From IMG/VR virus record IMGVR_UViG_3300032321_002024, positions 1-64,000 of that record: 64,000 nt of DNA; one strand, given 5' to 3'. The notes beneath the pieces are model-generated. The model was not told where the DNA came from and searched no databases. It saw nothing but the letters and a program-made list of their open reading frames with translations. Below are positions 1 to 64,000 of this stretch, in pieces. Source of the DNA: a virus (taxonomy: Duplodnaviria > Caudoviricetes). The translations under genes and the position numbers were made by a program. Position 1 is the first letter of the stretch; each line of letters starts with the position of its first letter.

Positions 1-165
1 TTGAGCTTGTCCTTGTGGTTGAGCTTGTCCTTGTGGTTGAGCTTCAGGTTGAGCTTGTCCTTGTGGTTGAGCTTGTCCTTGTGGTTGAGCTTCAGGTTGA
101 GCTTGTCCTTGTGGTTGAGCTTCGGGTTGAGCTTGTCCTTGTGGTTGAGCTTCGGGTTGAGCTTC
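1..165 (-). repeat. Coding tandem repeat of 18-nt (AQPQGQ) and 12-nt (AQPE) units
   Basis: Repeated ttgagcttgtccttgtgg / ttgagcttc(a/g)gg units with no unique spacers. Confidence 0.9.
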
Positions 166-504
166 AGCCTCACCTTCTACCTGAACTTGTGGTTGTCCTT
201 GTGCTTGACCTTGTCCTTGAGCTCCACCCATAAGTGCGTTACCTGGAAGTTTATCAATATCAAGATTGTTCATGTTTATGTATTTAATGATCTCTTCAGC
301 GATGTCAACATCACCAAAGAATTGACGAAGGTTTTTACCTGTTGTATCTTTAACTTTTTTCACATAAGCATTGATTAATGATTGTGGAATATCAATCATA
401 GTCTTAACTTTATAGATATCGTTAATTTGGAGAACAGATTCTTTAATAATTTCTTCTCTATTTTTTCTAATACGATAACTTTCAAATGTTCTAATGTGTT
501 TCAT
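1..504 (-). CDS. Hypothetical virion internal protein with capsid-targeting-like N-terminus and AQPQGQ/AQPE repeat tail (3' end runs off window)
   Basis: Not in the ORF track. Manual translation from ATG at 504: MKHIRTFESYRIRKNREEIIKESVLQ...GGAQGQGQAQGQPQ...AQPEAQPQGQAQ, open to position 1; TAATATATAC upstream (529-538). Confidence 0.85.
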   Translation of the reverse strand, partial: MKHIRTFESYRIRKNREEIIKESVLQINDIYKVKTMIDIPQSLINAYVKKVKDTTGKNLRQFFGDVDIAEEIIKYINMNNLDIDKLPGNALMGGAQGQGQAQGQPQVQVEGEAEAQPEAQPQGQAQPEAQPQGQAQPEAQPQGQAQPQGQAQPEAQPQGQAQPQGQAQ

Positions 505-568
505 TTTCAAATTTTGATTTTTTATAATGTATATATTATATTAAAAAAACGTATTTTTTTCAATATAA

Positions 569-1066
569 TTAACGAACTAATATTGCTAATAATATTCCTA
601 AAACTGTTCCTCCTATTCCAACTCCGTAAGCTATGTTTCTTTTTGTTTTTAATGTAGATATTTCATCATTTAAAAGAGTTATCTGTTTATCTCTAACAGA
701 TATTTGGTCGTCGCAAAGTTTTGAGTCATCTTCGCAGTTTTTCAATCTTTGTGTGAGATTGACTATTTGATTATCCTTATCAATTACTTGGCCTTTGTAT
801 AAGGTTAAGTCGGTTTCTAATTGAGATACTTGTTTTTCAAGTTTACTTATTACTTTTATATAAGAAAGACTTAAACTGTCACACTCGGCTCCTGCTTTTT
901 CTAATAGATTTACTAATTCGAATGTGTTATCAATTTTTTGAGCCTGTTCATAAGTCATTATGACAAATTTGTTTCCTAATGAGTCTTTTTCAATTCTTGG
1001 ATATTTTTGACTAAATGTCAAAAACGAAAAGAACATAAATAATGTTGTTATAATTATTGATTTCAT
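569..1066 (-). CDS. Secreted coiled-coil protein with C-terminal TM helix; possible spanin-like lysis component
   Basis: Signal peptide ending ...LTFS/Q, long coiled coil, C-terminal hydrophobic AYGVGIGGTVLGILLAILV. Confidence 0.45.
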   Translation of the reverse strand: MKSIIITTLFMFFSFLTFSQKYPRIEKDSLGNKFVIMTYEQAQKIDNTFELVNLLEKAGAECDSLSLSYIKVISKLEKQVSQLETDLTLYKGQVIDKDNQIVNLTQRLKNCEDDSKLCDDQISVRDKQITLLNDEISTLKTKRNIAYGVGIGGTVLGILLAILVR

Positions 1067-1070
1067 AAAA

Positions 1071-1487
1071 TTATTTTAATTTTTCTGATAATGACTCAAT
1101 TAAGTCTTCATCTTCTCTTTTTATTGGATCTTTTTTCAAATTTTCAATCTTCTTTTTAGTTTGTTGATAATCTGATTGCCATTTGGTTACATCTTTTTTA
1201 GCCAATTTTAGTTCTGATTTTGTTTTCGCTAACTCTTGTTCGACTATTCTAATTAAGCTGTCTCTTTTTTTGATTTCAATTTCTCTTTTATCAAAGTCTT
1301 TTTTAAGTCTAATGTTAACCAATTTTAAAGAATCTCTAACTTTTTGAATTCTTTCAAATTCTTGTTCTAATTTTTTATACTCTTTTTTGTATCCAGTTCC
1401 TTTAAGAAACCACATTGAAAAGAATAAAATACAGAAAACTAGTAGTAATCCTGTTACTATGTTTTGAATGCTTAGTTTAAAATTCAT
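1071..1487 (-). CDS. N-terminal TM plus coiled-coil protein; possible i-spanin (Rz-like)
   Basis: Hydrophobic N-terminus followed by a charged coiled coil; co-oriented with 569-1066. Confidence 0.45.
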   Translation of the reverse strand: MNFKLSIQNIVTGLLLVFCILFFSMWFLKGTGYKKEYKKLEQEFERIQKVRDSLKLVNIRLKKDFDKREIEIKKRDSLIRIVEQELAKTKSELKLAKKDVTKWQSDYQQTKKKIENLKKDPIKREDEDLIESLSEKLK

Positions 1488-1556
1488 TTTTGATATTTAA
1501 TTTTAGAATTATATATAATTTTTTTTATGTTATTATTGATAATTAATTTTTTTATA

Positions 1557-1564
1557 TATATTTG
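1557..1564 (+). promoter_or_regulatory. Bacteroidota-type -7 promoter element (TAnnTTTG)
   Basis: TATATTTG about 24 nt upstream of ATG 1588; same motif recurs upstream of other genes. Confidence 0.6.
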
Positions 1565-1587
1565 TGAAAAAAAATAAAATTTAATAA

Positions 1588-2103
1588 ATGTATCAAACAT
1601 TATATTGCTTCGACTTTGATGATACCTTAGTTCACACAATGCTTCCTGATCCTGGTATGCAAATTTGGGAAGAAAAAACAGGAAAACCCTGGCCGTACAT
1701 AGGTTGGTGGTCAAAGTTTGAAACTTTGGATATGGATATATTTGATACCCCTAAAAATGAGTGGACTTATAAAAAATATTTAGATGCTAAGGATGATCCA
1801 ACTGGTTATTTATTTTTAGCCACTGGTAGATTGGATAAAGCCACTGGTATGAGAAAAGGTGTTCAAAAGATTTTAGATCATTATGGTTTTGACTTTGATG
1901 AGGTTTTTCTGAATTGGGGTGAAGATACTTTTAAATTTAAAACACAATTATTTGAACAAATGATAGTAAAAACTGGTTGTAGACATTTTATTATGTATGA
2001 TGATAGAAAAGATCATCTTCCACATTTTGAAGAATGGGCTCAAAAACAAAGTTGTGCTGTCACTGTCGTTGATGTGGTAAATAAAACTTTAAAAACTTTC
2101 TAA
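1588..2103 (+). CDS. HAD-superfamily phosphatase (Swiss-Army-Knife RNA-repair HAD-like)
   Basis: Motif I FDFDDTL, motif II LATGR, motif IV MYDDR; GWWSK segment typical of this family. Confidence 0.75.
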   Translation: MYQTLYCFDFDDTLVHTMLPDPGMQIWEEKTGKPWPYIGWWSKFETLDMDIFDTPKNEWTYKKYLDAKDDPTGYLFLATGRLDKATGMRKGVQKILDHYGFDFDEVFLNWGEDTFKFKTQLFEQMIVKTGCRHFIMYDDRKDHLPHFEEWAQKQSCAVTVVDVVNKTLKTF

Positions 2104-2119
2104 TAAAACAATAATATAA
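2093..2119 (+). promoter_or_regulatory. Putative phage middle-type promoter AAAC-N18-TATAA
   Basis: AAAC 2093-2096, TATAA 2115-2119; same spacing at eight or more other genes. Confidence 0.55.
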
Positions 2120-2124
2120 GTCAT

Positions 2125-2409
2125 ATGGCAACTATTACAAAAAAGAAAACACAAAGTAAGGCAAAAGAAATACTTTCAAAACCTTATAGATTAGATTTAC
2201 ATAATGATGATTTTAACTCTTTTGATTGGGTTATAACTTGTCTAATGAAAGTGTGTGGTCATGAATATGAACAAGCTAATCAATGTGCTCACATTGTACA
2301 TTTCAAAGGTAAGTGTGATGTTAAATATGGTGATTTTGAAACTATTTCTACTATGAAGGAGAAGTTACAAAGTTCTGGTCTTTCTGTGACTATGGAAGAA
2401 AATTCCTAA
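2125..2409 (+). CDS. clpS: ATP-dependent Clp protease adaptor ClpS
   Basis: LHNDDFNSFDWVITCL...QANQCAHIVHFKGKCDVK is the ClpS signature (Bacteroidota-like variant). Confidence 0.9.
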   Translation: MATITKKKTQSKAKEILSKPYRLDLHNDDFNSFDWVITCLMKVCGHEYEQANQCAHIVHFKGKCDVKYGDFETISTMKEKLQSSGLSVTMEENS

Positions 2410-4541
2410 CCAATTCCAAACCAACTACCTCCCATATTTGATTTACCAGATTTTGTTTTAGCGAGATTTTTTGCTCTTAAAAATGAACCATAGTCAACGC
2501 CTTCGACAAAATCAATGTTGTTCATGCATTGATTTATGAATTGCATCATTTCTTTATCGGTGTGTTTATTAGACCACTCATCAACCATTTCTTTAAAATC
2601 GGTTTTTTGAAATATAGAAGTCGTGTTTACAATTGTCATTACGCAGTCATCGTGTCCTACATCTGCGGCATATTTAGTATTTCCTGCTGTGGTTGTGTGC
2701 TTTACAAAAGTAGTAATTTCTCTAATAGTATCCTCGTTGTTTATTCCAAATCCTTTTGAATACATCAAATCTTGATAGTCTTTCACCATTAGATTTTTAT
2801 TTTCTCCGACTTTTAGTCCAACTTTTTCTTCCGTGGCGTCAATTCTGTGTTTATATCTAACGAAAATAGATGACCCGTAATCATTTTTGCCATCAAAAAC
2901 GTGTGGCATTTCTGCTAAAAGAGTATTTCCGTAATTGTTTAACTCTAATACTACTTTTACATTTTCTGGATTGAAATATTCAAAACAAATTAAATATAAA
3001 AGTTCTGATAGCTGTTTTATTGATATTATATTACTTCTAAATATTCCTATTTGTTCTAATTTAAAGAAATCAACTAGTGATTTATAGTTATTTTTCTGTA
3101 TATCTATTACTTCTTTTGTTTTATTGTTAATTCTAAATATATTTATAACTGAGTAATCTTGTCCTAATCCTTCTGAGATATCGACTGATATTATAACTTT
3201 ATAATCTTTTCTTTTTAAAGGTATAAATATATCATCATCGTCTACAAATTTCAAATCTGAGTAACTGAATTTAATTTTCTTATCAAATTCTGATATTTCT
3301 TCAAATATGTAGTTTTTCTTATTCTTTAATAATTCATCTATAATAGTCTCATTTAATAATGATTTTGATGCATTTATAAATCTAAGACCATATTCTTGAT
3401 TAAATGCGTCTTCTCCACCTATATCTTTAATTGCTTCTTCTTTCCAAGTAGTTACTTCAGCTAAAGATCTTATAGAAACCTCAAATCCTCTATTATCTAC
3501 TATTGATAAAGATTTAACTTCTTCATCTGAGCAATTCTCATTATTGTATACCTGAATTATATCTTTTTGTAAATCTGAGTTCCAACTCATTTCTATTTTT
3601 GTTTTACCAATCCATTTTTCTTTGTATAGTTCAAAAACATCTTCTTTTGTAATACCATGATCATATAATTTGTGTGTATTTAGTCTTAGATATGTCACAA
3701 ATCGTCCAGGAACTTGATGCCAATATACTCTCATCGCTTTGTAGTTATTCTTCTGTGGATCTCCCTCTGGTCTCTCAGCGTCTGTTAACAATCTATGAAA
3801 AAGATTCATACCGTTTGGAGTTGAGGTAATTATAATTTTTGAGTTTTGAACAGCAGCTGTTGTTGGAAAAGCAGCTGTATAGTAAGGTTCAATAATATTT
3901 GATGGAATATGTGCAAACTCATCTAAGTAAAGAACATCAATGGTAAAACCAATAGCTGGAGTCTTTGTTCTAGCTGATGTTTTTATTCTACAACCATTTT
4001 CAAATGTTAATGATTTTTGATTCCAAGTCTTAATGCCTGGTTTTAAAAAGAAAGGAAGAAGTGTATAGATTGATTTTATCTTATCCACGATTTCAACAGC
4101 CGTGTCTCCTTTGTTTGCTACAATCATTATATTTTTATCGTTATCAAATAGAATTTTATGTAACATGAAAATAGCTGATGATATTGTTTTACCAACCTGT
4201 CGAGATGCCATAAGTATATTAAATCTACTATTTACAAAGTTATCTAGTATTTCTTTTTGATAGTCTCTGAGTAGAATATTACCAATAGAACCATCCTCTC
4301 TTTTTACTTTACAGTATTTTTCAACGAAATAATGAACATCTAAGGCACATCTAACATATTCTTGTTGTTCATCTGGTGTCATCCTAAATGTTACACCTGA
4401 TCTTCTTAATCCTACTTCACTTTTAAGCCAAGGATTTTGATATCGTTTTATTACAATACCATCGTTTATTTTATCTGTTGATTCATCCACTAATTTAGTG
4501 GTAAAAACCATTTGTTTTTCTTGTTGCTCGTTGGCTGCCAT
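2406..4541 (-). CDS. terL: Terminase large subunit (T4 gp17-like) with internal insertion
   Basis: LRDYQ, Walker A ASRQVGKT, Walker B LYLDEFAH, ITSTPNG, nuclease VDISEGLGQDYS and HDDCVM; likely start MAANEQ at 4541 (track gives 4583). Confidence 0.95.
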   Translation of the reverse strand: MAANEQQEKQMVFTTKLVDESTDKINDGIVIKRYQNPWLKSEVGLRRSGVTFRMTPDEQQEYVRCALDVHYFVEKYCKVKREDGSIGNILLRDYQKEILDNFVNSRFNILMASRQVGKTISSAIFMLHKILFDNDKNIMIVANKGDTAVEIVDKIKSIYTLLPFFLKPGIKTWNQKSLTFENGCRIKTSARTKTPAIGFTIDVLYLDEFAHIPSNIIEPYYTAAFPTTAAVQNSKIIITSTPNGMNLFHRLLTDAERPEGDPQKNNYKAMRVYWHQVPGRFVTYLRLNTHKLYDHGITKEDVFELYKEKWIGKTKIEMSWNSDLQKDIIQVYNNENCSDEEVKSLSIVDNRGFEVSIRSLAEVTTWKEEAIKDIGGEDAFNQEYGLRFINASKSLLNETIIDELLKNKKNYIFEEISEFDKKIKFSYSDLKFVDDDDIFIPLKRKDYKVIISVDISEGLGQDYSVINIFRINNKTKEVIDIQKNNYKSLVDFFKLEQIGIFRSNIISIKQLSELLYLICFEYFNPENVKVVLELNNYGNTLLAEMPHVFDGKNDYGSSIFVRYKHRIDATEEKVGLKVGENKNLMVKDYQDLMYSKGFGINNEDTIREITTFVKHTTTAGNTKYAADVGHDDCVMTIVNTTSIFQKTDFKEMVDEWSNKHTDKEMMQFINQCMNNIDFVEGVDYGSFLRAKNLAKTKSGKSNMGGSWFGIG

Positions 4542-4560
4542 AAGGACAGAGAATATTTTT

Positions 4561-4571
4561 TTATATATATT
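4561..4571. promoter_or_regulatory. Palindromic TATATATA late-type promoter shared by divergent terL and terS
   Basis: TTATATATATT centred in the 46-nt gap between ATG 4541(-) and ATG 4588(+). Confidence 0.55.
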
Positions 4572-4587
4572 GTAAAAAACCACGTCT

Positions 4588-5211
4588 ATGTCTAAATCAG
4601 AGCAAGAAAGAAACAGATTAAAAGATGAGTTTGACCAAATTCAATCAGAAGGTGGTGAGTTTGATATATCTAAGCACTTAGCAAAACCAGAAGATTTACC
4701 GGATTTAGGTGAAATAGAAATTTATGATTATGATGCTGACTTAACAGTTGCTAGTCAACAATCTATGAATGTATTAGAATCACTTGTTGATTTATATTTA
4801 GGTGACGTTCCTCAGCTTAAAGAACATCCTTATATTAAAAATAAAATGAAAGAAGATGCTGTTGTGTATGCTGAAGGTATATTCTTAACAAAGATGACTA
4901 GAAAGAATTTCTTATCTCAATTGAGACAAGTGGACAATGGTGATAACTCTGCTAGAATGCATGAAGTTGTGAATCAAACAATTGGTCAAATTAGAGAGAA
5001 TGCTAAATTCTTATCGGGTCAAAAGACAGAGTTGGAAAAATTCTATAAGACATTAAGAAAAGATTTAGGATACAATGAGATTGAGAATCAAGAAATTAAA
5101 CAATCAGAAGAAGAGGGTGAAAGTAAGGATGGTGCAATTATGGATAGTAGATCACTTAATGAGATGATAAAACAAGCAATGATAAATAAAGATAGTGATA
5201 AAAAAGGTTAA
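4588..5211 (+). CDS. terS: Terminase small subunit (T4 gp16-like)
   Basis: SARMHEVVNQTIGQI resembles the gp16 PRxxEV helix; C-terminal IMDSRSLNEMI; adjacent to terL. Confidence 0.6.
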   Translation: MSKSEQERNRLKDEFDQIQSEGGEFDISKHLAKPEDLPDLGEIEIYDYDADLTVASQQSMNVLESLVDLYLGDVPQLKEHPYIKNKMKEDAVVYAEGIFLTKMTRKNFLSQLRQVDNGDNSARMHEVVNQTIGQIRENAKFLSGQKTELEKFYKTLRKDLGYNEIENQEIKQSEEEGESKDGAIMDSRSLNEMIKQAMINKDSDKKG

Positions 5212-6059
5212 AGTCTATTTATGAAACTTTCGTAAGTTTTCATAATTCTATCAATACTAAGTTTAACTTCTGAAGTCGTGAACATATTTACTTTATTATA
5301 AGTGACTCCTTTTATATCTAAAATAATTTCATTTTCTCTTACTAAACTCTCTATACCACTTTTTATATCAGGTTCGGTATTAGATAAGACAAATCTAAGA
5401 ACATCATTTATTGATTTCGCTAAATTCAAAGTTTTTACCTCATCGTCATAAAAATAAATCTTCTCGTATTTTGGTATTTCCTCATTTGTGAACATATTAC
5501 CATCTGTTTTATATCCAACTAAGTGTTGTAGAAGTAGTTTAACTTTTTTATGGGCTGTTTTATCCTCGTCTCTGTTGAAGAATGTCTCTGATATAAAGTA
5601 ATAATTTTTTATTTTAAGTCCAAGTTCTTCTTTTAAATAAGTTTCTAACTTTTCAATTAAAAAATCGTAATTTGATTTCGTATTTTTTGAACAAATAAAA
5701 TAAACATCGTCGTCAGAATTTTTTAACCTTACAAAATGTTCTTTCCATATTTTATAGTCTAAAGATTTAATTAAATCCGGCTTCATAAATTCTTGCATTG
5801 AAAAGGCTAAGCTTGTAATTTCAACTCTAAGTGATTTACATCGATTCTTTATTTTTTCAAAAAGTTCACTTTGTATACAGTATTCTACACCATCGATAGT
5901 AATTGATTCACCTTTATTTTTGTAAATTGATTTTCTAATCAGATTAAACTCTGATTGAGTTATTTTAACTAAAGGTTCATTTGGATTTTTTTTTGAAACA
6001 ATCCAAACTTCACTATCTACTACAATTGCTGTATTTAAGTCAAAGAAGTGTGCATTCAT
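5208..6059 (-). CDS. Degenerate HAD-fold protein
   Basis: HFFDLNT (altered DxD motif), FICSK, YFYDDE; ends in capsid-targeting-like IMKTYESFIN. Confidence 0.5.
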   Translation of the reverse strand: MNAHFFDLNTAIVVDSEVWIVSKKNPNEPLVKITQSEFNLIRKSIYKNKGESITIDGVEYCIQSELFEKIKNRCKSLRVEITSLAFSMQEFMKPDLIKSLDYKIWKEHFVRLKNSDDDVYFICSKNTKSNYDFLIEKLETYLKEELGLKIKNYYFISETFFNRDEDKTAHKKVKLLLQHLVGYKTDGNMFTNEEIPKYEKIYFYDDEVKTLNLAKSINDVLRFVLSNTEPDIKSGIESLVRENEIILDIKGVTYNKVNMFTTSEVKLSIDRIMKTYESFINRL

Positions 6060-6295
6060 GGTTTGTAATTAGTTACTTTGTATTTTATTTCATGTGGTTC
6101 ATCATCAAATCTTGAACCTTCATAAGTTCTATCTTTCCATTCGACTCCTCCACTTAATTCTTTGTCAAAACTTCTACATTTGTTACATTCTTTTGGATGT
6201 ACGAATCCATCGTCTGTTTTGATAAAGTTTAATTCTGTGTAGGTAAAGTGTCCTTTACACCAAGGGTTTGAGCATACTGATTTGAAACTTTCCAT
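6056..6295 (-). CDS. Small zinc-ribbon protein
   Basis: CSNPWC...CNKC; likely start MESFKS at 6295, downstream of a TATATA box. Confidence 0.6.
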   Translation of the reverse strand: MESFKSVCSNPWCKGHFTYTELNFIKTDDGFVHPKECNKCRSFDKELSGGVEWKDRTYEGSRFDDEPHEIKYKVTNYKP

Positions 6296-6310
6296 ATAGT
6301 ATATATAAAA

Positions 6311-6341
6311 AAAGAAACCCATCAAATTGATAGGTTTCTTT
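6311..6341. terminator. Intrinsic terminator hairpin
   Basis: AAAGAAACCCATCAAATTGATAGGTTTCTTT inverted repeat. Confidence 0.7.
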
Positions 6342-6343
6342 AA

Positions 6344-6793
6344 TTATTTTATTAAATTTTGACTTAGTGCGAAGTCGTATATTATTGGTAGGTTTAAACA
6401 TCTTTTGAACTCTTCTCTTATATCTTTTAGTTTTTTAGATTTTTTGATTATGTTCATAATTGATATTCCAAATTCCTCCTGAAAAATTAGATAACAATCA
6501 GACCAAGTTTTTTCATAGTGTTCCAGTTGTTTCCATTCTGTGTGACCACCTGTTAACCAATATAGTGATTTTTCAGGGGTGATTTTGTCTTCGTTTATTT
6601 CAAATTCAAAATCCCAGATTTTGTGATTATTATCTATCATTTTCATCATAATAGCCACACCTTCTGCTATATCTGTTGTTGTTTCTTTACCAATTTCAAA
6701 AATAAAAGTTTCTCTTTGTTTATTTATTTTAATTTTTTCGTCAGAGAATACTACCTCTGATAGTTCTTCAATCGCTAATTTTCTTTTTTTCAT
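6344..6793 (-). CDS. Hypothetical protein
   Basis: 149-aa ORF in a co-oriented block. Confidence 0.7.
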   Translation of the reverse strand: MKKRKLAIEELSEVVFSDEKIKINKQRETFIFEIGKETTTDIAEGVAIMMKMIDNNHKIWDFEFEINEDKITPEKSLYWLTGGHTEWKQLEHYEKTWSDCYLIFQEEFGISIMNIIKKSKKLKDIREEFKRCLNLPIIYDFALSQNLIK

Positions 6794-6802
6794 GCTTGAA
6801 AA

Positions 6803-7111
6803 TTATTTTTTGATGCCACTTATCCAAGTGCCGTTAAATTGTCCACCTTCCCATATTCCGTTCTCCCACGTTCCGTAAAATTCACCTTTTGTGAATATTC
6901 CGTAGTGCCAATTGCCTGATAGAAAGTTTCCATCATGCCATATTAAAGTATTATTTTTTATTTCAATTATTGCATCACTAATTGTAGAGTCAATTAACCA
7001 ATAGAATTTTTCAGATTCTAATATTTCTAAAATTTCTTTGGGGTGAGTGAAGACTTTATTATTGAATTTTAACTCTTTTGGTGCTGTTGCAAATGATTTG
7101 CCTAAATTCAT
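6803..7111 (-). CDS. Hypothetical protein with W-x-x-G pentapeptide-like repeats
   Basis: WHDGNFLSGNWHYGIFTKGEFYGTWENGIWEGGQFNGTWISG. Confidence 0.7.
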   Translation of the reverse strand: MNLGKSFATAPKELKFNNKVFTHPKEILEILESEKFYWLIDSTISDAIIEIKNNTLIWHDGNFLSGNWHYGIFTKGEFYGTWENGIWEGGQFNGTWISGIKK

Positions 7112-7233
7112 AATTAATAAATTATTTGTTGAAATATATATTCTTACTTTTTTATCGAATATTTACTAAAACATGGATTTTTTAAGATTTTGATAAGAAA
7201 GTCGGAATTTTTTTTTATCAAATATTTTTAAAT

Positions 7234-7263
7234 AAAAAAACCACTCTTTTGAGTGGTTTTTTT
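7234..7263. terminator. Intrinsic terminator
   Basis: A7-CCACTC-TTTT-GAGTGG-T7. Confidence 0.8.
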
Positions 7264-7264
7264 A

Positions 7265-8047
7265 TTATTTTACATTTACTTTGACTCCTATTTTGTTATT
7301 TATAATAGGTTTTTTTTGTTGTTTTTTATTTTCATTCATCATAACCGTTACTTTCTTAGACATTTTTACTTTAAATTGTTCTTCCCAAGGTGTAAATAAA
7401 TTACCTTCAGCTACAACTTCAAGTTTAATATTTCCAATTTCACCTTCTTTTAAAATGTTTAGTTTTTTAATTGGAACTATACATTTTCCATTTCTAATTT
7501 CACCTGGAAAAACTAATGACCAGTTTTCTGATTCAATTATTATTCTAGCGTATGTTTCTTCTGGTGAAGAACCTTCTATCATAATATCACAAGCAAACTC
7601 TTCATTCTTATCTTGATAAAGTTTATAATAATTATCATCTTCTTCTTTATTTACAAAGGCACTTTCGTTTGTTGAATGATAGGTTTTTCTCTCAGGTAAA
7701 GTTACTTCTTCATCTTGATAAGTTCTATCATGGATCGTGTGTGATGATTCAGGACCGCCTAAAATTTCAAATTCATGCTTGAATTCCGGTTCTGGTATAA
7801 ATTCTGATTCAATTTCCGGAGTTGGTTCAAAGTCTGTACTGAAGTTTGGTTCATTAAAGTTTGAACCAAACTCGTCTTCAAACGTGTCGTTAGAAACCTC
7901 ATCTTCAGAAGTTTCTATATTCTCTCTTCTTTGAGATTCCAATCTATCATCCTCTTCAAACATTTCTCTCAAAGAAGCAGCTGATGGTGGTTTTCTTTTA
8001 CCATTCTTACTTAAAAAGTCATCAAAACTAAAAACATCATTTATCAT
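7265..8047 (-). CDS. Hypothetical virion-associated protein (acidic N-half, beta-rich C-domain)
   Basis: N-terminal VFSFDDFL (capsid-targeting-like), acidic low-complexity region; AATATATA upstream. Confidence 0.65.
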   Translation of the reverse strand: MINDVFSFDDFLSKNGKRKPPSAASLREMFEEDDRLESQRRENIETSEDEVSNDTFEDEFGSNFNEPNFSTDFEPTPEIESEFIPEPEFKHEFEILGGPESSHTIHDRTYQDEEVTLPERKTYHSTNESAFVNKEEDDNYYKLYQDKNEEFACDIMIEGSSPEETYARIIIESENWSLVFPGEIRNGKCIVPIKKLNILKEGEIGNIKLEVVAEGNLFTPWEEQFKVKMSKKVTVMMNENKKQQKKPIINNKIGVKVNVK

Positions 8048-8065
8048 ACTCTTATATATTAAATT

Positions 8066-8476
8066 TTATTTGTTAATTTTTATTCTAATTGTTTTATCTA
8101 TTGTTTCTTTCACAAATAGCTCAAAATCATAGGCTGAGACTTTAATATTCTCATTAATATATCCATATTGCTCAGTCTCAATATTATTTACTTTACAATA
8201 AAGTTTTATTACTTTTTTTGTTTTTTCTTCACCTATGTCTTCTCGAAGTTGTTTCCAGGGATTACCATCAACATACTCTTTATATCCATATCCACCACCT
8301 CTTTTTATGATGTTTTCGACTTCTAATAAAATAAATATTTCCTCACCCCAAGGTAAATTAAAATCTTCCCATTTAAGGTTTAACTCTTCCCACTTCAAAT
8401 ATTTTTGACCAGCAGCAATCTCTTCATCTGACCAATCAACATAAGAATCTAACAACTTTGAGTACTTTAAAGACAT
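8066..8476 (-). CDS. Hypothetical protein (late)
   Basis: 136-aa ORF with TAATATATA directly upstream. Confidence 0.7.
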   Translation of the reverse strand: MSLKYSKLLDSYVDWSDEEIAAGQKYLKWEELNLKWEDFNLPWGEEIFILLEVENIIKRGGGYGYKEYVDGNPWKQLREDIGEEKTKKVIKLYCKVNNIETEQYGYINENIKVSAYDFELFVKETIDKTIRIKINK

Positions 8477-8530
8477 ATAATATATATTAAAAAATCAAGG
8501 TTGACCTATTAAAAAGTTTATATATATGGA

Positions 8531-11500
8531 ATGAGTTATGATTTAACCGGGAGTTCAGCATCATCCACCTATGGTAGGTTGGTTCAAGTTATTCACGGTG
8601 TGCCGGATCTTTACTACGATGGATTCGGAAATCTTTTAGAGTTGGGACTAGGCACAGCATCTGTTGGACCTGCTGGATCTTCTGGAACTTCCGGTTCTAA
8701 TGGAACTTCCGGTTCTAATGGAACTTCCGGAACAAACGGTTCATCTGGAACTTCTGGTTCAAGTGGGTATTCAGGAACATCTGGGTCATCTGGTCAAGAG
8801 GGTTCAAACGGAACATCCGGTTCAAACGGAACATCCGGAACAAATGGTTCATCTGGATCTAGTGGTCAAACAGGAACATCCGGAACATCCGGTGTTGGTA
8901 TATCTGGAAATCCAGGTTCTTCTGGAACAAGAGGAACATCTGGATCAAGTGGTTCTAGTGGAACATCTGGTTCTAATGGAACCTCAGGAACAAATGGTTC
9001 ATCCGGGTCTAGTGGTCAAACAGGAACCTCAGGAACTTCTGGTCAAAACGGAACCTCGGGAAGTTATGGAACCTCCGGAACAAACGGATCGAGTGGTTCA
9101 AGTGGACAAACAGGAACATCCGGATCGAGTGGTGTTAGTATAGCTGGTAGTCCAGGTAGTCCTGGTTCTTCAGGAACATCAGGTTCTAGTGGTATTAACG
9201 GGACAAGTGGTTCATCGGGTCAGAATGGAACCTCGGGGACTAGCAGTTCAAGTGGAACTTCGGGTACGAGTGGATCAAGTGGATCATCTGGATCAAGTGG
9301 ATCATCTGGATCAAGTGGATCATCTGGATCAAGTGGATCATCTGGTCAAAATGGATCAAGTGGAACCTCAGGCACTTCTGGTCAAAATGGATCAAGTGGA
9401 ACCTCAGGCACTTCTGGTTCATCAGGAACATCAGGTCAGAATGGAACTTCCGGTTCTAGTGGTCTTAGTGGATCTTCTGGAACTAGTGGATCAAACGGCA
9501 CCAATGGAACGTCAGGTACATCAGGGTCTAGTGGTTCAAACGGTTCATCAGGAACAAGCGGTACTAATGGAAGTTCAGGCACTAGTGGCACTAGAGGTTC
9601 TTCAGGAACATCTGGCTCAAGCGGTTCTTCAGGAACATCTGGCTCAAGCGGTTCTTCAGGTACAAGTGGTAATGGAATTGCAGGTAATGATGGTTCTAAT
9701 TCAGGTAGGTGGGATTTTAGAGATGCTCCTTCAGCACCAAATAATCCTACTAACAAATATTTTTTAACAAATTCAACTACCATCTCAAGTATAACTGAAA
9801 TTAGTATTAGTAGGAATGATTCTTATTCAACGGATTATTATAATTGGCTAAATACCTTATTAACGATTATCAATACACCAGGTTCTAGTAAACCATATTT
9901 ACAAATAACAGAACTGGGGAATAACAACGTAATTGGTATTTTTGAAGCTAGAGGTGGTACTAACAACACAAGTTATTTTGATTTTACTTTAGACTTTATT
10001 GTTGGTAGCGGTACACTAAACACACTTACCTATACGATTTCATGGGTATATAATGGCGCCGACGGTTCTTCAGGATCTTCAGGCAGTTCAGGATCAAGTG
10101 GATCTTCTGGCACATCTGGATCAAGTGGAACATCAGGTACACGTGGTTCTTCTGGATCGTCTGGAACATCCGGATCTAGCGGATCTTCTGGTACATCTGG
10201 ATCATCTGGTTCAAGTGGAAATTCGGGAACGAGTGGAAGTTCTGGATCATCTGGTCAAAATGGAACATCAGGAACTAGCGGTTCATCTGGAAGTTCTGGA
10301 TCATCTGGAAGTTCTGGATCATCTGGTCAAAATGGAACATCCGGGACCAGTGGATCATCTGGATCAAGTGGAACAAGAGGAACATCTGGTTCAAGCGGTT
10401 CATCTGGAAGTTCTGGTTCTAGTGGTGTTAGTGGAACATCTGGTTCATCCGGTCAAAACGGAACATCTGGTTCATCTGGTAGTTCTGGATCAAGTGGTTC
10501 AAGTGGAACATCTGGATCATCTGGAAGTTCTGGATCAAGTGGTTCAAGTGGAACATCTGGTTCATCCGGTCAAAATGGAACTAGTGGAACATCCGGCTCT
10601 AGTGGAACTAGTGGGACCTCTGGAACATTGGGAACCTCTGGTTCAAGTGGTCTTAGTGTAAGTGCTAGTTTTATGAGGGGCTCTAGAAGCACTCAACAAA
10701 CAAGTGGTTTAACTGTAAACAGTTTAGTTGTATTTACTCAAACAGATGTTTCAACAGGATCAGACATATCACTAAATACAAGTACAGGTCAAATCACTCT
10801 TGCTGCTAATAAAACTTATAGAGTTTTAGGACAAGTTCCCAACGTAGCTGTATCAGGTTCTGTTGTTAGACCAGCTTTCTGTTGGTATAACGAAACAACC
10901 TCTGCTTATGTTGGAAGTGGTGCCTCTTATTATCAACCATCAGATGCTGCTGGATTTGCGGCTGGTGGTGGTCTTTCTGAATTAGTTTTATCAACTACCC
11001 AATCTACTGTAATTTCATATAGAATTTTGAGTATTGGTGGTGGTTCATTATCAGGACTTGGTGGTAATGGTGACTTTGGTTTGACGGGTTCATATCCTTG
11101 GTTTGACATAGAATTGATTAGTGGTTATTCTGCTTTACTTAATGGAACAAGTGGTTCATCAGGAACATCAGGAACATCTGGTTCATCCGGAACATCCGGA
11201 ACAAGTGGTTCATCAGGATTGACATTTACAATTTTAAATAACACGGCTACTCGTTTAGTGACTGCAAATGGAACATCTGGACAAGCCAACGGGGAATCTA
11301 CCTTAACTTATGATGGAGTAACCCTTAAAATGCTTTCTCAATCTGGTGATGAAGGTGGTGAAATTTTCTTAAATAAACCGGTTACAAATAGTTCCATCAA
11401 CACTGGTGTTACAATTGACATCTATCAAAATAGACTTCGAATCTTCGAATCGGGAGGTTCTGTCAGAGGTGCTTACATTGATTTAACAACACAAACTGCG

Positions 11501-11950
11501 GGAGTTGCCACGAACATTTCACCAAATGCTTGGCTTTATGTAACAAGAAATACGAATCAAACTATAGGTTCAGGATTATGGGCGAGTAGAGATGTTATTT
11601 TCAATAATCAAGTCTATTCGAATAACATAACATATAACACATCAACAGGATTGGCTACATTGACCGCAGGAACCTATAGAATAACAGCAAGACTTGCGTG
11701 GAGTGCCGCTGCGAATTATTTAATACAGTTTTCTTTGTTTGATAGTTCAGACAATCAACTGGGTCCAACTGTTGAACAGATACAGCCAACCTCGGGGAGT
11801 TCTAATACCAGCGATGCCTCTTTTGATATGATATACGATGCTGCCTCTACGATAAACGTTAAAATTAGAACATTAAGTACTACCACAGCTCAAGCTGGTG
11901 AGTACATTAGAGGAGATCTGAATACACAGTTAATTATTCAAAAGATTTGA
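8531..11950 (+). CDS. Gly-X-X (GSS/GTS) repeat fibre or tail-fibre-like protein with interspersed beta domains and C-terminal C1q-like/jelly-roll domain
   Basis: Three blocks of G-X-X triplets rich in S/T/N separated by globular beta-rich segments; late promoter upstream. Confidence 0.7.
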   Translation: MSYDLTGSSASSTYGRLVQVIHGVPDLYYDGFGNLLELGLGTASVGPAGSSGTSGSNGTSGSNGTSGTNGSSGTSGSSGYSGTSGSSGQEGSNGTSGSNGTSGTNGSSGSSGQTGTSGTSGVGISGNPGSSGTRGTSGSSGSSGTSGSNGTSGTNGSSGSSGQTGTSGTSGQNGTSGSYGTSGTNGSSGSSGQTGTSGSSGVSIAGSPGSPGSSGTSGSSGINGTSGSSGQNGTSGTSSSSGTSGTSGSSGSSGSSGSSGSSGSSGSSGSSGQNGSSGTSGTSGQNGSSGTSGTSGSSGTSGQNGTSGSSGLSGSSGTSGSNGTNGTSGTSGSSGSNGSSGTSGTNGSSGTSGTRGSSGTSGSSGSSGTSGSSGSSGTSGNGIAGNDGSNSGRWDFRDAPSAPNNPTNKYFLTNSTTISSITEISISRNDSYSTDYYNWLNTLLTIINTPGSSKPYLQITELGNNNVIGIFEARGGTNNTSYFDFTLDFIVGSGTLNTLTYTISWVYNGADGSSGSSGSSGSSGSSGTSGSSGTSGTRGSSGSSGTSGSSGSSGTSGSSGSSGNSGTSGSSGSSGQNGTSGTSGSSGSSGSSGSSGSSGQNGTSGTSGSSGSSGTRGTSGSSGSSGSSGSSGVSGTSGSSGQNGTSGSSGSSGSSGSSGTSGSSGSSGSSGSSGTSGSSGQNGTSGTSGSSGTSGTSGTLGTSGSSGLSVSASFMRGSRSTQQTSGLTVNSLVVFTQTDVSTGSDISLNTSTGQITLAANKTYRVLGQVPNVAVSGSVVRPAFCWYNETTSAYVGSGASYYQPSDAAGFAAGGGLSELVLSTTQSTVISYRILSIGGGSLSGLGGNGDFGLTGSYPWFDIELISGYSALLNGTSGSSGTSGTSGSSGTSGTSGSSGLTFTILNNTATRLVTANGTSGQANGESTLTYDGVTLKMLSQSGDEGGEIFLNKPVTNSSINTGVTIDIYQNRLRIFESGGSVRGAYIDLTTQTAGVATNISPNAWLYVTRNTNQTIGSGLWASRDVIFNNQVYSNNITYNTSTGLATLTAGTYRITARLAWSAAANYLIQFSLFDSSDNQLGPTVEQIQPTSGSSNTSDASFDMIYDAASTINVKIRTLSTTTAQAGEYIRGDLNTQLIIQKI
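8669..11220 (+). repeat. 9-nt-period coding repeats (GSS/GTS/GSN/GQN triplets) in three blocks (~8669-9690, ~10064-10650, ~11143-11220)
   Basis: e.g. ggatcaagtggatcatct tandem copies at 9273-9345. Confidence 0.9.
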
Positions 11951-11951
11951 T

Positions 11952-11979
11952 AAAAAAACGAGGTTTTACCCTCGTTTTT
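11952..11979. terminator. Bidirectional intrinsic terminator
   Basis: A7-CGAGG-TTTTAC-CCTCG-T5 between convergent genes. Confidence 0.8.
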
Positions 11980-12451
11980 AAGATTTTGACAAATCATCAA
12001 GAAAATTTTTCTCGTTTTGAGTTAAAGAGTTCATTCCGGACTTTAATATTTTATCAAGAATAGCGTCTGTTTCAAGAACTTCTTTTACATTAGAAACTTT
12101 TTTGTTTGATTCTTTTTTAACTTCTGCAAAAACTTTAGTATTCTTTTTAGTTTTAAAATCAGTTGGTTGAATCTTCAAAAGTCTATCTTTTTCTTTTTGA
12201 GAAAGATGATTGTAGTTGGAATTCAAATAAAGACCTTTATAAAGAGGTTTTGAAAAACTATCTCTTAAAGCTTCTTTTTTCACACTACCAATTACATAAG
12301 ATTTGTCTTTTTCCCAGTATAATAGTGTAGAACCAGACTCTTTGAACACAGCCAATGTGCCAGGTTGTAGATTAAGTTGTTCGCAGATAACATCAAGTTG
12401 TTGATTGTTATATTTTTTGATTTCAATACAGATAATATTTGACCAGTTCAT
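11978..12451 (-). CDS. Hypothetical protein with C-terminal DUF6576-like domain
   Basis: TDAILDKILKSGMNSLTQNEKNFL matches the ILDKIxxSGxxSLTxxEK motif found on Bacteroidota rhomboid tails. Confidence 0.6.
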   Translation of the reverse strand: MNWSNIICIEIKKYNNQQLDVICEQLNLQPGTLAVFKESGSTLLYWEKDKSYVIGSVKKEALRDSFSKPLYKGLYLNSNYNHLSQKEKDRLLKIQPTDFKTKKNTKVFAEVKKESNKKVSNVKEVLETDAILDKILKSGMNSLTQNEKNFLDDLSKS

Positions 12452-12475
12452 CGTAGTGTTTTTTATTTATTTATA

Positions 12476-12555
12476 CAAATATACAAAATTTTTATAGAAA
12501 ACCAAAGAATTTTTAGATTTAATTTTTATTGTTTCTCTATTCATTTACAAATATA
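12476..12555 (-). promoter_or_regulatory. Two tandem Bacteroidota-type TAnnTTTG promoters
   Basis: TTTTGTATATTTGTA on the minus strand, cores at 12476-12483 and 12548-12555. Confidence 0.65.
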
Positions 12556-12606
12556 CAAAATTCGGCATAAAGAAAATAATATATACAAAAAAATTAAATC
12601 AATTTG

Positions 12607-15492
12607 ATGAAATATCTAAACTCTAGAGATAACTATCTAAAAAATATTAACGAAAGAAAAAGAATCCAACAAGATAAAATGTTGGAAGACTTAACAACTA
12701 AATTAATTTTAGAAGAAAATGCTCCAGGTTCTGGTGCTTTTGGAAACAATGTGAAATGGGGAGACTCACTTTTAGGAAGATTTATAAACTTTATTATTCG
12801 TAAGGTTGGTGTTGGAGTTGATATGGGTAGAATATCTTTAGTTGCTAAACAAATGAAATTGCAATTTGAAAGATTGGTTAGTGAATCAGCAATCAGAACA
12901 CTTTCTAAAGAAGACCAAGAAGATATTTCAAAAGTTCAAATTTCTTCTATCTTAGGAGTTCTTAAGAAAGCTGTAGATGATGGAGAAAAAGTTGGTAAAC
13001 TTAAAGACATCACACAAAGCACTATTGATAATTTAGAAGATTTAGAAGTTAGTGAGAAATCAGAAGAGTCAAAAAAAGTTATAATCGCTGCTTTAGAGGA
13101 ATTTTTAAAGTTCTTAGAAAAGTATAAAGATTCTGATGGTAAAGGTGGTCCTTTATCTGAAGATGCTGATAAAACTGAAGATGATGACGAAAAAGAAAGT
13201 GAAGAAGGAAAACCAGGTGATAAAATATCAATCAAAACAGGATACCCTACAATGATTAAGAACTTGAAAGCTCTTTCTTTGGTTTTGGCTAATTATAAGA
13301 AATTTAAACCTAAGGCTATTGTGTCATCACCTGAAGATTATTTTCACATTACAAAAGGTGGTGAAACTATTGAGGGAATTCAAAAAGATGTCAAAATTAA
13401 TAAGAATAAATTGGCAATTGAGCAAATTTGGTCTGCAAATGCAAAAACTTTAGAACCTTATACTATAAAGGCTGATAAATCCAAAATGGACAAAAACAAA
13501 TTACAATTAGGTAAAGATATAAAAATCAAATTGTCTTTAGTTAAAGAAAGTTTCATATTTGAGGAAGGTCCAATTCAAACTACTATGGTTGGTGATAAAT
13601 CAGGCATCGGTGCTGGTGGTGCTAAAGATAGAAATGTCGGAACTGGAAAAGAAGATCATTTAACGCAAGCTTATACTAAATTAAAGAAAGCATGTGAAGT
13701 ATTAGAAAATCCTAAAGATAAAGGTATCGGTGTTACATTCGACTTCTTAAAAGCTATTACTGATAAATCAGTTGACGAAGAAAGTAAAGTTGCTATAAAA
13801 TCCTTATATAAAGAAATACTGAGATATTTAATTGGTGATAAAAAAGCTACTTTAAATGCGCCAGCTGATAGTTTGTTTGTTGAATCTGTAGATACTATCA
13901 AAGATAAAAATAAAAAAATCATTGTAGCTGAGAAAATAGCTAGATTTACAATGAGAGCTATTCAATTTGATGGTCAAAATCTTTATGCTGGGTTGGGTGA
14001 TTTAGGTAAACCACTTCAACAGTTTGTTGATTCAATGAAAGAATTGAAAAAAATTGACCCAGAAGAGTTAAAAGAAGTTGTTAAAAAACAAGAATCTAAA
14101 CTATTAAAGTATGATTCTTATTTAACTTTAATTAGAGAAGCAGAAGGAGATGGGGCTCAAGCTCAAGGTGAGAATAAAGAAGACAAATCTGCTGAAATTT
14201 CAAAAGAGATTAAAGAATACTTTGATGAGAATTTAGACTTTGATGCTTTCTTACTTTCTGAAGAAGAAGTAAAAGTAGTTGAAGAGAAAGTAGAAGATGC
14301 TTCTAAGGAACAAGGTAAATCTATCATTATTAATGGAATGAATCCAATAATTGAAATTGTTAGACTTTTCAATAGAGCTTATAAATTACATACAACAGAT
14401 GTTATTCCGGGAGCTAGGACTGACGGTGCTGTTGATAGATTAACTTATAATGAATATACTGCATTTGGTAGTTCTTCTGGTGCGCCATCGGCTACTGAGC
14501 ACGGACCATATAGACACAAAAAGACATTCAACATTTGGGAAGATGCTGTTTTTGATATACTTGCTGATACAAGATTTTCTCCAGTATTTGCTAAAGAAAC
14601 TGTTTTAGATGATGGTGGTGGTAATGTAAGAGAAGGAGCAGGTGTTGCTTTAAGACAACTAATGACTGATCTTTTAGATGGTGATAATCTTTATAAATCA
14701 AGTGGTGGCGGTGATTCCGCTGGTGCTCAAAAGAAGGCTATTGAGAAATACTTTGGTGAAACAGCAACAACTTTCTTTGAAACTAACTCAGACGTTCAGT
14801 TGGGTATGGTTGATAAGAAAACGGGTAAGAATGATATAGAAATCAACAATGAAACTGCTGATGCTATAACTGTTTCTAACTTACAATTTACAAAATCAAG
14901 TTCTCTTACTTCTGATGAAGTTTTAAAAGAAAGTAAGTTTAGATTTACCACTCTTCAAGTAAATGGTAAGGATTCCGAAGGAAAAATTGTTCGTTGGTAT
15001 CTTTTTGTTAATGAAATGGCAAATGATAAATATTATGTTATGATGTCTAAAACAATGGCTTGGTTTAGAAACCTTATACAAAGTGAGTATCCATCTACTG
15101 AAATAGGTAAAGGTGATTCTGATGTTGCTCCTGAAATGAGAGATAGATTAGGTAGTGGTCCATATCCTATTATTCACACAGTTATGACTAAGAAAGCTTT
15201 GGAAAGTATTGCAAATAATAGATCTAAATCAATTGAAGTGAAAGGTTTGGTAAAAGAACAGGATAAACCTAAAACAATTACAGAAAACATAACAATTACA
15301 AATGTTAACTGGTTATCTCTTAAAAAAATGGAAGATAATAAAGTTAAAGGTCTAAACATATTAAAGTTAGAATCTAAGGATAATGTTGCTAATTCTTTAA
15401 AATCTATAAAACCAGCATTCATTAATTACAGAGAGGTTGTTGATAAAAAATATAACGAGGGTAAATTTACCCCAGGGGTGATTTCAAAATGA
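12607..15492 (+). CDS. Large putative virion internal protein with LysM-like insert; shares a domain with 48389-50089
   Basis: MKYLNSRDNY N-terminus, TAATATATAC promoter, paralogous YPTMIKNL...EDHL...KDKGIG...VAEKIAR...QFDG block. Confidence 0.7.
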   Translation: MKYLNSRDNYLKNINERKRIQQDKMLEDLTTKLILEENAPGSGAFGNNVKWGDSLLGRFINFIIRKVGVGVDMGRISLVAKQMKLQFERLVSESAIRTLSKEDQEDISKVQISSILGVLKKAVDDGEKVGKLKDITQSTIDNLEDLEVSEKSEESKKVIIAALEEFLKFLEKYKDSDGKGGPLSEDADKTEDDDEKESEEGKPGDKISIKTGYPTMIKNLKALSLVLANYKKFKPKAIVSSPEDYFHITKGGETIEGIQKDVKINKNKLAIEQIWSANAKTLEPYTIKADKSKMDKNKLQLGKDIKIKLSLVKESFIFEEGPIQTTMVGDKSGIGAGGAKDRNVGTGKEDHLTQAYTKLKKACEVLENPKDKGIGVTFDFLKAITDKSVDEESKVAIKSLYKEILRYLIGDKKATLNAPADSLFVESVDTIKDKNKKIIVAEKIARFTMRAIQFDGQNLYAGLGDLGKPLQQFVDSMKELKKIDPEELKEVVKKQESKLLKYDSYLTLIREAEGDGAQAQGENKEDKSAEISKEIKEYFDENLDFDAFLLSEEEVKVVEEKVEDASKEQGKSIIINGMNPIIEIVRLFNRAYKLHTTDVIPGARTDGAVDRLTYNEYTAFGSSSGAPSATEHGPYRHKKTFNIWEDAVFDILADTRFSPVFAKETVLDDGGGNVREGAGVALRQLMTDLLDGDNLYKSSGGGDSAGAQKKAIEKYFGETATTFFETNSDVQLGMVDKKTGKNDIEINNETADAITVSNLQFTKSSSLTSDEVLKESKFRFTTLQVNGKDSEGKIVRWYLFVNEMANDKYYVMMSKTMAWFRNLIQSEYPSTEIGKGDSDVAPEMRDRLGSGPYPIIHTVMTKKALESIANNRSKSIEVKGLVKEQDKPKTITENITITNVNWLSLKKMEDNKVKGLNILKLESKDNVANSLKSIKPAFINYREVVDKKYNEGKFTPGVISK

Positions 15493-16004
15493 GATATCTA
15501 AGAAAATATGATTTTTTTAAAGAAGTATTAAATATATCTACTACGGATAGACCTGATGAGAAATTAGCAAAGCAAAGTGCCAATGAAATTGAATTTCATT
15601 TAAATAAATATCCAAAAGGAAAACAGAGCATCGAACAACTTTATAATTCAACTAAAAATGACTTAGAAATTGAAAAAGAGTTAAAAAAAATTGTTGAATA
15701 TGAGATACCACCTGAAAAAGGATTGAAAATAAATCCATTTTTATCAGAGTGGGCAAAGATTTGTAGTTTGGAGTCAAGAATTCTGAAAGCGAATAATCAA
15801 AAAATCAAAGCTGAGAGTGATATCCAATCAGTAACTGATGAAAAATTGAAAAAAGATTTAACAGACAAAGTAACAGTTTATAAAAAAGATTTGTCTACAC
15901 TACCCAATGAGTTAAAAAAGCTTATGACTGATCATGAAACGAAAATGAAAGAAGTCAGAAAAAATTTAGAGGAGGATATTAAAGAAATTAAATTTAAAAA
16001 GTAA
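15489..16004 (+). CDS. Coiled-coil protein with capsid-targeting-like N-terminus
   Basis: MRYLRKYDFFKE; helical charged body. Confidence 0.65.
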   Translation: MRYLRKYDFFKEVLNISTTDRPDEKLAKQSANEIEFHLNKYPKGKQSIEQLYNSTKNDLEIEKELKKIVEYEIPPEKGLKINPFLSEWAKICSLESRILKANNQKIKAESDIQSVTDEKLKKDLTDKVTVYKKDLSTLPNELKKLMTDHETKMKEVRKNLEEDIKEIKFKK

Positions 16005-16069
16005 AAAAAGAAAAAAACCTGTTTTTTCTTTTTTATATATACTATAAAATTAAAAAAAATATAAACAAT

Positions 16070-19000
16070 ATGGCAATTCAAATTGGAAAATACAAGAGAC
16101 CAGGAATCTTCTTAGAAGAATTTGACAAGTCTGTAATCACAAGCCCAGTAGTTGAAGGTATTACAAACCTTGTTATTGGTGTTTCAAGAAAAGGGCCTGT
16201 TAATACGCCGATTAGAATAACTACAACTTCTGAGTTGGAGTCTATTTTCGGACAATTAGATAGAGGATTAGAAAGAAAGGGTTCATTCTTTCATAGAACA
16301 GTTTCTAAAATGGTGGAAACTGCTCCAGTTTTCGCTATGAACCTTTTAGTAACTGATGATACATTAGATGTTATTGAGTATCAATCTTTATCATCTTCTG
16401 CAGCTTCAAGTAATGATATTGAAAGAGAGGGTCCTTATAGAAGATTCTTTGATACAACAGGTTTCTGGAAAAGAGACACTGATTCTTTTATTAACCTTAC
16501 TAAAAACACATCAGGTTATTCTGAGAGAGCATTTAATATTACTAACCTTTCGGATAGATATGTTTCTGTTTTCATCTTTAAATCTACTTTAACTGGTTTT
16601 GATAGAACATTACTTGAATGGTATGGTTCTATTGAGAAATTGCCGTCATATGTAAACGCTTTGGATTATGCTTCTGATTATCTTGTTGATGTTGTTATTA
16701 TCGCAGGTGATTGGTCTAATTATCAAGAGTTGGCAGTTGATCCAAGATGGAGCAATTACTTTAGTGCATCTGGTCTTAGAAAAGCTCAAGTTAGAAACTT
16801 CGCAGATGATAGAAATATTACAACATTAGCATACTACGAAGGATTGTCATTGATTCCATATTTTAGAGATCTTAATGGTAGAAATATCTTTATCGAAACT
16901 ACTATTAACAGAGATACTGATAGAACAGGTGTGTTCTGTGCATTTAACAATGATGTAGTTGAAACTGATTACTACAATGGTGTATTAGACTTATTGGGTA
17001 ATACAATTGCTGATGGTGGTGAAAATGAAATTAATTTCTTATCATATAAAGAAACAATCACTGAAGATGTTGAGATTGTTTCAACTCCACTTGACTTACC
17101 GGGTAACGTAACTGCAATGTTAGGTGATTTAGGTCCATCATATGGTTCTTATTCATACGTGTCTCAACCAGCTCACGCTTATGGATTTGATTTAAACCCT
17201 GCTAATGAATTTTCAGAAACTTTATTAACAACTGGTTTGGTTGAGAATCCTGAAAGAACAGCTTGGTTTGGTGAAGGTTCTGTTTATAACGTGGATTTAG
17301 TTTCATCTACACCTGCTATCGTTACAGCTACAACATCTATTAGTGTGACATACGGAGCTGGTCCAGGTGCCTATGGTGTGATTGGTGATACTCTTATTCC
17401 TATCGCTGCAACCGCTACTTTGGTTATGAACGCTGGTGACTATCCATTTAGCACTACATTAGCTACTTACTCATCTGCTTTCATTCTTGATACTACTGGT
17501 GAGATTCAAGTGGTTAGTAGTTTATCTGTTGGTGTTAATCCAGCTGTTGGTGCTACTGATATAGTTTTAGGTTACATTGACTTAGGAGTTGCTTCTCAGT
17601 CTTTTGTTTCCCCTTTATCTTTCTCAGTTGAAGATGTAACTGTTGGAACTTCTGAGTATATTGACTATGATTTTGGAACTTACTCAACTAGTGACTACTA
17701 CATTTCTGAAGTTACTGCCGGATCCGGTGTAATCAAAATTGAATTCCCTGGAACAAATGATACACCATCTGTTACAAATTACAAACAATGGAGAAAATTC
17801 AAAATGTTTAACAGATTAGTTAATCTAATTGATGGTCCTAATAAAAATAGAATGTCATTGGTATTAAATCCAGTTACATATGAAAAATATAGTTTTGAAA
17901 ATATTACAATTTCAAATATTGTTCAAAGTTCTCTTCTAAATAAATCATTTAACTTAACTACTGGTTTGACAACGGCTCAGTTATCTGATATCTTAAATGG
18001 TTATTTAGTAATCTACACTGAAGATAATGAGTTTATCTTAGGAAGTGAAGGTGTTCAGACTAAATCAGATATGGCTGATATCAATAATAACAGTGATTCT
18101 ATTGGTGTTGTTGGTAAATACTCAACATTCTACACTAAAAACTACGATGGTCAAATTAATACAAAAGATTACTTCTTTAGTAACCGATTATTCTTAGACG
18201 CATCTGGGGCATCAGCTAGTGAACCAAACTTGCTTAATACAACAGTTGATGTGTTATTCGTAGATGGTGAAGAAGCAACAAATGGTGGTAACACTCAATC
18301 TTGGGCTGGTTATGACTACATCATTTTTAGATCAGATGTTCCAGTTTGGGACACTGAAATCAACTTAGCAACATTTGAACAAGTTTATTTCCCTGATTCT
18401 ACCTTAAATAAAGGTTCATTTACGATAGCTTCTAACGAAGTGACTGCTTTTAATGGTAAAAGTCCACAACAAATTGCTGGTCTTTTAGGATACGGTAATG
18501 GTACTACATTATCTAAATATTACGCTTACACAGTAGCTGAAGAAGTTGTTTATGAGTCACTTACAGATGTATCAAGAATGTATGACTATCTTGTTAGACA
18601 TTATTTGAGAATGTATGTAGATAACGATGGAACATTATATGTTGAATTTAAAGATTCTGATTTAGCAACTGATGTTGATGTTGCGGCTTTAGCAAACAAC
18701 ACATTCTACATCAAATCTGAAAAATCAAATTTCAAACAAACAGTAGAGGTTGAAATTCCATCTGGATATGTTCAAGTTCCAAATAAAGTTTTAATTAATG
18801 GTGAGAGATATTCAGAAGTAAAAGTTGGAGATTTCTTAGAAGCTTACTATGATACTACGTTATTACAAACTGGTCAGTATCCAAGAAAACTTACAAGAAT
18901 CTTGTCTAAGAGACAATACTCTGGTGATGCTTCTTTAACTGAGGTTACTTGTGACTCAAGAATTGCTACAAGATTCTCTGGAGGACAACTTCAAACACAA

Positions 19001-20080
19001 AGATACTCAACTGTTGACCAATATGCTACAACTTATAAGGTTCTTTCTTTGAAAGGATTTAGAATCAGAAATGCTTCTTTACCTGATGGAACTGAAGCTA
19101 GACAAAACTCTGTTTTGAACTTAGTTTCTAAAGGAACTCCTTTATTTAAAGCATTGACTAACAAAGAGGCAATTGACTTTAGATATTTAGTTGACTCATT
19201 TGGTTTAGGTCTTACCGAAAAGAGTAAACAACAATTGGTTGATATCTGTGGTGATAGATTAGACGCATTTGGATTCATTAATATGCCATCTGCGAGAATG
19301 TTTAAAAACTCTTCTTCACCAACATTCGTAAACACAGAGGGTGTTTTACAAATGGAATATGTTTCTAAAGGTGGTGATCCTGAAAGTAATCCAGCATTCC
19401 TTTACTCATTTGCTGATGGAGCAGGAACAACTTGTGTAGGTTATTTCTTCCCTTATGTAAATATTAATGATAATGGTAGACCATTGGATCATCCACCAGC
19501 ACCGTTTGTTGCGACTACTTATATGGCTAAGCATATTTCAAATGTTGGAAATGTTACTCCTTGGACAATCGCAGCGGGTGTTACAAATGGTAGAATAACT
19601 GGAATCAATTCAATTGAACAGGATTTCACACCAACGGATATCGAATATTTGAATCAAGCACAAATTAATCCACTAGTATTCAAAAGAAATAGAGGATTCA
19701 TTATTGAAACTGAGAATACGGCTCAAACGCTTGTTAAGTCAGCTCTTTCTTACATCCACGTAAGAGAGGTTCTAATCGAACTTGAAAGAGAATTATCAAG
19801 AATGTTGTTAGACTTCCAATGGAAATTCAACACATCTGATATCAGATCAGATATTAAATTAAGAGCAGATGTTATCTGTGAAACTTATGTAAGTAAGAAT
19901 GGTTTATACAACTACTTCAATAAAATGGATGAGGAAAACAACACTCCTGAGATTATTGATAACCAAATTGGTGTTCTTGATACATATGTTGAACCGATTA
20001 AAGGTATGGGTATCATCGTAAACAATGTAACAATTCTTAGAACAGGAGCTATCGCAGCTGGTGGATTCATCAACGGATAA
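16070..20080 (+). CDS. Contractile tail sheath protein (T4 gp18-like), enlarged
   Basis: N-terminal KRPGIFLEEFD, GVSRKGPVNTP; C-terminal PWTIAAGVTNG, INPLV, SALSYIHVRE, NNTPEIIDNQ, YVEPIKGM. Confidence 0.92.
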   Translation: MAIQIGKYKRPGIFLEEFDKSVITSPVVEGITNLVIGVSRKGPVNTPIRITTTSELESIFGQLDRGLERKGSFFHRTVSKMVETAPVFAMNLLVTDDTLDVIEYQSLSSSAASSNDIEREGPYRRFFDTTGFWKRDTDSFINLTKNTSGYSERAFNITNLSDRYVSVFIFKSTLTGFDRTLLEWYGSIEKLPSYVNALDYASDYLVDVVIIAGDWSNYQELAVDPRWSNYFSASGLRKAQVRNFADDRNITTLAYYEGLSLIPYFRDLNGRNIFIETTINRDTDRTGVFCAFNNDVVETDYYNGVLDLLGNTIADGGENEINFLSYKETITEDVEIVSTPLDLPGNVTAMLGDLGPSYGSYSYVSQPAHAYGFDLNPANEFSETLLTTGLVENPERTAWFGEGSVYNVDLVSSTPAIVTATTSISVTYGAGPGAYGVIGDTLIPIAATATLVMNAGDYPFSTTLATYSSAFILDTTGEIQVVSSLSVGVNPAVGATDIVLGYIDLGVASQSFVSPLSFSVEDVTVGTSEYIDYDFGTYSTSDYYISEVTAGSGVIKIEFPGTNDTPSVTNYKQWRKFKMFNRLVNLIDGPNKNRMSLVLNPVTYEKYSFENITISNIVQSSLLNKSFNLTTGLTTAQLSDILNGYLVIYTEDNEFILGSEGVQTKSDMADINNNSDSIGVVGKYSTFYTKNYDGQINTKDYFFSNRLFLDASGASASEPNLLNTTVDVLFVDGEEATNGGNTQSWAGYDYIIFRSDVPVWDTEINLATFEQVYFPDSTLNKGSFTIASNEVTAFNGKSPQQIAGLLGYGNGTTLSKYYAYTVAEEVVYESLTDVSRMYDYLVRHYLRMYVDNDGTLYVEFKDSDLATDVDVAALANNTFYIKSEKSNFKQTVEVEIPSGYVQVPNKVLINGERYSEVKVGDFLEAYYDTTLLQTGQYPRKLTRILSKRQYSGDASLTEVTCDSRIATRFSGGQLQTQRYSTVDQYATTYKVLSLKGFRIRNASLPDGTEARQNSVLNLVSKGTPLFKALTNKEAIDFRYLVDSFGLGLTEKSKQQLVDICGDRLDAFGFINMPSARMFKNSSSPTFVNTEGVLQMEYVSKGGDPESNPAFLYSFADGAGTTCVGYFFPYVNINDNGRPLDHPPAPFVATTYMAKHISNVGNVTPWTIAAGVTNGRITGINSIEQDFTPTDIEYLNQAQINPLVFKRNRGFIIETENTAQTLVKSALSYIHVREVLIELERELSRMLLDFQWKFNTSDIRSDIKLRADVICETYVSKNGLYNYFNKMDEENNTPEIIDNQIGVLDTYVEPIKGMGIIVNNVTILRTGAIAAGGFING

Positions 20081-20099
20081 TCTTTAAGAAAAATAATTT

Positions 20100-20134
20100 A
20101 AAACCCTCAACCTTAAAAAGTTGAGGGTTTTTTT
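20100..20134 (+). terminator. Intrinsic terminator after sheath gene
   Basis: AAAACCCTCAAC-loop-GTTGAGGGTTTTTTT. Confidence 0.85.
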
Positions 20135-20218
20135 ATTTAAATAAAACTTTTTAGTGAATTTAGATTATAATAGAGGAGATAATATATGTAATATATAAAA
20201 AAAATAATCTAAAATTAT

Positions 20219-21154
20219 ATGTCAAATAATAAAAATGAAATGTCGGAAGAGGATTACCTAAAAAGACATTTACAAGACTTAGATCAAGGTCAAAAAGAAG
20301 CTTCGGGTGATATTCCTTTTGTGGAGAATCCACAGGTAAATAGAACTAGTGACTTGCAATATTTCAATATGGATATCAGAGAATTGCCTTGTGGTCAGTT
20401 TTATCCTACAGGAACACTATTTATGGTTCGTCCAGCGCAAGTTAGAGAGATTCAATCCTATGCAATGGTTGATGATAACAACTTCTATGATATTGTTGAA
20501 AAAATGAATGATATGCTTCAAGCATGTGTTCGTATTAAATTCCCTGATGGCAAAATAGGTTCTTATTTAGAGATTAAAGACCAAGACAGATTATTTTTAA
20601 TTTTCTTAATCAGAGAGTTGACATTCCAACAAGGAAATGCTTTAGCAGTTACTGTTAAGTGTGGTTGTGGGAATGAGTTGAAAGTTGAATTAGTAAGAAA
20701 TAACTTCCATTTCCATGAAATGGATGAGAAGTTAGAAAAATATTTTAATCTTGCTACAAGAACATTTCAGTTTAAAACTGTAAATGGTAAATTCTTTGAA
20801 CTTTGTCCTCCAAATATAGGTCTACAAAAAGCTTTCACTGATTATATCATTAGAGAAAATCAAGAAAAAAGAACTCCAAACTTGGCCTTTTTGAAAATTA
20901 TTCCTTTCTTAATGCCTGGAAGATCTTCAATTACTATTGATGGTGTTAAGTCAAAAGTAAAAGAGTTTGAAGAAATGGATGATATTTCTTTTCAATTCCT
21001 TAATGCAGCTGTTGGAAAAATGACTATTGGTATTTCTGAATTAAAATCAACTTGTGAGTGCGGTGAGGAGGTCCGCACAGATATGCAATTTCCCAACGGA
21101 GCCTCAGGTATTTTCGTTGTTCCAGATGCCTTTGACGCATATATTAAAGAATAA
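20219..21154 (+). CDS. Baseplate hub assembly protein (T4 gp26/gp51-like)
   Basis: LPCGQFYP, VRP, DRLFLIFLIRELT, CGCG and CECG zinc knuckles; next to sheath and tube genes. Confidence 0.65.
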   Translation: MSNNKNEMSEEDYLKRHLQDLDQGQKEASGDIPFVENPQVNRTSDLQYFNMDIRELPCGQFYPTGTLFMVRPAQVREIQSYAMVDDNNFYDIVEKMNDMLQACVRIKFPDGKIGSYLEIKDQDRLFLIFLIRELTFQQGNALAVTVKCGCGNELKVELVRNNFHFHEMDEKLEKYFNLATRTFQFKTVNGKFFELCPPNIGLQKAFTDYIIRENQEKRTPNLAFLKIIPFLMPGRSSITIDGVKSKVKEFEEMDDISFQFLNAAVGKMTIGISELKSTCECGEEVRTDMQFPNGASGIFVVPDAFDAYIKE

Positions 21155-21380
21155 GTTGTTACTTCAAAAACACTGGAGATTACAAGAATCTGCAATTGAT
21201 AGTTGGCCATTTTGGTTATTGGAAGAAAACATCAAACTTGTTAATGAACTTAGTGAAGAAGAGGATTCTTCTCGTAAGAAACAGGAAGGTGAACAATCTA
21301 AAGGAATGCCAAATTATGACGGTATGATGAGAAATATGAGTTCTCCTAACTTTGGAAACTTTAGTATGCCAAGCTTCTAA
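21126..21380 (+). CDS. Small baseplate/tail assembly protein overlapping the end of the hub gene
   Basis: LLLQKHWRLQESAIDSWPFW resembles the small ORF that follows gp26-like genes in T4-like phages; likely ATG at 21126. Confidence 0.55.
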   Translation: MPLTHILKNKLLLQKHWRLQESAIDSWPFWLLEENIKLVNELSEEEDSSRKKQEGEQSKGMPNYDGMMRNMSSPNFGNFSMPSF

Positions 21381-21399
21381 TTACAAACATTATAAAACA

Positions 21400-21429
21400 A
21401 AAAAACCCATCAAATTTGATGGGTTTTTT
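21400..21429. terminator. Bidirectional intrinsic terminator
   Basis: AAAAAACCCATCAAATTTGATGGGTTTTTT between convergent genes; near-identical to the 6311-6341 hairpin. Confidence 0.85.
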
Positions 21430-21445
21430 ATTTGTATTAATTTTA

Positions 21446-22066
21446 TTAATATCCAGAAACCAATGGTGGCTCGATTCTGAAGTTTTGATCGATATATTCG
21501 TCGATAAAGTAGTCAGCTACGAAGTCTAATGCAACGTTTTCTTGAATGTTATTGGATGACCAGTCAAGTGAGAATCCACTAATTTTCTTTAATTGAACGT
21601 TTTGGAAAGTTACTCTTCTTAAAACCACACCTTTTTTATCGTGTTGGTTAACAATAACTGTTCCGATGATGTCAGATTTATAGTGAAGTGCACCATTTTG
21701 AGAGTTAAATACTAAATCATACCACGCTTTCATTGTATTCCAAGTTTCCATAGAACCAGCTTGATTCACGTTTACTTGTAATGGAATAGAAAATGCCACA
21801 TCCGTTTTAGTTGGAGGTGCCATAAATAATCTTGTAGAGTATTTAAATCTCTGAGTTTTTTCTGCAACGTCGAATTCAGTTAAGTTTAAGTCGATTTTAG
21901 TTGCGTTTTGAAGCAATAAGATAGGATCTCTTCCCTGTGCTTGTAAGATAACTGGTAAGATAAAAGTTATCTCAAACAAGTTAAGATATACTACTTCATC
22001 TGGTAGAGTTCCTGGTCCACCCGGTGAGCCTGCATTTGTTACTTGTGTAAAATGTGGTAATGCCAT
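21446..22066 (-). CDS. Tail tube protein (T4 gp19-like)
   Basis: NLFEITF, MKAWYDLVFN...YKSDIIGTVIVNQHDKKGVVLRRVTF...LDWSS...FVADY. Confidence 0.8.
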   Translation of the reverse strand: MALPHFTQVTNAGSPGGPGTLPDEVVYLNLFEITFILPVILQAQGRDPILLLQNATKIDLNLTEFDVAEKTQRFKYSTRLFMAPPTKTDVAFSIPLQVNVNQAGSMETWNTMKAWYDLVFNSQNGALHYKSDIIGTVIVNQHDKKGVVLRRVTFQNVQLKKISGFSLDWSSNNIQENVALDFVADYFIDEYIDQNFRIEPPLVSGY

Positions 22067-22188
22067 ACTTTTTAATTATTTTTTGTACTTTTCTTTATAT
22101 ATTTTTCATGTTTTTATCTCTAAGTCGTTTTCCTTCAAATATGTTGTGAATTTTGCCTTTTCCACTTTTTAGATTTAATAGATAATCA

Positions 22189-22539
22189 ATGAACTGTAAT
22201 TATAGATATTGTGGTAAGGAAATAAAATATGGTAGACCAGATAGAAAGTTCTGTAATAAAAATTGTAAATCAAAAGAACGAGCGATTGAGAAAGAGTTTA
22301 ACGCTTTAAATAGAAAAAATAAAAAAAGTAAAGATTTTATACTTAGATCTAGAATTAAACACAATAATAAGTATAATTATGATTTAGTTCTTTATGAAAA
22401 TTGCAGAACTAAAGTCAAAATAATATGTCCAGTTCATGGAGTTTTTGAACAAACACCAGACGCTCATTTGTATTCTGGTAGTGGTTGTGAAAAATGCGCT
22501 AGAGAAGCTAGAAGAAAATCTGAAAAAAACGAAGAGTAA
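22189..22539 (+). CDS. Zinc-binding protein with a DUF723-like repeat; probable homing-endonuclease remnant lacking a nuclease domain
   Basis: CNYRYC...KFCNKNC, then HNNKYNYDLVLY...KVKIICPVHGVFEQTPDAH...GCEKC. Confidence 0.6.
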   Translation: MNCNYRYCGKEIKYGRPDRKFCNKNCKSKERAIEKEFNALNRKNKKSKDFILRSRIKHNNKYNYDLVLYENCRTKVKIICPVHGVFEQTPDAHLYSGSGCEKCAREARRKSEKNEE

Positions 22540-22591
22540 AACTATTTGTTTTTTTAGACTATAAATACTAAGTAAAAAAGTATATTATAAT

Positions 22592-23719
22592 ATGGCAAAG
22601 ATTTATCTAATAGGTGATACACATATTGGTTTAGGTTATCCTAATTCAGTTGATAAGTGGTATAAAGTTCATAGAGAATACTTTGAAGATTTTCTTATTC
22701 CAACTTTAAAAAAAAGAATTCAACCCGGAGATATCATAGTTCATTTAGGTGACCTTTTCGATAACAGAAACGTTATTCCTATTAATCTTCTTAATTATGG
22801 AATGGATGTTGTTGAAGAACTATCTAAAATAGCTCCTACTCATATCATTATTGGAAATCACGACTTGTGGTCTAAATCAGCTTCTGAAATTAACTCAATT
22901 AGACCTTTTAGATATATTCCTAATGTTTCAATTTATGACAAAGTTACTAAAATTGAATGGAATGGTAAGAAGATTCTAATGATGCCTTATATTGAAAAGA
23001 GAATTGAACAAATAAAAAGCATTGATGAAAATAGAGATTGTGACTATTTATTCTGTCACTCTGATTTGAATGGTTGTAGAATGCACCTTACTTCAGTTGC
23101 TCATAAAAACTCTGATAAAATTGATATTGAAAACTTCTCAGCATTTAAAGGAGTTTATTCAGGTCATATTCACTTAGTTCAAACTAATAAAAACTTTACT
23201 TTTGTTGGTTCTGTTTTTCAAATGGATAGAAATGACTATGGTGATCAAAAAGGAATTTTTGTTATAAATGTTGATGATGAAACTGAAGAGTTTATTCCTA
23301 ATAATGTATCTCCAGTATTTAAGAAAGTAAGAGTTATCGATGAAGATGGTGTTCAAACACTTGAGAACTTAAAAGATTCCAAAGACTATATTGATATTGC
23401 TATATCTAATAACCTACTTATCTCTAATAGAAAGTTAAGAAGAAAATTGGAAATTATATTAGAAAAGAGTAATTTTGCTTCTGTTGAGTATATTGACGAC
23501 ATCACTAAAGAATTACAAGATGATGATGAGTTGAATGAGTCAATTGAAATCGATGAAGAAACTATGGATATTTCCATTTCTTTAGATTATGAGGACTATG
23601 TTAAAGAGTATATTCTAAAACAAAAATACGACAACGAAAAATTCAAATCCGGAGTTATTTCAGAATTTGATGAGATAATTAAGATTTATAAAGATAATTA
23701 TAACGCACAAAACGATTAA
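22592..23719 (+). CDS. Recombination endonuclease subunit (T4 gp47 / Mre11-SbcD metallophosphoesterase)
   Basis: GDTHIG, HLGDLFDNR, IIGNHD, FCH, SGHIH motifs. Confidence 0.9.
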   Translation: MAKIYLIGDTHIGLGYPNSVDKWYKVHREYFEDFLIPTLKKRIQPGDIIVHLGDLFDNRNVIPINLLNYGMDVVEELSKIAPTHIIIGNHDLWSKSASEINSIRPFRYIPNVSIYDKVTKIEWNGKKILMMPYIEKRIEQIKSIDENRDCDYLFCHSDLNGCRMHLTSVAHKNSDKIDIENFSAFKGVYSGHIHLVQTNKNFTFVGSVFQMDRNDYGDQKGIFVINVDDETEEFIPNNVSPVFKKVRVIDEDGVQTLENLKDSKDYIDIAISNNLLISNRKLRRKLEIILEKSNFASVEYIDDITKELQDDDELNESIEIDEETMDISISLDYEDYVKEYILKQKYDNEKFKSGVISEFDEIIKIYKDNYNAQND

Positions 23720-23720
23720 A

Positions 23721-23909
23721 ATGAACCCTATTGAAGTTTATGATAGATGTTTATCTGGAAAACCTTATTCTAAGGAACTTAAAATATATTCAAGAAGATA
23801 TTTGCGGCGAGTAGTTGAAAAACTTGCAGAGATTGATGAATTTGAAAAATGTATTGAATTAAATAAATTTATTGAAAATAGATTTAATTTACCAGTTTTG
23901 TTAGATTGA
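23721..23909 (+). CDS. Small protein with UVR-like EFEKC motif
   Basis: LAEIDEFEKCIEL. Confidence 0.5.
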   Translation: MNPIEVYDRCLSGKPYSKELKIYSRRYLRRVVEKLAEIDEFEKCIELNKFIENRFNLPVLLD

Positions 23910-24150
23910 TTTTTAAATCACCTGTTCCTTTTATTAGCCTATGGTAAGCACCCATTGGTATAAACACTTCACCTTCTATTACTTTTGGTAATTCATTATC
24001 AATTTGAATTAGCCAATCTGTTTCACCAATAGATTCGATTATTCTATCTTCTCTATCACGGTGCCAAACCATCTCTCCAGAATCAGTATCTTGTTTGAAT
24101 TCTCTGATAAATTCATTATCACTTAATTTAGTTTCTTGAAATGGTAACAT
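23884..24150 (-). CDS. Small cupin-fold protein
   Basis: WHRDREDR...FIPMGAYHRLIKG cupin motifs. Confidence 0.7.
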   Translation of the reverse strand: MLPFQETKLSDNEFIREFKQDTDSGEMVWHRDREDRIIESIGETDWLIQIDNELPKVIEGEVFIPMGAYHRLIKGTGDLKINLTKLVN

Positions 24151-24542
24151 TAACTTACTATCTGTTTATATCTTTCTTTGAATTTATCAATTTTACCCAA
24201 CCAATTATCTTTAACATCACATTCTTCTACATAGTTTTTGACTCTTGGTTCAATATATAATAAAAGTTCTCTTATTTGTCCCATCAGTGCTGATAACAAC
24301 TTAGGATTATTGTATAATAAACTAATATCATCAATTATTTGAGTATAGGTTTTTCCATTTATAAGAGGTTCTCTAAGTCTTTTCATCATATCAGTTAATT
24401 CATTAGTTGATTTTTGATTAACTCCTCTTTTAGTTATTTGTGAGAAGCCCATCGTTATTAACATGCCAAAATCAAGCAGAAAGTCAGTGATGAATTTTTT
24501 GTTAGCCGATTCAAATATTTGATATGTTTTTAAATGTTTCAT
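24150..24542 (-). CDS. Hypothetical protein with capsid-targeting-like N-terminus
   Basis: MKHLKTYQIFES. Confidence 0.7.
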   Translation of the reverse strand: MKHLKTYQIFESANKKFITDFLLDFGMLITMGFSQITKRGVNQKSTNELTDMMKRLREPLINGKTYTQIIDDISLLYNNPKLLSALMGQIRELLLYIEPRVKNYVEECDVKDNWLGKIDKFKERYKQIVS

Positions 24543-24556
24543 AGTTATATAATTTT

Positions 24557-25567
24557 TTACCAGAATCCCGGATAAGTTTTGCCTCCAAACAAATGACCGT
24601 ATTTGTTTAGTCTACAAGCCCAGTAACCTGCTTTAGTTTTATCTTTTTTAGTTGAACATTTATGTCTTGAAGCGAAATTCTTTCTAGCTTCTGGATCACT
24701 AACTTTAGCAGTTAAACCTCCTTTAACATCTCCAAAATTCACACGAATTGTTTTTTTAGTCTTAGGATTCTTAACATATACATAGTATTTCTTACCTGAT
24801 TTTGTATTTCTCATTGGATGATTTAATTCAACTTCTTTACCTTTGTATTCTGCTTCTTGTATAGATTCAATGTTTTCCATTGGTAAATCTAAAGGAACCA
24901 GTTCACCATTGAAATATCCAAATTTTCCAATTTCAGTTGATTCATAAATTTCTTTGTCAATATCACATAACTTAACTCTTCCTAAATCAAATAATTTACG
25001 AGCTTCTTTAATAACATCATAAAAAGATTCAGAACCTGGTCTAAATATATTTTCAGTAATAGGTTTATTATTATCTAAATGGTATTTAAGATTTTCTGAA
25101 AAAAGAGAATTGATAAAATCAGAAGCTCTTTGTATATTCTCATCAGGCGAACATTTGCAATTTTCACATCCACATTCGCAATCTTGTTCTCCAGAACAGT
25201 TACCACAACATCCACATCCTGACATTTCGCTTTCTTGGTAATCGCTATCAATCTCATCTTCTAAAAAATCAACACCTCTGAGTTCTATACTTGATTTTTT
25301 ATCAACTTCGTATTCATCGGTTGGTCTACCAAAGTCATCTAAGATTCCTAAATCGTCATCGTCATTTGTTATACTTATTGTAATAAAGGATTCAAATTTT
25401 TCAATCTTATCTAATTCTTTTTTGAATTCTTTCTCGACTTTTTCTTGGTCATCTACTGATGTTTTAAAAGATGGTTTTTCTTCTTTATCTTTTTCTAAAG
25501 ATTTAGCACTGAAAAGAATATCTTTTCCTTCTTCTTTCTTCTTATCGTTAAATTTTTTAACCTTCAT
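24557..25567 (-). CDS. Modular virion-associated protein: Cys-rich cluster plus C-terminal DUF6321-like domain
   Basis: MKVKKFND; GCGCCGNCSGEQDCECGCENCKCS; KYYVYVKNPK...VNFGD...RKNFASRHKC...AGYWAC. Confidence 0.65.
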   Translation of the reverse strand: MKVKKFNDKKKEEGKDILFSAKSLEKDKEEKPSFKTSVDDQEKVEKEFKKELDKIEKFESFITISITNDDDDLGILDDFGRPTDEYEVDKKSSIELRGVDFLEDEIDSDYQESEMSGCGCCGNCSGEQDCECGCENCKCSPDENIQRASDFINSLFSENLKYHLDNNKPITENIFRPGSESFYDVIKEARKLFDLGRVKLCDIDKEIYESTEIGKFGYFNGELVPLDLPMENIESIQEAEYKGKEVELNHPMRNTKSGKKYYVYVKNPKTKKTIRVNFGDVKGGLTAKVSDPEARKNFASRHKCSTKKDKTKAGYWACRLNKYGHLFGGKTYPGFW

Positions 25568-25582
25568 ATATTTAGTTATTTT

Positions 25583-25945
25583 TTAGTTACTTAGTTTTTT
25601 AACTATTAAAGCACATTTTTCATATTCTTCATTTGATTCAAGCTCTTTTAAATAGTCTTTTAATTGTTGTCTACTTGATAATTCAAGTCTTAATTTAAAT
25701 CTCACCTCTTCTAGTTCTTTCATGTTTTTAGTAGATGTGTCAATTATCTTATTTATAATATATTTATCAGCTTTTTTAGAATAAAGAAAATCATCCCAAG
25801 TATAAATACCGTTTTCATTTAGAAAATCTAATATTTCCGCAACACATGAGTCAATTTGTGACTTTTGTGGTTGTTTTCCTTTTTTAAAAATCTTTCTGAA
25901 GAATTCTTCATTTAGAAAATCATCATAATTGTTAATTTTACCCAT
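25583..25945 (-). CDS. Hypothetical protein with capsid-targeting-like N-terminus and C-terminal UVR-like motif
   Basis: MGKINNYDDFLNEE...ESNEEYEKCALIVKKL. Confidence 0.65.
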   Translation of the reverse strand: MGKINNYDDFLNEEFFRKIFKKGKQPQKSQIDSCVAEILDFLNENGIYTWDDFLYSKKADKYIINKIIDTSTKNMKELEEVRFKLRLELSSRQQLKDYLKELESNEEYEKCALIVKKLSN

Positions 25946-26013
25946 ATCTTATATATTATTTTCTTTGATTGAGAAATGTAAAATTAATATATACTCAAAA
26001 GTCATATTAATAG

Positions 26014-29000
26014 ATGTCAAATCACAAAAAACTGTTCTTCTTCAACAAAGAGGGTGATTATTTAAATTTTAAATACAATGAAACCACTGATCGTTTTGAA
26101 GGTGATATACTGTTTCACAAAAATTCTACAGATACTTACAAAACAGCAGCTGTCTATACCTTAGAAAATATACCTTCTTTTGAATATGAGTTACCTGGTG
26201 AATTGACCACTAAAAAATTTCAACTATTTAATGAAAAGGGATTTCATTTTTATGGTTCTAAGACTTTAGTTGAAGAAAGAGTAAGTAAAATAGAGCCAGT
26301 AAACAATGATCCTGCTTTCTATACTAAGTGGATTTATGGTGATGGGTTTGAAACAAAGTTTCCAATTGGAACTTTAATTAAGTTTGATACTACATTTTTG
26401 GAGTTTAATAATACAAATCAGGTTTATACTGTGATTTCAACTGGTGGTAGTAAAATAATGGTAGTTTCCATGATGGATAATGCTACTTTTGAGGCTCAAT
26501 ATCAATCCACTTATATAGAACCTGAAAATTATATTGATATTACTATTTCTGGTGTTAATGCTTTTGGTGTTTATGATTACAGAGATTCTAATTATATACC
26601 AAAACTTTCATTATGGAACGAAAGAGAATTTTTTGATGAATATTACTATGGTAGAAAATTAAATATAGTGGGTAGTGATAAAAATGATGGAATCATAACA
26701 GTCACAAGTTCAAATTTTAATGATCTAACACATTTTGAATATTCTTTAGATAGAAATGATCTACCTTTGGATACAAATTTGATAATGGAGGTTCTTACAA
26801 GAACTGACGTTCCTTTGGTTTATCAGGGTGGTATGACACTTAATGGTAACAGAATAGAAATCAAAGAACTTCTAAGATATCCACAGGGTTTAAAACCGGG
26901 AACTGAATTTAGAATTGTCGCGAGTCAATCATCAGCTACAAATTTCTACAAAGTGGCTGCTATACAAGAATTTAGAGAGATTACTTCAACTACTGCTTTT
27001 AATGTAGAAGATCAGGTTATTTGGAATGGTAAGATATACCAATGTGTAGTCGCTTATACTCAAAGTATAAGTAATTTAGCAACATCTAATATAATACCTG
27101 AAAATACTGATTATTGGGCAAACCCTACTTATGTTGGTGTTGAGAATAACTTTGCATTTGAAGATTTTTTAAGCGCTCAATTATTTTTAACATCTGATAG
27201 ATACTATTATACTTATGGTTGGACTTATTCAGCTGAAACAACTCTAGCTTCATTTGCTCAAAAGTTCAAATCAAGTTTAGAAATATTTAATATTGATCTT
27301 TATTACTCTAATAAAAAGTTAAGGGCTGATTTAAAATATCCATCTAAATACGCAGTAGTTAATTTTTATCATACTGATATTGGACCAACCTACTCTATAG
27401 GTGGTGTAGATCAAACAGTGGAAAGAATAGTTGGAGTCACGGAAAAATTAAATCAAGAACTAAATTATAACTATTCAGAAAATAAAAAATATGTTATCGT
27501 ATTTACTGATATAGATGACTTTGGTTTTAAAGTGGTTATTAATAATCAGGTATATGATGAAGAGGCTGTATTGGTTTATTCTGGATCTTACATAGATATG
27601 GAAAGAAGTATTGATAAGACTCTAAGAAATTGGTTGAAAAGATGGTATATAGATTTGATGGCTTTAGGTGTATTGGTTGAATTAAAATATACCGGATCTT
27701 TTACATCAGTTTTTTATAATTCGATAGTTATTAAGTCTCAATATCCAAATGTTGATGTTCAAGTAAATGATATTTTAGTTGGAACTACCGCTTTTTATTT
27801 TTTAGAACATTCTAAAGTTCTTTTCACAAATATAGGAACGTATTTAAACATCAATATTGATGGTGATGACTATGGATTGACTGTTTCTACAGTTGGTGCT
27901 ACTCCTTCTGTTTCACAAGCCTTGTTAGATTGGGAAACTTTATATTCAGATACTGTATCTGATTTACACTCGGTTCAAGTAAAAGCTTATAATACTATAC
28001 TTAAATTTGACCTTTTAGATCCAGGTCCGAGATTGTCGGCCGCTGGACTTAATTTAGATTATACTATAACGACTGGTAAAGTATCTTTACCTGGTCTTCC
28101 TGATTATACAATTCAAGAAAATCTAACAGGAAATCCTGGTGTTTTAGTGGCTTCAAATGAGATAAAACTACCCGCGTCATCTACTTTTAGTTTTGAAGAC
28201 GCTGGTTTTGCCACAGGTATGGCCCTTACGATTAACAATACTTTTTATACTTATGTTAATCAAGACTTTGTTATATTAAATCTCGATCCGAAATCTTTGA
28301 ATTTGAGTTACCAAGGTCCATTCTGGGGATTAACTGCTAATCCTTGTTTAGTGTCACCGTTTCAAATTACTGGTTATGATTCTGGTTTTAGTCAATCAAG
28401 TTGTATAGTTCCAATTACACCAACATCAAGTGTAATGGGTCCATTTTATCCACCAATGTTTGATCCGAGTTTTAGTATTTTCATTAGCACATTTAACGTT
28501 TATACAACTAATTACTATCAGGGATATCCTGGTATAGTTGATATTGAGTATTTAGAGTTAAGTAATTCAATATATGCTTTTGGTGATTATTTAGTTTCAG
28601 TGGATGCTTATTTCGGAACATTAAATGCTACGGTATCTCTTCCTGGTAACACTCAAAGTATTGAAATGGAGTTCAATACCACAAACAATTATTTATATCT
28701 CTTATCTAAGAAAAAGATGTTTGTGGTTGATCCTACTAGTAACTCATTAATTTCCAACATAACATTTCCTAGTTTGTCTTATAACGCTTTTGATATGGAG
28801 ATTAACCCAGTTAATGGTGATGTTTATGTTTCTTATGATAATGTCGCTAGAGTTGATATTTGGGAGTTTGATAATTTAACGTCTTCTCCTTCTGTTACTT
28901 TAAATACTTCTACCTCCAACTTCCCACCTTTGGCTACAAGAACTGGAGCAATGGTTTTCAATGATTTTGAAGGTGATATGTATGTCACAACTCAAGGTAA

Positions 29001-31914
29001 CCCAACTGGTTTAAATGAGGTTATTAGAATCAATGGCGGTGTTGTTCAAAACTTTTTGGCCAATCCAAATCAGACAATTCAAAATACAAGTTATGATATA
29101 CCGGGATTGACTCATAGTATATTCTATGACCCTGTGTATGAGGCTATTTATGTTTATGGTTCTGCTAGTCTTTGGAAAATTGACAATGATGCTTATGAGC
29201 AAATTAGTGGAATCGCTACTCAACCGTTTGCGGATATAATTTTTAATAATTATTCATCACAAATAAACATATCGGATTCAAATAGTGATTTTACAGTTTT
29301 GGACCTTGGGACTACGAGTTTCACAACATTAGGATATCCATCTTCTTTATATGGTTATTTAGGTATGAGTCAATTTGATAATGATGTTTATATGAGTGTT
29401 CAAGGACCAGGTATTACAAAAATTGTAATTATTTCGTCAGAAACTGGTCAAATTAAAGACCAAATTACCATTTCTGCACAAGCTGGTAGAATTATTTATA
29501 ACCCTGAGAGAAAATCTATGTGGAGTTATCAGCCTTCAAATAACTCATTTGTTGAAATTGAGGTAGAAATTAATCAAATTATAACTCAGGTTGCTAGCAC
29601 ATTCTCTCAAATTGCTGAAAATAATTATGGAACTTTAGATCCGGATTATACTCCAAGAGAGAGTGTGTGGTTGAAAACAAGAGATTACTTTAGAAGACCG
29701 AGAGAAAATTTTGAAGGAGATGTTGCTGTCAAGTATTATTGGAAGTTCATGACTGACCAAACACCACAGTTTTTTATGTATGACTTCTCTGGTGAACAAC
29801 TGGAGTCAACTGGAGATTATGCTTATACTGGAGTTAAACCACTAACAAATATTTATCTTAACAAAAAGCCTAATAGAGAATTAGATAAAGTTTCTTTTGA
29901 AGAATATCAACAAACTGTTTTTGATAAAATCGAATATACACTTAGTTATATTGATGATTCTGATGATGTAACGGTTGAAGCATCATCTTTAGAACTTTTC
30001 TTAGGTTTTAGATCCGAAGAAGAAGGTGCTTTAAGATCTGTTCTTCAACTTTACAAAAAAGAAGAAATTGAATTTGATATTTTATCATCTTCTATAACTA
30101 ATATAACTTTCGAAACTTTAGATCCGGATGGTGACAAAAGGGGTAGAATAATGATAAATGAAACATCTACTGAGAATTTTACTGGTAGAGGCTTAAAAAT
30201 CGGCCAACATATTGTTATGTATATAAAAGATACAACTAATCAGTTTGGTCAATATATTTCAGAAAATAATGGACTCTTTGTAAAAATTAGAGAAGTTTAT
30301 ACTAAACAATTGATTGTGGATTTCTTTAGTCCTAATTTTGACTTTTTAGCTACTGAGAATACAAAACTAGTAGACTATCCGAAAGCTGGTAAAACGACTT
30401 ATTTAAAATCGACTTTCAGAGTTAGAGATAGAGAGATAGGTAGATTCTTAACTTATGGTGAAACTGAGGATGAAGATATAAGATATAAAATCGAATTAAA
30501 TAATGTTGGTAAATTAATAAGCCCTAATGAAGTATTTATATTTAAAGAATATGATATAAACGAAGGTGGAGTTGATTGGACTTACTTAAACATGAAAAGA
30601 AAAGAGATGTTGATGACTAAAGATGTCATTTATCCTTATGTCGGGGCTTATAAATCAATTATTAATGCTATTAATTACTTTGGTTATAATGATTTACAGT
30701 TAAACGAATACTATGAGCAAGTAGAGGGTCTACAAAATAGAAGTCTTACTATTAGCACTGGTGGTAGAGTCTTAAGTAGTGGTAGAACTACATTTACTAA
30801 TAGAGGTAGACAACTTTTTAAGATTGAGATACCTGATATTTTTGATAATACTGTAAAAGGATGGTCTGAAAAAGATTATATCACAAGTGAGTATTTAACA
30901 AGTGATAAGTTTAAGGCTACTAATTCTTTTAACCTAACTTATTTTATAACCGATAAAGAAGGTAATTACATATTAAATTACTCATTAGAAGAGGTTATAA
31001 TTAAATTACAGGGTTTAAAATACTGGTTAAAGAGAAACATCATACCGATGACTCATAAAATTTTAGATATTACTGGAAACGCTTATACCGAAACGGCTCA
31101 GAACTTAACACATAATGTTTATGATTGTAGAGTGATTAATATTAAGGAACAGATGACACCGGTTACCTTTAAAATGAATGAAGTTTATCTTTCTCCGGTT
31201 AATAGTGGATCTACTGTTTATAATTGTGTTTTAGATTTTTATAGCATAATCGAAGATTTAGGAGCTGATTACAATCCTAATCAAATTGTAAATGGTAGTG
31301 GTGAGTTATTAAGAAAACCCAGACCTTATTATGAATATGCTGATAAATTAGTTTCTCCTGATATCTTTGATGTGAAAATTAGAACTTATAAAACTTATAA
31401 AGAATGGGCTCCTTATGTCACATATGAAGAAGGAGATAAAGTTATCTATTATGATAAACTATATGAATCAACTAAAGATAACAATAAACTAAACAATCCA
31501 AGAAAATATGAAAATGTTTTATATTGGCAACCAAGTTCTAAATATAAAGTTTCCGATGTTGTTGAGTATAACAGAGAGTTTTATGTCTTTTCGGGTTTAG
31601 GTGGTCAATCTACATCAGCTCCATCATTCTTTCCACAAAGTTGGTTAAAAATAACAGAGTGGAGATTACTTGATTATGAACCAGTTCAGATAATAACAGA
31701 ACAAAGAAAAGGAACTAATCTATTACCTTTTAACTTTACGGTTGATTCAAACATAGATCCGTTTATTACTATTGAGGTAACTTCGCATAGTGGTTATGGG
31801 GTTGTTTTTTCGGATAAAAAGAATTACTATTTAAAAGGAACTAAAGATATTACTGAGCCTTATAGACCTATCGATAAATTAGGACCATTTGTTCCTATAA
31901 CACCTGTTTATTAA
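26014..31914 (+). CDS. Very large baseplate/tail structural protein with beta-propeller region and CBM5/12-like repeats
   Basis: 1966 aa; propeller-like repeats (MEFNTTNNYLY, MEINPVNGDVY, IFYDPVYEAIY); WAPYVTYEEGDKVIY and WQPSSKYKVSDVVEY; YVGAYKSIINAINYFGY wedge-like segment; late promoter. Confidence 0.6.
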   Translation: MSNHKKLFFFNKEGDYLNFKYNETTDRFEGDILFHKNSTDTYKTAAVYTLENIPSFEYELPGELTTKKFQLFNEKGFHFYGSKTLVEERVSKIEPVNNDPAFYTKWIYGDGFETKFPIGTLIKFDTTFLEFNNTNQVYTVISTGGSKIMVVSMMDNATFEAQYQSTYIEPENYIDITISGVNAFGVYDYRDSNYIPKLSLWNEREFFDEYYYGRKLNIVGSDKNDGIITVTSSNFNDLTHFEYSLDRNDLPLDTNLIMEVLTRTDVPLVYQGGMTLNGNRIEIKELLRYPQGLKPGTEFRIVASQSSATNFYKVAAIQEFREITSTTAFNVEDQVIWNGKIYQCVVAYTQSISNLATSNIIPENTDYWANPTYVGVENNFAFEDFLSAQLFLTSDRYYYTYGWTYSAETTLASFAQKFKSSLEIFNIDLYYSNKKLRADLKYPSKYAVVNFYHTDIGPTYSIGGVDQTVERIVGVTEKLNQELNYNYSENKKYVIVFTDIDDFGFKVVINNQVYDEEAVLVYSGSYIDMERSIDKTLRNWLKRWYIDLMALGVLVELKYTGSFTSVFYNSIVIKSQYPNVDVQVNDILVGTTAFYFLEHSKVLFTNIGTYLNINIDGDDYGLTVSTVGATPSVSQALLDWETLYSDTVSDLHSVQVKAYNTILKFDLLDPGPRLSAAGLNLDYTITTGKVSLPGLPDYTIQENLTGNPGVLVASNEIKLPASSTFSFEDAGFATGMALTINNTFYTYVNQDFVILNLDPKSLNLSYQGPFWGLTANPCLVSPFQITGYDSGFSQSSCIVPITPTSSVMGPFYPPMFDPSFSIFISTFNVYTTNYYQGYPGIVDIEYLELSNSIYAFGDYLVSVDAYFGTLNATVSLPGNTQSIEMEFNTTNNYLYLLSKKKMFVVDPTSNSLISNITFPSLSYNAFDMEINPVNGDVYVSYDNVARVDIWEFDNLTSSPSVTLNTSTSNFPPLATRTGAMVFNDFEGDMYVTTQGNPTGLNEVIRINGGVVQNFLANPNQTIQNTSYDIPGLTHSIFYDPVYEAIYVYGSASLWKIDNDAYEQISGIATQPFADIIFNNYSSQINISDSNSDFTVLDLGTTSFTTLGYPSSLYGYLGMSQFDNDVYMSVQGPGITKIVIISSETGQIKDQITISAQAGRIIYNPERKSMWSYQPSNNSFVEIEVEINQIITQVASTFSQIAENNYGTLDPDYTPRESVWLKTRDYFRRPRENFEGDVAVKYYWKFMTDQTPQFFMYDFSGEQLESTGDYAYTGVKPLTNIYLNKKPNRELDKVSFEEYQQTVFDKIEYTLSYIDDSDDVTVEASSLELFLGFRSEEEGALRSVLQLYKKEEIEFDILSSSITNITFETLDPDGDKRGRIMINETSTENFTGRGLKIGQHIVMYIKDTTNQFGQYISENNGLFVKIREVYTKQLIVDFFSPNFDFLATENTKLVDYPKAGKTTYLKSTFRVRDREIGRFLTYGETEDEDIRYKIELNNVGKLISPNEVFIFKEYDINEGGVDWTYLNMKRKEMLMTKDVIYPYVGAYKSIINAINYFGYNDLQLNEYYEQVEGLQNRSLTISTGGRVLSSGRTTFTNRGRQLFKIEIPDIFDNTVKGWSEKDYITSEYLTSDKFKATNSFNLTYFITDKEGNYILNYSLEEVIIKLQGLKYWLKRNIIPMTHKILDITGNAYTETAQNLTHNVYDCRVINIKEQMTPVTFKMNEVYLSPVNSGSTVYNCVLDFYSIIEDLGADYNPNQIVNGSGELLRKPRPYYEYADKLVSPDIFDVKIRTYKTYKEWAPYVTYEEGDKVIYYDKLYESTKDNNKLNNPRKYENVLYWQPSSKYKVSDVVEYNREFYVFSGLGGQSTSAPSFFPQSWLKITEWRLLDYEPVQIITEQRKGTNLLPFNFTVDSNIDPFITIEVTSHSGYGVVFSDKKNYYLKGTKDITEPYRPIDKLGPFVPITPVY

Positions 31915-31918
31915 TCAT

Positions 31919-31945
31919 AAAAAAACCCTCTTTGAGAGGGTTTTT
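31919..31945. terminator. Bidirectional intrinsic terminator
   Basis: AAAAAAACCCTCT-TTG-AGAGGGTTTTT between convergent genes. Confidence 0.85.
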
Positions 31946-31961
31946 AATTTATTGAATTATA

Positions 31962-32615
31962 TTATTCAGTTGGTTGTGGGAATTGAGCTGGAACAGTTCC
32001 TTCAAGAAATACACCTTCCTCGAAAGTAAGAACCCAATCTTGAATATCTTTTGATAAATTCTTACCAGTGGCGTCATAGTAGTTGAAGATTTTACTAATA
32101 GCTCCAATCGTCATTAGTATCTGAGAGAATAAAGTAGAATCTTTTCCAAGTCCTTTTACTTTGTGATTTTGAATCAAGTGATAGATATAAGTAACTTCGG
32201 TAGCTGTCACTGCAAAAGGTAGAACTTCCTGATTAGTGAATTTTGATGATTTAATTTCCGTTAAAACTTTGTTTAACTCAATTGCAAAAAACACAGTATT
32301 TACATCATATTCTAATTTAGAATAAATTAAATCAGTTAAAAATTTCCATTGGTCTTTATTTAGATAGAAGTTGTATTTAGTTCCTTCTAAAGTGTCAATG
32401 AATTCTTTCCAAATTTTTTGAGATTCAGCATAAAGTGAGTCTTGTTCTTGAGGAGTTTTTCCTTTACCTGATTCATTTTTCATAAATTGATTTATTTCCT
32501 CAATTTTAGAATCCAATGATACTTCATTCTCATTGTTGATGTGTGAGTATTCAGTTCCTAAATATTCAAATTTAGTTTCTGGTTTAACAACGTTAGTTTC
32601 AATTTTTCTTGTCAT
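31962..32615 (-). CDS. Hypothetical protein
   Basis: 217-aa ORF, phage-typical codon usage. Confidence 0.75.
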   Translation of the reverse strand: MTRKIETNVVKPETKFEYLGTEYSHINNENEVSLDSKIEEINQFMKNESGKGKTPQEQDSLYAESQKIWKEFIDTLEGTKYNFYLNKDQWKFLTDLIYSKLEYDVNTVFFAIELNKVLTEIKSSKFTNQEVLPFAVTATEVTYIYHLIQNHKVKGLGKDSTLFSQILMTIGAISKIFNYYDATGKNLSKDIQDWVLTFEEGVFLEGTVPAQFPQPTE

Positions 32616-32635
32616 TTCTTTTATTTTATTTTTTA

Positions 32636-32875
32636 TTAACCTTTAATAATTTCTTCTTGTGAGCCAAAAAGCTCATTTAAAGTTTCTAGTTTATCTTTTG
32701 AGTTAGTGTATTTTTCAATCCACTTATCATGCTCTTCCATTAAGTCAGAGTGTTCTCCGATAGCTACTAAATTGTTTACATAAAGTGCTAAATTTGCTTT
32801 TGCTTCTGCCATCTCAGCTTCGTATTTTTTTCTTAAAGCTGTGATGTAATTCATTCCTAGTTTTGTTGTTTCCAT
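32636..32875 (-). CDS. Small conserved phage coiled-coil protein (IGEH motif)
   Basis: ALRKKYEAEMAEAKANL...AIGEHSDL. Confidence 0.65.
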   Translation of the reverse strand: METTKLGMNYITALRKKYEAEMAEAKANLALYVNNLVAIGEHSDLMEEHDKWIEKYTNSKDKLETLNELFGSQEEIIKG

Positions 32876-32877
32876 AA

Positions 32878-33306
32878 TCATATAATAAATTCTTCGTTTT
32901 TTGCGTCTTTTTGTTGCTCCTGATATAACTCTTCTACTTTGTTAGCTCTTGCTACCTTTTCTACGCCATATTTGTTTACAAGAGAAGAGAATGTGTTTAA
33001 GTCTGTTTTTACAAGTTTGATTTTTCCTGAATCCAGATTGATGTTAACTTTGTCAATTTCTTGTTCGAATAAAATCGTAGCTGATTCTTCATCATAAGTA
33101 TTTAACAAATCTTCGTTGATGCTCACTTTTAATTCTTTTTGTAGAATAAAAGAAATATCATCTGCGATTTTAGCAATTTTTATTAAATTCTTTTGTTTTG
33201 AATCTCCAATAAATTGAAATTTAATTGCTATAGGAAATGATTTTTTATTAAAAACGTTAAAAAAATCATCAATTGTGTCTTGTGACAACTCATAAAATCT
33301 ATCCAT
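32878..33306 (-). CDS. Putative phage metallopeptidase-like protein with degenerate active site
   Basis: ILFEQEIDK...LVKTDLNTFSSLVNKYG parallels the HELxH...HDxEEFxxVxxRYG family but lacks the His residues. Confidence 0.45.
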   Translation of the reverse strand: MDRFYELSQDTIDDFFNVFNKKSFPIAIKFQFIGDSKQKNLIKIAKIADDISFILQKELKVSINEDLLNTYDEESATILFEQEIDKVNINLDSGKIKLVKTDLNTFSSLVNKYGVEKVARANKVEELYQEQQKDAKNEEFII

Positions 33307-33351
33307 ATTAATCTTTTTTATTTTATAAATAAAAATGCTGTAAAAGTTTAA

Positions 33352-33768
33352 TTAAAGAAAGAAAATCAATGAAAATATAATAGAAGTTAATATAAGTAAA
33401 GGTGTTACAATATAATAAACTGTGTTATAATATCTTTGACTTTCGAAAAGTGAAAATCCAATTACCAATAAATATGAATATTTCTCTACTTTTCTAATTT
33501 CATAAACTCTAAAAAGTTCTTGAAGTCCCCTTTCGTTTAGTGTTTGAGTTAATTCTCCACTAAATCCTCTAATATATGTTTCTGATATTCTGTCTATGTC
33601 TTGTTTTTTAAGAGCATAGGCTTCACCAATTAATTCCTCTGGGACATTAATCACAGTGTATAATCTTTGTGCAGAATCTATTCTTAAATTGAATTTTTGT
33701 TGTAATTCAAATTTAGATTCTTTAATGGTTTTTCTCCAAAGAAAAAAAAGTTTAAGTCTTTTCAGCAT
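33352..33768 (-). CDS. Hypothetical membrane protein (C-terminal TM)
   Basis: YYIVTPLLILTSIIFSLIFFL. Confidence 0.7.
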   Translation of the reverse strand: MLKRLKLFFLWRKTIKESKFELQQKFNLRIDSAQRLYTVINVPEELIGEAYALKKQDIDRISETYIRGFSGELTQTLNERGLQELFRVYEIRKVEKYSYLLVIGFSLFESQRYYNTVYYIVTPLLILTSIIFSLIFFL

Positions 33769-33818
33769 AATTATTATATTATATATCTAAATGTTTGTTT
33801 TTTGTTCAAAATAATAGT

Positions 33819-34085
33819 TTACTTTTTTAAAAAAATTCTAAGTATTTTTTTTATTCTTCTATAATTTTTTGGTGGTGTATAAATGGAAGAATCAACATCT
33901 CTTATATAAACACCTGGGCTTATATACTTATTACCCATTTTTCCTATGTTATTTTGTTGTGTTTCATTATCTATATGAGCATTGGCATACTGAGACATCC
34001 AGTCAGCTTTTGATCCAGTCATACCCATAGAGCCTAAAATATTAGACCACTTTTTCATTATATCTTTCTTACTTGGTTGTTTCAT
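33819..34085 (-). CDS. Small chimeric protein: capsid-propeptide-like segment plus tail-sheath N-terminal motif
   Basis: NKYISPGVYIRDVDSSIYTPP aligns with this phage's sheath N-terminus GKYKRPGIFLEEFDKSVITSP. Confidence 0.6.
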   Translation of the reverse strand: MKQPSKKDIMKKWSNILGSMGMTGSKADWMSQYANAHIDNETQQNNIGKMGNKYISPGVYIRDVDSSIYTPPKNYRRIKKILRIFLKK

Positions 34086-34131
34086 AAAACAAAAAAACTT
34101 TTCTTGTTATAGAAAAGTTTTTATTTATTGT

Positions 34132-34890
34132 TTAAATTTCGTATTTATTCTTTAGTCCATTTTTTGGAACGTCTCTGTGACTAATCTTCCAAAGGTCGTC
34201 TTTTGATAGTTTTACTAACTGTTGAAGAAGATTCAGATTTTTTTGATACTCATTCATATTTGGTTGTTCTCTATTATGAAAAAGATGATAACATCTATAA
34301 TCCATTTGTTTCCAATTTAAAAATTGTTGAACTTTAAGTGAAACAAAATCGTCTTCTGCACCCCAACCAATAAAGTTTTCATTCCATCCGGCAATCTTGT
34401 TTATTGTTTCTCTTCTAAAGATACAAATTCCGCCACAAATTGGAACTTTTTGATGATCAGTTTCTCCTCTACCTGGTCGGTTGATTTGTATAATCTGTTC
34501 TAATTGAAGATTAGCCTCATTTGATTCCAAGTCTACTACTGATTTGTATGGGTTAACCATATCGTGTGTTTCGATTTGTTTTAGGGCATCAATTAATTGA
34601 TTTGGATGCATAATTAAATCAGAGTCTGCAAAAACAATAATATCTGATTTTGCCATTTTAGTTGCATAGTTAAAACTCCAAGATTTGTTATAAGGTTTGT
34701 CTGATTTTAAGAAAAGATGTCTACATCTAAGGCTTAAATGAGAAATTTTTGAGTGAGTATCTTGTTCAACTACGATTACGTCTACTCCCTGGAATCCGTT
34801 AATCCAGTCTAATACTCTTCTAAGATTTTGTAGTCGGTCTGGTTTATGTCTGTAACCGATGATATAAGTGAAAGAATGTCCATTATTCAT
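34132..34890 (-). CDS. Glycosyltransferase (GT2/GT7 galactosyltransferase-like)
   Basis: VVEQD, YNKSWSFN, FADSD, GWNENFIGWGAEDD, HLFH. Confidence 0.85.
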   Translation of the reverse strand: MNNGHSFTYIIGYRHKPDRLQNLRRVLDWINGFQGVDVIVVEQDTHSKISHLSLRCRHLFLKSDKPYNKSWSFNYATKMAKSDIIVFADSDLIMHPNQLIDALKQIETHDMVNPYKSVVDLESNEANLQLEQIIQINRPGRGETDHQKVPICGGICIFRRETINKIAGWNENFIGWGAEDDFVSLKVQQFLNWKQMDYRCYHLFHNREQPNMNEYQKNLNLLQQLVKLSKDDLWKISHRDVPKNGLKNKYEI

Positions 34891-34910
34891 TAAAAATAAT
34901 TATTTTTTAT

Positions 34911-35639
34911 TTATACTACTGATATATTGATTTGTTTTGATTCTATGAACTTTTTAACTTCTATTGGTTCATTCTCTTCACCTTTGTAGAATTTAGATAA
35001 TGGTAATATTTTATCAGAGTCTAATGTGTCTACTATTATATCATTATATAAATGTCTTCCAAATTCTAACCATATTTTGTGTTCATAATTTGTTTTGTGT
35101 GTTTTGTGGTATATAATTTCATCTTTTATGTGATATACATTTAGTCTATTTTTTAAGGCACAAATAGGAATCCAGTAATCCCACCAAGGCATTCCAATTA
35201 CATATTTTTCATTTTTAAATAAAGAGGCATATTTTGAGTTAAATATAAAAATATCATATCCGTATATAAACGGATATTTTTCACCATTGTCTAACTCATA
35301 TCTAGTTCCTATAAAAATTCCGTTTATTAGATATCTATTTTTAATATTTATATCTAATTCATCGGTCAAAATTATATCGGAGTTTATTATTGCTGATACT
35401 CCATTTGATACTTTTTCAATGGAATCTAATATAGAGTTTAATTTTATTAGTTTTTTATTTTTGTATAAATATGTATCATCAGTTTCTATAAAATTTACAT
35501 TTTTATAGATATCTTTTATTCTTTCAATCTCTTCTTTTCTATTTACTGAATAGACTTTATATTTTTTAGTCCAAGAAGATATAGCATTTAATTGAGTGTT
35601 ACTGAGATCATTTGGATTTATTGTAGTAAATATCTCCAT
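34911..35639 (-). CDS. Putative GT-A fold glycosyltransferase
   Basis: INSDII, GYDIFIF, IGMPWWDYW, HKTH. Confidence 0.6.
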   Translation of the reverse strand: MEIFTTINPNDLSNTQLNAISSWTKKYKVYSVNRKEEIERIKDIYKNVNFIETDDTYLYKNKKLIKLNSILDSIEKVSNGVSAIINSDIILTDELDINIKNRYLINGIFIGTRYELDNGEKYPFIYGYDIFIFNSKYASLFKNEKYVIGMPWWDYWIPICALKNRLNVYHIKDEIIYHKTHKTNYEHKIWLEFGRHLYNDIIVDTLDSDKILPLSKFYKGEENEPIEVKKFIESKQINISVV

Positions 35640-35641
35640 AA

Positions 35642-35854
35642 TTATTTTAACTTTTTTAAGTCGTTATCTATAGGTAATTGTAAATCAAAGTCATGATTTT
35701 TTGACACAATACTTCCTTCTTTACAGGTTGCAGAATTGCAACAATTATAAAAGTTACAATATGACCATTCAACTTCTTGTTTTTCTGTTAAGTATATAAA
35801 TATTGATTCATCTAAATGTTGTCCGCTTCTTTGAAATGATGATATTATATCCAT
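35642..35854 (-). pseudogene. Truncated sulfotransferase-like fragment
   Basis: ISSFQRSGQH (PAPS-binding loop-like) and SKNHDF, stopping at 70 aa before the expected RxP motif. Confidence 0.45.
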
Positions 35855-36543
35855 TTTTCTATTTCATTTTTAATTTCATCTGTTAATCCACCGTATGACC
35901 AATATTGTTTACCTATTGGTGGCTCATAAGAGTAACTATCTGTATTTGTGAGTTTATAATTATCTGGTTCATTATAAAATAACCAAGCACCAATTGCGTT
36001 AAATTCTGAAAATTTCTTACTAAACTTATTCATTATAGTATCTTCGATATCATATTCTTCATTGATTTTTTCAATTGTACTTCTATGATAAATTAAAGGC
36101 AATCTTCGCATAAATTCATAATCTAATTCTCTTCCTATAAATTTCTCAGTAACTTCTTTCCAACAAATGGCATCCCCTACTTTTGAGTAATCTGTATATA
36201 ATATTTCAGGTTTATCATCATCTATTAAATTTTGTAAATCTATTTCTTTATTAAAAATTAAATCAGAATCTGAATATAATATAAATTTCGATTTACAATA
36301 TTTATGAGCAGTCATTTTTATAAACTGTTGATATATGTAACCATTACCATATTCATTTACAAAATAAACTTCACAATTTAGTTCGTTTATTAAGTCATAA
36401 TTTAATAATTCTTTTTCTTTTTCGGGTATAATTATTATTATTTTATTATAACCAGTTAGATACTTTTTTATTGATTTTAATGAGTAATATAACCACTCAA
36501 AATCTTTTGCATATGATTTGTAAAATATGTCTATCATGCCCAA
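35845..36543 (-). CDS. Putative nucleotide-diphospho-sugar transferase (DUF6492-like)
   Basis: GYIYQQFIKM, YSDSD, FSEFNAIG. Confidence 0.65.
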   Translation of the reverse strand: MGMIDIFYKSYAKDFEWLYYSLKSIKKYLTGYNKIIIIIPEKEKELLNYDLINELNCEVYFVNEYGNGYIYQQFIKMTAHKYCKSKFILYSDSDLIFNKEIDLQNLIDDDKPEILYTDYSKVGDAICWKEVTEKFIGRELDYEFMRRLPLIYHRSTIEKINEEYDIEDTIMNKFSKKFSEFNAIGAWLFYNEPDNYKLTNTDSYSYEPPIGKQYWSYGGLTDEIKNEIEKWI

Positions 36544-37121
36544 AAGTTTATTTTTACACCAAGTTCTTCTATTTTTCTAATAAGTTCCATTTTTGATTCA
36601 TGTGTTTCTTTTGGCATATATCTATCGTGGAACTCTACATATATTTCTGATAGTTTATTTATCGAACCATCATTTAGAATATGTCTAAGTACATCAAACT
36701 CAGCTCCTTCGATATCCATTTTGCATATAATTTGAGTATCTGGTAAACTTTTTATAAATTCACCAAAATCGATACAATCAACTTCTATTTTGTTTTCGGA
36801 TCTTTCATCCATATATTCATTTCCTATATTATCAATAGATGAGCACCAACCATCAATATCAGAAACACCGTCATTTGGTGACCCACTTTTTGTTTTTTTA
36901 TGATTTTCCTGATTAAATATTACTTTACCGTTTTTAATCCATACGGCTTTGTTATGAGCTTCTATTTCAAATGGTATACTTTTAACTCTCTCAAGTATGT
37001 TACATTCTGGATTTGCTTCAAATGTGTAAATTTTGAAATTATCATCAATAATTCCATTACTTATGAACTCATTTAATCCTTCACATAGGTGAGTTCCGCA
37101 ATCAATAAATATTTTTTTCAT
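36534..37121 (-). CDS. FkbM-family methyltransferase
   Basis: FIDCGTH, FEANP, NKAVW, KMDIEGAEF, YVEFH. Confidence 0.9.
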   Translation of the reverse strand: MKKIFIDCGTHLCEGLNEFISNGIIDDNFKIYTFEANPECNILERVKSIPFEIEAHNKAVWIKNGKVIFNQENHKKTKSGSPNDGVSDIDGWCSSIDNIGNEYMDERSENKIEVDCIDFGEFIKSLPDTQIICKMDIEGAEFDVLRHILNDGSINKLSEIYVEFHDRYMPKETHESKMELIRKIEELGVKINFWA

Positions 37122-37744
37122 TATAATTCTAATTTTTTTTGTGGTAAACCAGCGTGAGTGACGTCCATTTCAACATCTTTGTTAAAAGAATTTCTATTTT
37201 CAGCTCTACCTTCGTGATTTGGATGGAATACACATTTTAAGTCGGTAAAATTCCAACTATTTTCCCAGTGATAAGAATTACCAAATGACAATAAACCTTG
37301 ATCGTCAGTGATTCCAAATCTACTGAGATTTTTTGGCATTTTTTCTAACCATTCTTCCCAAAATAATTTATTTCCTATAAAAATACTAACACCATATGGT
37401 GATGTAATCTCTGAATTTTCAATAAAATTTGGATAGTTTAATTCATCAAAACAGTATCTATGTGAAGTTGCCCATGCTGGCTCTTTTTTACTTTTAATAA
37501 ATTCAAAAACTTTAAGAATTGGTTCGGTTAGTATTATATCCGAATCCATATGTGCTCCTACATCATGTTTTATCAGTTCTTCAACTAATTCATGACAGTA
37601 AATATGACCAACTCTGGCTAAACTTGTCCATTTTAATCCTAATAAAGCCCAACTATCTTGAGCCCATTTTTGATTATCTAAATGTTGTTTTGTGCAAGGA
37701 AATCCGCTTTCCTCAAATCTAACTGCGCTAACTAAATTATACAT
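37121..37744 (-). CDS. Putative glycosyltransferase-like protein
   Basis: MDSDIIL, FHPNH; located within the glycosylation island. Confidence 0.5.
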   Translation of the reverse strand: MYNLVSAVRFEESGFPCTKQHLDNQKWAQDSWALLGLKWTSLARVGHIYCHELVEELIKHDVGAHMDSDIILTEPILKVFEFIKSKKEPAWATSHRYCFDELNYPNFIENSEITSPYGVSIFIGNKLFWEEWLEKMPKNLSRFGITDDQGLLSFGNSYHWENSWNFTDLKCVFHPNHEGRAENRNSFNKDVEMDVTHAGLPQKKLEL

Positions 37745-37755
37745 AATTTTATTAA

Positions 37756-39396
37756 TTATTTTATATATTCACCGTAAGTTTTTTCAAAGTATTTCTTACC
37801 GGTAAATTTATTATTTGATTTCTCAATCATCCAATCATATGCGATTTTTGTATTTGATATATTAGATTTTTCTAATAATGATCTATTCCAAAATGATTCG
37901 TGTGTTTCATGATATGAAATATTTGGTGTCTCACAAACTCTACCTTGATCCTCAAATTTTTTTCTAAATGTTATATCTCCTTCTAAACTAACACCCATAG
38001 TTATTCTAAAAATCCAATCCCAAGTTGGTCTACCAATTGTTTGATTGTCTGGTAGATAATCTCTCCATTCTAACCACCATCTTTTAGTCACTGCGAAAAT
38101 ATCAGCTCCTTCAGGATTTCGACTTCCATTTGAAAATAATGATTTAGATACTTCTGATGGTGTTTTAATTTCTTCTAATTTACCAAAGTCTTTTCTAAAT
38201 GAAAAAGTACATTGATATCTTTTACAAGATTCTAATATCTTATTATAAGCATCCTCAGTTATACATATATCCGAGTTTGTATAAAGAATTATATCATCAT
38301 CACTTTTACAAAATTTATATCCCCATTCAAATATATCTTTTATTTTTGGTAATTCGTCATTATCATCATATACCATAGCAGGAATAACGTTTCCTGATTC
38401 ATAAAAACTCAACCATGTTTTTTGAGCAAACTCATTTCTTCTAATTGAATCATCATCTTTTGCTCTATAAATAGACGAAACATGAATTATAAAAACATCT
38501 TTTGATTTTTCATCAAAATTTAAATCAAAATTTAAATTATTACTTTCGTGTTTAATGTTATTCAATAGGTCAATTAGATTTTTCTCTTTGTATATAACTA
38601 TTTTCTTTATATTATTTAATATTTCAGTGAATAAATTATCAGTAATAAAATTTTCTGATGTTCTTCCATTCCAATTTTTTTTAACATCTCCTAAGTGAAT
38701 TATATCAACACTTATAGTTTGTTTTTTTGGAAAATAACTACTGAATTTCAAATCAGGATGACTTGAGTTTTCTAGTTCACTTGGATACCATTTTGATTCC
38801 ATTGTATTATTAAAGTTAAAAAGTTGAAAAAATCCATATCCGTTGTCTCTTTCATATTTTGGTAAATTATTTACCGGTGTTTCGCCTTTTTTCCATTTTT
38901 CATATTGAAAATGGTTATAACAGATCCATCTATCTGATGTGTATAATGTATCGGATTCTAAATTAGTTAGTTCAATTTTATTTGTCACAATTATATCAGC
39001 ATCTAATATTAATATAAATTCAGGGTTAGTAAGTGACTCGATGCCAACATTTATCGCCTTTCCTTTATTGAATTTAAAACCATCTTCATAAAAAACATCA
39101 GTTGTTATACATTTTACTCCATAACTTTTACAAATATTTTGACATATGATATCATCATTTGATGTAACTACTGTGATGTTCTCAAAATATTTTGTATTAT
39201 TTTCTAATGATAATATCAAAAAGTCATTATAGTTAACAGATGTTATTATAACATCTATTTTCTTTTTATCAATTGTTTGATTTATTGTCGCGTTTATAAT
39301 AGATTGTGTGGATCTTTTAATAACTTTAGGTTCAGGGGCCTTTGGTCTCCATTTTTCTTTGTTTTTGTGACCAAAGATAGTATTTGCCTTATTCAT
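37756..39396 (-). CDS. Two-domain glycosyltransferase (GT2 plus second GT-A-like domain)
   Basis: SVNYNDFL, FNKGKAIN, LDADI, GFFQLF; second domain YTNSDI, GADIF, GRPTWDW, HETH. Confidence 0.8.
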   Translation of the reverse strand: MNKANTIFGHKNKEKWRPKAPEPKVIKRSTQSIINATINQTIDKKKIDVIITSVNYNDFLILSLENNTKYFENITVVTSNDDIICQNICKSYGVKCITTDVFYEDGFKFNKGKAINVGIESLTNPEFILILDADIIVTNKIELTNLESDTLYTSDRWICYNHFQYEKWKKGETPVNNLPKYERDNGYGFFQLFNFNNTMESKWYPSELENSSHPDLKFSSYFPKKQTISVDIIHLGDVKKNWNGRTSENFITDNLFTEILNNIKKIVIYKEKNLIDLLNNIKHESNNLNFDLNFDEKSKDVFIIHVSSIYRAKDDDSIRRNEFAQKTWLSFYESGNVIPAMVYDDNDELPKIKDIFEWGYKFCKSDDDIILYTNSDICITEDAYNKILESCKRYQCTFSFRKDFGKLEEIKTPSEVSKSLFSNGSRNPEGADIFAVTKRWWLEWRDYLPDNQTIGRPTWDWIFRITMGVSLEGDITFRKKFEDQGRVCETPNISYHETHESFWNRSLLEKSNISNTKIAYDWMIEKSNNKFTGKKYFEKTYGEYIK

Positions 39397-39452
39397 TTTG
39401 AATTTATCAACTTTTTATATTGTATTTATATATAATCCTAAAACCTCTCTAA

Positions 39453-39851
39453 TTGAAAAAAATAGGTAGATCTGAAAAAATTGCATTTTCTTCTTTAAAT
39501 GAAGGACTAATCACTGCGAAAATTGATACCGGTGCTTTTAATGCTGCTCTTCATGTAGATGAAGTAAAGATTATAGAATCTGGATTACAAATTAGAATTA
39601 AAAACAATACTTATATTTTTCATAAATGGTCTGAAGTAGAAGTAAAAAGCTCAAATGGTAAGGTTCAAAAGAGATTTGGAGTTAATTTAAAAATTCAATT
39701 AGGTAAAAAGAAGTATAAAATATTTGTTTCTTTGACTAATAGAAAAAGTATGAAGTTTTCACTTCTAATTGGTAGAAGATTTTTACATTCTAATAATTTT
39801 TTGGTAGATGTAACTAAAAAGAATATTTATGATAGACCTAAAGAAATATAA
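39453..39851 (+). CDS. Retropepsin-like protease (RimK-associated 'ATP-dependent zinc protease' family)
   Basis: AKIDTGA...VKSSNG...R...SLTNRKSMKFSLLIGRRFL; TTG start. Confidence 0.8.
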   Translation: MKKIGRSEKIAFSSLNEGLITAKIDTGAFNAALHVDEVKIIESGLQIRIKNNTYIFHKWSEVEVKSSNGKVQKRFGVNLKIQLGKKKYKIFVSLTNRKSMKFSLLIGRRFLHSNNFLVDVTKKNIYDRPKEI

Positions 39852-40362
39852 TTATTTTACCGGTGATAAATCATCAGTAGCTTTTGGTGTCAGTGATATC
39901 GTTAAGTTTTTGGATTTAGCTGGTCACAACTATGTTCTTTTTACTCCACCAAAACCTACTGGTTCAAGTAAAGTTCACGATATTTGTTTGTATCATTATT
40001 TAGATAATAAAATAGAGTTTAATAATATTGATGAGTTTAAAGATAAAATTTTAGATAAATCTAATTTATTTAGAGTTGATTTAATAGTATTTGACTTTTG
40101 GAGTATAAAAAAAATGAATTGGTCTAATTACTTAAACGAAATTGTTAACCTTTCGCAGAATTTTATAATAGTTGCTAAAGAGTTTCAGTATAAAACAACA
40201 GATGATGTTAATGATTTTTTACTTCAAACAGAGTATAAAGAACTACACAAAACTGATAATTGGCTGACTGATAGAATTAATAAAAATACAGCAACAATTG
40301 ATTCACTTAAAAAAGCTTATATAAGAGATAAGAAATTAGAGCATTTATTTGGTGATGAGTAA
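39829..40362 (+). CDS. Hypothetical protein with C-terminal RDxKL motif
   Basis: Ends ...YIRDKKLEHLFGDE. Confidence 0.7.
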   Translation: MIDLKKYNYFTGDKSSVAFGVSDIVKFLDLAGHNYVLFTPPKPTGSSKVHDICLYHYLDNKIEFNNIDEFKDKILDKSNLFRVDLIVFDFWSIKKMNWSNYLNEIVNLSQNFIIVAKEFQYKTTDDVNDFLLQTEYKELHKTDNWLTDRINKNTATIDSLKKAYIRDKKLEHLFGDE

Positions 40363-40394
40363 AATATTTGTTAAATTTATTAAAATTTGTAAAA

Positions 40395-41468
40395 ATGAAT
40401 GTAAAAAAGAAGTTTCTAAAACTTACTTCAAAGACCTATCCACACGGAACAGAGGCACAATTAAAAAATCATTTACCTAACGGCTTTAAAGAAGATGGAT
40501 CTGGTAATTATTTTATTGAAATCGGTGTTAATCCTACTACTATGTTTACTAGCCACCTTGATACTGCAGACCGTAAACAAGAAAAAGTAAAACATGTAAT
40601 AGATGGTGATATCATTAGAACTGATGGAACATCAATTCTTGGAGCTGATGATAAAGCAGGTATGACGGTGATGCTTTATATGATAGAAAAGGAAATACCT
40701 GGGCTTTATTACTTTTTCATCGGTGAAGAAAGAGGATGTGTTGGTTCAAGTAGACTATCAAAAGTTTGGAATAGTAGACCAGAGTCGAGTTATATAACAA
40801 AATGTATATCATTTGACCGTAGAGGAACTGACTCAGTAATTACTGAACAGTTGTATGGTGTTTGTTGTTCTTTAGAATTTGCTAAAGATTTATCAAAAAG
40901 ATTAAATAATGTCGAAAAGTCTTTTAATTTTAAACCAGATCCAACTGGAATTTACACTGACTCTGCTCAATTCACTAGTTTAATTTCAGAATGTACTAAT
41001 ATTTCGGTAGGATACTACAATGAGCACTCTACTTCTGAAAGACAAGACATAAAACATTTAGAAAAACTTTGTGAAGCTGTGTGTAAAGTAGATTGGGAGG
41101 CTTTAAGTATCGTAAAAGAACCAGGTTATCATCACGATGATTTTCATGATGATGATGATGATGATTGGGAAACAGATCCAAATCAAAATTTCCAAACACA
41201 TAATTTCACTTGGGTTAGTTGGGAAGGTAAAACATCAAAAATGATGATTTCAGACCAACAAATTGAGGTTGAAAAAGAAACTATCGTAAATTGGATGACC
41301 TCTGGTGGTATGTCATATGAATATGCGGACTTTACTTGGGATGGTCAGAATCTACATGGAGCAAGTTGTTCAGGTGAGTATCACTTTATTGCAAGTCGTT
41401 CTGAGTTAATAGATTATATTGAAGATTTGAAACAAATTCCAGCAGACCACTTAAAGGGTTTTATTTAG
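40395..41468 (+). CDS. M20/M28-family zinc peptidase
   Basis: SHLDT, LGADDKAG, GEERG, SFDRRG, GYYNEH; likely ATG 40395. Confidence 0.85.
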   Translation: MNVKKKFLKLTSKTYPHGTEAQLKNHLPNGFKEDGSGNYFIEIGVNPTTMFTSHLDTADRKQEKVKHVIDGDIIRTDGTSILGADDKAGMTVMLYMIEKEIPGLYYFFIGEERGCVGSSRLSKVWNSRPESSYITKCISFDRRGTDSVITEQLYGVCCSLEFAKDLSKRLNNVEKSFNFKPDPTGIYTDSAQFTSLISECTNISVGYYNEHSTSERQDIKHLEKLCEAVCKVDWEALSIVKEPGYHHDDFHDDDDDDWETDPNQNFQTHNFTWVSWEGKTSKMMISDQQIEVEKETIVNWMTSGGMSYEYADFTWDGQNLHGASCSGEYHFIASRSELIDYIEDLKQIPADHLKGFI

Positions 41469-41616
41469 AATTTTTTACTTCTGGTTGATTTAGGATAAAA
41501 AGCATTTGACCGGTTGTTAATTCATTTATATTCCAACCTCTTTCTTTACAAATTTTAGTCATTATTCTTTCTTTGACTAAACTTTTTACTAATTTGTTAT
41601 CTTTTTTTGAACTCAT
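41461..41616 (-). CDS. Small hypothetical protein (51 aa), not in ORF track
   Basis: MSSKKDNKLVKSLVKERIMTKICKERGWNINELTTGQMLFILNQPEVKNSK; TAATATATAG immediately upstream. Confidence 0.65.
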   Translation of the reverse strand: MSSKKDNKLVKSLVKERIMTKICKERGWNINELTTGQMLFILNQPEVKNSK

Positions 41617-41640
41617 AAACTATATATTAAAAAAATTGCT

Positions 41641-41648
41641 TATCTTTG
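41641..41648 (+). promoter_or_regulatory. Bacteroidota-type TAnnTTTG promoter
   Basis: TATCTTTG four nt before ATG 41653. Confidence 0.5.
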
Positions 41649-41652
41649 CCTT

Positions 41653-42120
41653 ATGTTCGAGATAAAAGGTAAAATAGTATTTGATCCAATCAATGTGACT
41701 AAAAAACACAATGCTCAATCTACGTGGAAAAAAGTTGCTATTGTAAAATTTGATTGTGATATCTACGCCTACTACTCTTGGTTCTTACAAAAGAGATTTA
41801 ATTTGTTTTTGAATAAACCATTAAGAGGAACTCACTTAACTTTTATCAATGATATTGTCGATGATGATGTTTATCTCAAAGCAAGAGATTTATTTGATGG
41901 TAAGGAAATAACTGTAAACTATGATCCTTTTTTTATTAGATCTAATAAAAAAGGTCACTGGTGGTTGAGAGCTGAATCTTTAGATGCTCAGAACATTAGA
42001 ACCGTTATGGGTTTGGGAGATCCTTATTTTGGTTATCACATCACTGTTGGTTTGGCAACTCACTTACAATTAGAACACTCTAAATATATCACTGACCAGT
42101 GTATAAGATTTGACTTATAG
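41653..42120 (+). CDS. 2H phosphoesterase (LigT/Acb1-like)
   Basis: Two HxT motifs, GTHLTFI and GYHITVG, about 70 aa apart. Confidence 0.7.
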   Translation: MFEIKGKIVFDPINVTKKHNAQSTWKKVAIVKFDCDIYAYYSWFLQKRFNLFLNKPLRGTHLTFINDIVDDDVYLKARDLFDGKEITVNYDPFFIRSNKKGHWWLRAESLDAQNIRTVMGLGDPYFGYHITVGLATHLQLEHSKYITDQCIRFDL

Positions 42121-42136
42121 GTATCAAAAATAATTT

Positions 42137-42463
42137 TTATCTTTCCTTTTGAATGTCTTCTAAAACTTCTATGGTTAGATTAAGTTCTTCTATATCTTTA
42201 TCACACATTTCGTGGTATTTCTTTTTACCACATAATGACCAAAAAAAGAAATGAACAACAAGATATATCAAATAAACATTAAGAGTCGGTCCAATAAGTA
42301 AAGGAAAAATAAAAAAAGGAATTAAAGAGATTATCCAAAAAAATAACTCAGAGTAAAGTCCTCTTAAAAATTTATGACCTTTAATATATCTATTTAGACT
42401 TTTATCAGAATAGTTTTTAGTTTTTTCCGATTCTTCTTCTTTTATTTCGTGATAGTTTAACAT
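42137..42463 (-). CDS. Small membrane protein (2 TM)
   Basis: LFFWIISLIPFFIFPLLIGPTLNVYLIYLVVHFFFWSL. Confidence 0.65.
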   Translation of the reverse strand: MLNYHEIKEEESEKTKNYSDKSLNRYIKGHKFLRGLYSELFFWIISLIPFFIFPLLIGPTLNVYLIYLVVHFFFWSLCGKKKYHEMCDKDIEELNLTIEVLEDIQKER

Positions 42464-42530
42464 AAATTATTCATATTATTTATGTATATATGATAAACAT
42501 TTTCAATAGTTTACCGTAAAATTTTTACCA

Positions 42531-42884
42531 ATGAATGATTTTTTTGATAGTTTTAAGGGTAAACCTAAATATGACCATAAAGTCAGAGTAGTTCATTTTA
42601 AGAAAGAACACTTTGATATTTATATTGGTCGCCTTCCAAATGGTAAGTATAATAAATGGGCTTACCCTAAAGAATTGCGTGAGTCTTTTCCAGAGGGAAC
42701 TCCGCGAAAAATAATTGTAGATGCTTATGAAGAGTATTTACTCTCAAATAAAGAATTAATGAATGATTTACACGAACTAAAAGATAAAACACTTGGATGT
42801 TGGTGTAAAAATTTAGGAGGTGGTGGGAAATCTTGCCATGGTGACATTTTAGTTAAATGGGTTAAAAAGAAATGTAATGACTGA
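42531..42884 (+). CDS. DUF4326-family protein
   Basis: VVH...DIYIGR...KW...LKDKTLGCWC...CHGDIL. Confidence 0.8.
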   Translation: MNDFFDSFKGKPKYDHKVRVVHFKKEHFDIYIGRLPNGKYNKWAYPKELRESFPEGTPRKIIVDAYEEYLLSNKELMNDLHELKDKTLGCWCKNLGGGGKSCHGDILVKWVKKKCND

Positions 42885-43221
42885 TTTAGAATTATTAGAA
42901 TGTACTCAAAGTGTTTATGATCTTCTCATAGATGATAATGATATTAGATTGAATAAAAGTTTTAATTCATTTATGGAAAATCCTTCATTTAAGAAAATGA
43001 ATGATACTCTAACGAAATATGGTTTTGGAAATGAATGGAGTGAAAGAGCTGATATGGTTTTATTTACCCAATGTCTTAATGGCTTATATAAAATATATGA
43101 CCAAAATGATTTTAGAAAATTACTAAAATATACTCCAAAAGATTTCTTTTCATCAACAAAATCACATGATTTTTATAGAACAATTTTAAGAGAATTAAAA
43201 TTGAATCTATGCCTGAACTAG
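42877..43221 (+). CDS. Hypothetical protein with C-terminal RExKL motif
   Basis: Ends ...ILRELKLNLCLN. Confidence 0.65.
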   Translation: MTDLELLECTQSVYDLLIDDNDIRLNKSFNSFMENPSFKKMNDTLTKYGFGNEWSERADMVLFTQCLNGLYKIYDQNDFRKLLKYTPKDFFSSTKSHDFYRTILRELKLNLCLN

Positions 43222-44012
43222 CAGAATTAAAAATCATGGCTGATTATATTAATCAGAATGTAAAACAAAAGACTTTCAATAAATCATTTCATGTCCTAAA
43301 AGGTAATAACCCTGAACAATTTCAACTACTTAATGAATTCAAAGTTGATGCTGAATCTTTTGGTAAAGAGTTAATTATTAGATTTTATAATGGTTCTGAA
43401 ATTCATAAAATATCTGTTTTTATGGGTATGTCTGGTAATTGGAAGTGGATTCCAACTGGTGTTTGGAGTGATACTAAGTATGTTAGAATGAGATTAGACA
43501 CTACTGATGGATATTCACTACTTCTTTATGGTTCTTATATGGGACCAAAATATAGAATTGGTGGATTTACTGGTGTTAAAAGAGGTCCTGATCCTACTAA
43601 GGACTTTTCAGGTTTTTGTGAAAATATAAAGTCAAATCTTAGTAAAAAAACTTTTGATAAACCTATTTGTGAGGCTTTACTTGACCAAAAGTATTTTAAT
43701 GGAATTGGTAATTATCTCAGAAGTACCATTTTATACTATTTAGATGTTAATCCATTTGAAGATGCTCGGACTATTATTAAGTCATATCCTGAAATATTAG
43801 ATATGTGTAGAGATATTCCAATAAAAGCTTATCATTTAAACGGGGGTCAGTTGGCTGATTGGAAGAATCCATTTGATACTGATTATGAGGAGTTTCAAAA
43901 ATGGGTTTATTATAAAAAAGGATTATCTTGTAAAGATAATACTGGTAGAACATTTTGGTTTGATAAAAAATGGATGGATTTCTGTCCTTACAAAACTATT
44001 CTGAAAAAATAA
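43209..44012 (+). CDS. nei: Fpg/Nei-family DNA glycosylase (NEIL1-like)
   Basis: N-terminal MPELAE, GKEL, GMSG, RGPDP, LLDQKYFNGIGNYLR (H2TH), GRTFWF; no C4 zinc finger. Confidence 0.88.
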   Translation: MPELAELKIMADYINQNVKQKTFNKSFHVLKGNNPEQFQLLNEFKVDAESFGKELIIRFYNGSEIHKISVFMGMSGNWKWIPTGVWSDTKYVRMRLDTTDGYSLLLYGSYMGPKYRIGGFTGVKRGPDPTKDFSGFCENIKSNLSKKTFDKPICEALLDQKYFNGIGNYLRSTILYYLDVNPFEDARTIIKSYPEILDMCRDIPIKAYHLNGGQLADWKNPFDTDYEEFQKWVYYKKGLSCKDNTGRTFWFDKKWMDFCPYKTILKK

Positions 44013-44023
44013 ATAAAACTATT

Positions 44024-45100
44024 ATGAAGAATAATGTAGATAAACAGTATTTAAAATATTTAAAATACATACTAAATAATGGAGTTAAAAAAGTAGATAG
44101 AACCGGAACCGGAACTATATCAATTTTTGACTATTCTATGCGTTTTAATATGTCAGAAGGATTTCCACTTCTTACATCAAAAAAGGTTTTTACAAAAGCT
44201 GTAATTCACGAACTTATTTGGTTTTTAAAAGGTGATACTAATATTAAATATCTTGTTGATAATGGTGTTCATATCTGGGATGGTGATTCCTTCGCCAATT
44301 ATTTAAAGACTAGAGATAGGTTTTCTAATAAAGATAATGTAAAAGAAGATGTTGTCATTAATGGAATGAATGGTTCTTCTAATAGACCTTATACTCAAGA
44401 AGAATTCATTGACAAAATCAAAACTGATGATGAGTTTGCTAACAAGTGGGGTGAGTTAGGTCCAGTGTATGGAAAGCAATGGAGAAGTTGGAATAGTTCA
44501 GAAGCAGAATTTGAAGGATTGGCAGGTATAGATCAAATCCAAACCCTAATCAACGACCTTAAAACAAACCCAGATAGTAGACGATTAATGGTTAATGCTT
44601 GGAATGTAGGTGAATTAGACCAAATGGTTCTTCCACCTTGTCACTTTGGTTTTCAGTGCTATACGTCTGAATTAACAATTGAACAAAGAAAAAAATGGTG
44701 GTGTGATTACTTTGAAAAAGATATATCATATGCTGATGATATTAGTGAATCTGAATTAGATGAACAGTTAGTTCCTAAAAGAAAGTTAGATCTTAAATGG
44801 TTTCAAAGATCGGTGGATTCACCACTAGGTCTTCCTTTTAATATTGCGTCATATGCTATACTATTGCATCTTTTAGCAAAAGAAGTAAATATGGTTCCTA
44901 ATGATTTGATTTTCTCTGGTGGTGATTGTCATATCTATCTTAATCAAATCAAAGGAGTTAATGAGCAGTTAAAAAGAGAAACTTTTAAATTACCAAAGTT
45001 GAAACTACATAATAAATCAATTTTTGATTTAAAATACGAAGATTTTGAAATTATAGATTATAAATATTCACCAACTATTCAGTTTCCACTTTCGAACTAA
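44024..45100 (+). CDS. thyA: Thymidylate synthase
   Basis: DRTGTGT, GFPLLTSKK, ELIWF, GPVYGKQWR, LPPCH, QRSVD, GLPFNIASY, HIYLN; likely ATG 44024. Confidence 0.97.
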   Translation: MKNNVDKQYLKYLKYILNNGVKKVDRTGTGTISIFDYSMRFNMSEGFPLLTSKKVFTKAVIHELIWFLKGDTNIKYLVDNGVHIWDGDSFANYLKTRDRFSNKDNVKEDVVINGMNGSSNRPYTQEEFIDKIKTDDEFANKWGELGPVYGKQWRSWNSSEAEFEGLAGIDQIQTLINDLKTNPDSRRLMVNAWNVGELDQMVLPPCHFGFQCYTSELTIEQRKKWWCDYFEKDISYADDISESELDEQLVPKRKLDLKWFQRSVDSPLGLPFNIASYAILLHLLAKEVNMVPNDLIFSGGDCHIYLNQIKGVNEQLKRETFKLPKLKLHNKSIFDLKYEDFEIIDYKYSPTIQFPLSN

Positions 45101-45122
45101 AATAAAAAAAATAAAAATATAA

Positions 45123-45647
45123 ATGGATTTAGTAAAAACAGACTACCGAGAACAACTTCTTGAATCAATAAAAAAATTAGAAACAGAAGGTCTATCAGAT
45201 GAGATTGAGATTATCTCTAAGGTTGTTGAAGAACAAAAAGTATACTTTTGGATTAGATTGTATCTTAAAGAAGAAGACTTAAATATTCAAGTTGGTGATG
45301 ATATAGTAATTAGGTATCAACCTCGTTCAACTTTCATAGATGGTGTTAAGATATGGGAATCCGAACAAGTTGAAGAACTTGTGACAAAATTTGTTTGTTA
45401 TGGTAAGAAAGGTTTAGAGAAAGATCATGATAATGAAGTTGTTAATTATTCAAATGAAGATGATTCAAAAATATTGTGTCTTATGGTTGATGAAACTACT
45501 GTCAATTTTGGAGAAGGTATTGGATTTATCAGAACACTTTTCAAAACAGGAAGACACTATGAGTATCAGCTTGTTAGAAGAGATGAGTTACTTTTTATAA
45601 ACAAAAGAAATGGAGTTATTTTAGATTATTTTGATTGTGATTTTTAA
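45123..45647 (+). CDS. Hypothetical protein
   Basis: 174-aa ORF downstream of thyA. Confidence 0.75.
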   Translation: MDLVKTDYREQLLESIKKLETEGLSDEIEIISKVVEEQKVYFWIRLYLKEEDLNIQVGDDIVIRYQPRSTFIDGVKIWESEQVEELVTKFVCYGKKGLEKDHDNEVVNYSNEDDSKILCLMVDETTVNFGEGIGFIRTLFKTGRHYEYQLVRRDELLFINKRNGVILDYFDCDF

Positions 45648-45728
45648 TAAATTTTCTAAATTTTTTTAAAAAATTAAAAAAACGAGTTTTTATTATAAAT
45701 ATATACATTATAAAAAAATAAAAAAAAT

Positions 45729-46379
45729 ATGAAATACGTAAAAACATTCGAAAATTTTAATCCTTCTGTTAATGAAGGATGGTTATGGGGAGAAGGAAAC
45801 ATCTTTTCAAAAATTGGTAAGTGGTATTCTGGGTGGAAAAATAAAAAAGCTGTAGAAATGGCTGAGGCTACAAAAAAAATTATGGAAGATCCTGCTAATA
45901 AAGCTAAATTTGCTAAAGTAGAAGAAGAACTCGCGAAATTGCCAGAAGAAGATCTTAAAGAATTGAAACTTAAAATGGAAAATTTCAATCCAGACGTAGC
46001 TGCTGCTAATGCTCCAGAAGGAACTGAAGAAGAATTAAAAGAATTGATTCAAGATTCTGTAAATATTTCTAGAACAAAATATGGAACACCATTATACGAA
46101 TCTAGACTTATTGCAATAAATGAAAATGCTCAATCATTGGGACAAAGGATTTTGAAAGCTTTCGGATTAGCTGCTAAATATTTAGCAATAATACTTGCCA
46201 TAGTTATTGTTCTTGTAGCACTTGGAGCACTAATTAAAATTGCTGCAGGAGCAATAGCAACTGCAGTTGCTGTTGGTAGCGGAGTAAGCATATTCGTTGC
46301 TTGTTGGTCAGCAGCTGTTGCTACAGGATTGACAATTGGTGTTGGAAGAGTTGGATATGGTTTAGCAACTGGTAAATAA
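45729..46379 (+). CDS. Putative virion internal protein with C-terminal hydrophobic hairpin
   Basis: MKYVKTFENFNPSVNE; about 60-aa Ala/Val/Ile-rich C-terminus; no signal peptide. Confidence 0.75.
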   Translation: MKYVKTFENFNPSVNEGWLWGEGNIFSKIGKWYSGWKNKKAVEMAEATKKIMEDPANKAKFAKVEEELAKLPEEDLKELKLKMENFNPDVAAANAPEGTEEELKELIQDSVNISRTKYGTPLYESRLIAINENAQSLGQRILKAFGLAAKYLAIILAIVIVLVALGALIKIAAGAIATAVAVGSGVSIFVACWSAAVATGLTIGVGRVGYGLATGK

Positions 46380-46397
46380 TTAAAATTATTTTCGATA

Positions 46398-46435
46398 TAA
46401 AAAAATAGTAAGTGAATAACTTACTATTTTTTTTT
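46398..46435. terminator. Bidirectional intrinsic terminator
   Basis: AAAAAAATAGTAAGT-GAATA-ACTTACTATTTTTTTT. Confidence 0.75.
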
Positions 46436-46699
46436 GTCTAAATTTTCGAGTTGTTCTTTCATATAGTCGTCAGTAAGACCAGCTTTTTCTAACATAATTG
46501 GATTTACTTTAAAACAATAAGCTAAAATACCAAGTTTGAAAATTAGACCAAGTAATCCTGGTTGAAAAACCACATCAAAAATCCACCCTAACAATGGTGC
46601 AAATGATAGCAATTTGAGTGTTGAGAACACCAAAATAATAAAAAAGGAATGATGAATAAATTTGAAGTTTTTAAGGTAAAATTTTAGTAATGTTTTCAT
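46424..46699 (-). CDS. Small membrane protein (2 TM) under a host-type promoter
   Basis: Two hydrophobic stretches; TATATTTG on minus strand at 46718-46725. Confidence 0.65.
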   Translation of the reverse strand: MKTLLKFYLKNFKFIHHSFFIILVFSTLKLLSFAPLLGWIFDVVFQPGLLGLIFKLGILAYCFKVNPIMLEKAGLTDDYMKEQLENLDKKK

Positions 46700-46808
46700 A
46701 ATGTTTCTTTATATCTACAAATATAGTGAAACTATCTTAATAAAAAAAATATTTTTTAACTTTTTTTGAAAATGGTCTATAATATATGTAAAAATTAATA
46801 AAAATTAA

Positions 46809-48335
46809 ATGCTTGTAGAAACGCAATATCTATCAAATAGTAAAAAGTTAGTAGTAAGTTATGTTGATAAAACAGGTGATATCAAACTCAAATACTACAA
46901 TTGGGATAATCCCATGAAATATGTAGCTTGTGATGATACTGATGTTCAGAAACATCCAACATTTCGTTCTTGGGATGGTAAATCAGTTAAACAAATTGAA
47001 GTTAATCATCCAGATAGGTATGCAATATATGAGTTTCTCGATTCTTTACCACAAAAAGAAAGAGAAGAAATTTTTGAATTTAATCTACCGAAAATTTATT
47101 TTATAGATATTGAAACTGAAATCGTTGATGGTTTTCCAGAAGCAGCTGATATAAAAGATGCTGCTGGTAATGTCATTAAAGAAGGAGCTTGTACACAAGT
47201 TCTTTCTATTTCAATTGTTTATGATGATAAAATCATACTTCTTGGGTTAAAAGATATGCCTGAAGACATGCAGGAAAGAATTAAAGATAATACTAATAAG
47301 TATTTTGAAAAATTTGGTTCTGATTATAAATTCAAATATGTCAAATACGAAGATGAGTTTGATATGTTATATGCTTTCTTTTATAAGATGGTTCCTAAAA
47401 TGCCACTTCTTACTGGTTGGAACTTCTTGAAATATGACTGGTTGTATTTAGTTAATAGATCTCGTAAAATTAGTAAGTGGGTTAATGGTAAAGAATATAA
47501 AATTGATCCAGCTGTATCATCATTGACAAAAAGAATAACTAAAGCATGGGGAACAGAGTACGAAGTTCCAGCTCATAGAATGATTTTTGATTATATGCAA
47601 CTTTATGAGATTTGCGATACATCTATTAAAGTAAAAGAATCTTCTTCATTGGACTTTGTTTCTAATAAGCTTGTGGGTGTTGAGAAGATTAAATATACTG
47701 GTTCACTTCAAAAACTTTATGAAGATGATTTTGAAACATTTATGTATTACAACGCGGTCGATTCCGTGTTGGTTCAAAAGATACACGAAGCTAGAAACTA
47801 TATCTCTATCATATATGCGATATCATCACTTGCCCAAATTAGAATAGTTGATGTTGTTTCTCAGATGAACAATGCTCTTGGATCACTTGCGATTACAGAA
47901 GGTGTTTTAAGAAATAGATTCCGAGAGATGGATAATATAGTTCTTTTTAGAGATGAAAAGGGAGATGCTGAGTCAACAATTGCTGGTGGTTGGGTAAAGG
48001 ATCCAGTAGTTGGTATGAATCAGTGGTGTGTCACTTATGACTTTGCTTCACTTTATCCAACAACACAGCGTCAATTCTTTATTGCTCCTGAGACATTTAT
48101 TGGTTTACAAGATGAAAAAGATAAATCAAAGTGCACAAATGGTAGAAAAATTGATTCTCAAAAACACGTTCTTTGTGTAAATGGTGTTGTATTTGAAAAA
48201 AGAATTTCACCAACTCTGAATATGCTTGAAGATGTTTATGCTGATAGAAAGAAGAATAAAAAAATCATGATGCAAAAGAAAGAAGAGTTAAAAGAAGTCA
48301 TGGATGAAATAAAAAGATTAGAAGCGGAATTATAA
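46809..48335 (+). CDS. Family-B DNA polymerase, N-terminal part only (exonuclease plus motif A); split polymerase
   Basis: Exo I FIDIETE, Exo II GWNFLKYD, Exo III YNAVD, motif A YDFASLYP; ends after YADRKKNK with no KxxxNSxYG or YGDTDS. Confidence 0.88.
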   Translation: MLVETQYLSNSKKLVVSYVDKTGDIKLKYYNWDNPMKYVACDDTDVQKHPTFRSWDGKSVKQIEVNHPDRYAIYEFLDSLPQKEREEIFEFNLPKIYFIDIETEIVDGFPEAADIKDAAGNVIKEGACTQVLSISIVYDDKIILLGLKDMPEDMQERIKDNTNKYFEKFGSDYKFKYVKYEDEFDMLYAFFYKMVPKMPLLTGWNFLKYDWLYLVNRSRKISKWVNGKEYKIDPAVSSLTKRITKAWGTEYEVPAHRMIFDYMQLYEICDTSIKVKESSSLDFVSNKLVGVEKIKYTGSLQKLYEDDFETFMYYNAVDSVLVQKIHEARNYISIIYAISSLAQIRIVDVVSQMNNALGSLAITEGVLRNRFREMDNIVLFRDEKGDAESTIAGGWVKDPVVGMNQWCVTYDFASLYPTTQRQFFIAPETFIGLQDEKDKSKCTNGRKIDSQKHVLCVNGVVFEKRISPTLNMLEDVYADRKKNKKIMMQKKEELKEVMDEIKRLEAEL

Positions 48336-48388
48336 AAAAAAGAGATTTTTGAATTTAATATATAAGTTACTAAAAATTAAAATTTTAT

Positions 48389-50089
48389 ATGAGAGTTCAA
48401 AACTTCACAAATTACTCTAAACTCTACGAAGCAAAATTGATGGAATGTCAATTTCTTACAGAGCAAAATATTACAGCTGATGATATAATTACTCCATTAG
48501 AATCATTAATCACTGAAGAATTCATTAATAATCTAATTCAAAAAGGAAAACAAGCTATTTCTAATGTTTATACTAATGTAAAAGATGCTATTAGTAAATT
48601 CTTTACAGGTGTCGTTGAGTTTTTCAAAAACTTTTCACTTAAGAAATTAGCTGGTTCTATCTTTAACAAGATTAAGGAAATCGGAACTAAAGTTTGGAAC
48701 AAAATTAAAGATATGTTGAGTGGATTCAAAGAATTTATCGTATCAAATGGTTTGGCTGATGAGAATAATAGACCTAACTTTCAAAGAATTTGGACTGTAT
48801 TGTGTCAAAAAGCAAAATCTGCTGTTAATTGGCAAGAAGCTGGAGTTACTCCAGATAAATTACAATCTGTTGGTAATCAAGTTAAGTTAAATGAATCTGA
48901 TAGTAAATCAATTGGTGATGATGAGGTTAAATATTATGGAGTTTTTGAAAAAATAGCACATGCTTTAGGTATCAAAAATGCTAGATTTAATGGAGTTGTT
49001 TCTCAGATAATGAAGAAAACTACAATAGGTTTAATTATAATTGGTATTCTTAAAGTTGCTGGTATTAGTTTAGCGGGTCTTACTTTAGGTTTAAGTCCAG
49101 TTGCAATGGCCGCTATCGGTGGTATGTTGTTAATGGCTGGTTTAATTATCTTAGCAATTTGGGTTTGTAAACCTTATCCAACAGTTGATGATTGTTTAGC
49201 TTATTTGCATATGGCTTTTGGTGGAAATTTAAATCAAAACGGGGTAACTAATATTTTCATTACAGATATTGATATTACATACATTGAAGGAGGTGGTATT
49301 ACTGACACAGGATCATCTGAGGCAGGTGATTCAGATATAACATCTAAAGACATTGAAAAAGCCAAACCTTTAAAATCTCTTTATCCTACAATGATTAAAA
49401 ATCTACAAGCATTGAAAAGTATGATTATTTCTTTTGAGGGTGTGGGAATTGAAGGTGAGGAATCATCTCAAAAAGGAGATATGGTTAAAAGAAAAAATAA
49501 AGAGGAAGTTGAAAGAGCTAGAAGACAAAAAGTAAGAGAGTCTGTTCAGTCTTTTTTACTTTTTGAAAAAGAATTTTCAAAAGAATTTTCAAAACAATCA
49601 AGAAAAGTTCAAATCACAGGAGCTGAAGAACATCTTGTTCAAGCTTTTAAAAATATCACTAAATCTTTACAAGTTCTAAAAGATGAAAAAGATAAAGGTG
49701 TTGGAATTACTGATGATTTTGTCGGTGATATTTTAGATAAAAAGATGGATGTTGAGGCTAAAAAGTCTATTAAGGCTTTATATGAAGAGGTTTACGAACA
49801 TCTTTATGGTAAATATTCTAAGACTATGGCTGATTTAGGACCACTTTTCAAAGAAAGTATAGAAGTAATTTCTGATAAAAATAAAAGAAAAGTAGTTGCT
49901 GAAAAAATGGCAAGACTTTCAAAGAGAACAATGCAATTTGAAGGTGAGAATATGTATGCGTCTTTAGGTGAATTTGGAGCTGATATGAGAGATTTTAATA
50001 CAACACTTAAAGAAATAATGACTTCATTTAAAGCAGAATCTGTCGCTGAAAGTAAAGTTTTTTCTTTTAAAAACTATAATAATAAATAA
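48389..50089 (+). CDS. Putative virion internal protein with central hydrophobic hairpin; C-terminal domain paralogous to 12607-15492
   Basis: MRVQNFTNYSKLYEA; IGLIIIGILKVAGISLAGLTLGLSPVAMAAIGGMLLMAGLIILAIWV; YPTMIKNL block. Confidence 0.75.
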   Translation: MRVQNFTNYSKLYEAKLMECQFLTEQNITADDIITPLESLITEEFINNLIQKGKQAISNVYTNVKDAISKFFTGVVEFFKNFSLKKLAGSIFNKIKEIGTKVWNKIKDMLSGFKEFIVSNGLADENNRPNFQRIWTVLCQKAKSAVNWQEAGVTPDKLQSVGNQVKLNESDSKSIGDDEVKYYGVFEKIAHALGIKNARFNGVVSQIMKKTTIGLIIIGILKVAGISLAGLTLGLSPVAMAAIGGMLLMAGLIILAIWVCKPYPTVDDCLAYLHMAFGGNLNQNGVTNIFITDIDITYIEGGGITDTGSSEAGDSDITSKDIEKAKPLKSLYPTMIKNLQALKSMIISFEGVGIEGEESSQKGDMVKRKNKEEVERARRQKVRESVQSFLLFEKEFSKEFSKQSRKVQITGAEEHLVQAFKNITKSLQVLKDEKDKGVGITDDFVGDILDKKMDVEAKKSIKALYEEVYEHLYGKYSKTMADLGPLFKESIEVISDKNKRKVVAEKMARLSKRTMQFEGENMYASLGEFGADMRDFNTTLKEIMTSFKAESVAESKVFSFKNYNNK

Positions 50090-50098
50090 ATTTAAGCT

Positions 50099-50746
50099 AT
50101 GAGTAAAATTGAAAAATTTGATGAATTTACTAACGAAGGTTTAAAAGAGTTAGCAGCAAAAATGAGAAGAACCGTTACTGGTCAATCAGCTGGTGAGGAA
50201 ATTGAAAAACTACCTCAGGACCAACAACAGAAATTGGTTGATTTATACAAACAAGATCCAACTGAAGCGGCTAAATACTTAAGAAGTATTATAATAAAAG
50301 AAAAAAATAGTCAATTTGGTTTAGGATTGGCTTTAACAATAGCTGGAGCTGCTATGATTTATAAAGCTGCTAATATCGAGCCACCACAGCCGCCACCGCC
50401 ACCATCCGATGGTAAGTTTATGCCATCAGAGGAAGGTATTACACAAACACTTAACAAGTATACTGGAAGTGAGTTAAATCCAAAATCAAGTCCTGAAGAA
50501 TTTATAAAATCAGTAAAAGACTTTGGAGGTGGAGATTATAATCAAGGTATTGAAAATCTAACAAAAGGAGTTTCAGGTTCTGATAAAAGTGAAATTATTT
50601 CTACTCTAAAAGCAATTGGTTCCGATCCACACGGAAATGGTGATACATTAGGACAAATATTCCAAGGTGATTGGTCAGGAACTGGTAAAACAGCCGGAGA
50701 CTTATTAGATTGGCCAGCTGATACAAAAGTTTGGGTTCAAAATTAA
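50099..50746 (+). CDS. Putative virion internal protein with TM helix and polyproline linker
   Basis: MSKIEKFDEFTNE; FGLGLALTIAGAAMIY; PPQPPPPP. Confidence 0.7.
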   Translation: MSKIEKFDEFTNEGLKELAAKMRRTVTGQSAGEEIEKLPQDQQQKLVDLYKQDPTEAAKYLRSIIIKEKNSQFGLGLALTIAGAAMIYKAANIEPPQPPPPPSDGKFMPSEEGITQTLNKYTGSELNPKSSPEEFIKSVKDFGGGDYNQGIENLTKGVSGSDKSEIISTLKAIGSDPHGNGDTLGQIFQGDWSGTGKTAGDLLDWPADTKVWVQN

Positions 50747-50759
50747 ATAAAATTTTATT

Positions 50760-50798
50760 AAAAAAAACCTCTAATATTTATTTATTAGAGGTTTTTTT
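50760..50798 (+). terminator. Intrinsic terminator followed directly by a TAnnTTTG promoter (50800-50807)
   Basis: A8-CCTCTAATA-loop-TATTAGAGG-T7, then TATATTTG. Confidence 0.8.
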
Positions 50799-50823
50799 GT
50801 ATATTTGTATAAATAAATCCACT

Positions 50824-51408
50824 ATGAAATATCTAATAATTTTATCCTCTATAGTTTTTTGTTTATATTTTGTATTTTTTCAAAACAATGTCAAAGTTGA
50901 AGAAATATATGATACGAATTCGACTAAAATTGAAATAGTTGGATTGAATAATTTTTCTGAAGAAGATTTAAAAATTGTAAAATCTACAATTATAAAGTTC
51001 TATGGCTTTGATTGTGTGATATCAAATCCTGAAAATGTGAATTTATCAAGTTGTGAAGATGCTCAACTTTCTACTGGTAAAAATGATTATTTTTATTATG
51101 ACGAAAGTGAAAAAATTGTCATATATGTTACAGACCAAAAGTTATACTCAACTAAGAATAACGAATCTGTTCAAGGTCTTTGTTTTGGAAATCAAATTTA
51201 TTTAAGAAGTAATATAGTTCATGATAGAGAATCTTCTATTGAATTAATAAAATCCAATGCAATTCATGAAGTTGCACATAGCTTTGGAGTTAGTCACTGT
51301 CATAATACTTGTATAATGAATAGTGAGTCCTTTGAATTTTGGAATAAAGTTAAAGATGAGCCAATTTTCTGCGATGATTGTAAATCTAAATTACCTTCAC
51401 GGTTTTAA
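50824..51408 (+). CDS. Archaemetzincin-like (M54) zinc metalloprotease with N-terminal membrane anchor
   Basis: HEVAHSFGVSHC...CIMN...FCDDC; likely start MKYLIILSSIV at 50824. Confidence 0.8.
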   Translation: MKYLIILSSIVFCLYFVFFQNNVKVEEIYDTNSTKIEIVGLNNFSEEDLKIVKSTIIKFYGFDCVISNPENVNLSSCEDAQLSTGKNDYFYYDESEKIVIYVTDQKLYSTKNNESVQGLCFGNQIYLRSNIVHDRESSIELIKSNAIHEVAHSFGVSHCHNTCIMNSESFEFWNKVKDEPIFCDDCKSKLPSRF

Positions 51409-52039
51409 AATTTAAATTAGGTAGTTTCTCTGAGACTACCTTTTTTGCGCCTCTAATATATTTAGAGTTATCATCATAAAAGATAACATTTTGAAATCCG
51501 GTGGTTTCTACCAATTCTACAATCTTATCACCTTTCCATTTTCCAGCATTTACTTTACCATCTGGGCACATATGTAAACCCCATTTTGGATTTTCTAATC
51601 CAAATTGTTTCAAAACTGATTCTATTTTATTTCTCATTCTTTGTGGTCTAGCTGTTACTATGCACTTATCTTCAATTGATTTGTAAAGACTTGCCAGTTC
51701 TTTCAATTTAGTTGGTAAACTTTCATCTAAGTAACTAAATTCATCTGGTTGAACTAAATAAAGACGATTACCTTTTCTAACCCAATCTTTTTCTTCTTTA
51801 TAAATTTTATTAGGATCATCTACAAATATTCTTCTATCCTGAACTTTTAGTTTGTCTTTTGTTATTCCAATTCTTTTAACAGCTCTATCTAATAAATCTT
51901 TAACAGTTAAGTTCTCATTTAGAAACTTTATGGCAATATCTTCATATCTTGGTGTCACCATAAGAGTGTCATCAAAGTCAAAAACGTATAGAGTGTTGTT
52001 CTCTATATCAAACTCATTAAATTTATCAATCTTCACCAT
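51386..52039 (-). CDS. HAD-superfamily phosphatase with capsid-targeting-like N-terminus
   Basis: MVKIDKFNEF; VFDFDDTL, IVTAR, K, FYDDN. Confidence 0.8.
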   Translation of the reverse strand: MVKIDKFNEFDIENNTLYVFDFDDTLMVTPRYEDIAIKFLNENLTVKDLLDRAVKRIGITKDKLKVQDRRIFVDDPNKIYKEEKDWVRKGNRLYLVQPDEFSYLDESLPTKLKELASLYKSIEDKCIVTARPQRMRNKIESVLKQFGLENPKWGLHMCPDGKVNAGKWKGDKIVELVETTGFQNVIFYDDNSKYIRGAKKVVSEKLPNLNFKTVKVI

Positions 52040-52211
52040 AAATAACTCTCTCTATCAGATCAAAATTAGATTTCCCAAACTCTAAAACACAGTTAGAAAA
52101 AATATCTTCCTCTGATGAAAGTCCTTGTTCAAATAGTGATGTGATAAAGATTTTAACATCGTCTACTGTTGTGTAGATTCCGAACTCATCGTATTGTGGA
52201 ATAACTTGCAT
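52026..52211 (-). CDS. Small hypothetical protein
   Basis: 61-aa ORF with TAATATATAA upstream (52231-52240). Confidence 0.6.
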   Translation of the reverse strand: MQVIPQYDEFGIYTTVDDVKIFITSLFEQGLSSEEDIFSNCVLEFGKSNFDLIERVIYGED

Positions 52212-52319
52212 AAAGAAAACTGATTTTTTCTTATATATTAATCATTTTCTGTAAAAAACCTTATTTTTTAAACTAAAATAGAAATATTGATATAAATTTT
52301 ACAAAAAAATATCTTTTTA

Positions 52320-53987
52320 ATGTCGTTAAAAAATGATCTCTCAAAATACAAACCTCGTAAAGAACAAAAAGAGGCTTTAGATTTTATCGATTCTGAATAT
52401 CAGAAGAATAAATTAACAAAATTTTTCTTACTTAATTTACCAGTCGGTTCTGGTAAAAGTCACTTAGCACTTATGATCGCTGATTGGTATCGTAAAAATG
52501 TAACAAAAATGTCTAGAGTTGACATTATTACAAATTCTAAAATTTTACAAGACCAATACGCTGATACTTATGAGTCAATTGCTGATTTAAAAGGTAAAGA
52601 AAATTATGAATGTGAATCATATTCTTGTTCTTGTGCTCAGGGTGGTGAATTCAATAGATTAAATAAGACTTCTTGTGAGAGTTGTCCTTATTCATTTGCT
52701 CGAGAAAATTATATCTCTGGTGGAATATCACTTACAAATTTTTACCTTTATATCCTTTATGCTATCTATAATCCAAAATTAATGGAAAATAGAGGAGCTA
52801 GAGTTTTAATCGTTGATGAAGCTCATGATTTTGATGATGTTATGTCAGATTTTATCTCAATTAAAATAACAGATAATGTTGTTAAGAAATTTAAATTCTC
52901 AAATGAATATGATATTTTAAAAAAATTGAAAAGTGTTAATTCAATTTCAGATTATGTTGAGTTCTTAAGATACCTGAATAGTGAAATTATCACAACTACT
53001 GAAGATATGGAAAGAGGTATGTCATCTGCTCCAAGAAATATAAAGTCAGATAAAAGAGATTTAAAAATATCTAAAGTTCTTAAAACAAAAAACACTGATG
53101 TTAAAGTTATGAACTTAGTTACTGATTTGAAACAGTATCAATTAAAAATTGATGTATTTTTGAAAGAATATAAAGACAATCCTAATAACTGGGTATTGGA
53201 GTCTAGTTGGAATGAGAAGATGAAAAGTAAAGAGTTATCACTTGAGCCTATCTGGGCTTATGATTACTTAGATAAATATATCTTTTCAAATTATGATATG
53301 GTGTTTTTAATGTCTGGAACTATTTTAGATAAAAATCTTTTCTGTCAATTGAATGGACTTGATGTGACAAAGGCATCATATTATTCAATAGCTTCTCCTT
53401 TTCCTTTAAAAAATAGACCTATTTATTATATGCCAATTGGGAAAATGTCATTTAAATCTAAAGAAGATACTTTTAAAAGATATGTTCCTTACATACAAAA
53501 GTTATTAGATAAATATAAAAAGAAAAAGGGTATCATACACACTAACTCTTTTGAATTAGCAAAATGGATAGAAGACTCGATAAAAGACCCAAGATTGGTT
53601 TTTCACGATTCTTCTAATAAAGATGAGGTATTAAGAATGCATATGGAATCAGAAGAACCTACAGTTATTGTAAGTCCTTCTATGGATACTGGTGTTAGTT
53701 TTGATAATGATAGTGCTAGATTTCAAATCATTGCAAAGGTTCCTTATCCTTCATTAGCTTCTCAGAAAAATAAAATGAGACAAATGAATAATCCTGATTG
53801 GTATTCTTGGAAAACAGTTTCTGGTTTAATTCAAATGACTGGAAGGCCTGTTCGTTCAGATAAAGACTATGCTGATACAATTATTATTGATGGTGGATTT
53901 GGTGATGTTATAAAACACTCTTCTCAATTCTTACCTGATTGGATTCAGGAAGCTATTAAGAAAGTAAATGTAAAAGTAGGAGCATAA
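52320..53987 (+). CDS. DinG/XPD-like SF2 helicase
   Basis: PRKEQ, LPVGSGKS, LQDQY, KGKENYEC plus Cys cluster, VDEAH, MSGTI, SPSMDTGVSF, KVPYP, QMTGRPVRS. Confidence 0.9.
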   Translation: MSLKNDLSKYKPRKEQKEALDFIDSEYQKNKLTKFFLLNLPVGSGKSHLALMIADWYRKNVTKMSRVDIITNSKILQDQYADTYESIADLKGKENYECESYSCSCAQGGEFNRLNKTSCESCPYSFARENYISGGISLTNFYLYILYAIYNPKLMENRGARVLIVDEAHDFDDVMSDFISIKITDNVVKKFKFSNEYDILKKLKSVNSISDYVEFLRYLNSEIITTTEDMERGMSSAPRNIKSDKRDLKISKVLKTKNTDVKVMNLVTDLKQYQLKIDVFLKEYKDNPNNWVLESSWNEKMKSKELSLEPIWAYDYLDKYIFSNYDMVFLMSGTILDKNLFCQLNGLDVTKASYYSIASPFPLKNRPIYYMPIGKMSFKSKEDTFKRYVPYIQKLLDKYKKKKGIIHTNSFELAKWIEDSIKDPRLVFHDSSNKDEVLRMHMESEEPTVIVSPSMDTGVSFDNDSARFQIIAKVPYPSLASQKNKMRQMNNPDWYSWKTVSGLIQMTGRPVRSDKDYADTIIIDGGFGDVIKHSSQFLPDWIQEAIKKVNVKVGA

Positions 53988-54014
53988 AAAAACCCACCAA
54001 CTTGGTGGGTTTTT
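53986..54014. terminator. Bidirectional intrinsic terminator
   Basis: A7-CCCACCAA-C-TTGGTGGG-T5. Confidence 0.85.
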
Positions 54015-54028
54015 ATTTTATGTTAAGA

Positions 54029-54556
54029 TTATTTCTTTTTATTCTTTGCTTCAATTGCTTTTCTAAGACCCTCTGGAAGTTTCTTTTGTGCGGCAGTTAA
54101 ACCTTTACCGCCTTTTTCTTCCTCTTTTTTATCTTCACCTTTTTTATCTTCTTCTTTTTTACCCTTTTTATTTTCTATTGCCGCAGCAATAAAGTCACCT
54201 TTTGTAATTTTATCTTTTGGTGGATATTTAGCTGCAAGTTCTTTTTCTTTTTCATTTTTAGGAGTTTTACCTTTTGCGTTCTTTTTAGCTTCAAACTGTT
54301 TGAATGAAACAACTCTTTCTACATAGATATTCTCATCACCCCAAGTTTTTGTAGGTTCTTCTGAAGGATCTTCATCTTCATCTTCACAAGGTGCACAATA
54401 TTCATCACCTTCCTCATCTCTTTCTTCTTCTGAGTAAATATCTCCAGTTTCGTCTCCAGTAGGTTCATTTAGTTCTAATGGTGTGATTTCTTCTTCTTCT
54501 GGTGTTGAAAATCTATGACCTAAATCATATTCTTCAAATTTTCTAAGGTGTTTCAT
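54029..54556 (-). CDS. Putative virion internal protein: acidic N-half, basic C-half
   Basis: MKHLRKFEEY; second internal VVSFKQFEA motif; Lys-rich tail. Confidence 0.75.
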   Translation of the reverse strand: MKHLRKFEEYDLGHRFSTPEEEEITPLELNEPTGDETGDIYSEEERDEEGDEYCAPCEDEDEDPSEEPTKTWGDENIYVERVVSFKQFEAKKNAKGKTPKNEKEKELAAKYPPKDKITKGDFIAAAIENKKGKKEEDKKGEDKKEEEKGGKGLTAAQKKLPEGLRKAIEAKNKKK

Positions 54557-54623
54557 ATAAGGGTTTATTTTTAAGTATATATTATATTTTGATTTTCATT
54601 TTTCAACTTTTTATATATAGTTT

Positions 54624-55640
54624 ATGAGATTATTCAGATATTTTGAATTTATTTTGGAAGCAAAAGAAGAAGCGTTATTACCAACGTTTTTTAGTAAAGA
54701 ATTCACAAATAAAGTTCAAAAGATTGATTCACCTATTTCTATTGAATTTGAGAGAATGACCGCTTATGGTCATAGTCAATACAAGCCTTTGAGCAAATGG
54801 ACTTTTATTTCTGTTTCTGATTCAAATGATAAAATAGTCTATACCGACTCTAGTAAAGTAAAGACATATATTTCAGTAAACTATCAAATTGAGGATAATG
54901 ATGAAATTATCAATTTTGTAAAAAAATTACCTTTTCCATCATATGATAATAATTTATTACAATTTGCAAGAACTGAAATGAATGTTGGAAGATTTATTAG
55001 AGCTTTTTTTGGTTCTAAATTTTCCGATGTTGAGATAGAAAAATTTGTTAATCAATGGAAGTCACTTGATGAAACTTCAACTTTTGAAGTATGGTCAGGT
55101 AGTGATATTGTAAAAGGGTATTCTTCTAGATTGTATCATTTCAATGATTATGATAATGGCATGAACCCACTAATGAATTCTTGTATGAATGATATGACTT
55201 GTGTTCAGTTTTATAAATATTGTCCTGATGTAAAGTTATTAGTTCTTTTAGATAAAGAAAGTGCAATTTTAGGAAGAGCTCTTCTTTGGAAAGATAAAGA
55301 CGGTAGAAATATTATGGATAGAGTTTACTTTGTTTATGATAAGGATTATTATAAATTTATTAGATGGGCTAATGAAAATGATTTTTATTACAAAAAGTCA
55401 AATAGTGGACTTACTAAATTTATAAAATCAGGTAAAGAAGAAATTATACTAACTGGTGTTAAAATATTAAATGCTTTTGATTTTCCAGATGAAGAGTATC
55501 CTTATATGGACACTTTTAGTTATGTATACAAAGATATGGCTTATAATTATGAACCTAAGGGTAATTATTGGAGACTAATGAATACCGATGGAACCTATGA
55601 TGTTTATGATTATGACGATTGGGAAACTAAAGAAGATTGA
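54624..55640 (+). CDS. Conserved phage protein (SCM / GRALLW / MDRVY / YPYMDTF family) with capsid-targeting-like N-terminus
   Basis: MRLFRYFEFILEA plus the listed motifs. Confidence 0.7.
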   Translation: MRLFRYFEFILEAKEEALLPTFFSKEFTNKVQKIDSPISIEFERMTAYGHSQYKPLSKWTFISVSDSNDKIVYTDSSKVKTYISVNYQIEDNDEIINFVKKLPFPSYDNNLLQFARTEMNVGRFIRAFFGSKFSDVEIEKFVNQWKSLDETSTFEVWSGSDIVKGYSSRLYHFNDYDNGMNPLMNSCMNDMTCVQFYKYCPDVKLLVLLDKESAILGRALLWKDKDGRNIMDRVYFVYDKDYYKFIRWANENDFYYKKSNSGLTKFIKSGKEEIILTGVKILNAFDFPDEEYPYMDTFSYVYKDMAYNYEPKGNYWRLMNTDGTYDVYDYDDWETKED

Positions 55641-55664
55641 TTTCAATTTTTAATATATAGACTT

Positions 55665-56639
55665 ATGAAAATTAAAAGATTTGGAGACTTTTATAAACAG
55701 GAATCAATTATAGATGATTTCTTATCATCACTTAACGAGTCAAGTGGTGGTGATGTTAATGAAATTTTAAAAAGATTTAAAGAGGAATTTAAAGATGTTA
55801 CTCCTACAAAAACACAATTTGCTGAGTTTTATCACAAATTGAGAAGTGAAGGATTTGACGGAACTGAAATTTTTGATATTTTAGATGATTATATACCTAA
55901 AGATGATGAAGAAAATTCAGATGATTTTGAAGACCAAAAAGAATCTACTTATAAATCTATTGAAAAGAAAGTCATCTCTGACTTAAAGCTTGATTCAAAA
56001 TTGGTTTTAACATTTGGAGCAGGAATCGGAGCACTTTATCCAGTGGTTTTAGAGATGATGCAAAATATGTCGATTAGTGTTGATGTAAGTAAACAAAGTG
56101 TGGTTCTTCTCACAATAGCCGCTATCACAATTACTTATTTAGAAGAAAAGAAATTTAAAACACCTGAAGAAGAAGATATTTTAACTAAAGATTCTAAATC
56201 CATGTTAGAAGAATTGAGAATGCAGGGTATTGGTGATGGAATAGTAAAAAAAGTAATTAAAGCTCTCAATGGTATTAAAAACATCTTTTCTGCGATAGGT
56301 AAACATTTAGGAGCAGCCGTTGGTGGTATTATTGATATGTTTGCTTACACCGCAATTCTTATTCCAGTGATGAATGCTATACTATCTGTAATTGGAATGC
56401 ACGAGATGTCAGTTGATGATGTTATATCAAACTTTTTCTCACTTTCTATGGGTGTGGCCACAAGAATTGCAAAACATGGACTTGTTGAGATTTTAGATAG
56501 ATTAAGAAGATTTATTTCCCCAAGTAGTAAAAGAGAAATATTAGATGATTTAGAAACACCGGTAATACAAAAATTTGGTGATTTTACACACGGTGACACG
56601 GAGTCAGAACAAGAGGGAGATTTAATTAAGGAGCAATAG
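55665..56639 (+). CDS. Putative virion internal protein with hydrophobic helices
   Basis: MKIKRFGDFYKQES...LNES; LVLTFGAGIGALYPVV, VVLLTIAAITITYL, GIIDMFAYTAILIPVM. Confidence 0.7.
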   Translation: MKIKRFGDFYKQESIIDDFLSSLNESSGGDVNEILKRFKEEFKDVTPTKTQFAEFYHKLRSEGFDGTEIFDILDDYIPKDDEENSDDFEDQKESTYKSIEKKVISDLKLDSKLVLTFGAGIGALYPVVLEMMQNMSISVDVSKQSVVLLTIAAITITYLEEKKFKTPEEEDILTKDSKSMLEELRMQGIGDGIVKKVIKALNGIKNIFSAIGKHLGAAVGGIIDMFAYTAILIPVMNAILSVIGMHEMSVDDVISNFFSLSMGVATRIAKHGLVEILDRLRRFISPSSKREILDDLETPVIQKFGDFTHGDTESEQEGDLIKEQ

Positions 56640-56687
56640 TAAACCATGTCGTTTAAATATCATATAACTTAAAATGATTTTATTTAA

Positions 56688-58019
56688 ATGACTCCGCAAT
56701 TAGAGAAGGTATTTTTCAACTATATACTGGCTTATAAAAAATACTTTGAATTAGTTAAGCCTTTTTTCTTTAGAAATTCCGAAATTCAATTTGTATATGG
56801 TATTATTAGAAGTTATATGTTAACTTCGAGTGATAGTAAAATACCATCACCAAGACAAATTTTAGATATGGTTTCTTTAGAAGATAAAGAAGGAGTTATT
56901 ACTAAAGAAATATTAAAATCCATTCTACAAGTTGATCTCAAAGAATATGACGAAAAAAACTTTATTGAACCTAAGTTCAATGCATGGATTCTTTCCAATC
57001 GGTTAAAAACAGGAACAGTTGATATTATTGATGAGACTAGAAATTTAGATCAAATATCTGATTTTGATAAAGCTGTTGAAGCAGCTGAAAGAATCAAATT
57101 AATTGTGGATGAAATGTCTTCTACAAATTTTGTTCAAGATGACGATTTAGGTTCCGATTTTGATGATCCAGAGAATCACGTTCAAGACTCTTCTAAATTT
57201 AAGATTAAATCTGGATTTGAAACTTTAGATCATATGTTAGGAGGTGGTTGGGATATCCAAACACTAAATTGTATAATGGCTGAGACTAATAATGGTAAGT
57301 CTCTATGGATGCAAAACTTCGCTGTTAAATCAGCAGATTCTGGATATAATGTTCTTTATATCACACTCGAGATGTCTGAAAGAAAAGTAATGAAAAGATT
57401 GGGAGCAATGAGATTAAAAATTCCAATCAATGATTATGATACTGCATCTAAAGATACCGATATGATTAAAAAAAGAATCAAAGCTTTAGGTAGTATAAAA
57501 GAAGGTGGAGATATCTTTGATAAAAAAGTTGGAAAGATTTATAGTAAATTCTGGGCAGCTGGCACCGCTACTATATCTGACTTTGATTATTATTTACAAA
57601 AACTAAAAGATAAAAAAGATATAAAAATAGACTTAATTATCGTTGATTACATCACATTAGTTGCTGCTCCTAAAGGTGTGGGTGCTGATAACCTTTATAC
57701 TAAAGGAAAAGCTTTAGCTGAAGGTCTTAGAGCCTTAGGTGCTAAATATAAATGTCCGGTTATTACTGGAGTTCAAGTTGCAAAAGATGCTTGGAATTCA
57801 TCTGATATTACATTAGAAAGTGTTCCTGAATCAAAGGCAATTGCTGAAACGGCCGATACTTTCTTTGCAATTATTAGAACCGAGGAAATGAAAAGGCAAA
57901 ACCTCTTTCGTTTTAAGTTATTAAAACAAAGAGATGGTGATTTTTTGAAATCACAAATTAGGTTGAACTTAAATTCGACCTATTTAACACTGGAAAATGA
58001 CCAGTTTTTAGATCAATAA
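56688..58019 (+). CDS. Replicative helicase (T4 gp41/DnaB-like)
   Basis: LDHMLGGG, AETNNGKS, YITLEMSE, IIVDYI, ITGVQ, ESKAIAETAD, LKQRDG. Confidence 0.92.
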   Translation: MTPQLEKVFFNYILAYKKYFELVKPFFFRNSEIQFVYGIIRSYMLTSSDSKIPSPRQILDMVSLEDKEGVITKEILKSILQVDLKEYDEKNFIEPKFNAWILSNRLKTGTVDIIDETRNLDQISDFDKAVEAAERIKLIVDEMSSTNFVQDDDLGSDFDDPENHVQDSSKFKIKSGFETLDHMLGGGWDIQTLNCIMAETNNGKSLWMQNFAVKSADSGYNVLYITLEMSERKVMKRLGAMRLKIPINDYDTASKDTDMIKKRIKALGSIKEGGDIFDKKVGKIYSKFWAAGTATISDFDYYLQKLKDKKDIKIDLIIVDYITLVAAPKGVGADNLYTKGKALAEGLRALGAKYKCPVITGVQVAKDAWNSSDITLESVPESKAIAETADTFFAIIRTEEMKRQNLFRFKLLKQRDGDFLKSQIRLNLNSTYLTLENDQFLDQ

Positions 58020-58059
58020 ACAAATTAATATTTGATTATATAAAAATAAAAAAAATTCT

Positions 58060-59013
58060 ATGGCTAAAAAGCGAGTAGATGAAGATGACGACTTCGAAAA
58101 CGATTTTGAAAACGATGATGAACAGGATGTTTATGAAGAAGTTGAGGAAGATACAACTGAAAGTGAATCTGAAATATTAGTTGATGATGATGATTCCGAT
58201 TTAGAATTAGTTATTGAGATAGATGATTCTGATTTAGAATTGGAAGATCCAATTGAACCTGAAAAGGAAGTTGATTCGGAATCCCCTGATGAAATAATTC
58301 TTTCAAAGCATAAAATTGAAGGTAAACACTCATTAAAGTATGATTCTATCTTTAAAGGAAAAAAAGAGGATCCTGTTGATGAGGATACACTTGAAGGATT
58401 TTCAACTTATTTTAAAGAAACTATTGAAGTTGATAAGTCATCGGCTTATCATTCTGAATCAATGGATAATGAGGCTTATGTTCGAGCTAAACTTGTGAAA
58501 GAAAGAGTTTATGATATTTTAAAAGAAAATACTTCAATTAATTTTTTAAATAATAGAAGAAAACCATCTCGTAATGACTTCAATCAATATTATTCACTAT
58601 TAAAATTAAATTTAAAAGACGAAAGTTTTACTAATGTTGAATTATTTAATGAACTAGCAGTTTACTTTTCTGACAATTTATTCAATATGTTTAAATTACT
58701 AGATAACAATTGGAGAAATTTAATAATTAATGAACTACAAGATCATATTGGTAAGAATAAAAATTCAAAAGAGGTGACTAATAGAAATATCTACGAAGGA
58801 ACCGAAATTGAGTTTATTTGGTTTGATGAAATGTTAGAAGAGGATAAATTAATAACAGGTGTGGTTATGGAAACTAACTATGATGACTCAAATTTCAAAG
58901 TCGATTCTTTTGAGAAAATATATTTAGTTGAAATATCTGATGTGACAAAAATTTTAAATAATACTAAATTTAAGTACAACCTAAATAAACTAAACAATAT
59001 AGACTTTTTGTAA
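58060..59013 (+). CDS. Hypothetical protein with highly acidic N-terminus
   Basis: About 80-aa D/E-rich N-terminus; AAAC-N17-TATAA upstream. Confidence 0.75.
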   Translation: MAKKRVDEDDDFENDFENDDEQDVYEEVEEDTTESESEILVDDDDSDLELVIEIDDSDLELEDPIEPEKEVDSESPDEIILSKHKIEGKHSLKYDSIFKGKKEDPVDEDTLEGFSTYFKETIEVDKSSAYHSESMDNEAYVRAKLVKERVYDILKENTSINFLNNRRKPSRNDFNQYYSLLKLNLKDESFTNVELFNELAVYFSDNLFNMFKLLDNNWRNLIINELQDHIGKNKNSKEVTNRNIYEGTEIEFIWFDEMLEEDKLITGVVMETNYDDSNFKVDSFEKIYLVEISDVTKILNNTKFKYNLNKLNNIDFL

Positions 59014-59141
59014 AAAATAAAAAAAATAAAAAAAAACAATATAAAAATAACGATATAAAAAACCTCTTAAAAATCAAAAAATGAATTTTTGATTTAAAAA
59101 GTGGTTCAATATATAACTAACAAAAAAATTATAAGGCAAAT

Positions 59142-61694
59142 ATGAATATAAAAGTAACGAAAAGAAATGGTAAAAAAGAACCAGTAATGCTGGATAAAAT
59201 TTTAGAAAGAATTAATCAACAAACTTATGGATTAGATCCAAAATGGATTTCACCGTTTGATGTCGCTCAGAAAGTTATTGCTGGTGTGGCTCCTGATATT
59301 AAAACATCTACATTAGATCAATTGGCAATGGAAACAGCTGCTTCCTTAGCCACAAAACATCCGGACTATTCCGTATTAGCGGCAAGATTGGCAATTACAG
59401 CACTTCATAAAGAAACAAAAAAATCTTTTTCTGAAACATCAAAAGATTTATATAATTATATAAATCCAATTACGGGAAAACATTCTCCTATTGTATCAAA
59501 AGAATTTAATAAAATTGTTCAGAAATATGCTGACGAATTAGATTCGGTTATTGTTCACTCAAGAGACCACAATTTTGATTATTTTGGTTTTAAAACTTTA
59601 GAAAAATCTTATCTTCTTAAGATTAATGGAGTTGTTGCTGAAAGACCTCAGTATATGTATATGAGAACTGCAATTCAAGTGTGGGGTGAGAATTTAGAAA
59701 AAGTTATTGAAACTTATAACACACTTTCTGAAGGATATTATACACATGCTACTCCAACTTTATTTAATTCAGGAACAACAAGACCACAATTATCTTCTTG
59801 TTTTTTATTAGATACTGAAAGTGACTCAATTGAAGGTATTTTTAATACACTTAAAGAATCAGCTCAAATCTCTAAAAATGCTGGAGGTATTGGAATCTCT
59901 TTTAATAAAGTAAGAGCTAAAGGAACTTACATCGCTGGAACTAACGGAACATCAAATGGAATTATTCCTTTCTTGAAAATATTTAATGAAACTGCTAGAG
60001 CGGTTGATCAAGGTGGTGGTAAACGCAAAGGTTCAATTGCAATCTATATGGAACCTTGGCATGCGGATATTATGGATTTCTTAGACCTTCGTAAAAACCA
60101 AGGTAAAGATGAAATTAGAGCAAGAGACCTTTTCTTAGCTATCTGGAATAATGACATTTTTATGGAGAGAGTTGACTTAGACGAAGATTGGTCATTAATG
60201 TGTCCACATGAATGTGAAGGTTTAAATGAATCATATGGTGAAGAGTTTAAAACACTTTATTTAAAATATGAATCAGAAGGAAAAGTTAAGAGAACAGTAA
60301 AAGCAAGAGATGTTTGGAATAAAATTTTAGAGTCACAAATCGAAACAGGAACTCCTTATATTCTTTATAAAGATTCTATCAATGAGAAATCAAATCAATC
60401 TAATATTGGTATTGTTAGAAGTTCTAATCTTTGTGCTGAAATTGTCGAAGCAACTGGTGTTACAAAAGTTCAAAAAGAGATTCTTCAAAATAAAGAACTA
60501 CTTGAATCTTTAGGATTAGGTGAGTTTTATGGTGAAGAATCGGTTAATGAAACGGCTGTTTGTAACTTAGCTTCGATTGCTCTTCCTAAGTTTATTAACA
60601 AAAATAAAACTTATAACTTTAATAAATTATATGAAGTTGCTTATACAGCAATCGTCAATTTGAATAATGTTATTGATGTTAATTACTATCCTTCAGAGAC
60701 GGCTAGATTTTCAAACGTATTGCACCGACCAGTTGGATTGGGAGTTCAAGGACTTGCTGATGTTTTCTTTACACTTAATTTACCTTATGATTCAGAAGAA
60801 GCAAAACAACTGAATAAAGAAATTTTTGAAACTATTTATTACGCATCTATTAAATCCTCTTGTGATTTAGCTAAATCTCAAGGAACTTATGCTACTTACA
60901 AAGGTTCTCCTATTTCAGAAGGTAAATTTCAATTTGATTTATGGGGCACTAAACCCACAAAAAGATGGGATTGGGAAAAATTAAGAGAAGATGTTAAAAA
61001 ACATGGTGTTAGAAACTCTTTAACAACTTGTATTATGCCAACTGCTTCTACAGCTTCTATCTTAGGAAATGAGGCTTCTTGTGAAGCTCAAACTTCAAAT
61101 ATGTATACTAGAGGAGTTCTTTCTGGAACATTTATCTTAGTAAACAAATATTTAGTGAAAGAATTAGTTAAGTTAGGACTTTGGGATGATAATTTAAGAA
61201 GAAAAATTATTGCTGAAAATGGATCTGTTCAGAATATTCCACAGATTCCAACAAATATTAAAGAGGTTTTCAAAACAGTTTATGAGATTAAACAAAAAGA
61301 TGTTATTGATATGGCTGCTGAGAGAGGAGCATTTATTGACCAAACTCAATCAATGAATATCTTTATGGATTCTCCTAATTTTGCTAAGTTAACTTCGATG
61401 CACTTTTATGGTTGGGGTAGAAGAAGTTTATTGAAAGATGGTAATGGTCAAATTATTTTACCACAAGATGAAAATTGTGAAGTGGTTTATGATAAAGATG
61501 GTAACCCAAGATTCTATAGAGAAAAGAAAAACAATCTTAAAACTGGTATTTACTACTTAAGAAACAAATCTGCTTCTGATGCTGTTAAATTTACAGTTCA
61601 AGAAGAAAAAGATGTTAAGTCTGTTGAAGAACAAATGGCTGAAATCAGTTGTTCACTTGATAACCCAGATGATTGTTTAGCTTGTGGGGCTTAA
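59142..61694 (+). CDS. nrdA: Ribonucleoside-diphosphate reductase alpha subunit (class Ia, ATP cone)
   Basis: VTKRNG ATP cone, ATPTLFNSG, LSSCF, SNLCAEI, CNLASI, GLGVQG, MPTAST, DQTQS, KTGIYY, C-terminal CLACGA. Confidence 0.97.
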   Translation: MNIKVTKRNGKKEPVMLDKILERINQQTYGLDPKWISPFDVAQKVIAGVAPDIKTSTLDQLAMETAASLATKHPDYSVLAARLAITALHKETKKSFSETSKDLYNYINPITGKHSPIVSKEFNKIVQKYADELDSVIVHSRDHNFDYFGFKTLEKSYLLKINGVVAERPQYMYMRTAIQVWGENLEKVIETYNTLSEGYYTHATPTLFNSGTTRPQLSSCFLLDTESDSIEGIFNTLKESAQISKNAGGIGISFNKVRAKGTYIAGTNGTSNGIIPFLKIFNETARAVDQGGGKRKGSIAIYMEPWHADIMDFLDLRKNQGKDEIRARDLFLAIWNNDIFMERVDLDEDWSLMCPHECEGLNESYGEEFKTLYLKYESEGKVKRTVKARDVWNKILESQIETGTPYILYKDSINEKSNQSNIGIVRSSNLCAEIVEATGVTKVQKEILQNKELLESLGLGEFYGEESVNETAVCNLASIALPKFINKNKTYNFNKLYEVAYTAIVNLNNVIDVNYYPSETARFSNVLHRPVGLGVQGLADVFFTLNLPYDSEEAKQLNKEIFETIYYASIKSSCDLAKSQGTYATYKGSPISEGKFQFDLWGTKPTKRWDWEKLREDVKKHGVRNSLTTCIMPTASTASILGNEASCEAQTSNMYTRGVLSGTFILVNKYLVKELVKLGLWDDNLRRKIIAENGSVQNIPQIPTNIKEVFKTVYEIKQKDVIDMAAERGAFIDQTQSMNIFMDSPNFAKLTSMHFYGWGRRSLLKDGNGQIILPQDENCEVVYDKDGNPRFYREKKNNLKTGIYYLRNKSASDAVKFTVQEEKDVKSVEEQMAEISCSLDNPDDCLACGA

Positions 61695-61698
61695 ATAT

Positions 61699-61730
61699 AA
61701 AAGAGAGATTAAAAAATCTCTCTTTTTTTT
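61699..61730 (+). terminator. Intrinsic terminator after nrdA
   Basis: AAAAGAGAGATT-loop-AATCTCTCTTTTTTTT. Confidence 0.85.
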
Positions 61731-61762
61731 AATATATACATTATAAAAAATAATAAAATTAT

Positions 61763-62092
61763 ATGAAATATGTAAAAACTTTTGAAAGATTTGCTTTGAA
61801 TGAAAGCCATGATATTGATTTTTCAAGACTTTGTTCTGAAGAACCAGATATGTTTCGTCTTGATTTAAGTGATGAAGGAATTGAACTTACTCGAGATCAA
61901 GAAGCTTTAGTTTCTGAATTTTCAAAGTTAGAAGAAGAATGTGTGAGAAAATCAACAAGTGGTCAATACTCCAAAGTTGTCGGGACTCCATCGTATAATA
62001 GAAGAATTGAAATACTTAAAGAATTAGGAGTTACTGATACTTCAGAATTTGAAGAAAGGTGGGCGGAGTTTGATAAACACGAAGGATTCTAA
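61763..62092 (+). CDS. Small putative virion internal protein
   Basis: MKYVKTFERFALNES; AATATATACATTATAAAAAA leader shared with 45729 and 504. Confidence 0.75.
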   Translation: MKYVKTFERFALNESHDIDFSRLCSEEPDMFRLDLSDEGIELTRDQEALVSEFSKLEEECVRKSTSGQYSKVVGTPSYNRRIEILKELGVTDTSEFEERWAEFDKHEGF

Positions 62093-62104
62093 TAAAAAAT
62101 ACTT

Positions 62105-62137
62105 AAAAAGGAGAAAATTAAACTTTCTCCTTTTTTT
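62105..62137 (+). terminator. Intrinsic terminator
   Basis: AAAAAGGAGAAA-loop-TTTCTCCTTTTTTT. Confidence 0.8.
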
Positions 62138-62268
62138 ATGCTATAAAAAATCCACCTTCGAAAAAAACGAAATTTTAAAGGTGGATATATAACATACTTT
62201 TAAGAAAAAAAATTTAAATTTTTAACAACTTTTTTATTTTTGGAACTAAAAGTTAGACTGAAAATTAC

Positions 62269-62338
62269 CCAGTAGTGAGTTAGAGAGTTACTTCGATATT
62301 TGGATTATGAAAAAACACTCTTTGACAATTTACTCTGG
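62269..62338 (+). ncRNA. Structured RNA 1 (short form), candidate TROVE-binding Y-RNA-like RNA
   Basis: CCAG-U-AG-UGA-GUUAGAGAGU-UACUUCGAU...AAC-ACUCUUUGAC-AAUUUA-CU-CUGG: the ends pair as a bulged long stem. Confidence 0.7.
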
Positions 62339-62357
62339 TCAATTATATAGGTTATAA

Positions 62358-62575
62358 GCAAACATAGCGATAGTTTGAGATACTTCGATATACAATTTCA
62401 ATTAAGATCGAAAAGTGTCTAATGGCGACAGCTGAGACTACCAAAAAACCGTAAAAGGTGAGGTGAAAAAGTCCGGATGATTCCACGTAAAGGGTTAAGT
62501 GAGATGGTCACTGCAACTATCGGCAAAGTTTCGGGAGAATTCTTTGTAACGCTCAGGCTAAATTATCTTGTTTGC
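62358..62575 (+). ncRNA. Structured RNA 2 (long form, 218 nt), candidate TROVE-binding Y-RNA-like RNA
   Basis: GCAAACA-U-AG-CGA-UAGUUUGAG-A-UACUUCGAU...AAC-G-CUCAGGCUA-AAUUAU-CU-UGUUUGC: same scaffold as RNA 1 with different, compensatory stem sequences; several internal hairpins. Confidence 0.72.
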
Positions 62576-62585
62576 AACATTATAT

Positions 62586-62626
62586 AAAAGACCAGATTTA
62601 TCTTCGGATAGTCTGGTCTTTTTTTT
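62586..62626 (+). terminator. Intrinsic terminator with C(UUCG)G loop between the RNAs and the TROVE gene
   Basis: AAAAGACCAGAT-T-TATC-TTCG-GATA-GTCTGGTCTTTTTTTT. Confidence 0.85.
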
Positions 62627-62658
62627 GTTAAAAAATTAAATAAAATAAAAATAAAGTT

Positions 62659-64000
62659 ATGTCAAAATTTAACCAAACATTACCAAAACAAAAAACACTA
62701 ACTGAAAACTTAGCTGGTGGTCAAGCTTACACTCAATCTAGTGAGTTGGCTCTTGTATCTTTGTTATTGACTTCATTTGTCAATGACCAATTTTATAGAG
62801 GTGCTAAAGATACACTCAATGATTTGAAGAAGTTGTCCGAGAAAGTTAAAGACAAAGAATTTGTCGCTAAATCTGCTATCTATGCTCGTGATAAGTTTGG
62901 AATGCGTAGTATAACTCACGCACTTGCTGGTGAATTGACTTCTCAGTTGAATGGTGTTGAGTGGGGTAAAGACTTTTACAACAAAGTTGTTGTAAGAGTA
63001 GATGACATGACTGAAATTCTTTCTTATTACTTAGCTTACAAAACTGAAAAAGACAATCCTAAGTTTCCAAACTCTTTGAAAAAAGGATTTGCAAAAGCTT
63101 TTGATAAATTTGACGGTTACCAGTTAGCTAAGTACAAAGGAGAAAACAAAGATGTTAAACTAGTTGATATTGTTAACTTAGTTCACCCTGTTCCAACAGT
63201 TAGAAATAAAGAAGCTTTAGAACTTCTTATCAAAGGTGAGTTGAAAAACACTGATACTTGGGAAGCTAAATTATCTCAAGTAGGACAACAAGCTGAATCT
63301 GAAGAAGAATTGGCTGATCTTAAGTCAAATGCTTGGTCAGAACTTATCTCCTCAAGAAAATTGGGTTATTTTGCACTTCTTAGAAACTTAAGAAACATTA
63401 TTACTCAGTCTCCTGGTTCTGTAAAGGCAGCTTGTGAAATGTTAGTTGATGAAAAATTAATTAAAAACTCACGAGTTCTTCCTTTCCGTTTTGCAACAGC
63501 TTATGATGAAATCAATAAAATTGGTTCATCTAAAGAAGTTAGAGACGTTTTGGTGGCTATTAATGGAGCACTTGAAGTTTCTATTCAAAACGTTCCAAAG
63601 TTTGATGGTGAGACTCTTGTTGTTATGGACGTTTCTGGTTCTATGATGGGTAGAGCATCTGAAATTGCTTCTCTTTTTGGAGCTGTTTTAGCAAAAGCAA
63701 ATAACTGTGATGTTATGACTTTTGCAACCGATGCTAACTACAAGTCATACAATCCTTTGGATTCTGTAATGTCTATTAGAAATAGCTTTAAATATTCAGG
63801 TGGTGGAACTAATTTCAAAGCCATTTTTACAAAAGCAAACAAAAAGTATGATAATATATTGATCCTTAGTGATTTACAAGGTTGGATTGGATACACATCA
63901 CCTACAAAGGAATTTAACGATTATAAGAAAATATTTAATTGTAACCCTCATGTGTTCTCATGGGATCTTGCTGGTTATGGGACATTGCAATTTCCAGAAA
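62659..64000 (+). CDS. TROVE-domain RNA-binding protein (Ro60/TEP1-like) with vWA domain; runs off window
   Basis: Manual translation: MSKFNQ...ENLAGGQAY...FVAKSAIYARDKFGMRS...KAFDKFDGYQLAKYK...LVHP...TWE...LGYFALLRNLRNI...SRVLPFRFATAY...VMDVSGSM (MIDAS)...GGGTNF...LSDLQ...DLAGYG. Confidence 0.93.
   Translation, partial: MSKFNQTLPKQKTLTENLAGGQAYTQSSELALVSLLLTSFVNDQFYRGAKDTLNDLKKLSEKVKDKEFVAKSAIYARDKFGMRSITHALAGELTSQLNGVEWGKDFYNKVVVRVDDMTEILSYYLAYKTEKDNPKFPNSLKKGFAKAFDKFDGYQLAKYKGENKDVKLVDIVNLVHPVPTVRNKEALELLIKGELKNTDTWEAKLSQVGQQAESEEELADLKSNAWSELISSRKLGYFALLRNLRNIITQSPGSVKAACEMLVDEKLIKNSRVLPFRFATAYDEINKIGSSKEVRDVLVAINGALEVSIQNVPKFDGETLVVMDVSGSMMGRASEIASLFGAVLAKANNCDVMTFATDANYKSYNPLDSVMSIRNSFKYSGGGTNFKAIFTKANKKYDNILILSDLQGWIGYTSPTKEFNDYKKIFNCNPHVFSWDLAGYGTLQFPE

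What the first reader, a model, noticed from the sequence alone, without database searches (positions are those of the whole stretch)
62269..64000. Phage TROVE (Ro60/TEP1-like) gene with two tandem structured RNAs sharing a covarying scaffold: candidate new ribonucleoprotein system
Seen: the 'empty' gap before the unannotated TROVE/vWA ORF (62659 onward) holds two GC-richer units with the same architecture. From the 5' end: closing stem, bulged U, AG/CU pairs, YGA opposite AAUUWW, a 9-10 bp stem, and the invariant UACUUCGAU (62289-62297 and 62381-62389), with AAC just before the 3' strand. The stems differ in sequence yet pair (CCAG/CUGG vs GCAAACA/UGUUUGC; GUUAGAGAGU/ACUCUUUGAC vs UAGUUUGAG/CUCAGGCUA), which is covariation within one genome. 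The enclosed region is ~28 nt in RNA 1 and ~170 nt in RNA 2. Established: Ro60/Rsr TROVE proteins bind the bulged terminal stem of Y RNAs encoded next to their genes, and the Y RNA loop tethers effectors. Inference: these are the cognate RNAs, with a constant protein-binding handle and variable cargo. They lack the canonical Y RNA stem motif and the tRNA-like T arm of YrlA. The protein carries FDxYQLAKY, LRNL and RxLPFRFxxAY motifs recalled from the TEP1/p80 branch, so this may be a distinct RNA class used by a jumbo phage for RNA protection, repair or anti-defence.
Basis: partly seen in the sequence, partly recalled or inferred. Interest (0 to 1): 0.93.

Follow-up and report, generated by a model that had tools for sequence, protein, structure and literature searches.

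The report
Phage Ro60 gene with Y-type RNAs
Just upstream of its gene for a Ro60-like ring protein, a giant phage encodes two conserved folded RNAs that share one docking "handle"; they are very probably the protein's Y-RNA partners, a known kind of particle, here with an undescribed handle and an unusual large folded cargo.

Summary
Window 62269-62338 (RNA 1, 70 nt) and 62358-62575 (RNA 2, 218 nt) share one architecture: outer helix, bulged U, AG/CU, asymmetric loop, 9-10 bp helix, invariant UACUUCG. Both are kept upstream of the TROVE+vWA gene in 29 related phage contigs, and covariation supports both structures.

They are most likely the protein's cognate RNAs, with a constant handle and a variable cargo. 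They do not define a categorically new system.
- The protein is a Ro60-type ring. Its closest solved relative is phiRo60 of Thermus phage phiLo, which binds two Y-like RNAs encoded upstream of its gene.
- The same handle encloses YrlA-type tRNA mimics beside homologous TROVE genes in bacterial and phage contigs. It aligns end to end with the stem of Rfam YrlA, below that family's threshold.
- This genome holds a third handle copy, about 135 kb away inside a tRNA block, that carries a tRNA look-alike.

New here:
- No Rfam family reaches threshold on any handle RNA examined; the handle consensus is GUAGUGA...UUACUUC...UUUUCUC.
- RNA 2 carries a 164-nt cargo with a pseudoknot.
- Handle RNAs are embedded in phage tRNA arrays.

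Earlier runs of this scan reached the same reading on related phage DNA. No binding or expression data exist.

The parts
62226..62252 (+). Promoter-like element (CAACTTTTTT ... CTAAAAG) about 17 nt before RNA 1. Its role is inferred.
   Evidence: Orthologous loci keep TAAACTTTTT-N11-13-ATAAAAG at the same distance before RNA 1 (read). A closely similar motif precedes tRNA blocks of this genome at 193,282 and 197,061. No transcript data exist.
62269..62338 (+). RNA 1, a 70-nt minimal handle RNA. Outer helix 62269-72/62335-38; bulged U 62273; AG/CU; inner helix 62279-88/62317-26; UACUUCG 62289-95; a small hairpin and an A-run in the apex.
   Evidence: Sequence; fold; covariation in 22 orthologues; model R1 scores 90.8 bits here.
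62358..62575 (+). RNA 2, 218 nt, with the same handle. Outer helix 62358-64/62569-75; bulged U 62365; inner helix 62371-79/62552-60; UACUUCG 62381-87. The handle closes a 164-nt cargo.
   Evidence: Sequence; 20 orthologues aligned; pair counts.
62388..62551 (+). Cargo domain of RNA 2. It contains helix UACC/GGUG (62439-42/62462-65), hairpin AGUGA..UCACU (62498-62512), whose loop GAUGG (62503-07) pairs with CUAUC (62517-21) to form a pseudoknot, and hairpin GCAAAG..GGGA..CUUUGU (62523-47).
   Evidence: The pseudoknot covaries: UAUGG/CUAUA, AAUGG/CCAUU, GAUGU/ACAUC, GAUAU/AUAUC, GAAAA/UUUUC. Relatives insert extra hairpins at fixed points. No Rfam family matches.
62590..62626 (+). Intrinsic terminator (hairpin plus U8) between RNA 2 and the TROVE start.
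   Evidence: Fold -18.6 kcal/mol, z -6.0. A hairpin plus T-run is present at the same place in the relatives.
62659..64000 (+). Ro60-like TROVE + vWA gene, 483 aa. It runs on to base 64110 of the record.
   Evidence: Pfam TROVE 1.2e-20 and weak vWA matches. Full-length match to phiRo60 of phage phiLo at 4e-25, then human and Xenopus Ro60. The AlphaFold model (pLDDT 78.7) matches phiRo60, Ro60 and Rsr over its full length, TM 0.63-0.72.

Best explanation
RNA 1 and RNA 2 are Y-RNA-type partner RNAs of the phage's Ro60 orthologue.

Inferred steps:
- Both are made as one transcript, from a phage promoter just upstream to the terminator at 62590-62626, and are then trimmed to the two closed stems.
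- Each docks on the TROVE/vWA ring through the shared handle: the outer helix, the bulged U, the GUAGUGA/UUUUCUC asymmetric loop, the inner helix and UUACUUC.
- The handle is constant, and the apex decides what the particle is tethered to. RNA 1 is a bare gate-like hairpin, comparable to YrlB. RNA 2 displays a 164-nt cargo with a pseudoknot, whose partner is unknown. By analogy with the Rsr-Y RNA-PNPase and phiRo60-Yrl-PNPase complexes, that partner would be a host RNA-processing enzyme.
- A third handle RNA in a tRNA block displays a sealed tRNA look-alike.
- The likely role is to redirect or dampen host RNA decay or tRNA-directed activities during infection.

Shown here: the RNA structures, their conservation, their modular build, and their strict linkage to this TROVE subfamily.
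Inferred: transcription, processing, binding and function.
For: The protein is a Ro60-type ring. Its closest solved relative, phiRo60, binds two Y-like RNAs encoded upstream of its own gene and also binds host PNPase (PMC12135203). Both RNAs are conserved with covariation in about 20 distinct phage loci.

A covariance model built from RNA 1 orthologues finds the handle in 27 of 41 bacterial or MAG contigs whose TROVE protein is at least 35% identical. All 39 hits lie on the TROVE strand and 38 lie upstream of the gene. In those hits 95% of cells are paired and 16 of 18 pairs change on both sides. The model also hits upstream of the TROVE gene of crAss-like phage cr111_1.

Larger handle RNAs enclose YrlA-like modules. 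The YrlA model aligns end to end on L061 1427-1561.

A third handle copy in this genome, at 197,820-197,936, encloses a tRNA-like module. The anticodon of that module differs among four orthologues (UAU, UAA, UCU, UAA), while the handle covaries.
Against: There is no transcript, processing or binding evidence. No Rfam family, YrlA and Y_RNA included, matches the window RNAs even at E 10. The published GNCGAA(N)G motif is absent. Model R1 does not recover RNA 2; I read this as a length limit of the model, because RNA 2 is longer than any hit it returned, but that was not tested. RNA 2's place in the family therefore rests on direct reading of the shared motifs and on its own covariation. The genome has no RtcB or CCA-adding enzyme that would point to a partner pathway. 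The terminator in front of the TROVE gene would also fit a cis-regulatory role.
Confidence: 0.85

Rival explanations
1. The two structures are a cis-acting leader of the TROVE mRNA. The protein would bind its own 5' leader, and the terminator at 62590-62626 would work as an autoregulatory attenuator, so the structures would not be free RNAs acting in trans.
For: A strong terminator sits between RNA 2 and the start codon, and relatives have one at the same place. No separate TROVE promoter was found in the sigma-70-type scan.
Against: Handle RNAs also lie far from any TROVE gene, flush between tRNAs: this genome at 197.8 kb, and three copies in LR745206.1. In other loci tRNA genes lie between the handle RNAs and the TROVE gene. 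This reading does not exclude a trans role.
Confidence: 0.07
2. The handle RNAs work with another protein or on their own, for example as decoys or substrates of tRNA-directed enzymes. They would sit beside the TROVE gene only because the two are co-regulated.
For: Handle copies in tRNA arrays carry tRNA-like modules. No binding data exist. An earlier scan note (e1-2703945) describes tRNA-mimic RNAs paired with a protein that is not Ro60.
Against: 38 of 39 handle hits lie upstream of TROVE homologues, on the same strand, in contigs assigned to several phyla and in phages. None was found beside the six alphaproteobacterial-type TROVE genes of about 30% identity or less that were searched. This pattern is what co-evolution with one TROVE subfamily would give.
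Confidence: 0.06
3. One reading: a TEP1/p80-branch TROVE protein with a new RNA class unrelated to Y RNAs, more like a vault or telomerase particle.
For: The canonical GGUCCGA or GNCGAA motif is missing, and no Rfam family matches.
Against: Three of the four motifs cited align with human and Xenopus Ro60; the fourth aligns with phiRo60. The top 11 listed fold matches are all Ro60, Rsr or phiRo60 over the full length. The protein is 483 aa of TROVE+vWA only. The handle aligns with the YrlA stem and carries YrlA-type modules in relatives.
Confidence: 0.02

Closest known systems
phiRo60 with Yrl1 and Yrl2 of Thermus phage phiLo (PMC12135203; PDB 9KOP, 9L5Y)
   Same: A large phage encodes a Ro60 ring, and two Y-like RNA genes lie directly upstream on the same strand. 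It is the closest solved relative of this protein (E 4e-25, TM 0.65-0.72). The phiLo upstream region contains one UUUACUUCGG (L053 2306-2315).
   Different: Protein identity is only about 26%. Model R1 finds no handle in phiLo. The phiLo RNAs were defined by a CGAA motif in an internal bulge, whereas here the invariant part is UACUUCG and only some members read CGAA. phiLo has no counterpart of the 164-nt cargo.
Bacterial Rsr (Ro60) with YrlA and YrlB (Salmonella, M. smegmatis, mycobacteriophages; PMC4201824; Rfam RF02553)
   Same: There are two or more Y RNAs within 2 kb of the Ro60 gene. One is a simple hairpin and one has a large effector module. In M. smegmatis both lie upstream of the gene and come from one precursor. 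The stem, internal loop, stem layout of the handle aligns with the YrlA model. Relatives carry permuted T-arm/D-arm modules in the same handle.
   Different: The window RNAs have no tRNA-like module and do not match RF02553. Relatives reach only 32-42 bits against a threshold of 69. GUAGUGA stands where YrlA has GNCGAA(N)G. The cargo of RNA 2 is a non-tRNA domain with a pseudoknot. The third copy holds a tRNA look-alike in natural order, not permuted. The protein scores 16.5 bits against the Rsr equivalog model, whose cut-off is 900.
Metazoan Ro60 with Y RNAs
   Same: The 5' and 3' ends pair into a stem with a bulged nucleotide that docks on the ring, and the variable loop tethers other factors. 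The protein fold is shared.
   Different: There is no match to Rfam Y_RNA, and the GGUCCGA/UUGACU helix is absent. The genes are phage-borne and linked to tRNA arrays.
TEP1/p80 TROVE proteins with vault or telomerase RNA
   Same: The TROVE domain is shared.
   Different: There are no NACHT or WD40 domains. Three of the cited motifs are shared with Ro60 itself and the fourth with phiRo60. No phylogeny with TEP1 could be built here.

Membership tests
Ro60/Rsr-type TROVE ring proteins | TROVE (HEAT-repeat) domain | tested here: met
   Pfam PF05731 at 1.2e-20, 74.6 bits against a cut-off of 23.
Ro60/Rsr-type TROVE ring proteins | C-terminal vWA domain with a MIDAS motif (DxSxS) | tested here: met
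   DVSGSM aligns with DVSGSM of phiRo60 and DVSASM of human and Xenopus Ro60. The Pfam vWA families match only below their cut-offs.
Ro60/Rsr-type TROVE ring proteins | Full-length fold like solved Ro60 rings | tested here: met
   The model has pLDDT 78.7. The top 11 listed Foldseek matches are phiRo60, human Ro60, D. radiodurans Rsr and Xenopus Ro60, over 485-525 columns, TM 0.53-0.72.
Ro60/Rsr-type TROVE ring proteins | NCBIfam Rsr equivalog score | tested here: not met
   NF041674 scores 16.5 bits against a cut-off of 900. This is a divergent subfamily, not an Rsr equivalog.
Ro60/Rsr-type TROVE ring proteins | Binds Y RNA on the outer surface of the ring | not testable with these tools
   This needs EMSA, RIP or a co-structure.
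YrlA (Rfam RF02553) | Reaches the family's gathering score | tested here: not met
   There is no match for window 62100-62700 even at E 10. Handle RNAs of relatives reach 32-42 bits against 69.
YrlA (Rfam RF02553) | tRNA-like module with T arm, stem-loop and D arm in permuted order | tested here: not met
   RNA 1 and RNA 2 lack it. It is present in the same handle in L028, L061, L090, L056, L079 and L044.
YrlA (Rfam RF02553) | GNCGAA(N)G motif near the 5' end (PMC4201824) | tested here: not met
   In the end-to-end alignment, CAGUAGUGA lies where the YrlA consensus has GGCGAAUGC. A CGA(A/U) is found only inside UACUUCGA, at the apex.
YrlA (Rfam RF02553) | Encoded within about 2 kb of a Ro60 gene, on the same strand | tested here: met
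   The RNAs lie 84-390 nt upstream in the window. Of 39 handle hits elsewhere, all are on the TROVE strand and 38 are upstream.
TEP1/p80 branch of TROVE proteins | Extra NACHT and WD40 parts; motifs specific to that branch | tested here: not met
   Only TROVE+vWA is present in 483 aa. The cited motifs align with Ro60 or phiRo60. No TEP1 sequence was at hand for a tree.
RNase P RNA (considered for the RNA 2 cargo because of GAGGUGAAAAAGUCCGG) | Match to any Rfam RNase P model; P4 pairing | tested here: not met
   No RNase P model matches at E 10 or below. By direct reading, AGUCC could pair with GGGUU 25 nt downstream rather than with a distal P4 strand, but that pairing is only partly kept across the relatives.
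tRNA (module of the third handle copy, outside the window) | Cloverleaf scoring above the Rfam tRNA threshold, with a conserved anticodon and free acceptor end | tested here: inconclusive
   The module scores 51.5 bits against a threshold of 29, and ARAGORN calls it Ile-UAU. However, the acceptor-like stem is 5 bp and continues into the handle, and the anticodon differs among orthologues: UAU, UAA, UCU, UAA. It is most likely a mimic.

The most novel reading that the evidence does not exclude
The handle is a universal adaptor. One phage Ro60 ring would be loaded with interchangeable cargo RNAs: a bare hairpin, a 164-nt pseudoknot-containing domain, and sealed tRNA look-alikes made from within the tRNA operons. 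The cargo of RNA 2 would capture a specific host factor, such as an exoribonuclease or a tRNA-targeting defence nuclease, so that the particle acts as a programmable counter-defence or RNA-decay-hijacking device.
Probability: 0.2. Interest if true: 0.8.

Novelty: new variant of a known kind. Interest (0 to 1): 0.55.

Why it matters
What bacterial and phage Ro60 particles do is still largely unknown, and known bacterial Y RNAs are defined mainly by a tRNA-like module. This locus belongs to a widespread handle family for which no Rfam family reached threshold on any member examined. The family sits beside one TROVE subfamily in giant phages, in a crAss-like phage, and in contigs assigned to Bacteroidota, Cyanobacteriota, Clostridium and other groups. 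Its apex is modular: it can be empty, a tRNA mimic in either topology, or a large non-tRNA fold. That gives a natural set of cargo swaps on one protein-binding scaffold. It also shows a direct link between Ro60 particles and phage tRNA operons. A covariance model of the handle would allow these RNAs to be annotated.

Tried and rejected
- Rfam, at gathering threshold on the whole window and permissively on the gap and on eight related loci, gave only terminator-like noise for RNA 1 and RNA 2.
- ARAGORN found no tRNA or tmRNA in the window or the next 14 kb.
- RNase P-like reading of GAGGUGAAAAAGUCCGG: rejected. No RNase P model matches, and there is no distal P4-type partner strand.
- Model R1 did not recover RNA 2, with or without filters. 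I attribute this to the 172-nt insert exceeding the model's reach and do not count it as evidence against homology.
- Running R1 with filters off on the tRNA-array copies lost hits that the default run had found, so those alignments were not used.
- RNAalifold on all 20 RNA 2 sequences gave a poor consensus because the variable regions are misaligned. Helices were therefore defined on the window sequence and counted column by column.
- A helix AGUCC/GGGUU and a helix GUCU/AGAC are plausible but were not consistently supported in this alignment. A blind scan for further covarying stacks added nothing reliable.
- R1 found no handle next to the TROVE genes of Vibrio phage phiKT1024, phiLo or halovirus HGTV-1.
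- RtcB and a CCA-adding enzyme are absent from the 262.6-kb record. One RNA ligase (PF09414) lies at 96.2 kb and is not linked to the locus.
- I recalled that human Y1 RNA contains GUAGUGAGUUA. This was from memory only, and Rfam Y_RNA gives no match, so it was not used.
Full report
**What is there.** The window is the first 64 kb of a 262.6-kb virus record. Between a small ORF with its own terminator (61763-62092; terminator 62105-62135) and the ORF that starts at 62659 lies 566 nt of non-coding DNA. The ORF encodes a 483-aa TROVE+vWA protein that ends at base 64110 of the record.
- RNA 1, 62269-62338: CCAG, bulged U, AG, UGA, a 10-bp helix, UACUUCG, a 21-nt apex that ends in an A-run and C, the return strand, AAU, UUA, CU, CUGG.
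- RNA 2, 62358-62575: GCAAACA, bulged U, AG, CGA, a 9-bp helix, A, UACUUCG, 164 nt of cargo, the return strand, AAUUAU, CU, UGUUUGC.
- TACTTCGAT occurs only at 62289 and 62381 in the 64 kb.
- A strong terminator (62590-62626; z -6.0) separates RNA 2 from the start codon.
- The two units have 34% and 40% GC, against about 20% in their flanks.

**Is it more than chance?** Single-sequence folds recover both scaffolds, but only modestly better than shuffles (z -2.5 and -2.2). The comparative evidence is decisive.
- The TROVE protein has relatives of 48-89% identity on 29 IMG/VR contigs, many from genomes of 300-480 kb, and on the 635-kb phage LR745206.1.
- Every locus carries one to three copies of [T/A]ACTTCG in the upstream gap, and most carry exactly two.
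- For 22 RNA 1 orthologues, the structure I wrote down has 91% of cells paired. 14 of 19 pairs change on both sides. No shuffle of 500 reaches any observed measure, and slid controls give 31-51%. RNAalifold finds the same helices on its own.
- For 20 RNA 2 orthologues, the handle plus five cargo helices give 86% paired, 23 of 41 pairs with changes on both sides, 0 of 500 shuffles, and slid controls of 33-47%.
- The closing helices differ completely between clades and still pair: GCAAACA/UGUUUGC, GAGGACA/UGUCCUC, ACAAAUA/UAUUUGU.

**The cargo of RNA 2.** It is a conserved folded domain, not a spacer.
- The best-supported feature is a hairpin (AGUGA..UCACU, 62498-62512) whose loop GAUGG pairs with CUAUC five bases downstream, which makes an H-type pseudoknot. 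That pairing is kept through UAUGG/CUAUA, AAUGG/CCAUU, GAUGU/ACAUC, GAUAU/AUAUC and GAAAA/UUUUC.
- A long hairpin capped by GGGA (62523-47) and a helix UACC/GGUG are also supported.
- Relatives insert extra hairpins at fixed points. By direct reading, the loops of those hairpins can pair downstream as well.
- No Rfam family matches the cargo in the window or in eight relatives. A resemblance of GAGGUGAAAAAGUCCGG to RNase P conserved region I did not hold up.
- I could not solve the whole fold.

**The protein.** It is a Ro60-type ring.
- The best PDB sequence match, over the full length, is phiRo60 of Thermus phage phiLo (E 4e-25), followed by human and Xenopus Ro60.
- An AlphaFold model (pLDDT 78.7) matches phiRo60, human Ro60, D. 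radiodurans Rsr and Xenopus Ro60 over 485-525 columns, and nothing else over more than the vWA part.
The FDxYQLAKY stretch aligns with phiRo60.
- The protein has no NACHT or WD40 part. It is not an Rsr equivalog, at 16.5 bits against a cut-off of 900. It is a divergent Ro60 subfamily.
- TROVE genes are common in phages: 101 records in the phage collection. They have been noted in jumbo phages (PMC7824862).

**What the RNAs are.** Three results tie them to Y RNAs.
- First, precedent. phiRo60 binds two Y-like RNAs encoded directly upstream of its gene, and together they engage host PNPase (PMC12135203). Bacterial Rsr has a YrlA plus a simpler YrlB. In M. smegmatis both lie upstream of the gene and come from one precursor (PMC4201824).
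- Second, linkage. A covariance model (R1) built only from RNA 1 orthologues finds the handle in 27 of 41 bacterial or MAG contigs whose TROVE protein is at least 35% identical. These contigs are labelled Saprospiraceae and other Bacteroidota, Cyanobacteriota, Saccharibacteria, Verrucomicrobiales, Clostridium, Chloroflexi and others, and some may be binned phage DNA. All 39 hits are on the TROVE strand and 38 are upstream. None lies beside the six TROVE genes of about 30% identity or less that were searched. In those 39 copies 95% of cells pair and 16 of 18 pairs change on both sides, although that alignment was fitted to the model. The family-wide consensus is G-(U/C)-AG-U-GA, helix, UUACUUC ... 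helix, UUU-U-CUC. R1 also hits upstream of the TROVE gene of crAss-like phage cr111_1.
- Third, homology of the handle with YrlA. The longer handle RNAs enclose YrlA-type modules with T arm, stem-loop and D arm (L028, L061, L090, L056, L079). On L061 1427-1561 the Rfam YrlA model aligns end to end, with its outer stem, internal loop and second stem laid on the handle. CAGUAGUGA lies where YrlA has GGCGAAUGC, which is the published GNCGAA(N)G position. All these matches are below Rfam's threshold (32-42 bits against 69), so this is a subfamily that Rfam does not capture.

**More copies, in tRNA operons.**
- R1 finds a third handle copy in this genome at 197,820-197,936, flush between tRNA-Thr and tRNA-Leu in a tRNA block. 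Its apex is a natural-order cloverleaf that scores 51.5 bits with the Rfam tRNA model and that ARAGORN calls tRNA-Ile(UAU).
- In that copy, UUACU of the invariant motif pairs with AGUAA as a 5-bp acceptor-like stem that stacks on the handle, so there is no free 3' end.
- Orthologues in three related phages keep the handle, with covariation, but read UAA, UCU and UAA at the anticodon. This argues for a mimic rather than a decoding tRNA.
- The 635-kb relative has three extra handle RNAs, each wedged between tRNAs: a 71-nt bare one, a 141-nt one with a permuted YrlA-like module, and the natural-order one. Two other relatives keep the 143-nt type.

**How it most likely works.**
- Shown: two, and really three, structured RNAs with one conserved handle and different apices, strictly linked to one Ro60 subfamily.
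- Inferred: RNA 1 and RNA 2 are co-transcribed from a promoter-like element (62226-62252, conserved in relatives) to the terminator, and are then trimmed. The handle docks on the ring, and the apex tethers something. For RNA 2 that partner is unknown. A host exoribonuclease is the precedent-based guess.
- The terminator may set the ratio of RNA to protein, or be part of an autoregulatory loop. That rival reading is compatible with a trans role.
- The record has no RtcB or CCA-adding enzyme.

**Novelty and earlier notes.**
- The kind of system, a phage Ro60 with adjacent Y-like RNAs, is published.
- New, as far as the literature I could search shows, are the handle consensus, its breadth, the non-tRNA cargo, the natural-order sealed tRNA mimic, and the placement of handle RNAs inside phage tRNA arrays.
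- Earlier runs of this scan reached the same two-RNA reading on related phage DNA and noted the large pseudoknotted cargo. My analysis was done before I read them, and it agrees.
- I rate this a new variant of a known kind, of moderate interest.

Noticed in passing
L041 1501-1617 (record G000:C1:197820-197936, outside the window): A third copy of the handle lies flush between tRNA-Thr and tRNA-Leu and encloses a natural-order tRNA look-alike. ARAGORN and Rfam call it tRNA-Ile(UAU). Its anticodon differs in orthologues (UAA, UCU, UAA), so genome annotation probably miscounts it as a tRNA.
   Followed up: yes
L050 about 1945-2035 (record G000:C1:186,945-187,035): A partial element holds the 5' half of a handle (UUGAUUGAAAGAG-UUACUUCG) followed by a T-arm-like hairpin and CAUCCCCGC, with no matching 3' handle strand. 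It is conserved in two related phages (L157, L148) and lies next to a tRNA block.
   Followed up: partly
window 62149-62192: A 44-nt element (AATCCACCTTCG ... AAAGGTGGATATATAA, an imperfect inverted repeat) lies about 75 nt before the promoter-like motif. Its sequence, not its pairing, is kept in nearly all related loci, including distant ones. It may be an operator or a second promoter.
   Followed up: no
window 62226-62252; record positions 193,282 and 197,061: The promoter-like motif before RNA 1 (AAACTTTT-N-ATAAAAG/T in relatives) also precedes two tRNA blocks of this genome. The Y-type RNAs and the tRNA operons may therefore share a promoter class.
   Followed up: partly
L025 3001-5133 (also L026, L031): In three related contigs the TROVE gene is split into a 156-aa N part and a 324-aa C part by a 224-aa inserted ORF.
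   Followed up: partly
L002 4097-5089 (record 64,097-65,089), minus strand: A DUF7487 gene that resembles a homing endonuclease converges on the TROVE gene and overlaps its 3' end by 14 nt.
   Followed up: no
L043, L044, L045 (LR745206.1 at 342,959, 369,033 and 388,895): The 635-kb relative has three additional handle RNAs, each wedged within 1-3 nt of flanking tRNA genes. tRNA-processing enzymes would therefore release them.
   Followed up: yes
L052 2151-2500 (Vibrio phage phiKT1024): A 350-nt non-coding gap lies upstream of a TROVE gene of 30% identity. It has no match to model R1 and may hold a different Y-like RNA class.
   Followed up: no
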